Source: Asterias rubens
Lineage: Eukaryota
Length of the DNA: 64,000 bases
NCBI RefSeq assembly: GCF_902459465.1
Contig: NC_047071.1
Location: forward strand, 19,592,001-19,656,000
Reading direction: 5' to 3'
Position 1 is the stretch's first letter. Each line of letters begins with the position of its first letter. Positions 1-64,000 of this stretch are shown one piece after another. Under the pieces are notes generated by a model. The model did not search any database. It was given only the letters and a program-made list of their open reading frames with translations, and was not told where the DNA came from. Made by a program: the position numbers and the translations under genes.

Positions 1-3000
1 TCTATAAGGTCCAAAGGTCTTGTCAAGACATAACTTGAAATTGGTCGAGATGGAAAAGGTATTTTACTTTGATTGCAATCAATTAGGGACTTTTTAAACT
101 CTTTTATTACCGAAGTGGTGGCCGTTTTTAAAACCATTAGAACGTAATTGTTCAGTAAGGTTAGAGGTAAAATACCAAACTAAACACAAGAGCCCGTGGC
201 GTGGATTTTTGAGGTGAGCTCAAACGCCTTTATAAGGCAGAATCATTAAGCCGCAGGTACTGGGGTAAGTGATGCAAGATGATTTAAAAAGCAATCTGTG
301 TATTTGATCGACGCGGAGTGGATTCTGGAGTCCATGATTTCATTATAGTCATCAGGGAGAGTGATTTGGGGTTTGTCGTATAACGACCCCCTCCATACTT
401 CCTCCCGACTCCCCCACCCCCCTACCCTTCATGAATTGATTAAGAAATTGCCACCCTCATGTGGTGAACTAAGCAGGTGGTGTGAAATTGCTCAATGATA
501 TCAAATACAAACCAGAGTCATATGGCCTATCCCTTATAATTGTTGTAAGTGTAACGTACATTTTTTGTATTCTTATGTGCCAATGGAAACTAAATTTCTG
601 TATGTTTATGATGCGGACAATAAAACATTCCAATTTAAAAAATTACAAGAAAATGATCTGCTAAGACTAGTTTCTATATTTGGTTCACAATCTGTCGAAC
701 CTACGAGTAAGCTATAACAGCGTTGTACCTGTTGTGTTGACTAGACTTTCTCGAGACGGGAGTGAATGCAATTTTACAGAACCAAGAATTTAACAAATTA
801 TTGTACCAGCTTTAAAGAAAACTAAACAGGGACAAGAATTATTGCTATCTCACAAAAACCAAGAAACCAATTCTTGCACCAACTCTGGAGGTAATACGGC
901 ACACGTTCTAGTTCAAGACGAATAAGCCCCTAGGTTAGGGGAATATATATAGCTAGATGGTTGTCAGTACCAATAGCAGTATTGCACCATGTAATGGATC
1001 GCAATGAACATCAGGGACGGCTCTATATCATGCAGCATCCAACGATTACAGTTGACAATCTCACATCGTAGCCTCCGTAACCAGCCGTTATTGCAGTAGT
1101 TTCCCTCCAATGTAAAGGTATGTTGTTTGTCACATAATGCTGATTTTGAGGCAAAATTGTCAAGACAGATGTAATGAAAGTCACGTGTGAAATTTTCTGT
1201 TGAATACAGTGTCTTCTTTCGGAGAAAACAACTAAACACTGTCACGGTGGTGTGTTTTCACAAGAACTTTGAATCCTATCCCCGTTCAGCGTGGTGCCCG
1301 ACAAGGGATACCAACAACATCTCTGGCTGTCGCTTTCGAAAACAGACACCAACCCTCAGAAATCTGAAAACGATTCACGCATGAATCATTACTCAGACAG
1401 ATTCAAATGAGTGAACAATTATTCAAACCATTGGAAGTGAATGTTTACTATTAGACAGTTGAAGTGTTCCCATCAGGTAAGTGTTAATGGTTAGTGATTT
1501 TTGAAGAAATTACCAATATATGACCCGACCTATATAGTTGTTTTCTGCACGATGTTTTCTCCGAGCGCGTATTATTTTACGTCACAAAGCCAACCACTCC
1601 GTACAATTTCAAAGTACCCCTGTAGGAGGGTTAAGGTTGGGCTTTCGGGGAGGGGAACCACCCTTATAATAGGGAGGTTTCGCAATTGCGCACGGATACA
1701 GATACGGATATAGATATGATAACAGTATCCGTTCACGTCAGCCGCGCTTTGGATTTTGTTTCACGCAAAATAGGTATGTGTCACGTGAGTAAGTATATAT
1801 ATATTCAAACCGGGACCTATAACAAAAGGGGTCGATAGGGTCCACGGTTTTCTTTAACGTAGCAGTTTCCCGTCGCTAAAAAAACGGTTCAGTAATTAAA
1901 AGAATAAATCACGACGTCATAACCAAGACCTTTATAAATCACAGTAAATTTGTGTTACGTTCGGCTGAGCATTGTAAATTACTAAATGTCCAAGCATATT
2001 GTGGTCATATATTGTGCACTTGCCTGGTTGCATTATTATGGGAGAGGAATTTTAAATCGGTACTGAAACCACTGCCGGTGTGTTTAATGCACAGAGCCAG
2101 TAATATTATTTTCTTTTACAGTACAAAGCAAGTCTTGAATCACGGCCACAAAGGGATCATCTTATCATTTTTTAGTTCTCCAAAAATGCTCTTTCACGAC
2201 ATTTTGCTGCTAGAGAAACAAAGTATGAACAAAACTGGAACAAAACACCAGACTATTTAAATTGATATGTAATTTTCTCGTTATTAAAAAGTAAGCTTGT
2301 GGCACAATGTTATTGCCAGCTTCGCAAAGTTTTCAGGACAGTAAGAGCAATGTTACCAGCAGATTTACAACACCAACTCTACTGTGGACATTCATAAATA
2401 AAAGAAGTTTAGCAACACCAACTATATATACCTTATCTTGTTCAATGAATGTAAAGTATATCAGAGGCATTGACTAGTTCTCGATCTTGGATCGTTAAGA
2501 ATTCAACAAGGCTACCATTAAGTAAAACTAGTAATATACATGTTGATTCACAATCTTTGTTTTCAAAGATGACGCAATGATAACCCGTTTTTGCAACCCT
2601 TTCGGGTGATAGTCAGTCAATTATGTGACCTATTATACAAACCTCGCGCAACACAACAGCTGAAATGCTTCATTGTTTCGTATCTTGTTTGACTAATGTT
2701 GATATTAATCATGATATTGCCCTCCATTGTGTGACCTCTGCTCAAGGAGTTATTCGTTTGTATTAGTAATAGGTGATATCTTTCATCTGTCTCCAGCGCA
2801 TGTATGCAAAGACTACGTGCAAACAGGGGACATTTCTTTTTCAAGTCTTAGTTTTGCATAGAGATACCATTTATATAAATAAACCAAACATTCACGTAAA
2901 GGTTTACTTGTCAAGTTTTGAACTGTTTCTTTGTTTTTCTGATGATATTTGATAGTTTCTATGAATTAACAGAACATGAAGAAATGTGATTTTGTTGTTG

Positions 3001-5238
3001 TTGTTATGTTCAAGCTTATTTTTTTATTAACACCATTCTTAATTTCTTTTCAAATGATTAATGTTCCAGAAATAAAAAATGTAAAAAGAAAAGCAGCTTA
3101 TAATGATGACAAAAAAGTTAGTCGAAAATTTAGTCGAAAGAGCATTGATATTTCAGCGAATATTAATGTGAAGGTCCAATATCCAATATCAAACTATTTT
3201 TTTTGCATGAGTTTTGTTTTGCGATTTAGGTAAAATTAAAAACAAACAGCAGAAACAAACAAACCCATGACTCAGTCGCACAAATTAACTCGGTTTTTTC
3301 AGAAGACCAAACCCTCGAGGTTTGATGACATTTGCACAAGCCTCTGCTTATGAAGGTTGTGTCTTATCCATGCGCATCGGCACCCATAGCTAAGGCTGAC
3401 TCCACAAAATCACTTATAGTTAATAACCAATTAAGTTTGAAACCAAATATTGTCATTTTGTGCATAGTCCATCTTCGCAAGCAAACAGACAGAATCACTT
3501 GTTATGAAGAAACTTCGTGCAGCCTGTTCAGCCATTTGAATCAATGGAACAAATGAAGGCCTTTTGATGAAATAAAACAGTTTCCAATAAAGAACAAGAA
3601 AAATACATGTCTGAACATCTTCGGAAGAGAAACAGATTCAAGAAGATGTAATCATTTTATGTTTTTGATTGTTGCAAACAGCGCGTTCTAGTTTTGAATG
3701 TAATTTGACATTAATACATTCACATGGACAATGGTGTTATTTGAAAAAAAAGAAATGAAATGAGTTTGCTCTTCCAAAAAACACTGACATAATGGCGCAT
3801 GAAGAAGCGGTCGCCATTAATGTTTTGAAAATACGCACCTTTATCTTAACACGGCTACATTCACAACGACTGAAACATGTACGTAACAGAGCCGCAATTC
3901 GCCCTAGCTTATTGTGTTTTGTTAACTGTTTAAAGATGCTTTGTCAGATTTTTGGCCAATTTGACCCCAAAATTTTGGTTTAAAATTCAAGGTATTTTGA
4001 TTGTTAGTAGCAGAAAAAAAAAATTGCAGAGGGTTATCACGGGGAGTAAACAATGCAAGAGAGAGTGAATTGAAACCTTTATTTCGACACATTTTTTTCG
4101 CCGAGCTAGTTTCTATGTGCTAAGGGGCTTTCCCCGTCGTCCACAGATGAACAATTATTTATAGGTGTCTTAAGTTGACGTCACATAACTATCTTCCACC
4201 CATGGTATGCCATATTGGGAGTCAAATTGCATGTTAAGATATAGCGCGTGTCTAAAACCGCATGCAAACTGCACATTAGAATTGCCATCCTCAAAAATGC
4301 TCCTGATTGGTAGTTGATCCATTTAGAAAGAAAAAAAATACATAGAAATCACATCGACAGTGGCGATTTGGTTAAGTGCAGAAAAATTGCAAATCGCCCA
4401 CACGTTGCATCACGGCGAGTATAACCCGATCCCAAAATGGAACAACTACATTTCATAAATGTATGCTGAGTGAGTACAACAGACGAATTGGGTCAATACA
4501 TAATTCTGAAATAAAATAACTATGTGGAAACAATGCATGACGTCGTAAACAGTTGCCGAAAGAGTCTATGCACTTTTCATCAAAGCGAACATCATTCCGT
4601 AACGAGACAGTGTTCCGGTTAAAATGAATAGCCGGAAACGCCGGAACGTCCGTTGATATACCTACAAGTTTAAAGGGACTGTACGGGCAATTCGTGATGC
4701 AGAACCACAGTTTTATCTTTCGTAACTAAACACATGCAAACACTTGTTACTAGACTCCAAATGAGGCCTCCAAAAGATTTAACGTAAAGCTCGAATTGAG
4801 CAATGACACGGGGAACCACGCCCGACTCCAAAATCAAGAATAAATGAAAGAAGAAAGACAAACACAAGCTTTGCCTTGTTTATATAGGAATATAGGGAGC
4901 CCTTGGGGCATCTCCTGCATATTTGTCCCACTAAACCACTAAACTTAAATAATAATATCTGCCCCTACCACATGTAACAAGACGGTGCTATGCTAATGCA
5001 TACCAGAGATACTCCTACAATGTTACTTTAAATGTTGATAGCCGCCCCAAAAAGAACCTGTTGACATCACATTACACCCCTCCCACTTTATCCCTCATGA
5101 TTCGTTGGGTGTGTTTTCCCAAACTCTTAAGGGTCTTGATTCTATCTCTGATAAAGAAGGAACATTTGACGAAAGTGTTTTGTAGCATCTCTTGTCAAAC
5201 TACTGTAACTTGTAAAGGACATAGATGGTGAAGTCAAT

Positions 5239-5376
5239 GTGGAAGGGATGTCATCATAATGCCGTGTTATAATTGGAAGGGATGACATCATAATGCCGTG
5301 TTGTAATTGGAAGGGATGGCATCATAATGCCGTGTTATAATAGGAAGGGATGGCACCATAATGCCGTGTTATCATT
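5239..5376. repeat. 34-bp minisatellite, 4 units
   Basis: ggaagggatg(t/a/g)ca(t/c)cataatgccgtgtt(a/g)taat(t/a) at 5241, 5275, 5309 and 5343. Confidence 0.95.
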
Positions 5377-7254
5377 GAAACCGACTTGTGTGCATGCCTC
5401 TTCAACACGTAGGTTGTAACAAATTTACTGAAGGCAGGATAAACACCTTTAAGTGTAGCTTTGTTGGCATCAATATCAGACGTGTTAGGCGAGTCAGCCT
5501 TTGGCTTCTGTTCTACCTGATGTAGGTGGACAATATGCAGCACCTTCTCTCTACAGATCATTTTTCAATTTCAGGACGGGGATTGTCGTTACACGGTCGT
5601 GTCAACAGCTTGATGCCGTAGGTGACATGTGACCAGGATTCGGCCTATCATTTATGGCTCTAGGAAATCACAGTCGGCTTTGATTGGTATCATTTTGTAG
5701 CAGTTAGTAAAGTGGACAATTATCCTCGTATAAATAAAAAATGCGTCCGCCCCCACCCCCCTCCCCCCTAAAAATAGAAACATATATATACATATAGGTC
5801 AGAAGATCCGGTTTGGATCGAAAACTAAGACCGTCTCCCCTATATGCAGGAGTTGGTCTCATGTTTCAAACGTAATCCTACATACCTTGCAGGAAAATAC
5901 TAAACGTTAAAGAGCCTTGAGCGTCACTGATTGACGGATATGCGTGCTATAAAAGAAACCACAACTAATATTATTATGAAAATGTTAACTAATAGTTTTA
6001 AAGTGTAGGCCTACAACTACAGTAAGGAAGATCGCTTTAGCTTTCGATCCAAATCGCACCCTATCCTAAAACCAACACCGTTCCGTTTTCATAAAGAATT
6101 GACAAGCATTAACATCATCATGAAATGTTGAAATTACTCATTATATCCCGCATTCAGGTATATGGCTACACCAAGTTAACTTAGTTTCAGTAGTTTCCAG
6201 ATCTGCAATCAGATTAAATACAAAACTATTTAATCACCACGTCCTTTATCTAAAAAAAATCTAATAAACAATTCAATAATAACATTAAAATAAATACATA
6301 AATAAATAAACAATTACAAACAAATATGTATCAAAACAAAACAAAAACTTCATTAAAAACTACACCAAAAACTACAGCAACAAGAGCGTCCACTTTCGAG
6401 TTGCCTCTGTGGATATTGTATCAAGAACAATTATTTTATGCAACTCGTGCAATTTATTCGGTTCAAGGCTTGAATTAATACAATTGATTTTATTTTTTAT
6501 TTTATCTCGACCCAATTTGTTTTAATTAATTTGATTAAAAAACTCAAATGAAATTAAAAAACCATCTTACTTTGGTTTGAAATCCAAGTTTTTCCTCCTA
6601 TGGTAGAAATCATAATTATATCTGTGTAATGATGTTACTGTTTATTTTCTAAGGGGCGAGCCCGAACTTGACTAGATATTGTTTATTGTGTAAATGATTG
6701 ACATACAATAACACATCGCCACTTGAAATGCTTTAGACTTGAAAGGAACCGCTTCATACAGGATTATAAAAGTGTTTAACAAAAACAGTAAGTAAAAAAA
6801 AACCGCCTCCGGTTTTGCATTATCTTTTCATAATTTGTTTTTATTGAAGTGGGAATTCCCTTTCTTTCGTTTTATATAAAGACATATATGACCATGTCAC
6901 CTTTCTGCAAAGTAGATACGGGTGGTCGAAAATAAACATTTTACTCTTTTCATAAGCTTCACATCGAATTTGCGCATTTACACGACGATAGGCAAAAATG
7001 GCTTCCATCGCATGACGCAAGTGCGTTTGTGCGTTTGTCTCGTGCACAACTCTTCGGCTTTTCCAAATCGATAGTGTATGTGCTTATGCGTGAATGTAAT
7101 CAGCATATTTCATCGGATGAGCAATGGTGATTTTTGTATTCAAATTGACAATCTCTCACATCAGTCTTTCGGATGAATATACTTGTCTGGAGAATTGATA
7201 GACAGTATAAAATTAATGTAGAACACAAAAATGATATGGGCTTGAACCAAGAAA

Positions 7255-7340
7255 AAGTAGGACTTGAACCAATGACATCCGTATTAACATACCGGTATTC
7301 TACCATGAGCTATCCAGCCATATGATGATGGTCTCCCTTG
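7255..7340 (-). mobile_element. tRNA-derived SINE head (different family)
   Basis: Minus strand: ggctggatagctcatggtaga (A box) ...gttaa... ggttcaagtcc (B box). The stems are degenerate. Confidence 0.6.
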
Positions 7341-9206
7341 TGGTTTATTATTTGAAATAAATGAGCTTGCAGACTGGAACTAATCCAAACATCCTGTTCT
7401 GACATTGACATTTTTCAGCGTAAATAATTATCGGTTTGAAGCCCTTTTTGGTCTACCGAAAAAACATTTTAAACATTAAAAAAGCGAACTGGCTAGTGCC
7501 AGATATTGACTATTAAACATTGTTGTGTTATTTTACCGTTTTTGTTGTTGAAGATATGTATTAATGGAGTCGACTAAGTCCACACACGTAATCTGGCGGT
7601 GATTCAGCTGCAATGACTTGAATAGTTTGGGTTAAACTGCCAGGAATGAGTGATTCTGGTATGACGTCATGAGTATCAGAGCGACACGTTGCATGCATCA
7701 GGCGGGTTTACGTGCGCAGCTAGCAGTAGGTCTAGCGAGAACAGTCTTCATCAGAGTCGGCAACCATACCGCATGGGTCGGACGGATACCCAGGATATCT
7801 CAGTTGAACTGCGGTTAGAAACCAAGAAGATTCCTACACAGTCAGTCTAGCCTCCGACTCCAACAGTTGTTTCGTGAATACTTCTGCATTGACTCCCCGT
7901 TGCAGGTAAAAGCAATTTTGGAATGCGAATCTGGATTGAAGTTTGCTGATATTACCTACGTAGCTTATCAATATTGCACCAGTTGGATAGCTGATGAAAC
8001 GCAACGCAGTAAGTTTTTTTCTTTCTCTTGTTCTAAGTTTGCTTACTTTTACTTTAACTTGTACTACATGAGCCGTTAATTATACTAATGAACAAATCTC
8101 AATCAAGCTTATCAAGAAACAATTAATGAACAATCTTTATATGTCTGGAGAAAGGCTGCCCTTCTTACAGGCACACCAAGTTCTCTTATCCCGGCAACAA
8201 AAGGTCGCACGCGTTACAATGGCCTCTGACAAAAACAAAAGTTTGCTGCAATTTACCCAAAATACACAATTCCAACTTCCATGCAAAATTTAACCTGCTT
8301 TTTTTTTACTTACGAATGACTTAAAAAACGATCATACTTTCACGCAGATCAGTTTTTCTAAAACATAATTTTGCACACAAATTTCCTACGCCACTTTCCG
8401 GTAAAACTTTCGGATTACGTTCCATTTCCTTGCGCACGACAAAAACCTTTTTTTCTCCAAAACAGAGTTGTCTCCGGGAAACAATATTATGATTCTGAAA
8501 TGAATCACGATCTAGAGCAATCGATTTTTACCCAGGCAAATACCCTGAGGGGCGAAAAGCTCACCACCCACGTAAGAAAGAATAAACCATCTTGAACTTT
8601 TTCTAAATGTTTACTCACTGGATGTTTGGAAAGAAATCCCTTAATGGCTGTGTCACGATGGATACGGTAAGGTGTTAGATTTTACTTTCACGATTTGATA
8701 CAGATGCCTTCGCTTTTAAGTGACTCTCAGATGTTTTGCCGACAACTTAAATAATCATGAACTGTAAACAAGAGAAGACTGTTATTGAGCTCTTTCACAA
8801 TTGTATTTTTGCAGCAAATATCTACTTAAAATGTTTGGTCTTACACCAGAAAAACGCTCATATTTGAAAAACGGGAGGGTCCTGTTTTACCAATTCCAGT
8901 TCAATTAAATTCAAATCGACATTTATTTCCATATTGCAAAATGTTCATGTGTACAAGTAATTAAATTCAGTTTACTGAACAAAGATAAATAACTACTAGA
9001 ATGACAATCATATGAGACACAATGAAATATAGACAAATAAGGAAGCATATTCCAAAGGCAATGTCAACAACAACACAGTGGACTTCTGAACCAAAATACC
9101 ACAATACGGCCCCAGTACATTTCTGATCTCGAATTCAGCCATGCCAAAGCGCGAGCAAGCTTTTTGCCTTGTTGGCACAGATCTGCATTATTGTGAATAT
9201 TTGAGC

Positions 9207-9760
9207 TTAAAGTCACCTTGAAGTGGTATTTTTTCAAAATAAAGCTTTTGTCACTAATACATGTGTTTTGATGAGTGGAATGTGAATAAACAGTTAACTA
9301 AGGTTTTAAAAAATCAGTTGTTATGTTATTTACAAATTTAAGAGTAGACCCCGACCCGAGAGGGCGCTGTTCGTGACGTCAATCGAGGCAGACTTTGCCT
9401 GTAATGCGTAGAGTAAACACAATTGCAAAGTACATGTACGGACCAAGTCGTGAGTTTGTACGTTTAAAAAAAAATATTTTTTTTTTCCGGCAATGCCGAC
9501 CAGGTGTATTGCTGCTGAATGCAGAAAAAAACACTTTTTGAAATGTACCAACTCACGACTTGGACGTACATGTACTTTGCACGTATGTTTACTATACGCA
9601 TTGCAGGCAAAGTCTGCCACGATTGACGTCACAAAAGGGGTAGGCGGAGTCAGCCCCCAAACAACTTTAGACTAACAATTACTAAAAAATGTGTTTTATT
9701 GTTCGTAAGCATACACTCTTATGTTTGAAAAAAAAAAATTATATTTCCAGGTGACTTTAA
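9207..9760. mobile_element. TTAA-flanked MITE (Kolobok-like) with a long internal inverted repeat
   Basis: ttaa|agtcaccttgaagt ... atttccaggtgact|ttaa: TTAA on both sides, termini AG...CT. Internal ~87-bp inverted arms at about 9373-9459 and 9546-9631. Confidence 0.85.
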
Positions 9761-9824
9761 TCCGTTGCGTGTGACAATACTACAAATTAGTCGTGTTTAC
9801 TGATAAATACAGCTAGAGAGGTTT

Positions 9825-9885
9825 TGCATCTGATGAAGTAGTTGTTGCTACGAAAGATCACTCTGTTGCTATGAAAGTCCATGCA
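9825..9885 (+). ncRNA. Hammerhead-like motif with intact core boxes and stem II but disrupted stem III
   Basis: tgcat-CTGATGA-a-GTAG-ttgttg-CTAC-GAAA-g...atgca. A short internal duplication (gttgcta(c/t)gaaag) disrupts the cleavage site. Confidence 0.4.
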
Positions 9886-10141
9886 TTTTTTATGAAAGTA
9901 GTTATAGTCTTTAAGTGGCACCTTTATCTTTCTTTTATCCGTTGTGCGAGTCAGAAGAAGAATCGAAAACGATGTACAGTTTATGAATATAAATACATTG
10001 TGGTTGCAACAACTGAAATCAGCAGTTGGTTCTTTTTAGGTTTCCTCAGATACAGTTTTTTCCCGAATATGACTTCAATTCAGAGTGGAATATTTTAAAC
10101 AGAATTGTTGTTTATACTACCACCTTGATGATCAGTATTAA

Positions 10142-10479
10142 TTAAAGGAACACGTTGCCTTGGACCGGTCGAGTGTGTCTTTGAAAAGCGTTTGGAACCG
10201 TTTTTTTTATAAAATGCATACTTTATGGTTGGAAAGATGTTTTAAAAGTAGAATAAAATGATCCACACAAAAATTAATATGCGTCGAAATTGCGTGGTTT
10301 TCTTTTTACCTTGTCGAGTACCTTGGTCGGCCATTTATGGGAGTCATATTTTGACTCCCATAAATGGCCGACCGTGTTAGTTCGCAAAGCAAAGGAAAAC
10401 CACGCAATTTTGAGGCAAATTGTACAAAGGCTTTTTTATTCTGCCAACTCGTCCTATTCAAGGCAGCTTGTTTTTTTTT
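10142..10479. mobile_element. TTAA-type MITE (second family) with a degenerate right TIR and a central perfect hairpin
   Basis: Left end ttaa|aggaacacgttgccttggaccggtcgag. The right end gccaactcgtcctattcaaggcagcttg (10443-10470) is its degenerate reverse complement. There is a 22-bp perfect stem ggtcggccatttatgggagtca/tgactcccataaatggccgacc at 10325-10373. Confidence 0.75.
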
Positions 10480-10539
10480 ATTGATACTTAATTTAAGTCC
10501 GAAAGCTTAAAAGCTATCGGACTTAAATTAAGTATCAAT
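10480..10539. repeat. 60-bp near-perfect palindrome
   Basis: attgatacttaatttaagtccga (10480-10502) / tcggacttaaattaagtatcaat (10517-10539), with an inner agct/agct pair. Confidence 0.9.
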
Positions 10540-13500
10540 CAAAGGATAGTCGTGATATAAATTGAAAACAAATTTGAAGCTCTTGAATGCGGTGTTGCGT
10601 TTCATAATTATCGCATATAGATTCAATGAATAGTAATATATAATTATGGTTTTAAGTGAAGTCTCGGGTTAACCTTATAAACCAGACCACCCCCCACTGA
10701 GATTTTCTCCTCGTCAAACCAGTTCGACCTCGCAAAGAATTATTACCTCCCTAGTTTATCCCCAGTGGCGGGGAAACAAATGTGACTTCAACTACATATA
10801 TCAATTTGATGTCCCCTGCCGTCGGCACAATGTATAATTCAGTTCAACCGAGCGAAACCTCGGTGATTTATTCTACTTTATGCATATTGTACGACAACAT
10901 TTTTTAAATACATATTTTTTTTGTTTTGTTTGCATGTTGCAACTGCTGGTTTTGAGGTATTTTGTTTTGCTCCGAGTGGTTGATTTTAGATTGTTGTAAT
11001 GGGAGTCATAGCCAAAGGGAGTTGGATATGGAACTCGACTATGGCGACAATGAAACTATGTCGTTATTACACAGTATATAAAAGTTAAGTGCACAGAGCG
11101 TGTTGACAACGCTAACATGGTAACTTTAGGCGTTGTTTTTGCAAGGGGATGAAGTTTCATCTTTTGAATATTTATTTATTGGATGTCAGTGAATCTAGAA
11201 TATCAAATACTATGGTAACCTTTTGGACTATAATGGAATGTATTGACGGATGGCAAGGCTGTTGCTGTCAACTTCTCTCAACGTACTGTTGTGTTATTGT
11301 ATTACTTTTCGGCGAGAATAATCGGGAAAACACATGACGAATTTCCAACGTGTACTTTTGATCAAACCACAAACTTGATCCAGATTATTTTTAGGGTGAC
11401 ATTTTTTCCCCGACTAGACCACAGCCGTGTCATAAAAAATGTAAATCAACACTTCTCACTCAATGTCAACTCGAAATAAACACAACATAAGGTGTGCACA
11501 AACCCCCCTGATAGAGAAACTTGAACCATAAATGATGTGGTTTTCCCGATGTTTTTCTTAAAGGTAAAGTACTATTCGTTTTTTGAGCCGTTCGACTATT
11601 TTTATTCTGTATATTAATATAGATATATGAACAAAACTGACATGTGAACAATTCATTTCAAAAGTTCGCGTTAGATATCGCCGACAATCTGGAGTGGTTG
11701 AGAATAATCCGTAATGAATACACCATTTGAGAATCGTATAAAACCTGACAGCATAACTTGTCTCTTGCTTATTCAAATTTGTGGGATTAAAAACCATTTT
11801 CCATTTACCACATTGCTCCGAAGTAAAATTATTCTCAATATACTTTATCCTATCATAATTTGCCATTGATTAAAATTCTGACAGATGGTGCTGGTTTAAA
11901 CCATATTCAACGCAGAAAGTACATACAAGAATAAACAAGTTTGTACGTTGCTGATGGGCGTGACATTGCTCCGAAATGGTTCTCAACATGTTTAAGTCTA
12001 CCAAAAGCTGATGTACTTTTAGTTTTCCACTAATTTAAAGACTAATTAAAATGAACTTTTTTTAACAGATGGTGTTGTTTAAGGCCAAGTTAAATACAGA
12101 AAGTATATACAAAATTGCTTGATTGCTCCGAATTTAATGATTTCGGCCATGACACCTCCGTTTCGTACAGTGCCTTAACTATAGCTAATAGCCTTTTTGA
12201 ATCTAAAACTAAAATAAAGATAATACAAACATTTTAAGCGCATTTCCCCCATTTTTGACAACGCGCTAATGAAGATTTAGCTACTTAAAAATCGAATCAA
12301 GTGTGCAATGTGCAAACAAGGGTTACATTTTATAGCAGGACAATTGTTTTCAGAGCTGAGAAGTCTCCCGAACCCCCATCTACTCCGCGGTAGTAAAATA
12401 AAGCAAGACAGTTCTCTAAGAACAAACTCTACCTGGCAGGTAGATACACACATGGTGTTACCGCAAACCAAATATACATACATTGTATTTGTACGGGTGG
12501 GTTTGATGCGTTTTAGAGAAATCAGAGAACTGGAACAAGTTTACTTAATCCTCCAAAAATAGTACGAACATAAGTTCCGACGTTACATCGGCCTTGATGT
12601 ATTTTATATTATATATGAATAATTATTGCTGTTTTTAAATTTAAATTTACGTTATTCGTGGGACTTTTCACAATGTGGATCACTTTTCCAGACCAACATG
12701 CGTGACACAACCGACAAAACTGTCGACCAAAACTATGAGCTAATAATATGTCTTAAACAAAGTCCACGTATGACCAGTTATATTCGATCCATTAAGTTCA
12801 TCAACAAGTTATCATCGACTAAAAACGGTTGTCGGTATAATTGGGCCGAATAACCAACTCGATCAAATATGAAACATTTCGACATAATTAAAAAAAAACC
12901 CAGGCGATTCGTAGATGGGTTTCATTTTACAGATTCGTTAGTTTGACAAAAATATCACAATCTGCAGATTAACAACTTGAAAGAATCGTCGTCATTGTTT
13001 CATTAACCATTCCAGTTTCAGAATAAAGTACAACACAAACAATATTGGTATAATTTTGATGTCATTGGTATTTAAAATTGTTAAGATTTGTTCACTTCCC
13101 TGCAGAAGTTTCAACCCCTATGTCTCTCTTTAAAACTCCTCTGTATTTACGTCACAATGTCAACATGTATTATGTTTAAATGGATATGTGACGAATGACA
13201 ACGACCAATGGCCTTCTCAGTTTCACTACGTTCTTGTAATTTGACGCCATTTGCCTTTTTTGAAGTGATTAAAAGCAATTTATAAAAATTATCGCGATAT
13301 AATTTTTAAGTTTTTGAAAGCGATGACAGGTTCAAGAGATTCGATGGTTCGGACCGTGAATCAGTCGAGAAACCGACAAAAAACTTCTGTTTCAAAGACT
13401 TGATCCAATTATGTAAATGCATTCACATGAAATGACATTTTACATGAGCATTACTATTAATTAGGCCTATTTTAAAAAATATATAAAAAACTAATAAAAA

Positions 13501-15134
13501 ACGACTGCTGATTACTTAGTTACGATGATCGTGACTGTGGCTCTCGAGTGCCCCGATTTAACAGTGACCCGATAACAAACAGTTCAACCGGTATAAATCA
13601 CAGTCAGTACAGGTGCAAGACACCTTGGGGATATTGGTATCTAAATCATTGTTGCTATAAAAGAAAAAATTACCCCGGTTACCAAGCAACCTACACACTG
13701 AGGCTATTCTCGTTTAAATCAAGAAATCACGTTTTGAACTCTCTAAATCCAAGTCAACTTAGGTCAAAATTATGTTACTTCAACACTTAATTAGTTGAAT
13801 ATCGATATTTAAAACTTCTGCATTTTGTCAAAGGACGTAACTTAGTTGAAGAAAATTTGAATTCGAAACCTACTCCTTGTTTTTTTCCCGTTTTACTATT
13901 AATACAAGTACGATTGAGAAAAAGAATTCTCAAACTGAAAGAAACCACGAAACTTCTTTCTCTTTCTCTAGTCGACCGAGGTCGGAGTCATGTTGAGGCT
14001 TGTCCATCCCTTTCTATCAAAATCAAACTTGAACTGCTAAGTTTTTCGAAAACCTGACCTTATTTCAAAATGTAGTCAACTTATGATGTGAGTGAAAACT
14101 GGTTATTGTGAACTAATAGATTAAAATGGCTACACCCTTCCCCCAAATCACTCTTTAAGAATCTCACCTCGTCATGTGCTTGAAAGAAGACAAGCAGCTG
14201 TTGTGACGTATTTTCCAAAGGCAAATATATGTAACTTCTGGAGCAATTTTGTTCTTTTGAGTTCTGACAACTAGGATTGAAAAGAATGTCATTCTAATAC
14301 GAATCATGTGAAGTAATCATTATTGATTATTCAACATCGGGTTTTTAGCTGTTCCGACCTACCGTCGGAACAGGTGTTGTTTTCGTCGAGATTTTTATTA
14401 TTTTTAGCTATTCCGACCTACCGTCGGAACAGGTGTTGTTTTCGTCGAGATTTTTATTATTTTTATTATTATTATTCTTTGTTTCCGCCTAAAACCCCAT
14501 AGCGTTTGTACAGCGTTTTTGTTCAGGCCCCCGTCTCCTAAAGTATGAGGATAAAAGAGTTAAATCATATATCAAATTGAAGCTTAGAACATAAGCTTTA
14601 CTCTTACAAAAAAGTGTTATAATTCTTAATTAATTAACCACGTGGTCTTCATTTGAATTTTTAATTTGTAAACTTGATGCAGTCACTTGTGAAACATTCT
14701 CTTTTGGTAATACAACACAGTATGTACCTCAATGAGTTGTTGACTTCTTGAGAGGAGTCTATACTATTTTGTTTCCTACCCGCGTTCTGGACACATTACT
14801 CTGTACACGCACAAAGTACGGAGGTTTGGGATTTTCGTTAGAACGTGCGTTAAATTTGTCCTTGTTTTTCTAACCGCGTTCTGGACCAATTACTCTGTGC
14901 ATGGATGCTCTATGCATGGGTAATTAGATAGGGGTTTTTGACGACATCGACGTCGTCGTCAAAAACCCCCTTAAGGCATATAATACTACATTTCAACCCT
15001 ACTTAATAGTTATAGGCGTTAGCAGTTCATATTTAGTGACAATGGTAGCAAAATCATGAAACGAGAATTATTTCGCCGGATCATAATCCCCTCTGTTGAT
15101 GCACACATGTAAAAACCCACCATTTTTACATCGT

Positions 15135-15205
15135 GCCCTTCTAGCCTAGTGGTCATCAGTCGCGACTACACATCTGAGAATTGCGAGTTCGAATCTCCGT
15201 CCGAA
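15135..15205 (+). promoter_or_regulatory. tRNA-like type-2 Pol III promoter (A box and B box) inside the inner Helentron
   Basis: TAGCCTAGTGG (15142-15152) and GAGTTCGAATCTC (15185-15197). T8-to-G53 spacing is 45 nt, as in tRNAs. The acceptor stem does not pair, so this is not a tRNA gene. Confidence 0.6.
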
Positions 15206-15866
15206 ATCAATATTTTTTATCCCCCAAAACTAAAAATATATTTCTTTTTGTAATATTTAAGTTTGATTCTTATCTTTATATCGATAGTGTTGCCTTTTCT
15301 TTTTCTCAAATGTTAGCCCAACATAACCTGTGTGCATGCATGACACGATGATGTTTAAAAACAGAGTAAGCGAAAAATGGTGACCATAAGCGCAGAGTTT
15401 GGTGGTTAAGAGTTCTGTGAAATCAACTTTTACTAGATCAAACATCAAACCACCGACCCCAAACAAAATTAAAAATCGTAATTAATTAACCACGTGACCC
15501 ATATTTGCATATTTAATTGTACAAGGGGACAAAATTGTTGGAACTTCCTGTTGATGCTGACATCATGAGAACATCAGCATAAGTATTGAAATTGCACTAC
15601 CTATTGAACCACTTGGAGTGTTCAAGGAGTCCAACACGTCAGTCTAGAGTCCAACTCTGATTGTAAAAATCAATTCAGGCATCATCTTCAATTTAATTTT
15701 ATGCAACAAGCAAACTTATAAATTTTCTGATTTTATTTCAAAGGGTAACATAAATGGCTGTTAGCGAACGGTTTCCAACAAAAACTACATGGTGTACGTG
15801 CACAATACTCTTACTGGCCTCAAGCATTTACCTCTAGATAATAAATCAAGCATACAGTTCAAAATT

Positions 15867-16194
15867 ATAAAAGTTTGTTATTGCCACATTATTCAGCGAA
15901 CCATGAATCATACACAGCTACTATTCACAAGAAAATCTATGTGTGGAGGGTAACAGACAGCACACAATGGAACCGGAGTTTAACAATGACAAAGTCAAAA
16001 GTGCAATCGTCCGCCCTTGAAGTTTATTATACATGGGCTGATGGTGATCAAAAGGATAAAAGTTTGTTATCGCCACATTATTCAGCGAACCATGAATCAT
16101 ACACAGCTACTATTCACATGAAAATCTATGCGTGGAGGGTAACATACAGCACACAATGGAACCGGAGTTTAACAATGACAATACCAAAAGTGCA
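15867..16194. repeat. 189-bp tandem repeat (~1.7 units) in the inner Helentron copy
   Basis: ataaaagtttgttat(t/c)gccacattattcagcgaaccatgaatc... at 15867 and 16056. Confidence 0.9.
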
Positions 16195-16711
16195 TTTGGG
16201 TATTTTGTTTATCTGTTTCATTTAAATATATGGTTAAGTTTTATTTTACGCTAAATGTTTTTGTGTTTGTTCTTCCTGTAATTTTGAATTGTTTTGCCGC
16301 TACATAAGATTACACCCACTAAATACAATTGCTTACATTGCTTTCCTCAATAGAAAAAAGGGGGGGTCCGTACTCGTTAAGGTTTGCTTTTTATGGGCCC
16401 CTCCATCCCCTACATGTGTTTTGCATTGATTTTTAGTTTTTGTTTTCTATTATTGTACGATTGCATTTGCTTGTAATAAATGATTTATTACCTTCTGTGT
16501 AGACTAAGCAAGTTTCGCGCGTATTTAAACTTGCGGGACCAATATGTTCCAAACCTTATGGAGTTTTACGTGGGACATTTTTGTCCGTCCATTATTTTAG
16601 TTTAACGTAGTTTATGACCATGAATATTAGAAATATTGTTGGAAATGTAATACTAGTTAACAAAACGTATACAAGTAAAATCATTTCAACAACAAAAATC
16701 CTATACTTTTG

Positions 16712-17040
16712 GGATGTCGACTTCCCGAGATAAATTATCACAGGAAGACGACAACCTAATTTTCGGATGTTGACTTCCCGAGATAAATTATCACAGCAAG
16801 ACGATATCCTACTTTTGGGATATCGACATTCCGAGATAAATTATCACAGGAAGACGACATTCTTCTTTTAGAATGTCGACTTCCCGAGATAAATTATCAC
16901 AGGAAGATGACAACTGACGTTTAGGATGTCGACATACCGAGATAAATTATCACAGCAAGACGACATCCTACTTTTAGGATGTCGACATCCCGAGATAAAT
17001 TATCACAGGAAGACGACATTCTTCTTTAATAATGTCGACT
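16712..17040. repeat. 53-bp minisatellite (6 units plus a partial) inside the inner Helentron copy
   Basis: ggatgtcgac(t/a)t(c/t)ccgagataaattatcacaggaagacgacat... Units start at 16712, 16765, 16818, 16871, 16924, 16977 and 17030. Confidence 0.95.
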
Positions 17041-17049
17041 GTTTGTAGT

Positions 17050-17570
17050 TATAAGACTCCTTGGGGATAGGAGAAAAACTTGGAAAAACCGTGACCTCAA
17101 TTTGACCTCTACTTCCGGGTCAACCGGAAGTGGGACCATATCTCAAGAACTACTCAACCGATTTTCAATTTGTTTTCACTTACAGACTCCTTGACATTAA
17201 TATTGACTGTGAAAACCCGTGACCCCATGTTGGCCTCTACGTCCGGGTGAACCGGAAGTGGGACCATACGCCAAGTACTATACAACCGATTTTCAATCCT
17301 GTTTGTTCAGTTTTATCCTCCTAAGGCATTAAAAATAAACTTTGAAAATCCATGACACCAAGTTGACCTCTACTTCCGGGTCAACCAGAAGTGGCACCAT
17401 ATCTCAAGAACTACACAACCGATTTTCTAACTTTCTTTCAGTTACAGACTCCTTGGGCGTTACAGATTAGCCTTAGGTTACCGTGACCCCATGAAGTGGC
17501 ACCGTAACTCAAGACACTGTACAGTATTTTTCAAACTTTTTTCAGTTATAGACTCCTTGGTAATTTTAAC
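17050..17570. repeat. Diverged ~105-130 bp subrepeats near the Helentron 3' end (mirrored at ~20600-21110)
   Basis: Recurrent gactccttg ... gtgacc ... acttccgggtcaaccggaagtgggaccata ... caaccgattttc blocks. Confidence 0.8.
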
Positions 17571-18322
17571 ACATAATCAAAGCAAAAGAACACGGAACAG
17601 CTTTGTGTTTGTTCACAAACACCTAATGTCTAGTTATTATTATTATTATTCTTTGTTTCCGCCTAAAACCCCATAGCGTTTGTACAGCGTTTTTGTTCAG
17701 GCCCCGTCTCCTAAAGTATGAGGATAAAAGAGTTAAATCATATATCAAATTGAAGCTTAGAACATAAGCTTTACTCTAACAAAAAAGTGTTAAAATTCTT
17801 AATTAATTAACCACGTGGTCTTCATTTGAATTTTTAATTTGTAAACTTGATGCAGTCACTTTCATGTTATTGTGAAAAATTTTCTTTGGTAATACAACAC
17901 AGTATGTACCTCAATGAGCTGTTGACTTCCTGAGAGGAGTCTATACTATTTTGTTTCCTACCCGCGTTCTGGACACATTACTCTGTACACGCACAAAGTA
18001 CGGAGGTTTGGGACTTTCGTTAGAAGGTGCGTTAAATTTGTCCTTGTTTTTCTAACCGCGTTCTGGACCAATTACTCTGTGCATGGGTTTCGTTAAAACG
18101 AACGTGCGTGATTAGATAGGAGTTTTTGACGATATCGACGTCGTCGTCAAAAACCCCCTTAAGGCATCTAATACTACATTTCAACCCTACTTAATAGTTA
18201 TAGGCGTTAGCAGTTCATATTTAGTGACAATGGTCGCAAAATCATGAAACGAGAACTATTTCGCCGGATCATAATCCCCTCTGTTGATGCACACATGTAA
18301 AAACCCACCATTTTTACATCGT

Positions 18323-18393
18323 GCCCTTCTAGCCTAGTGGTCATCAGTCGCGACTACACATCTGAGAATTGCGAGTTCGAATCTCCGTCCGAA
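18323..18393 (+). promoter_or_regulatory. Same tRNA-like A/B box segment inside the outer Helentron
   Basis: TAGCCTAGTGG at 18330 and GAGTTCGAATCTC at 18373; identical to the 15135 copy. Confidence 0.6.
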
Positions 18394-19054
18394 ATCAATA
18401 TTTTTTTAACCCCAAAACTAAAAATATATTTCTTTTTGTAATATTTAAGTTTGATTCTTATCTTTATATCGATAGTGTTGCCTTTTCTTTTTCTCAAATG
18501 TTAGCCCAACATAACCTATGTGCATGCATGACACGATGATGTTTAAAAACACAGTAAGCGAAAAATGGTGATCATAAGCGCAGAGTTTGGTGGTTAAGAG
18601 TTCTGTGAAATCAACTTGTACTAGATCAAACATCAAACCACCGACCCAATTTTTTTTTTTAAATCGTTATTTATAAACCACGTGACCCATATTTGCATAT
18701 TTAATTGTACAAGGGGACAAAGTTGTTGGAACTTCCTGTTGATGCTGACATCATGAGAACATCAGCATAAGTATTGGAATTGCACTACCTATTGAACCAC
18801 TTGGAGTGTTCAAGGAGTCCAACACGTCAGTCTAGAGTCCAACTCTGATCGTAAAAATCAATTCAGACATCATCTTCAATTTAATTTTATGCAACAAGCA
18901 AACTTATAAATTTTCTGATTTTATTTCAAAGGGTAACATAAATGGCTGTTAGCGAACGGTTTCCAACAAAAACTACATGGTGTACGTGCACAATACTCTT
19001 ACTGGCCTCAAGCATTTACCTCTAGATAATAAATCAAGCGTTCAGTTCAAAATG

Positions 19055-19500
19055 ATAAAAGTTTGTTATTGCCACATTATTCAGCGAACCATTAATCATA
19101 CACAGCTACTATTCACAAGAAAATCTATGTGTGGAGGGTAACAGACAGCACACAATGGAACCGGAGTTTAACAATGACAATACCAAAAGTGCAACCGTCA
19201 GCCGTTGAAGTTTATTATACATGGGGCTGATGGTGATCAAAAGGATAAAAGTTTGTTATCGCCACATTATTCAGCGAACCATGAATCATACACAGCTACT
19301 ATTCACATGAAAATCTATGCGTGGAGGGTAACATACAGCACACAATGGAACCGGAGTTTAACATTGACAATACCAAAAGTGCAATCGTCAGCCGTTGAAG
19401 TTTATTATACATGGGGCTGATGGTGATCAAAAGGATAAAAGTCTGTTGTCGATACAACCGCCCACTTAAATTCAACGGACCATGAATCACGGACCATACG
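19055..19500. repeat. 190-bp tandem repeat (2 units plus a diverged third start) in the outer Helentron copy
   Basis: Units start at 19055, 19245 and 19435. Confidence 0.9.
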
Positions 19501-20231
19501 CACAAAATATATATTCGAAAGAATATCCATATAATAGATTTGTCTGGTGTATAAACTGATGTCCCAGCCATTGGATTTTCGTGTTTTTTTGCTAGATTCC
19601 TCGCTCCCCAACCAAAGTGACTACAAAACGTCTCTAATGGATAACAATGGTATATTTCGACATGGTTTTTTTCCCAGCAAGAGTTGTGGGGCCCAATTTA
19701 TCTAGTATTTATTTTTGGTATTTTGTTTATCTGTTTCATTTAAATATATGATTAAGTTTTATTTTACGCTAACTGTTTTTGTGTTTGTTCTTCCTGTAAA
19801 TTTGAATTGTTTTGCCGCTACATAAGATTACACCCACTAAATAGAATTGCTTACATTGCTTTTTTCGTTAGAAAAAAGGGGGGGGGGGTCCGTACTCGTT
19901 AAGGTTTGCTTTTTATGGGCCCCTCCATCCCCTACATGTGTTTTGCATTGATTTTTAGTTTTTGTTTTCTATTATTGTACGATTGCATTTGCTTGTAATA
20001 AATGATTTATTACCTTCTGTGTAGACTAAGCAAGTCTCGCGCGTATTTGAACTTGCGGGACCATTATGTTCCAAACCTTATGGAGTTTTACGTGGGACAT
20101 TTTGTTTCGTCCATTATTTTAGTTTAACGTAGTTTATGACCATGAATATTATAAATATTGTTGGAAATGTAATACTAGTTAACAAAACGTATACAAGTAA
20201 GATCCTTTCAACAAAAGAAATCCTACTTTCG

Positions 20232-20590
20232 GGATGTCAACTTCCCGAGATAAATTATGACAGGAAGACGACATCCTAATTTTAGGATGTCGACTTCCCG
20301 AGATAAATTATCACAGCAAGACGAAATCCTACTTTTGGGATATCGACATTCCGAGATAAATTATCACAGGAAGACGACATTCTTCTTTTAGAATGTCGAC
20401 TTCCCGAGATAAATTATCACAGGAAGATGACAACTGACGTTTAGGATGTCGACATACCGAGATAAATTATCACAGCAAGACGACATCCCGAGATAAATTA
20501 TCACAGGAAGACGACATCCTACTTTTAGGATGTCGACATTCCGAGATAAATTATCACAGGAAGACGACATTCTTCTTTAAGAATGTCGAC
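20232..20590. repeat. 53-bp minisatellite inside the outer Helentron copy, with one extra 31-bp truncated unit
   Basis: Units start at 20232, 20285, 20338, 20391, 20444, then (after a 31-bp extra) 20528 and 20581. Confidence 0.95.
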
Positions 20591-22259
20591 TGTTTGTAGT
20601 TATAAGACTCCTTGGGGATAGGAGAAAAATTTGGAAAAAACCGTGACCTCAATTTGACCTCTACTTCCGGGTCAACCGGAAGTGGGACCATATCTCAAGA
20701 ACTACTCAACCGATTTTCAATTTGTTTTCACTTACAGACTCCTTGACATTAATATTGACTGTGAAAACTCGTGACCCCATGTTGGCCTCTACGTCCGGGT
20801 GAACCGGAAGTGGGACCATACGCCAAGTACTATACAACCGATTTTCAATCCTGTTGTTCAGTTTTATCCTCCTAAGGCATTAAAAATAAACTTTGAAAAT
20901 CCACGACCCCAAGTTGACCACTACTTCCGGGTCAACCAGAAGTGGCACCATATCTCAAGAACTACACAACCGATTTTCTAACTTTTTTTCAGTTACAGAC
21001 TCCTTGGGCGTTAGAGATTAGCCTTAGGTTACCGTGACCCCATGAAGTGGCACCGTAACTCAAGACACTGTACAGTATTTTTCAAACATTCAGTTATAGA
21101 CTCCTTGGTATTGTTAACACATAATCAAAGCAAAAGAACACGGAACAGCTTTGTGTTTGTTCACAAACACCTAATGTCTAGTTGCTTGTTGTTTCTTGTC
21201 ATGACCAAACAGACACCATAAACGTCCTCACGAAGTGCGCGAGTGAACGTTCACCCCTGCCACCAAAATCCTCCTCTCACAATCAATATTTTGTAACCAT
21301 CTGTGACAACTGAAACACTCAATCTACAAAACAAATTGTAAAGAATATAACAATTACATGGAAATTGACATCATGAAGAGCGGAAGATTGAGGTTTCCCC
21401 CTGTGGACATAAGTTCTATAATGGTTTTAATTTCCACGTCACCTTGTAGAACCCGGGACATTATTAGAAGGTAAGGATATCGACAGGTGGGGAATAATTT
21501 ACGATCTCTGCATGACACTCTCCACCAGGAAATCACTAATAATAAGGTATCATTGACAAAAACAAATTGCATTTTTATTTCTGAAGTAGCTGTATGTCAT
21601 TGGTAAACTGGTGTGACCGCGGGAAAACGCGAGGTTGTGCGAGATTACTCGACACTGTACGGTAATGGTATACTGTCCCTGTAGTATCGCAATAGCGGGA
21701 GTCTGCGAGACTTTGCAAAGTTCAAACTTGTTTAATTATTATGTGCTCTACATTTTAGCCAGTAAGGTATAACTAAATAGGCAGTTGAAGCTACCCTGTC
21801 CGCCAAATCAAAGGTTGAATAACACACGTGACACCCTCGCAGGGACCACAAACAATAATATGCGAAACTTCCAACCACTGAAAATGGAACTGGGGTGAGG
21901 CGATGACGTAATTTTCAAGGAATTCTAACCCTTTGTCTAATTTCAGACCCTAATCGTAAAGGTTAATGTAGTTATTAAAGTAAGGAATAAGTGTCTGGAC
22001 AAGGTTGGCAAGTAGATATCAATCTACTCTCACTAATGTGCATTTGATTGGACTCGTCGTGCGGTTACAGTTAAGTAGTCTTGACTAGTGAAGTAACCAC
22101 AGAGCGGGCCCACTATGTGCCCAATGCATTCGCAAGGCTGTGATTAAGCGCATAACGTAGGAGTAAAATATGCACAAAGAGTACATGCAGTGGAAATACA
22201 CCTGTCGGTGAGAATTCGCCTTGCTTTATTTTAAAGTATTTACTATTTAGTAGCAAGTA

Positions 22260-22570
22260 TTCCGTAGCTCTAAGCACCAGTGTTCCGTTAGGCCCCATCT
22301 TCCGCGTTCCGTATAGGCCCCTAAGGAACTGTGTGCAGTTGGCAGTAGTCATCGCATTCCGTATGCCATAATGCACGCAAATGTTCTGTAGCTCTAAGCA
22401 CAAGTGTTCCGTAGCCCTAAACCAATGTTCCGTTGGCGTTCCGTAAGCCCTATAGGTTCGGTGTTTTGTAGGCCGTAACCACCGGTGTTCCGTGCACCCA
22501 AAGTACAAATGTTCCGTATGGAATACTAGGCACTAGTGCTCCATAGGTCATTATTCCATAGGCACTTGTG
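22260..22570. repeat. Degenerate ~20-25 bp minisatellite with a (G)TTCCGTA core
   Basis: About ten ttccgt/ttctgt/ttccat cores with related linkers (e.g. ttccgtagctctaagcaccagtg, ttctgtagctctaagcacaagtg). Confidence 0.7.
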
Positions 22571-22573
22571 TTA

Positions 22574-22958
22574 TTAAGGCAGTGGACACTATTGGTAATT
22601 GTCAAAGAATAGCCTTCACAGTTGGTGTATCTCAACATATGCATAAAATAACAAACCTGTGAAAATTTGAGCTCAATCGTTCATCGAACTTGCGAGATAT
22701 AAATGAAAGAAAAAACACCCTTGTCACACGTAGTTGTGTGCGTTTAGATGGTTGATTTCGAGACCTCAAGTTCTAAATCTGAGGTCTCGAAATCAAATTC
22801 GTGGAAAATTACTTCTTTCTCGAAAACTATGGCACTTCAGAGGGAGCCGTTTCTCACAACGTTTTATACCATCAACCTCTCCCCATTACTCGTCACCAAG
22901 AAAGGTTTTATGCTAATAATTATTTTGAGTAATTACCAATAGTGTCCACTGCCTTTAA
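22574..22958. mobile_element. ~385-bp TTAA-flanked MITE (third family, Kolobok-like)
   Basis: TIR (a)ggcagtggacactattggtaatt / aattaccaatagtgtccactgcct, flanked by TTAA. Internal 17-bp stem ttgatttcgagacctca/tgaggtctcgaaatcaa at 22752-22796. Confidence 0.92.
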
Positions 22959-25900
22959 GGCTCTTGCCTCCGTGAACTCTATACTAACGTTTTAATAAAA
23001 TCTTCGTGTCCAAATACGCGTTGCACTTTCGCAATTTATTCCCCTCGTCCACCGGTTTGAAGCAATAAACGTACTTATTTTTTGCCACAGTTTTTTGTTG
23101 ATATTTAGTAAGCATGGACCAGATTTGCGATGCAAACATTAAGTAACATCAAAAGGGGAGTTAGAGTGAACAGTATGTATCCTGGAAAGGTCATCAGGTT
23201 GATGGGAAAAGTGAGACCTCTGATCTGTTCAGGCAGATTGCAGGGCCGTTGGCTTTTCATCATCTTGGGGTTTGGGGGTCACCCTAGTGGCGAGGTGTCA
23301 AACTGTACCACCTTAAGGTAGATTGACCACCCTCGTCTGGATTTGACGAGGTCGGGTTATCAGGGAAACAAGTCAAGCAGCTTATTGAAACTTGCCATTT
23401 GAAACGTTGAATTTAACTCAAGTCGTTGGTGCAAAAACATCGTTGCGACAACCTGTTTGCCATGGGGTGGCGTTGGGGCACATGGGGGAGTTACGACCGT
23501 AATTAAAGAAATGATCAAAATTCGCACAGAGGTGAGGATGCCTTTCTTTTGGACATAAAGTGTGAAATTAGCTGCGAGTTCTGAATGACTTTTAAAAACG
23601 TGAGTACTTTCGTGACTTGCAAGTTATGATTTGGCTGCAAAAAAAATAAAGATTTATGCTTGTATTCTTAAACGAATATGATTCCAAATCCACAATTCAT
23701 CGACCGATATTCGAACCTGACACTATTAACAGCACTCAATTAAATCTATTCAACATATTGTAATGTGTCTCCATTTGGACATAAATCCTAAAACAGCTAT
23801 GGACGAGTTTACCAAAAATTTTCTCAAGTTTTTTTTCCCGTCACACCGAACCTTTTACTTGTCATCATTTTAAAACCCTCGGGTGAGATGGGGCTATTTG
23901 GTTGCAACGCCCCCGTGGCTGCTGCCAGCACGCGCTGCTGACGAGCTGTTCCCGTAAGAGGGTTTGTTGGCATTTTTCAATGGATTCGTTTAAATCCAAG
24001 TGTGCTGTTTCCCTGTCCAGGTTTTGCCTGGATTAATTCAAGTTGTTTGCTGAAATAAAGGGAACGCACACAGTTTTTTTTTGTACCGTTCGACTTGATA
24101 TAATTGAATAGGCTAGATATAACTATTCTGAGAAAGTTGTCATTTCCAAAAGTGGTAGCGTTTTTGAGATATTATTGGCGAACATCCAGAGCGGTTATTT
24201 CTTATAAATACACTCCAAGTTGTGGACTTAACAGTCACAACCTCTTAACACTCATGGTTATAATTAATCCGGGTTCCGGTACCGTCAATCTGACCCGGAA
24301 CTCTCTGTCAAAATAACCCAGAAATTTGTCAAACTACGCACAACCCGAGTTAAAATCCCAATCCTTAAAAACCGGTTTCCAGAAATGGTTCAGGTCCTTA
24401 TAGGAGCCGGAATCCAGGTCAAGTTTTGTTAGGCTTGGGGCTGTTACTATTTATGTCCATCTTACCTTTCTAAGGCAAGAAGCGAATCCAATCGCGCGAC
24501 AGCTTCTTGAATGCTATAATCATTGTTGCAGTAAGTACACATGTTTCTGCAAGTCAGGCGATCATGTTTTAATGAAAAGTAACTCTGTCGTCACTACACG
24601 CTCGCAGTAAGATGTCGCCTCAATTATGTTTTCTTACCATGCAAATAATGAGACATTTAAGATATTCAGAAAGAAGTTTGAGGGAGGTTGCGTTTTAGAC
24701 TCGTTCACCAGTCGAATTCACGCATTAACGCAAATGGATGAGGCTGCAGCACACACTTTTAGTTTATTATTATTTTGAAGGAGACTGGATTTTTACTTAT
24801 ATGAGGGTTCTCGTGAAATCCTACTCAGCGGCGAGATTGTTGGGTTTCGGAAATGGCTACGGCTAGTAGATGGAATACGCGCACTCCAAGCTTGCCATGC
24901 CACTGCACCCACTGGCGTAAGTCACATCCACATCAGACAGATGTCTTGAACTCAGCCGTTTCGTAGTCGAGTTCAAGTAAGAGAGACAGTCAGATCAATG
25001 TTGCATGACTTCGTCCCCTCTGTCGTCATCATCAACCCATTGGGATCTGCCGTTTCCAGCTCTTGAACATTTTGCCAGCTGCAACTGCCAGAGGACACAT
25101 TCGGACAGGAATTTTATAGCTTGATATCGTGAACGTTGCCTTAATGTGTCGCTCACTAAGTTGTCCCCGGAGTCTGGGGAGGAACCCGTGGTTCTATCTA
25201 GACGACGGTAGCACACACATGAGACGCAAAGCGTCTAGTCCAAACCAATTGTCCCCTGCTCACAGCTAAATCACTTCATGTCCAGAATTAAAAAACATAC
25301 CTGGAGAAATATAAAATGGATTTCAATATGTGTGATGCTCAAGACAGCGTCAAAGTAATCTAAAAGAATTAATCCCCGCAAAATGAAGGATTTCTCTTCA
25401 AGTACATGTATACTATTTCTAAGGAACAGGGTCGTTGTGTATTTGGAAAGCAAATGTACTAGTGCTCAAAAGCTAAACAAAATAAACCCATAGAATACAA
25501 AAACAAACTATGAATAATGATGATGTACATGTATAGTACAGAGCATGTAGTGAATAGAAGCCATTGCGCATAATGGTGAATTGCACTTCTACAGCATTTT
25601 CCCGCACGATCAACATAATGTTTAGTTTAACAAGTCAAAGAAATACTGTGGTTTATGAACAAAGCATTACTATGATCAAATTTGAGGAGACGTTGGAATG
25701 GAACAGTTTTCGCAAAAAGCCAAAACTTCATATTATTGTCAGAAACACCAAGGAAGAAGGGGTTTGAATTCAGAGATTATAGTAATATTGATGATCTTCC
25801 TCTGATATAATGTTCACTATAGGAGCAAGTTTGTACTCTTCAGTTATTCTTGAAGATCACAGTTACAAATCCTTTATTGACAGTAAAAGCCTACAATCGT

Positions 25901-39248: not shown

Positions 39249-42200
39249 TCTTCATTGTTTCCTTGCCCGTTGTTTTCGCTTACGGTAATTTAAAGACAAT
39301 GCACAGGCTTACGGAACATATAAATCAACAAACTCTTGGTGATAATTCCAAAACTAATTGAATAAAAGCAATCTTGAATACACCGAAAATTATTCATAAG
39401 TTATCTCCTCCAAGTTTGCAATTTTGTGAAAAACGGGAAAAAGTCAGTTAACAAGAATTACTGACTTAATATCAGTGTTGCCCATTGTTTGTAAGGCAGC
39501 CATTTCAGAATCTAGTCACATTGTTGACTTCTTCTGCCCGATCAACCAATGCTCCCCAAAAGCAAACTGTTTCTATTAAAGAAAACCCAATCAACACCAT
39601 ACGCTATTTCGTATTCAGAAAACTCGATGTTAAAGCCACTGTGGGATTCTTTCCATTTTACCTCGGGGCAGGCACACCTTTAGTGTCACACAGGATTAAA
39701 TATCGCAAGACGAATCAACTCCTTTGCGTCGAAGGGCACATTATGACCAAGGTGGCTTACTTAACACTACACAACCAGCCCACCGTAACGCAATGCAGTC
39801 AATAAAATCACTGCCAACGGTTGACTTTCATTTCACGCTCGGGGAACCATCCACCCCTAGCCACGCCCCCTTTCCCCACACTTCTCTATCTGCAGAATTG
39901 TTTTTCTCTCTCACCCATGATAGTTTAAGATCGAATCATTCAAGGCAACTGTTTTATTTTGAGCGTTTAAAATTGGATATCTATTTCCCTCGGGGACTGG
40001 CCGGTATAAGATCAACGGCTCAAGATCAACCGCCTCCAATCTTGCTGTTTAGAGTAGCTTGCCGCCTGGACGCGATAATCCGAGAGAGTATGTACGAGAT
40101 ATGAACAGTGACGCGAGATTTCGCTCACCGATTTCGCGTACCTAGACGGTCAGACAGTTTTGCAAGGAGATTGTATCTTCATACTTACGATAGCAAAAAG
40201 TCACCACTTCAAGTAACATATTTGTTTTTAATCGAAACAGTTATTCGAAAAAGAAAAAAAACCCAAGGATTTACTAAAGATGGGGGTAAGCATCACAATA
40301 AGCACTCCTGCAAAGATCCCTGGGATGTCGGTATTGTATACCATTAAGTTCTTAGTAGTATACGATCTACTTTCATAAAGTTGTTAATAAGCCTAAAATA
40401 TGCTTAGCGCAGACCTATCACGTTTAGCAGAACTGTGTCATCAGCAAAAGTGACAACGTGATTTATATTCCTCTGTCCGTTATTTTTAACAAACTGGCAG
40501 CACACTGCTGAATTATGAGACACTACAACGTAATGAGAAAAAAACAAGTTAAACAACTTACAGATAAGGCTAGATATAAAAAATAACTACACGGAAATAC
40601 TGGGTAACAGATATTAAATCTCCTTTAATTAAATCTAACACTTTTGAACCCCCCCCCCCCACCCCCCCACCCCCAATAATGAGGCTCAATATTTTGCTAT
40701 TTTCTTAAGTGCTTGATCACACCCTATGGACGCCTCAAAAAGCGCACACGGTGTTATTTTCCTGCAAGATGTAGAGCTATATGTCTTGAGGTGAGAGACC
40801 TTTTTCTTCTTTACATATCACCGCGAATGGTTTACACAAGGTGCGTGTAACATCATAACCCCAAAGGATGTACAAAGAAAATAGATCTCGGTAAAGATCC
40901 CATAAGATGTTGAATCCATGCGACTGGTTTCTTTGTGAATTTCATTCAATTCAATTAAGTTATTGGTCGTGCCAAGGAGAAAACTTTATTGCATACATGC
41001 AATACAAAATATAATTCATAGGTGGCGGGTTGGTGGTGGTACCCCCCCCCCCTGATTTTAGACCAGTATAAACTTACTGAATAAAACATGTCATTATTTC
41101 GTAAAATAAAAGGTCTTGTAAACTTGACATCGAGCGAGTTCACCCATTACACGCTGACGGCTTGCGAATTGCTTTTTTCGCTTTCACTGCCCGGGAAAAA
41201 AACCTATTAATTATCCGACGTTGGGGTGTGGGTCTGTTGATTTGTTGAGTGTTTTACAATACCTCTGGGTTCGTACATTGATTGATACCAATGTTTATTA
41301 ATCATGACTCCATGTTGCAGCTGTGATTTCCTTCTCAGCGTCGATGGCACATTGGATGATTTTGACATAGTTCAGACCGAGAGACCGAACGAAACATGAA
41401 GTACAAGGTTGGCTCTGTCTGAAAATTTATAGAATGGGTGCTCTGTGTGATTAAATTGATGTGTGTTTTTAGGAATGTCTGTGTCTGGAGAAGTATGTGT
41501 AACATTAATGTGTTATGCACGCAATGTTAGAAGGATGGCACCACATCTCAACCTTTATTGGAGCTGTTGACAGATTTAACTTTTGAGTATAACAAATATT
41601 GCACAACTGAAATGATAATTACTGTGCATGTCGAGTGATTGATTCCAAATGGGTTTATTAAAAGTTTATTTGCAAACAGTTCTTTCAAGCGTGTAATTAT
41701 ATTTCAAATTATGATTTTGAAACAGCTTCACCTGAACAGTTTCACGCCATGTGTTGTTCTTTTTAACTGATTGGTTATCTTAGTCTTCGGTGCTTACATG
41801 CGCATCATTTTTTGTTTCATTATTTATTCATATGGAAACAGCTTCCCTTGAAATGTTCTCGACATGTGTTGTTCTTGTTAACCATACATCAGAAAGTACA
41901 ACATTAATTGCAATTGGTTTTGCTAATTGCCTTATAGCTAGATAAATTAGGAAGATTAGGAAAACATCCCGGAAACGTTTACATTGCTTTAACACATTGA
42001 AACAAGACAGCATTTGTGCTTGTAAATTTAAAACGCATTTAACATCACTCTGGCATTCCATTTTTGTGTATTCATGGTGTGGCTTCGGTATTAAAGGATG
42101 TTGGACTTGAATAGCTAATCTGTGAACATCGATCCCCTCGAATCGTCCTTAGGATATGGAGGGAAAGGGTGTGAATAATTTAGATCTCGTTATGTTCAAT

Positions 42201-43619
42201 GCCTTTATGAATATTGCCCTGCAGACATTTTACTTGATTCCAATATATCTCGATAGTTTGTCAACCTTAACTTCCTTCAGTCGGAAACGGTTCACATAGT
42301 TTGATTGCTTCAATTCAGACGGTGAAGTGAAGTTTGCTTCGGATTTAATCAAGCATTATGGAACGAGGTTGTGAACATCTATGTTACATTCACTCAACAA
42401 CTGAGAATTAAAGAACTATAGGTGACATCGAAATGTGCTAGCGTAATTGTATCCCATCATTAGAAGAAACACCCCCATGATCCCATTAAGCCACGCCCCT
42501 GACTGTGCTTATTCTAGCACTAGATTGTGTGCGTGTTTGTTCTTTACAGTCATTATGAGGTAACGCACGTAGGCCAACTTCAGTTCATAATAAATGTTTG
42601 TGAAGAACGCAGTTTAGCACGTTCGAAGTAAAACACTGACAAACTTTGTTTTTTGTTGTTGAGGTTCTTATTTCGAATTATAAGAACCAGTGATTTTTAG
42701 AATGTTACTCGAATTACACTTTTCCGACTTTGACATAATGTTTCAGATATAAACCTTTCCCTGGTTTTTAGCCTTTGAGAAAAACTACGCTAAGTCGAAA
42801 CGTGGCGCCTTTTACATTTTTGGCAAGCATTTATATTGAAGCAAACAAGCAAGATTTTTGAAAAGAAGTTACAAATCATTATTCCTTCCAACTGCTATGA
42901 CTCCCTTCATTGACATCGCTTCCTGTTGCCAACAATATTTACATTTTCTAATCTTAGAGTTCTAGGCATGACTGATGAGTATTTGCAGACATAACTCATA
43001 TTATCACGGTCACTTCTCACTAAATACCTAAAGCTCTTCGTCCCTAGTGGGGGACAAAGGGTCATCAGTAAGCCATAACGTATGAATAGTATTTAAATAA
43101 TGTTTTAAAAGCTCTATCATAATTTCATTCAGTATTTAAACTTTGGTTAAGCCGGATTTCATCTTGAGAAATGGCTGTAATCAGCTTTCTTTCATTTTGT
43201 TGGTGTGCTAAATATAAGTCGTGTAGGCGTTGATTTATTCCATGCAGGCGTTGTTGTCTCCTAGCACCGTTTTTGCCAATATATATTTAAAAACATGTAT
43301 TGATGTTGGCTTTAATACCAATAAGATGTTTGGAGACTGCAAGATTTGACGCTTGAAACTTCCTGTAAAATTTGTGTACGCAGCTTTCCAGAATGTTTGC
43401 TGCAATCTTCTTTTTGTATTTGACATGTAAATTTTGCCCTGGATGAAATGTCGTTGAGCCGTTATGAAACCAAGCTACCATGAAAAGTGCATTGCATGCA
43501 CTGTAATAACAGTATATAGGCCAGAATATGTCTAGGGAATACGTACTCGACGAAGAAGTGTTCAGTTTTAGATGCGGGAGAAGAAACAAAAAAACGACTT
43601 TGGAAAGACGAGGAATCAA

Positions 43620-43745
43620 GCTTGTACGGCAATCCACTTGCAAGGCTTTGGACTGCGAAGGTGGGATTCGAACTGGTGCCCAGCATTGGTAAAAGGCAAG
43701 GAAAGAAACGACGTACTGCCCGCTGCAGCACACCACGCGACAATA
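43620..43745 (-). mobile_element. Probable tRNA-derived SINE head (third type)
   Basis: Minus strand: ttgccttttaccaatgctgggcaccagttcgaatcccacc, with B box GTTCGAATCCC at 43663-43673. The A box is weak. Confidence 0.45.
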
Positions 43746-46739
43746 TTACGTAATAATAGTAGAAACCAAATAAATGGAAATATAAAAACCATAATTAAAA
43801 ACGTAAATTTTTTTAGTCGTAATATTAATAATTATATGTGCTTTCAACACATAAGGCCAACACTCTCGTTACTTTTTGTCCGATCACATTTGGAAAAATT
43901 AATCACAAAACCATGTTACTCGTACCAAGGGACTCATTGCATTTGAAGTCACAAACTCAAACAGCGCCCCCACTGAGGGCAAAGGAAGACCTAACATGTA
44001 GACTGATCACTAGTCTGGAAATCCGACGTCACATTCGACGCTCGATATTTACACCATGAAGTGCCGTTGAGCCCACCTTAATAATCCCATTTGACCTTCA
44101 TGGCATCATTTTACGTGGCTCTGGAGATTTGCAGTTAAATTCGACGTGGATAAACCGGTACCTGTCCTTATCCTTGCAGATTTCAAGAAAATAAACGCGC
44201 AAATCCTCGAAGTATGACGTCAGATGCTCATGCTCTATCATTGGCCAGAGTCGATTTCGATGGCTTGCTTATGCACACCAAATAGAGGGGAAAACAACCA
44301 ATAACAGCAAACCGGCAAGATTGCCACAAGATCCCCTCCAAGATACTTTAATCTTTCTGAGAACGTATCAGACATAAGGGTTTCTGTAGATGAAGCTTCA
44401 AGTGATGAAACCTTCGTAGTAAGTGGAGTCAGTCACTGGATATCGCTTTGGTCTTCAGAGATTGCCGTGTGTGTATACTACTCAACTACACTCAAGATTG
44501 TAACATAATGCTGAGTGGTTCAGCTGAAGTATTCCTCCACAATCAGCGATAAGTAGTCCACATTTAGCTCATTTTCCTTTGAAGATCTGATGAGGAAAGT
44601 TTCAATTAATGTGTGTTTGAATGTTTTGTTAGCTTTTGCTTTAATAAAACATAGGTGTACTATAATGCAATGTTGTGTTTCTTGGACTGAAAGCAAAAAC
44701 GTTGTCAATTAATGAATGGAAAGTTATAGTTCATGTAAGTCAAGTTAAACATTAAGAAAACCCCTAAAATGCAACACATTTTTCAAAGCATAGACACAGT
44801 GTGTTGATATAATATTTCATTTAGTGGACATAGAGGGAAAGTATTTTGAGGAGTGTGCCTGTATTTCAATTCTGCATTGGCCCTATAGCCAAATATCTAT
44901 CCCATGATATTCTGTGACAAATTCCACGATTGTATCATTAAAAGCACAATTCCATTAACTACCTCTTGTAGTGGTTAAACTCCATAAACTAAACTTTGGA
45001 ATAATACGGGAAAAGTACAATGACACATAAAGGAGTGGGGTTTTAGGTTGCTGTTTCTTCGGGCATACCAAGACTAGCATTCTACAGTGTTCTGTCGGGG
45101 AGTGGTGTTAGCTGTGGTGTTAGATTTACTGGCAGTGGTTTGTAGAATTAGCCAATCAGTTACATAGTAATAAACATGCATATTATTTTCACGTGTACTA
45201 CACTACTGTCACTCACTCTCTTGTGAACTTTTGTTGTTGAACTTCCTTTAACTCAGGCAAAGCTTTCTGGCTAGTAATGTTTCTAACCATCGCGATAATC
45301 AGTCAGTGACGTTCATGTGGAACATCCACACAAGTGGGATTGATTAAGTGAATTGATATGCGATTGCTACAGCCATCACAAAGCCTGAAAGCTCCGCACA
45401 CGACAACTCTAGAACTAACGGTTCAGGAAAGGCTAAGATGATGAACCACGTCTTCTCGTCCCCTACTCGGTTACGCCTGACAACATCTCGGATGATATAC
45501 AACAAGACAAAACAAAATGATCAAGACAGGACTCATCTGTAGTCCGGAGTCTCCCGTGGGATTAGGGAGCTTTTCAGTTAACAATTCAACACACCAACTA
45601 GAGGAGGAGGATTGGGGGGGGGGGGGGGGTAGCTGAAGAGACTGCGCGGAAGACGGTACTCACAACCCCTGCCCTGCGCTCGATGACCGGGGTGCTTACC
45701 GGAGATATGGGCCGTGCCCAGGTCGAACTCTGATCCAAATGTTAAGTGCCCTCTCCCGTCCTAAGGATAGGAGGAGAACCCCTCGTAGATCGTGGCCTGA
45801 AGCTGGTTGCTCAGGTAATCAGTATGATATTCATCAAAAGTATTGTACGATAAGATATCACGATAGGTGTGTGATTGTGCTGCCAACATCTTGGTCATGT
45901 CCCTTGTAGCCATTACCAACAATGAATAATGATATTCACTAACAAAACGGAACCAGACTATTTCTCCTTCCAGCCTCGTTATTGGTTATATTGATCTGAA
46001 TGGGAGAAAAATCAAGATGGCCGCACAATGATAATTTTTATAACAAGCAATGGTAGCCCTTTTTTATAGTTACTTAATGTGCTTGCTTTTCTCAGCCTGT
46101 AAAACATGGTCGCCCTAAGTAACCGAATTGGCGTCGACTGGTTGTGTGCCAAATTCCATGCTTGCATCACCAAATGCACAATAATTCTCCCAAGTAGTTC
46201 CCCAATTTCCCCAATTTGAACGATCAAGGTGAGGTATATTCACACATTTTAAATTTAATCCACGTCTACACGTGAACCTCTCTATGAAACAATATTAAGC
46301 ATTATTCATACAGGTGTATAAACAACTCATGTCGTTAATCTGTTGACATCACTTCCCGAGAAAAAAAACATCTTTGTAGATTTGCATTATCCACAAACAA
46401 CAGAACTGTCCAATTATTCATCCGAAGTCTCCATAAAAAAGATTTCCTTCGCGTTGACGTCAGAACGGCATAATAATAATTGACAGAATTATTTAAAGAA
46501 GTCGGTCTGTCACAACATCGTGCGTTTAGCCCAAACCAACAAACTGTTTAATAAACTAGCCCATAAATTAACACGTATAAAACCCGAGTGTGGAAAGACG
46601 CACTTTAGTTTTAAAATTCAAATGACTTTACCCGTAGTCGTCTTGAACAGTTAATTTAGTGACAAAACACGAAACTAGGCAAAATCTTTGTTTTCTAAGA
46701 AACTAATTTCCTAGTGAACAGGAACACGTACAAATTTGG

Positions 46740-47075
46740 GATTGATTGAATACGTTAGCTGTGTTTATTGCTCTTTGTATGTCTGCCTGCCTCTTAAGTA
46801 GTGTTTGTTTTTTCATCTCGTTTTTCCCCAATGCTGAAGTAGCTGTTCCTTTTGTAACTGTTGCTGCTACTGCCTTATTTGTTTTTGTCACTGTCGCTGT
46901 CAAAGCTGTTGCCGATGTCACTGTCGATGTCGTTAACGTTCTTCTGATGATGCAGTCTTGTTTTACCTCTGCCGCTGTCGTTGACATTGTTGTCGTTGTC
47001 ACTGTCGTCGTTGACGTTGATGTCGTTGTTGTGGTTATCGCTGCCGTTGTTCATGTTGTTGTCGGTGTGTTACGG
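46740..47075. repeat. Low-complexity GT(C/T)-rich degenerate simple repeat
   Basis: gttgtcgttgtcactgtcgtcgttgacgttgatgtc... This accounts for the Val-rich and Thr-rich ORFs on both strands. Confidence 0.7.
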
Positions 47076-47671
47076 ATTACATTAGTTGATTGCAATCTGA
47101 CGTGGCGTAGCAGTGTTTCTTTACTAGCGCGTTCAGCTCATATGTTTACCTCTTTTGTATGTTCTTATTGTTGTATTGTTGTTTATTCTTATTATGTTGT
47201 ATACTCTTTATTGTTGTCTACATCTGCTAAGACTCAGTGTAATTTCATGCCTTGAATAAATTGTGTATAATACTATGAATGTTATCTAGGGCTGTTAATA
47301 TAAATAAGTGAAACTGGAGGAACCTGACAAGGCAACCTGATCTATACTTCAGATTTAACTTGCTTATAAACGGTGCAATCACAGTTCGAATTACGGAAAT
47401 AGAATTGGCGAGGCGCTGGGATGTTAGCATGAACTCTGAATTCACCATATGCGAAATTTAACATGACAAATCTCAGCTCTGGTCCTCTGTCAACAAAGCC
47501 ATTGGCCAAACTTCAAATACTGGCGACAAATCATACACGGATTATCCATAACAGATTGGATCTTATACCTCTAGGCTTCGCGGCTGTTTTCGACATTACA
47601 CTTTTAATGTGCGTACACTTCTGTGGGGTATCTCCTTCATTAAAGTGGAGAGGTGAAAGCATGAATACCAC

Positions 47672-48090
47672 ATACCGGCATGATTGTTTATCATGTTTAC
47701 AGAGCGGTAGAATTTCTGTTTTAAAATTGTGTTTGATAGCATTATGGAAACATCGCTTGGGTTTTGGTTTTGGGGTTGTTGTTTTTAATTTTTGTAAAAA
47801 TATTAATCTAGTACTATTCTGGATTCCATCCGTCCGTTTGGGTAGGTGCAGTAAACGATTTCCGTTCATTCTGAACACTGACGATACACCAACATTTAAC
47901 ATACCGGCATGATTGTTTATGGTGTTTTACTAGAGCGGGAAGATTTGTGTGTTTAAGATGTTTTATTGAAACATCTCGTGGTTTTGGGATTGGGGTTGTT
48001 GTATTTTGATAATCTGTAATTTGTGAATCGGGTCTTACATTTAGTATAGGTTCCATCCTTCGTTTTGGTGGCACTGCAGTAATCGGTTTT
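47672..48090. repeat. Old diverged tandem duplication, 229-bp period
   Basis: ataccggcatgattgtttat at 47672 and 47901, then shared gaaacatc, ttggggttgttgt, ttccatcc and tgcagtaa blocks. Confidence 0.75.
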
Positions 48091-49622
48091 TCATGAGTAG
48101 GCCTATATTCAGTCTAAATACTGAAAATACACCAATTAATTACAATCATTTTATAGGGGCCCACATTTTCAGAAAACGACCGTTAATGATTTTGCTCTTA
48201 GTGTGCGGATTGAGTTCGGCTTTTATGTGCTTATTACTTTTATTTGTAAATTTAATAAAAAATAGAAGGACAGTGGCACTACCCCTGTAGTTTCAAATCA
48301 GTATTTTGTTCGTTTCTTCGTTCGATCCTGACCGGAGGGCCTACCTTTAAGGACTAATGCACGGCGATTTTTTTTTTTTTTATAATAAATATGCGAAGAA
48401 ATTCTTCCCTCTCTGCAAACGGAAACCTGATAACGTCGAGTTTTTTCTGATATTACGTGATGGGTGTTTTTTTTAGATAAATCTTCATGGGTCCTAGTAA
48501 TGTGCCTTCATGAATATTTCAATTGAGCATGTAAAAACAATGTCAAGCAGATTTGAAGCTTTTGTTGAGGCATTTTTACGATTTTTTATGGTTTATTGAA
48601 AACGTCCAATCTGGTTGCCTTGGCAAACATTTACACCGAAAAAAAAATGCATCAACACCTTTATATAGCATTGAGAAATAAGAAATAAATAAAAAATACA
48701 CTCACAATTGAGTGGATTTACAAAATAGAAGCACAAAGTGATTTCTGCTAAAAGTCGTGCTAATTAAACAGATTACCAGCTAACTTCATGTACCTTGGCA
48801 TGTGACTGGTAAACTGCTGATTGATGCTTAGCTGAGAATTCTTTTAGCAACGGTTTGTGATTAGAAGTTATTGGAACCAAAATAATTGGACCCTGCCACG
48901 TTCATGGTCTAGGAAATAAGTCCCTCCATTGTTGCAACAAATCCATGGCAGTCAGCCTTACACTATTCACACGCAATAAGTAATTCCTCTGGACAATAAT
49001 TATCTAGACTGAGAGCTCCGCATGTCTGAGACTCAGGATCTTATTTCATGACGTAGTTGAAAACGCAATATCTTGCTTTTTAAAAAGAAATTAAGCACGC
49101 GGTGAACCTTTTACAAAACAGAAATGGGTCCATCCACAGCGAGCCGATACACTAGTCGTATACAATTGCTCGTGACAGTTTCACTCACTACTGCTTTCAG
49201 CTTGGAAAATGTACATTATATTGATTCGGTAACATTTTCTGGTTTAGTCTTGAGGCGGTTTGTGGTATCCCTACAAGAACAGTCTTTTTACAGATGTATT
49301 TGATGTCAGTCATTCCCATTAGCCACTGTCCGATAAAATGATTGATGCTCAACTAAAAACAACATGCTTTGCAACACTTAGACCTTTGAGCATTTTAGGA
49401 TCTCTTGAAATCTGTCGTATCATGTTGAAGATATCTCTTTCAAATTGAAGACTTGTTTCGAAGCTGAATCATTTTTTAGGCCCTTGCTGAAAGGAACAAT
49501 CTTTTCGAGACCCGAGGATTTGGTTGAGCCGTGGTCGAGTTACATGTTCTTTTTGTTTGTAATGATCTCTTCTTTTTTCTTTTCTTTTCTCCCCTTTTTT
49601 CTGGGGGGGGGGCGGGGTGAAG

Positions 49623-49693
49623 GCTGTTGAAAGAGCCTAGTGTTGGTTTTATTCTCAACGTTTCGAGAAGTGTGATCTGGTCTTCGTCTGGAG
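49623..49693 (-). ncRNA. Degenerate minimal type-I hammerhead motif related to the 60271 copy
   Basis: Minus strand: ctc-CAGACGA-a-gaccag-atcaca-cttctc-GAAAC-GTT-gag...ggctctttcaacagcc. U4 is mutated and stem II has two mismatches. Confidence 0.4.
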
Positions 49694-50019
49694 GTAGTCT
49701 CATTCAGTGACAGCAAGAACATTCGTTGACATTGTCTCGTAATAAATCTTAATGCAACTGGTATCTCATCCTGCAGCGATTTGAACAAATAACCATGTCT
49801 CAAAACATGATAGCATGTAATGCTGTAAATAAATATGTTTTCTTGAGTTAATTATAGCTAGAAGTTAGTCTTGCGAGATGTACGTGTATACATGGCATCC
49901 TCAAGATGCTTGGAAGTTATTGTTCCTGGCCGCACAAAATATCAATAATTACTGGAACGTTCTCAGGGATTAATTGAGCACAATTCATAATACAAAGCTC
50001 TTTAGGTTTACCAGTTGCA

Positions 50020-50160
50020 CTCCTTGGTGAAGAGAAGCAAGTTATGGCTATTGGCCCTATTTGCTCAACTGCACAGGTGCAATAATTGACCATTCTGAGA
50101 TTCGAACCCACATTATGACGACTCGACCGCATGAACTTGAGCTCCAGTGTGCCATTCCAT
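50020..50160 (-). mobile_element. tRNA-derived SINE fragment (same family as 33136)
   Basis: gattcgaacccaca...gaacttgagc and ggtgaagagaagcaagttatgg match the other copies. Confidence 0.65.
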
Positions 50161-50345
50161 TTGTGAAAACAAGTCAGTGAGTACCCAGGCAACTATATGT
50201 TAAACAAATAACCGTTATTAAAATTAGGATTTCAATTTGAGTCTAATTGCATTGACGTTTTCCAATCTAGAGGTATTGTTTAATATTTATTATTTCTTGT
50301 TAAACCCTTTTCATTAACTGGCACAACGGTCTGCAAATATTCAAT

Positions 50346-50686
50346 ATTTTCACGGGTCGGTTACGTTTTATCTGAAGTTTGTTTGATTAGCTGACCCTTC
50401 GATCACCATTAAAGAAAGACCGTTTTTAAAATGCCATGAAAAGGCTACCTTCGAATTGGAAAAGGTGGCCTTTTCTGTGCACGGACATTCATTCCAATAG
50501 AGGTAACGCAAAACGAATGCTTTAAATAAAAGTTAGAGCATTATAATAAATCACCATTATTACAAATTTAGATAATTGAACTGTTGACGTCATGACCAAT
50601 ATGCAGGGGGAAATGGGTTATCAGTTATCACTTTTGTATGTTATGTCCCTAATTGCACAATGCGGTTGTTTTTTCCTCAAAATAAA
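50346..50686. repeat. ~340-bp direct repeat, copy 1
   Basis: attttcacgggtcgg...ttcctcaaaataaa recurs at 52868-53205 (offset 2522). Confidence 0.9.
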
Positions 50687-52867
50687 AGTCTCAAAACATG
50701 ATAGCATGAACTGTAACAAATATTTTGATGCCCAACTATTCGGTTTGGTTATATACTTATTTCGGACCATGACGTTGTAGTAACCAAGTTATCGTCATTT
50801 TGCGTCAAGTGAAGTAAGGCAGAATCCGAATTTGTGGCTACAGCTTTACGACTGGTTAAAGGGTGTTGTTATGGACGGACACGGCGTCTGAACTCTAGAG
50901 TTAGTTACACCGTAATTCTTCACTATACGTTCAAACAAAAACTTGTACTGACTTGCTTTAATTCATTTACATTTTTTTCTAGTCTCAGTTTTGTCAACAT
51001 GCAGCTTTCAAATAAAGATTAAAAATCCATCCAACTGAATAATTGTCGGTGCATCACGACCAATGTCTGCAATTCTTGGAACCGCGCATGTAATGTTACT
51101 CATGTAGCCCTAGTCTGTGTATTTAGGTCTGATTGTATAAAGAGGCGGGGATAAGATCTCCTTTATGGACTTTGTGCACCTTTTCCATCCTTTGTCATCG
51201 ACACCAGACTTGTTCCCTTTGCGTCACTAATGGATGTATCGCAGAAGTGTATTTTCCTCGCCTAGTATCACTTTTCAGAATTTCGCCTGATTATTCTCCC
51301 TGCATTAGATTAAGTCATCGGTACAAACCAGATTCTGAGATGGCGCCGTTTTAGCGGTCCAAAATGAAATTGTACGTAACGCCTCTTTTTTTTATCAAGC
51401 TTCTGAGTTTAATTTTAACTGAAGAGTGTTCTTCATGATTTATCTGAATGCTAGCATCCATGTTGAACCCAAAAGTGATTTGCACACCACGTGCAACTCT
51501 ACACCTGTGGTGTGTGTGTGCGATGAAAAGTTCAAAAGATCATGCAAGTTGTTGACAGCTATCTTATAAAAGGGGTTGAATAGCAGAACATGATTGCACA
51601 ATGTATGATGTTGACGTAACTTGAAACATTGTTCAGATATTCTACGATGTCCACAAATTTTCTTATAATACACAAAGACGGTTGACACCTTTGCAGCAGT
51701 GGGACTACATAGGGACGGAGTGAGGACTGTTTTGTAATCCGAGACGTGGTATCGATTTGCTCGCTAGTAAATGAACACGTCCGAACTCTAACTGACCCAA
51801 ACACACCCGCCTGTCTGAAAGCAACACTTGTGTAACATCTGAAACGGTAGTTTCGTAACCAACTTTTTGTCTATCTTCGATGTAGTATGCAACCCTGTGT
51901 CCACGGCCTGTTTTCACTTAGGTATTATCCAGAATTTGTTAGGATAACAAACTTCATTGTCCACTCTGAAACCATTTTTTATGTAAAACATTTCCATCTG
52001 AAATAAATATGTATTCGAGACAACTGTGCCTAAGAGCCTATAACAACGCAAAAGGAGATTGCTCCTATGTTTTTATTAATTGAAACTGAATGGATTCAGA
52101 TGATACGGTAGCCTTTTATGTTGTTATCATGACTTTCATGTATGAGCGATGGCACTGAGCCGCCTGCTTCCTAACTCCTTGGGGCACTTCGAGAGTCTTT
52201 ATAGGGGCGTTGGAGGAAACGGATGTTGCGAAAGTAACACTCAAATGTAAATCAGGTCTTGAAGTATGAGCCGTTGCGAATGTTTCGTGAAGAATTTCAT
52301 CACTTTGATTCCTACAACCCCTTTGCAACCGTTGAGGTGACTGTCATCAGTAACTTCAACAACATTGTTTAACTCCGACCCCTCCTTTTCAGTTAGAACC
52401 CGGGTCAATCACAGTGCACAGAAACAGGTCCCTTAAACAAAACAAAATCGAGAGATATTTGCTTGCAACCGCTGAAAAATTCGTCCCAATGGGACAGAGT
52501 TTTGAGTCTTTGTCCGTTAAGTTCTCGTGCATATTTTGTTTTTTACTTTTTGCAAGAATGGTGAACTTAGAGTAAAATAAGATCGTAAACTTCTGATACG
52601 ATAAGTGAATGAACCAAGAGGGAGATTAGGAGAGGGAAACAAACATTGCCAAAGATCCCAACTGAATTCTGAGATCTATCTGTGAGTGTTTTTAAGGAAC
52701 GTCTTTAAGTCATAAAATACTTATTCAAAACAAATACAGGCATATTTTGGATAATACCGATTACACTTAGTGTTATCTCTTATTTTCCCATTTTCTGTAC
52801 TTTTTATTAAAAAAAAAGAAATATTAAAAAAATTGAATTAAAATAGGGTCCACTATCAAAAGGTTAA

Positions 52868-53205
52868 ATTTTCACGGGTCGGTCACGTTTTATCTGAAGT
52901 TTGTTTGATTAGCTGACCCTTTAATCACCCTTAAAGAAAGACCGTTTTTAAAATGCCATGAAAAGGCTACCTTCGAATTGGAAAAGTTGGCCTTTTCTGT
53001 GCACGGCCATTCATTCCAACAGGGGTGATGCAAAACGAATGCTTTAAATAAAAGTTACAGCATTATAATGAAACACCATTATTACAAATTTAGATAATTG
53101 GACTGTTGACGTCTTTACCAATATGCAGGGGGAAATGGGTAATCAGTTATCGCTTTTTGTATATTATGTAATTGCACAATGCGGTTGTTTTTTCCTCAAA
53201 ATAAA
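52868..53205. repeat. ~340-bp direct repeat, copy 2
   Basis: Matches 50346-50686 with scattered substitutions and small indels. Confidence 0.9.
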
Positions 53206-54129
53206 TTTCCCAGATCAGCAAGTGTCAATACTCTGTTTGAGGTGAAGACGTGTAGCATGCCTCTCCCTTTATGTTATTATGGTAAATGGAAATAATTTCA
53301 TACTCGTCGTCCAAACCTGTTTTCATCATCCCAAACCCCTTTAAAAGACACTATAGTGTACCCCCGGGGCGGTTTGTCACCCCAGACGACGCATTCGGTA
53401 AGTCACTCCGCTTTGGAATGCACTTCAAAATGCATTACGGCCTGAACTCGTGTGCCTTTTCGGAGACTGAGCGAATTTCATCGCGATGTCCAAATAAAAA
53501 GATGTTCTCTTTGTATATATTTCCCTTCATCAATTTTCAAAACTGTGTGTGTATCATCGAAATGTATATAATAACAAATAAGCAGTATGTTTGTAATATT
53601 TATATTAACAAGTGATTATCCCTTTGAATGCCAGAATGACGGAAAAGGTTTTAGATTAGAAAAATATTAGATGGAAAACAAAACATGCTTTCGGTGATTT
53701 GTAAAATGGATTTTGCCGGAAGGAGAGCGTGGATCCGTCAACTGTAACGTGTTACAGAAAACCGGAAATATGTGGGACGAAGCGAGTATGAAACGACCAT
53801 TGCTTCGAGGATGTGAACAATCAGTCTTCTCAAACAAGCTATTGCTTCAAGACCTGGACGTGTTCTCTTTTCTTAATTATATCTTTCCAGACGCAAAGAC
53901 AATTCGCGCACGAATTCAGTACTCGCGAAAATAAGACTCTAATGAACATTGATGAAGATGGACACTGAAGGTCATACGTCTGACGCTGCAAAGATGTCGG
54001 ATATAGAAAATATCGAAAAACGACTTCATTTAAAAACTATTCAGCTCTTGTTTCAGGGTCACAGAGTCAGAAAGTGCATACAAAAATAAATAATTCTCGG
54101 GGGGGGGGGGGTAATGACACGCTGCGTGT

Positions 54130-54340
54130 GGTGGCAGAGCAGTAAAGTGCATCGAACTCAAGCTATGAATCAACAGAGTGTGGGTTTGTTTCCCGGTCGT
54201 GACATTTATGTTCTTCAGCAAGGCACTTAACCATAATTGCTTCTCCTTACCCAGGTGTATAAATGAGAATCTGATACTGTATTGTGTTTTATTAACCCAT
54301 GTGCGCTAAGTTTAGCAGTCTGTGGTTGTATGCTCTCTGT
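54130..54340 (+). mobile_element. tRNA-derived SINE (same family)
   Basis: gaactcaagct...gtgtgggtttgtttcccggtcgtgacatttatgttcttcagcaaggcacttaaccataattgcttctccttacccaggtgtataaatg. Confidence 0.75.
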
Positions 54341-56956
54341 GAGAGCAGTCTGGGGGGGGGGGGGGTCATGTGATGCTCTCCTGGGAGCTGAGCTGTTTCT
54401 TAGGGAGTTGAGGAAGTCTTAGGAATGGTCAAACTATGCCAGACGAGCAGGTGTGAATTGCCTTGATCTATAGCTACTGAACATGTGTGCTGTATGAACC
54501 AACTATTGTTATTTTTAATATTAAATGATTGTCTACAAATATCTTCGGAACATTTATCTTGAGAGAACAAAATCTCCTCATAAATCTTCAGTAACAACCA
54601 TTTGAGACGGTTTGTACTGTAGTGGCATACTCCTTGTGCACTGTGTACTGAGTTTGATGCTATTACCACATGGTATCATACTGTAGGCTGGCACAGTGCA
54701 TCTATCATTCAATACCACGTGGTTGTCAATTGTTAATAAGTAGTGAGACATCAGGATGGTAAATGAGAAGACTCATGTTGAATTTGTTTATTATTGCCTG
54801 ACCAGTCATTAAGATTAACAATTATGTTAATCTTGAAGGAATATTCTTGTTGAACAAATATTACTGCTTTCACGCAGGAAGAATAATTAATATGTAATTT
54901 GAAACACAATCTGAGGAACATGTCATGCATCTGTTTTTCTAAAACCACATTCCCTGCAGGAAATCACAATGCCATACATAATCCACAGCCGCAATGCTTC
55001 TTATTCTTACTAAGTAATTTTCATGGTCATTGATTATTGAAGTAGTGACCTACACCTTCCCTTTAAATTGATTATTGAAACAAAAACATAAATCGATCGT
55101 ACTTCCCCCTAAACCAATGATGCATCACCCAAATTGTACTTGTTATTTTTTTATTTTTTTAAATAACAAGATTGGACCGATCAATTTTAGATTATAATTT
55201 AATTACGATGACATTGATATTTCACGGATGTTTTGATTGTTATGCCACTGGTATAAATCTGTCAGCACGGATCATAATTAACAATTCGTGACATCCACTC
55301 CGGGCCAGATTTCTTTACCGGAAATAGGGCCCGAGTGGAATGTTTTGGTTTAATTATAAATTAGGTTCCAACATTGAGTCTTAAAAATACATCACCACAT
55401 TCTTGAAATTCTCATACATTAAATTCATTATTGTTTGTTGGTACATTTTGCTGTAAGTATTGGTTAGTTACAAAATGCACGTGTGTGTTATAATGGATGT
55501 TAAGTGCAAATTAAAATTTGAAGGAAAAAAAGGGTCTGCTGACAAGAGGGCCTACATAACATTAACACACAATCATCGGAAACGAATAATGTATGCAACA
55601 TACCTGAACATTTACGCAAAACTTATTTGGTTAATGTTACTTGTCATGATTCATGATAGTTATTTTAACTCAAATAAGAAAATACTCAAAAATAACAATC
55701 TCCCAAAAGCTAACGGAGTTTTACTATTATAACTGCTCCACAAAAAAAAAACATTCAAAACCTACAATTGTTGTTAATTATTCGCATTTCTACACCAATG
55801 ACACAATAATAGCAATGATGTTGTTAAACGCAGTTAGTACTGACTGTTAACATCCGATTAACGATTAACAATGGACACGGTAAACGTTGAACGCGGTTCA
55901 CGTTAAAACTCCGTATTTTATAAATGTGTACTTCACAATAAAACAGATGACGTACCAATTAGATTAACGATAAATACATTTAAAAATAACTTTGTATTTA
56001 ATATTTCGATGTGGTACGCCTTATGCAATTTCGATAGTATTTGTTCGGGATAAAGATAACCGTGGTAACTTGTTTAGAGTTCACGCACTGGCCTCCAGAA
56101 TCCCCACAAAGTGTGCCGTAATTTGATACCAAATCCTCACAATCTTCCACAATAAACACGGTACCATACCGCCTTTAAACCCCGATCTAAAAAGAAGAAG
56201 CAAAACAAAAACGGTCGCGTGATCGGGGAAGGTTTATAGATACAAATTAAAATAACCAATTATAAATGAAAGTTTCAAATTGGATTTTAATTCAGAGTCG
56301 GTGTGATGATTGTCCATAATTGAAGATGATATAAAATTGAGATCTTGTTAGTCGCAATCCAATCATATCAAGAGATCAGAGGCGGCCAGGCAAAGTTCCA
56401 TTTTCTCGTTTTCTTTCCTTTGGTCATTTAACAAACATTGCACTCATATACCTCGAACCAAGCACGGCCTGAGATGTCAGGCTTAACCGCATTACATCGA
56501 ACATCTCGTGAAATAACAAGAACACGTTTGCGTCAGGGATTTGGACCGATAATATTATTGGTAACACGTATGGTTGACACATCAGAAAACACCTTCACGC
56601 ATCTTGGCCTGCAGATCATGAGTTGTTTTTAAGGAAGAGAGAGCAAGTTCTTTAAAATCTGTGTTCAGCGAAGAATTAAATCATTGATACCTTCTGGTCT
56701 TCAGAAAACAAAACATATGTTTTACTATGTTGATGTTTTAAACTATGTTCATACTTCAGTTATAGCTATTTATGTCCACACTGCAGTTGAGCTCAATCTA
56801 AAATGGAACCCAAGTTATTTTGAATCAATGTTGCTTTCAACGAAACAACAACTCAACAAACTGAAATTAGAACCAAGTTCTTTGGGGACAAAGGTGCTTT
56901 AAGGGAAACAGTATCTCAATAGATTCTCGATTTAAAACCATTAAGCGTAAGAAATT

Positions 56957-57135
56957 CCGCAATAATGATTACTCTTACACCGACCGACATGCAGGGATCG
57001 AGTTCTGCGATAACTGATTAGAATAACAGTATTGAACAGTATTTATGAAGCGCCAAATTGGGAGGATCTGGATTTGTCCGCAACCATGGTTACTCTTACA
57101 GTGATTGACTTGCAGGGATCGAGTTATGATGCAAT
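56957..57135. repeat. Short diverged direct repeat, 121-bp offset
   Basis: ccgcaa..atg.ttactcttaca...tgcagggatcgagtt at 56957 and 57078. Confidence 0.6.
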
Positions 57136-59021
57136 AAGATTTATCTAGATTTGTAATGTGACGTCACACTTTGCTTAGCAAAGATTAAAAGACAACTTAA
57201 GATCATTCTGAGCTCTTTGTTAAATAGAGTCCTGTGTATGTACAATCGGAATAACGGTACACTGCAAGCAATTTCAAATGAACAAATCCCACTTTTCAAT
57301 GATGTTAACATGTTATGTTGTGTACGTTTTGGCTTACGGGAGCGTGGGATAAAGCTGTAGTAATGGCTCCTTGTTCTACATCTCAGGAGAGATCAAGAGA
57401 TCACGAGAAGAAGCAGAAGGTCTGGTTCACGCTCAAAAACTCTGAAGGTGTGAACTAGGTCAGACACAGTGGTGGCACATTCACGATAACAATCTCGGCT
57501 TGTCTCTTGAATAAGCCATGCACTGAAGAGTTCAGAGATAACAATACACTGAAAAGATGTTGTGTATCGTGACTTACAACGTCTTGAATCGGGATGGTGG
57601 TTTTATAAAGTCCGTAGATTTTAGATGTCAGCGGTGGCCGAGGTAAATGAAGTCATGTATATTATGTTTACACAACTCATATTACCACCCCAAAGAAAAT
57701 CCCGTGTAAAATTTAATTGACGCAAGAAATGGGTCAGTAAATCCGCAATGTTGGAGTCTTTATAGATCTTCAAGTAAAATAATAATAATAACAGTAAGAG
57801 ACGAAGAAAGCCTTTACGATTCATTAGAATTCAATCCGAGTGATATAAAACTCTTGCCGTACGGGGGGCATTAACCCCCTGGTCTGCGGACGGAGCTCTT
57901 AAGGACGCTTCAGATGCTTCATTTAAAAATATAATCCAGGATGAACTATTTATGAATTGAGTGGCTGTCGAGTTCAGTGTTACTGGAACTTTCTTGGGGC
58001 CAAGGGTCCCTGAAGAGATTTACTTAGCAAGGGGAAGGCTGTATATCACAATGAAGAAGATTTTGAAAGTTAAAGAAACATTGATGAACTGTATCAATTG
58101 TGTGACAATTGAAGAACAAATATTGTCTGGGAAATGTTGAAAGATTCATAAGCTCAATTCTAGATGATGTTCTGTATATGAACATGTCATGTTAGAGAAC
58201 TAGTGAAGCAGGGCGTATGATTATTGTTAGTTAACTCCTGAACTTTGATGCTGCAATGGCATTCAGTTTGTTTAATTAGCACTTCTCTTGAGGACTTGTA
58301 AAAGCTGCAATGAACTTGAACTTTATAATCCAGGAGCTTTGAGATGTATTATTATTAATTTTTATTTTCTTCGAATAACAAGTTACACATTAATTGTTAC
58401 CAACATTTCCGGGTCAGGACAACAAGCTGACATCTGGGCTTGAATATTGATCAATTGTATCTACGTTTATGTGTCTGAAAGGTCTTGAACTTTAGAGAGA
58501 AATTCTAAATAAACACAGTTTTTGAAAGCACCATTCATTTTCTCAATAAAACATCGCTGTTCATAGATTCAATCCAGTTCACCATATGTTCTTCGTTGTT
58601 TGCTTGGGTACAATTGTTTTATTACAATAAAACGTATTGTATTTCTCTCAGTTTGATCAATTGTTATTTCGGGGGTATGATAATATTTGGAATAGTGGCG
58701 AGTATCAAGGTTTCTAAACACCATCTGTGTGTTTCGGCAACAAAATGATAGTATCGTGGAGATCTGTGTATTTTTTTTTGTTCTTTATTTGTTTTGATGG
58801 TAAATTCGTTTCTCTCCGCTTAAATTTCACCATACAGCCAGAGTCAAAAATAATTACTTCAAACATGAGGGTATTTGTTTTTTGAAAACGACGAAACTTG
58901 GTTGTTTGTATTTAAGGGCATATATTCACATTCAAATTGGATAATAGTAAAAAGCTAGTTTCTAATTTAGCGCGTTTTACAATAACGTAAAATGCGCTTC
59001 GAATTTATAGTGCAGAATCCC

Positions 59022-59245
59022 GTATCTCAGCTCTCGGTGGGGAGTATACAGCCCCGGGCTGCCGTTCAATCCGAAGGCTTTTTCCAACCTTTACCCTTAC
59101 AATAACCCATTTATATCTGGGTTAAGAGAATAATTTATGTAAAGTATCTTGCTCAAGGACACAAGTGTCATAACCAGGATTCGAACCCACACTCTTTATG
59201 GCTAAACCAGAACTTGAATACGATGTTTTAAACCGTTCGGTTGAC
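59022..59245 (-). mobile_element. tRNA-derived SINE (same family)
   Basis: cccatttatatctgggttaagagaa...cttgctcaaggacacaagtgtcataaccaggattcgaacccacactc...gaacttga is the reverse complement of the 54130 pattern. Confidence 0.8.
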
Positions 59246-60270
59246 ACACTATATGATTGCACGTAATCCATTATTTTCTAGTAAAATCAATTTTTTTGCA
59301 ATCATTTTTGTAGATTTTTTATGATGTTAACATTTAGTTTTCTTGTACCGAAAAGTGACACTATATAGGCCTGTATCAATAGCCAATTTATGACTTTAAG
59401 GTAGGGGCTCGAAGGTAGGGATCAGGATGGTGAAACACTCTTAATATGGACAGAAATCCTGGTGAAAGTATACAGCACTTTTTCAATTAGTCTCTTAAAC
59501 CTCACGTTTAATGGTGTAAAATGTCATTCTATTTTTGGATACCATTCCATTACAAATGCTTTCATCATTCTTAGACATCGTGTCATGTTTCAAATAATAT
59601 GGGTTTGCACATTATTTGAATGCAAAATCTGTTTGGTTCATTTGACAATACTCAATCAAACATTTGACCGTATATGACTACAAATGGAATGTACTGACCC
59701 AGTTGTTGTTAAAATCCAATTAGTCTCTAAACCTTAAATTAAAATGGTGTACAATTTTATTATCCAATGACACCATTATTCAAGTACGATCTTTGAATAA
59801 CCATATTCTTAAAAATCAAACAATGTCTCATTTTATATATATGTGTCTGATTTCATTTCCACTACCTTATAGAGACCAAGGACAAAACAGAAAAGGGAAA
59901 TAAAAGGACCCCATAGGGAAATTCTAAAGACCTGGGTGCCCCACAAGGAATTTTGTGTACAAAGTCTATGGGAGGCTCTTTACTACAGGGACAAAGGAAA
60001 GAACAAAATATGCCTCCACATACATGTAACAAAATGAATGTATGTACATTTGTATGCGTTTTAGTTAATTCAACGCTATTCAACCCAAATTGGTTTTGAA
60101 TTTGACCTTTTGACTGACGCAATATTTTATCTTTGGAATGTTACAGACCATTAGGCCTAGTTGTTGATATACATTGACAGAGGGCTGGATTTAATTTGAG
60201 GTTCAAGTTTAGGAAACAACAATAATAAGCAATATTTGAAGTTTTACAGAGCAGCAAAGCAGGAGACTCT

Positions 60271-60330
60271 AGTATCCTCCTGAAGACGAGCAGAAACGTC
60301 GAGACTACACCAGCTCTTCTCAGAGCCAAA
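60271..60330 (+). ncRNA. Degenerate minimal type-I hammerhead ribozyme motif (Penelope-type terminal remnant)
   Basis: ctc-CTGAAGA-cgagca-GAAAC-GTC-gag. Core boxes are at 60280-60286 and 60293-60297, stem III is the palindrome ACGT, and stem I is ctc/gag. The 3' strand of stem II is missing. Confidence 0.5.
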
Positions 60331-60911
60331 ACTCCCCTTAAACATTAACACACGGTTGTAGCTGCAAGTTTTAAAGTACAGTTACTTCCCGCCATATTAA
60401 TTTTTGTTCTTATTGCTTTATTATTGGATTATTAGAACAACAATAAATCAAGGAACGCCAAGAACAAAAAAAAAACATTTATTTTGACAATAATATACTG
60501 ACATCATCATGTACGCTAATACTGTAATTGTTAGTTAAAACACGATACCGATACTGTCAGTTCAATTCATGTCATCTGGTTTGCTTTGGGGCAATATAGT
60601 ACGGACGTTCAGCCCTCTCCCCACCCCTCCCACCCCCATCTCCAACCATAGCCCTTCATCAACGGCAAGGAAAACTCACACCTAGTAGTCTCTCTCAAAC
60701 AAAACACTAAATCGATTCAGCAGCGCTTTGGTTAAAAAAAAAAAAAAACTCGTGCAGGTTTCCATTGCTGACGATTCTCGTCTGCTTTCGGTTAGGCCCG
60801 CGTTTCATCGATTAATGTAGCCGAGATTTTCCTCTAAAACCCCTGTCCCTGGACAAATTAATTCCCAGTGAAATTTATTTTAGCCACTTATGGCTAAAGT
60901 TGTGTCCCTAG

Positions 60912-61023
60912 GTATAAGATGGTTTGTATAAGATGGCTTGTATAAGATGGTTTGTATAAGATGGTTTGTATAAGATGGTTTGTATAAGATGGTTTGTATA
61001 AGATGGCTTGTATAAGATGGCTT
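60912..61023. repeat. 14-bp minisatellite, 8 units
   Basis: (gtataagatgg(t/c)tt) x8. Confidence 0.97.
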
Positions 61024-62970
61024 GTTGAAACAAGAAAGGATAGATATCTTGCAGGCAGAGAGAAAGGCGCGATGTTTATCCCTTGATGCTCAAGTCGGGT
61101 GAATTATTTCAAAAATGAGCAAGAAATATTAATACAAAAAAGCAAGTATTAAAGAGCGTTTTAGAGTGTCTGTCTTTTTTTCTACTTTTTTTCTTTTTCA
61201 ACTCCACTCGAAAGAAAATCCAAGTTGTCTCTATTATTAAAGGCAGTTTTGTTCTTATGTGAATCAAGCTTTTTTTATTCGGACGATCTATTGGAATAAA
61301 GCAAATAAAATAATCACCTCGTTTAATGATGAGTATAGGTTTACTCAATAAAAGCAAATTCAATGTTTATTTTTCCCCGTTGTTACATTGTTCCTTCCTC
61401 TGGATTGTCAATGGTTTTGCACTTTTACTCGACACCGTACAAAGGGCCCGTATATATATGGATATACGAGGAAACTTCTGTTAGTTTCACAAATAAATTA
61501 AATCGAAATATTTACAATTTTATGACAACATTAAACAGGTTTGTAAATGAACCGAATACTAAAAAAAAACAATATTTGTACCGATTTCTTTTACCAGAAT
61601 GCGCACATTCCCGACTCGTTTTTCCCCAATTTCTTCGACTGAAAAAACCCGATACAACTTGAACAAATCATTGATTATATAGGCGAGACTGTTTTCGTTT
61701 TAAAATGAAAAGGTTTCATGTCTGGCGTCTTCATATCATACATGAGATTTTTCTCCCCCACGCAAATGTTGCAACATTCGTTGAGTGTGCAGACTGTACG
61801 ACTTTAAGGAGAGACAATAACATTCAAAGACCCTTCGATAACCTGGGCGGAAAACAAGGATATAATGTTGATCTTTAATTTTCACGTAACTTCCCCTCTA
61901 AGTTTGTTCAAACATCGCTCCAATCCCAACTGGACCTATTTCCATTGGTTCTTGTTTTGTTTGTTCGTCGAGTATTCATGGGGTATAAGCATTGGGTCGC
62001 AAACCTGACGAAATAAAGACAAATTACAAAGAAAAAGAAGTTTATCTTGTCACCAAAAAAAATTTTGGCGGGAATAATTTCCCGCCAATTTCAGTGTGAC
62101 AGGAAATCTGACTATAATACGCAATGTTTAATGATGTCTATACAATAATCAAAACAACACACTTCTATAATGGTGCATACTGCTTCGGATCATAATAAAA
62201 AATAAAAAATAAACTTTATTTTCTGTTGTCATGTAGGCCTAATTTAAAGTTTTTTTCCCTGTGGGTGTGAAGTGCCAATTTTCAAGCGTGATTATATCCC
62301 AATATTGCGATAATCCTTTTTTTGGAACAACAAAAAGTTGACAAAGTCAAAAGCTGCAGAGAGTAAATGTTTTTGTTTTCAAGAAAGAAAACCAACATAT
62401 TTTAAAGTCCGTGAAATTACAGAATCTTAAAGGTATAACTGACCAATAATTAGGAATAATAATAAATAACTTCAGGCAAGGGTTGACTAATAAGAACTCT
62501 ATTAATCAAGTGTGGGATTAGAAATTGATCTGGGGGAAAAATTATAAGCATAATATTAATTGTGAAACTTTAATTTCGCCCGTTTTTTATCATAAAAACT
62601 AACCCAAAACACAGGTCATCTGTTTACAATCAATCTACGGTAAAATGTCATTCTAATACAGAAGATAAGACGGAAACTATTAGAATATTTTAGTTTTTAA
62701 CAAAAACTATTTGTTGTTAATCACAATATTAACAAACTAACTATCGGTTGTTGTGAGTCAGATATCAATATTGAGCTACATGTGCCCTCGATTTAAATTC
62801 CATCCATACAGAAACAGTGAGAACCGTAATTAAGAAACACCCTCAGTTTTCGCATAGCCTACTAGTCATATTCCATCTAATGTATGTGTTGTATCTTTGT
62901 AATAGTCATGGTATCACACAAACAAGGGAAACCGCGTAATTATAAGTTTATATTCATATCCTGGTAATTA

Positions 62971-63016
62971 CTTTGCTTTCCATTTCAGATCCTCCATCAA
63001 GATATGAGAGGTGAGT
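62971..63016 (+). other. Splice acceptor (AG 62987-62988) and strong donor (GTGAGT 63011-63016) upstream of the GPCR start
   Basis: ctttgctttccatttcag|atcctccatcaagatatgagag|gtgagt: polypyrimidine tract plus CAG, with a consensus donor 22 nt later. Sequence motif only, no transcript evidence. Confidence 0.55.
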
Positions 63017-63160
63017 AACCTCAGGGGAATGCACTTCGATGCTAACAGAGAGGGACTCAAGGACGTCATATCGCCCGCCCTCGCACGGTCAGAATCAACC
63101 AGTCTACAAAAAACCGGGGCTCACTGTAGTAACGTGTCCTCGGCTCAGATCACACACGCA

Positions 63161-63440
63161 GTGAACATCTGATGATGTGTGATAAAGTGAACACTCTTAG
63201 AGTAAGATCATCAGTTGCTTCTTGTTACTGGTTGAACTTCCAGAAGGAACACTCGAACTTTGAACATCTTATGATGTGTATCGAACAATCTTAGAGTTGA
63301 TCTCTAGTTACTTCTTGTTACGCTTTTGAACTTCCCGAAGTAACACTGGCGTTGTGAACATCTGACGATGTGTATGGAACCCTCTTAGAATAGATCGCCA
63401 GTTGCTGCTTGTAACGTTTTCAACTCCCTGGAGGAACTAT
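63161..63440. repeat. Three diverged ~95-99 bp tandem units in the presumed GPCR 5' leader
   Basis: Units begin gtgaacatctgatgatgtgt (63161), ttgaacatcttatgatgtgt (63260) and gtgaacatctgacgatgtgt (63354). They share tcttaga, gatc, agtt(g/a)ct(t/g)cttgt and (g/c)aact(t/c)cc..gaag/gagg blocks. Confidence 0.8.
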
Positions 63441-63475
63441 TCATTTCTTGCTTTGGTTCGCAATCTGTAAACACC

Positions 63476-64000
63476 ATGGCGACTACATCAGTCAATCCAA
63501 CTTTGATAACTTACATTTATGAGACAGTGGAAGTGAATGATACCTACTCCAACTTCACCAAAGCGGGCCCGACGTCTGATGGCAATGGAACCGACTATCA
63601 TTCAGGTATTAGCATTTATGATGATTACTTAATACGACTGATTCTCTACGTGATTATATTCGTAGTCTCAACAATAGGAAACACTGCGGTATTGTGTAGT
63701 CTCATCAAAGGACGCAGGAGGAAGTCTCGGGTGAATCTTCTCATCATGCACTTGACTGTAGCAGATCTTATGATAACGTTCTTCAATATCCCAACATACT
63801 TCATCTGGCTCATTACATACCAGTGGTACGGCGGGGATATCATGTGTAGGTCAGTCATGTACATTGCCATGGTAGGGACATACGCGTCGCCATTCATTCT
63901 CATCGTCATAAGTCTAGACCGGTTTGCCTCTATTGTATTCCCACTTAGCGTCCGGCAGGCAGATATGAGGTGTAAGATTATGCTACGGGTTGCGTGGGCA
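63476..64000 (+). CDS. Class A neuropeptide GPCR of the GnRH/corazonin/AKH receptor type; first 175 codons (N-terminus to TM4), continues beyond the window
   Basis: Manual translation: MATTSVNPTLITYIYETVEVNDTYSNFTKAGPTSDGNGTDYHSGISIYDDYLIRLILYVIIFVVSTIGNTAVLCSLIKGRRRKSRVNLLIMHLTVADLMITFFNIPTYFIWLITYQWYGGDIMCRSVMYIAMVGTYASPFILIVISLDRFASIVFPLSVRQADMRCKIMLRVAWA. It has a good Kozak context (acaccATGg), three N-glycosylation sequons (NDT, NFT, NGT), TM1 GN, TM2 LTVADL, ECL1 W-x-G-x-x-x-C, TM3 DRF (DRY variant) and TM4 W. The RKSRVNLLIMHL-x-x-ADL stretch is typical of GnRH/CRZ/AKH-type receptors. The exact ortholog is not determined. Confidence 0.95.
   Translation, partial: MATTSVNPTLITYIYETVEVNDTYSNFTKAGPTSDGNGTDYHSGISIYDDYLIRLILYVIIFVVSTIGNTAVLCSLIKGRRRKSRVNLLIMHLTVADLMITFFNIPTYFIWLITYQWYGGDIMCRSVMYIAMVGTYASPFILIVISLDRFASIVFPLSVRQADMRCKIMLRVAWA

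Follow-up and report, generated by a model that had tools for sequence, protein, structure and literature searches.

Helentron derivatives, namely the DINE-1 elements of flies and the HINEs of oysters and other invertebrates, have been tied repeatedly to the birth of satellite DNA, and the way in which dispersed copies turn into tandem arrays is debated, with rolling-circle read-through, double insertion and recombination as the suggested routes. Helentron subTIRs lie within ~2 to 4 nt of the terminus at the 5′ end and ~38 to 60 nt from the terminus at the 3′ end (PMC4067079). HINEs carry in addition a short palindrome between the 3′ subTIR and the 3′ terminus, 8 to 35 nt from the latter, along with tandem repeats at their centre and a microsatellite in the left arm; they have no coding capacity and insert into T-rich DNA or at TT without a target site duplication (TSD). 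The reported target of DINE-1 is WTT (PMC2374699). In Drosophila, dimers of P, hobo, jockey, R1 and comparable elements whose junctions contain TSDs were found by McGurk and Barbash in 2018 to arise from double insertion at a preferred site and to be able to seed satellite arrays (PMC5932611); neither Helitron nor DINE nor INE-1 turned up in a term search of that text. Multimeric arrays formed by targeting have also been described for the SaTar MULEs of guayule and rice, which are small, non-autonomous and microsatellite associated (PMC5907723). For the head-to-tail Helitron pairs and arrays of maize and bats, consecutive insertion and rolling-circle read-through are the debated explanations (PMC2267711; PMC5876387).

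Our analysis of the window, i.e., the whole 64-kb stretch of sea-star DNA under study, concerned what looks like a tandem duplication of more than 3 kb preceded by a duplication of 59 bp. Sequence comparison confirmed to the base a head-head-body-body order across positions 14347 to 21183, with the following features:

14345-14346, forward strand: TT directly 5′ of the outer element (target or terminal Ts)
14347-14405, forward strand: head 1, the 5′ head part of the outer copy, with 5′ subTIR AGCTGTTCCG, hairpin and T-rich tail
14347-14356, forward strand: 5′ subTIR AGCTGTTCCG of the outer head
14349-14373, forward strand: hairpin of the outer head, 10-bp stem
14406-17635, forward strand: inner copy, a complete non-autonomous element of 3,230 bp
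14406-14464, forward strand: head 2 (inner copy), with G>A in the subTIR at 14410
14465-14476, forward strand: (ATT)4 of the inner copy
14465-17635, forward strand: body A
15859-17453, forward strand: central tandem repeats of the inner copy
15859-16237, 16704-17040 and 17076-17453: inner repeats of 190 bp (×2), 53 bp (×6.3) and 133 bp (×2.9), respectively
17593-17602, 17605-17622 and 17630-17635, forward strand: 3′ subTIR, 3′ stem-loop and CTAGTT end of the inner copy
17636-21183, forward strand: body B
17636-17650, forward strand: rest of the outer head, (ATT)5
17651-21183, forward strand: body and 3′ end of the outer copy
19047-19456, 20220-20590 and 20637-21006: outer repeats of 190 bp (×2-3), 53 bp and 132 bp (×2.9), respectively
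21141-21150, 21153-21170 and 21178-21183, forward strand: 3′ subTIR, stem-loop and CTAGTT end of the outer copy

The two 59-bp heads are identical at 58 of 59 positions, the single mismatch being the G>A within the inner 5′ subTIR. Bodies A (3.17 kb) and B (3.55 kb) share 92 to 96% BLAST identity with gaps counted and differ by a substitution distance of ~0.03 over their first 1.4 kb; they differ in length because the copy number of the internal 190-bp, 53-bp and ~133-bp tandem repeats differs. Both copies carry 5′ subTIR AGCTGTTCCG with its adjoining 10-bp-stem hairpin, and 3′ subTIR CGGAACAGCT followed by a 3′ stem-loop with a 7- to 8-bp stem and the CTAGTT terminus. No TSD is present at the locus, and the 64-kb window contains no family copy besides the nested pair.

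The initial annotation had ascribed to these copies a Helentron/HINE architecture with insertion at TT and no TSD, and this assignment agrees with the published descriptions (PMC4067079; PMC2374699; PMC7492417, oyster Cg_HINE). In both window copies and all family copies inspected, AGCTGTTCCG abuts the flanking TT and CGGAACAGCT begins 43 nt before the end. The 5′ hairpin of head 1 folds as DNA with −11.9 kcal/mol (z of −6.1), and across head types its stem is kept while the loop varies. The 3′ stem-loop, located 13 nt from the end, is conserved in every listed 3′ end of the family; it is thermodynamically weak (z of −0.3 to −0.7), so that its folding energy alone is not significant. Family heads are followed by a left-arm microsatellite of (ATT)4 to (ATT)13. 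The longest open reading frame of the element, at 116 amino acids, agrees with a lack of coding capacity; except for two short ones, the surrounding 24 kb is free of open reading frames of at least 110 amino acids, and Rfam returned no match. The 5′ flanks of family copies read WWTT, with 26 of 27 independent flanks ending in TT (most commonly AATT and TTTT), and copy L027 sits in a genomic (ATT)13 microsatellite. All structural features tested thus support the assignment of the element, from its sequence, as a putative non-autonomous Helentron of the HINE/DINE-1 type. With HINE and DINE-1 it shares the 5′ subTIR with an adjoining complementary inverted repeat, the left-arm microsatellite, the central tandem repeats, a short palindrome downstream of the 3′ subTIR, Ts at either end, integration behind WTT in T-rich sequence, the absence of a TSD and the non-coding nature. 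However, its subTIR is 10 bp long, compared with 12 to 15 bp in mite HINEs and 13 bp in DINE-1, and its microsatellite, (ATT)n, repeats the preferred target in tandem. PF14214 (Helitron_like_N) matches 13 places in the genome, among them C15:12917596, C2:149256 and C92:15560, in open frames as long as 1,921 amino acids; none of the exact heads and tails listed lies near the Rep matches on contigs C2 and C6, and no autonomous partner with matching ends emerged from the analysis.

The T-rich tail of the outer head is interrupted right after ...ATTATTTTT (position 14405). Joining 14405 to 17636 yields GATTTTTATTATTTTT followed by (ATT)5 and CTTTG, with nothing duplicated or lost, and among intact family heads this rebuilt form is the most frequent (24 of 89); the (ATT)4 version of the inner copy accounts for 10 of the 89. 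As the initial annotation had noted, the rebuilt and inner 5′ junctions therefore differ by a single ATT unit. The tail-(ATT)5-body junction itself occurs once in the assembly (C11:19609626), and metagenome scans with this unique junction and with the 28-nt head gave 0 matches each.

To place the two copies within the family, we built a tree of 29 copies and applied the AU test to a sister relationship of the inner and outer copies. The outer copy belongs to a clade (support of 98/93) with L005, L022, L015, L008 and L011, copies from other chromosomes, and the inner copy falls outside this clade. Its nearest relatives are L003 (C4) and L040 (C7), with path distances of 0.015 to 0.017; the inner-outer distance is ~0.031, compared with 0.015 to copies on other contigs. 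The sister pairing was rejected (AU test, P = 0.0012). The two units are hence not each other's closest relatives, as a local tandem duplication would have made them; since each has closer kin on other chromosomes and the AU test rejects their pairing, such a duplication is excluded, and the same result argues against a duplication artefact of the assembly. Paralogous copies L037 and L040 share the same flanks and carry one and two heads, respectively; a 480-bp deletion in L037 explains this difference best, and the pair is hence uninformative about head origin. The genome holds at least 35 copies of the family, dozens of them at 91 to 96% identity, and the median terminal branch in the 29-copy tree is 0.006, which bears out the earlier description of a young family of 3- to 3.6-kb elements.

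Collectively, both junctions are present, removal of the insert restores the host, and insert and host are independent copies. We therefore propose, with a probability of roughly 0.85, that a resident 3.6-kb copy received, just behind its 5′ hairpin, a complete 3.23-kb copy of the same non-autonomous Helentron family, which entered the T5/(ATT)n tract in matching orientation and left no target duplication. The suggestion that one nested insertion accounts for both apparent duplications is upheld by the exact rebuilding of the head and by the rejected sister pairing.

The same type of junction recurs throughout the genome. We counted 40 exact junctions between a 3′ end and a headless body on ~20 contigs, against 89 intact heads and 0 in controls, and the leftover head pieces at these junctions are in-phase NTT units (ATT in 25, TTT in 11 and GTT in 3). 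Within the wider superfamily that shares the head, 367 head-to-head junctions fall at ~10 distinct offsets, every one after TT, with spacings of 52 to 80 bp between loci and with mixed head types inside single arrays. Insertions into heads in the opposite orientation numbered 0 genome-wide. On C17, a 0.9-kb element of only 79 to 82% identity lies inside the head of a copy of 96% identity, and the site reconstitutes cleanly; on C13, a 3.2-kb copy lies inside the head of an 82% copy, and four heads with one body and one tail lie within the split head of another element. Removal of the insert restores the canonical head exactly at three nested sites (window, C17 and C13). In addition, ~32 direct CTAGTT/AGCTG head-to-tail junctions were found, and ~23 further tails carry an ATT spacer and then another head.

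These data support the T5/(ATT)n stretch that follows the 5′ hairpin as a hot spot for insertions in the same orientation, from which stacks and tandem arrays result, and they substantiate the earlier proposal that the family targets its own T-rich head. For scale, the genome contains at least 2,148 tracts of five or more ATT units starting after two non-T bases, and 107 3′ ends are followed by at least four ATT units, a count in which head-borne and genomic tracts are pooled. The initial annotation had counted routinely doubled heads in other copies against its reading. Taken literally, doubled heads are indeed widespread, as the 367 junctions attest; they are nevertheless not a fixed feature of the family, since at 23 of 29 loci the 3-kb family shows a single head. 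Together with the variable spacing and the mixed head types, this indicates that multi-headed elements are products of the same process. Simple VNTR slippage was rejected as the origin of the head arrays, given the different spacers within one array, the ~10 junction offsets and the mixed head types. Head-to-head junctions far outnumber junctions between a tail and the remainder of a head (40 plus ~23), so that most stacked heads lack a matching body and a second step is needed.

Other histories of the locus were weighed against nested insertion. Two unrelated local duplications, of the 59-bp head and of the 3.2- to 3.5-kb body, by slippage or unequal crossing-over would suit the Tandem Repeats Finder call of a 59-bp × 2.1 repeat over the heads and the frequency of multi-head arrays in the genome. 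This account is scarcely credible: the body breakpoint would have to match the 3′ terminus of the element exactly, the bodies are not closest relatives, the same architecture is seen with bodies just 79 to 85% identical, and the head-to-head spacing varies among loci. Mis-joining of reads from different family copies via shared repeats also appears very improbable, even though dozens of highly similar copies exist and short contigs from public runs break inside the repeats, at 14447 to 14487 and 17625 to 17661. The ~3% substitutions and several indels that separate the two copies show that this is no false duplication, the contig is chromosome-scale, and the nested junction type recurs at the 40 places described above. 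Moreover, a contig of the independent run X15 covers 13800 to 14371, from the flank into head 1, with zero differences; read-derived contigs cover this flank-to-head-1 junction only and show no empty-site allele, and the continuity of the 6.8-kb structure is that of the assembly.

Nesting might instead have taken place elsewhere, with the head-head-body-body composite transposed here via its outer head and outer 3′ end. Rolling-circle elements are able to read through an internal 3′ end, and multi-head units appear to act as single inserts, as in the four-head case on C13. Nevertheless, the assembly holds no second tail-(ATT)5-body junction and thus no sibling or source composite, which leaves this variant unlikely. 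With regard to the surplus of heads, we also considered that extra heads might be head-only mini-elements released by premature termination in the T-rich tail, as opposed to nesting followed by collapse.

For nested insertion into the resident head, we infer a mechanism from established HUH and rolling-circle biology. A Helentron Rep-helicase supplied in trans would cut after TT at the 5′ end of the donor (TT/AGCT), and one strand would be peeled off, ending past the 3′ subTIR and hairpin at CTAGTT. The target, cut behind a WTT motif, would then receive the freed strand. In the element's own left arm, WTT sites follow one another in tandem on a single strand next to the hairpin, and such an arrangement would account for both the hot spot and the forced same orientation. 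IS200/IS605 HUH transposons, which are prokaryotic and have a single-domain Y1 transposase, likewise insert as a single strand and in an orientation-specific manner 3′ of a short motif that also flanks their left end. The product would be head[head-body]body, and recurrence would yield nested stacks, multi-headed elements and head-to-tail arrays. Bodies may be lost, and heads multiplied, by recombination between stacked bodies or by re-mobilization of the segment between the outer head and the first 3′ end. More tentatively, the hairpin and T5/(ATT)n arm could act as a homing pad, the resident 5′ end recruiting or presenting the target to Rep beyond a mere WTT or microsatellite preference; nested products would be re-mobilized, starting at the outermost head and stopping at the first 3′ end, to give multi-headed elements, and self-nesting would be a regular, directional engine for head and satellite-like arrays. 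We regard this extended model as possible, with the odds against it.

Neither insertion into the element's own left-arm microsatellite nor multi-headed elements are described in the HINE and DINE-1 reports (PMC4067079; PMC2374699; PMC7492417). As in the Drosophila dimers, site preference brings a second copy into or beside the first as a direct repeat, but in the sea star the preferred site lies inside the element, giving a nested head-head-body-body arrangement and not an end-to-end one (PMC5932611). SaTar elements belong to a different superfamily, being Mutator-like and cut-and-paste, and their arrays, explicitly described as non-nested, bring together unrelated elements (PMC5907723). Same-orientation adjacency is shared with the maize and bat Helitrons, and the sea star also has direct end-to-end junctions; however, those Helitrons are canonical (5′ TC, 3′ CTRR, AT target) and joined end to end, whereas the window shows an internal 5′-arm insertion (PMC2267711; PMC5876387). 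What is new, and supported here, is the genome-wide same-orientation targeting by the element of its own head, including between subfamilies.

The sea-star genome thus provides a clean natural data set, in which the element carries its preferred target as a microsatellite by the 5′ hairpin, and in which nested pairs, multi-headed units and head-to-tail arrays are documented by hundreds of oriented junctions. Standard repeat pipelines will mis-annotate such stacks as minisatellites or tandem duplications. Should heads prove to be preferred over and above plain microsatellites, this would point to a choice of target guided by the end of a resident element.

The segment at 14347-21183 of the window (G000:C11:19592001-19656000 within an assembly of 417.6 Mb and 150 contigs) is arranged head-head-body-body, as follows:

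14347-14405, head 1, 59 bp
14406-14464, head 2, 59 bp
14465-17635, body A, 3.17 kb
17636-21183, body B, 3.55 kb

The two heads are identical at 58 of 59 positions, the sole mismatch being a G>A change in the inner subTIR. Both units start with AGCTGTTCCG immediately 3′ of TT, and the bases that follow pair with part of AGCTGTTCCG to give a hairpin with a 10-bp stem (−11.9 kcal/mol, z −6.1), 3′ of which the sequence reads ...GATTTTT ATT ATTTTT (ATT)n CTTTG. At the other end, both units terminate in CGGAACAGCT, a 7-8-bp stem-loop and CTAGTT. Tandem repeats with units of 190, 53 and about 133 bp occupy the center of both bodies, and differences in their copy numbers account for the unequal body lengths. 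The element contains no open reading frame longer than 116 amino acids and has no match in Rfam. Each body also harbors a 39-nt near-perfect palindrome (GGGGTTTTTGACGAC...GTCGTCAAAAACCCC; 14931-14969 and 18119-18157). In all four sequencing runs, the k-mer depth at 17088-17224, part of the 133-bp repeat, far exceeds that of the remaining element (in run X1, 427,000 versus about 130-300 in the flank), and therefore the 133-bp unit also occurs in elements of far greater abundance or in a satellite.

A genome search with the inner copy (14406-17635) as the query recovered at least 35 copies, complete or partial and 91-96% identical to it, which are distributed over most chromosomes. The median terminal branch in a 29-copy tree is 0.006, which indicates recent amplification and agrees with the young family proposed in the initial annotation. 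TT ends 26 of the 27 independent 5′ flanks of family copies, chiefly as AATT or TTTT. CTAGTT forms the 3′ end, after which any base may follow. Non-autonomous Helentrons are defined by subTIRs near both ends and an inverted repeat adjoining the 5′ subTIR; they further possess a left-arm microsatellite, central repeats, a 3′ palindrome and terminal Ts at either end, and they insert into T-rich or WTT targets without a target site duplication (PMC4067079, PMC2374699, PMC7492417). The family fits this description, and hence the proposed HINE/DINE-1 assignment, on every listed feature except one: its subTIR is 10 bp long, shorter than the 12-15 bp quoted for mite HINEs. Helitron-like Rep domains were detected at 13 genomic locations, some within open frames of 1,300-1,900 amino acids; 8 of the 13 Helitron_like_N matches cluster at G000:C15:12.46-14.0 Mb, where the longest frame (1,921 amino acids) lies at 12917596. 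Three pairs of copies (L037 at C7:3.547 Mb and L040 at C7:0.301 Mb, L006 and L019, L009 and L010) share flanks, and the element is therefore part of larger segments that are duplicated or repeated; L037 resembles L040 with a deletion of head 2 and the initial 420 bp of the body. At locus L020 (C8:361,0xx), the full head is preceded, at a distance of 2 nt, by the truncated 9-nt start of a head, AGCTGTTCC, which may be the leftover of an aborted or deleted head.

Removal of 14406-17635 brings ...GATTTTTATTATTTTT next to (ATT)5CTTTG with no base gained twice or missing at the 14405/17636 joint. The rebuilt string, GATTTTTATTATTTTT-(ATT)5CTTTG, is the commonest version among the exact-anchored intact heads of the genome (24 of 89), and the (ATT)4 version found in the inner copy's head accounts for 10 of the 89. 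In a maximum-likelihood tree of 29 family copies (1.4 kb aligned), the outer copy belongs to a clade (support 98/93) with copies from C7, C11:20.4 Mb, C1 and C14, while the inner copy falls outside it and adjoins copies from C7 and C4. Each copy is separated by a path distance of 0.015 from relatives elsewhere, and the two are about 0.031 apart. Constraining them as sisters cost 63 log-likelihood units (AU p = 0.0012), and inner and outer copies are therefore independent family members. The tree and the AU test thus exclude a local tandem duplication and argue against a false duplication introduced by the assembler, and the single insertion event originally suggested for this locus holds.

The public runs consist of short contigs broken within repeats, and they inform on the outer flank rather than on the internal junctions or an empty allele. 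In the independent run X15, one contig crosses from unique flank into head 1 without any difference, and so the outer insertion exists outside the assembly as well. Neither of two metagenome scans, for the tail-(ATT)5-body junction and for a 28-nt head, gave a match. In X1, which is probably the source sample, one contig has short insertions (CAACCCG, C and GT) at 14319-14322, about 25 nt 5′ of the outer element, and stops exactly at 14346; it may represent a variant flank haplotype.

Nested insertion of this type recurs across the genome, as revealed by counting junctions with exact patterns, for which reversed-pattern controls all gave 0.

Genome-wide counts of heads and junctions
Heads, 18-mer: 626
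Heads, 28-mer with up to 3 mismatches: 571
Intact head then body: 89
3′ end then headless body, within 30 nt: 40
3′ end then head, within 12 nt: 55
Head then head: 367
Opposite-orientation insertion in head: 0

The head is split by another element in about 31% of the bodies carrying this start motif. The 40 headless-body junctions are spread over about 20 contigs, the window's being the only one with an (ATT)5 remainder, and what remains of the head 3′ of the inserted element consists of NTT units in phase (ATT 25, TTT 11, GTT 3). Some 32 of the 55 tail-to-head junctions are direct (CTAGTT|AGCTG), and about 23 have an ATT-type spacer. The lack of opposite-orientation insertions is expected, since the tract has TT on one strand only. 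The spacers between adjoining heads are successively longer prefixes of the canonical tail (none, ATT, ATTATT, ATTATTTTT, ATTATTTTTATT, etc.), always end in TT and vary even inside one array, as predicted for insertion after successive WTT motifs but not for one-unit slippage. These counts bear out the view that the family targets its own T-rich head.

Nor can any duplication mechanism yield nests between subfamilies or arrays of mixed composition. At C17:9.92 Mb, a 0.9-kb element of 79-82% identity lies inside the head of a 96% copy, and its removal restores GATTTTTATTATT|TTTATT... exactly. At C13:10.83 Mb, a unit made up of four heads, a single 3.2-kb body and a single tail interrupts the head of a subfamily copy of 82% identity, and the two halves of that head match up exactly. 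Furthermore, arrays combine heads of three types, distinguished by the loop of the hairpin. Elsewhere, at G000:C3:813,700-837,800, units repeat in tandem at a regular interval of about 5.97 kb (double heads at 813759/813812, 825693/745, 831665/717 and 837636/688; 3′ ends at 815853, 821821, 827786 and 833757), and the array appears to be a tandemly amplified two-headed composite unit. At G000:C3:20,880,423-20,885,295, three heads 53 bp apart precede three consecutive 3′-end/headless-body junctions (20883317, 20884372 and 20885249), likely a nested stack ("matryoshka").

Head-to-head junctions (367) greatly outnumber tail-to-remainder junctions (about 63), and most stacked heads therefore have no corresponding stacked body; a single head is present in 23 of 29 loci of the 3-kb family. 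Stacked bodies could collapse by homologous recombination; re-mobilization could start at an outer head and stop at the first 3′ end encountered, creating multi-headed units that insert as a whole, which may be how the C13 unit was inserted; or premature termination could leave head-only products. All three routes are compatible with the data.

By rough inference, head tails account for about 1e-4 of the genome (a few tens of kb) and yet contain at least one-tenth of the counted 3′ ends. Tails hold a WTT about every 3 nt, against an estimate, based on 37.7% G+C, of about one per 17 nt on each strand of the genome as a whole, and the head preference would thus exceed a plain WTT preference by roughly two orders of magnitude. 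The genome contains at least 2,148 other (ATT)≥5 tracts; among 27 outermost 3-kb-family insertions, only 1 (L027) lies in such a tract and at least 3 insertions lie in heads, both being small numbers, and the 107 tail-(ATT)≥4 junctions may fall in genomic or head-borne tracts. The preference may stem from the tandem WTT/microsatellite context alone or also from the neighboring hairpin (homing).

Rolling-circle elements that are nested or lie side by side have been described before, as have head-to-tail arrays (PMC2267711, PMC5876387). Double insertion of other Drosophila transposons at preferred sites produces tandem dimers that act as satellite seeds (PMC5932611), and plant MULEs form arrays by microsatellite targeting (PMC5907723). 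Insertion into an element's own left-arm microsatellite and multi-headed elements are absent from the cited Helentron/HINE papers. We therefore regard the structure at 14347-21183 as a nested insertion of the ordinary kind, by a new HINE family, and the genome-wide, oriented self-targeting as a new form of a known behavior.
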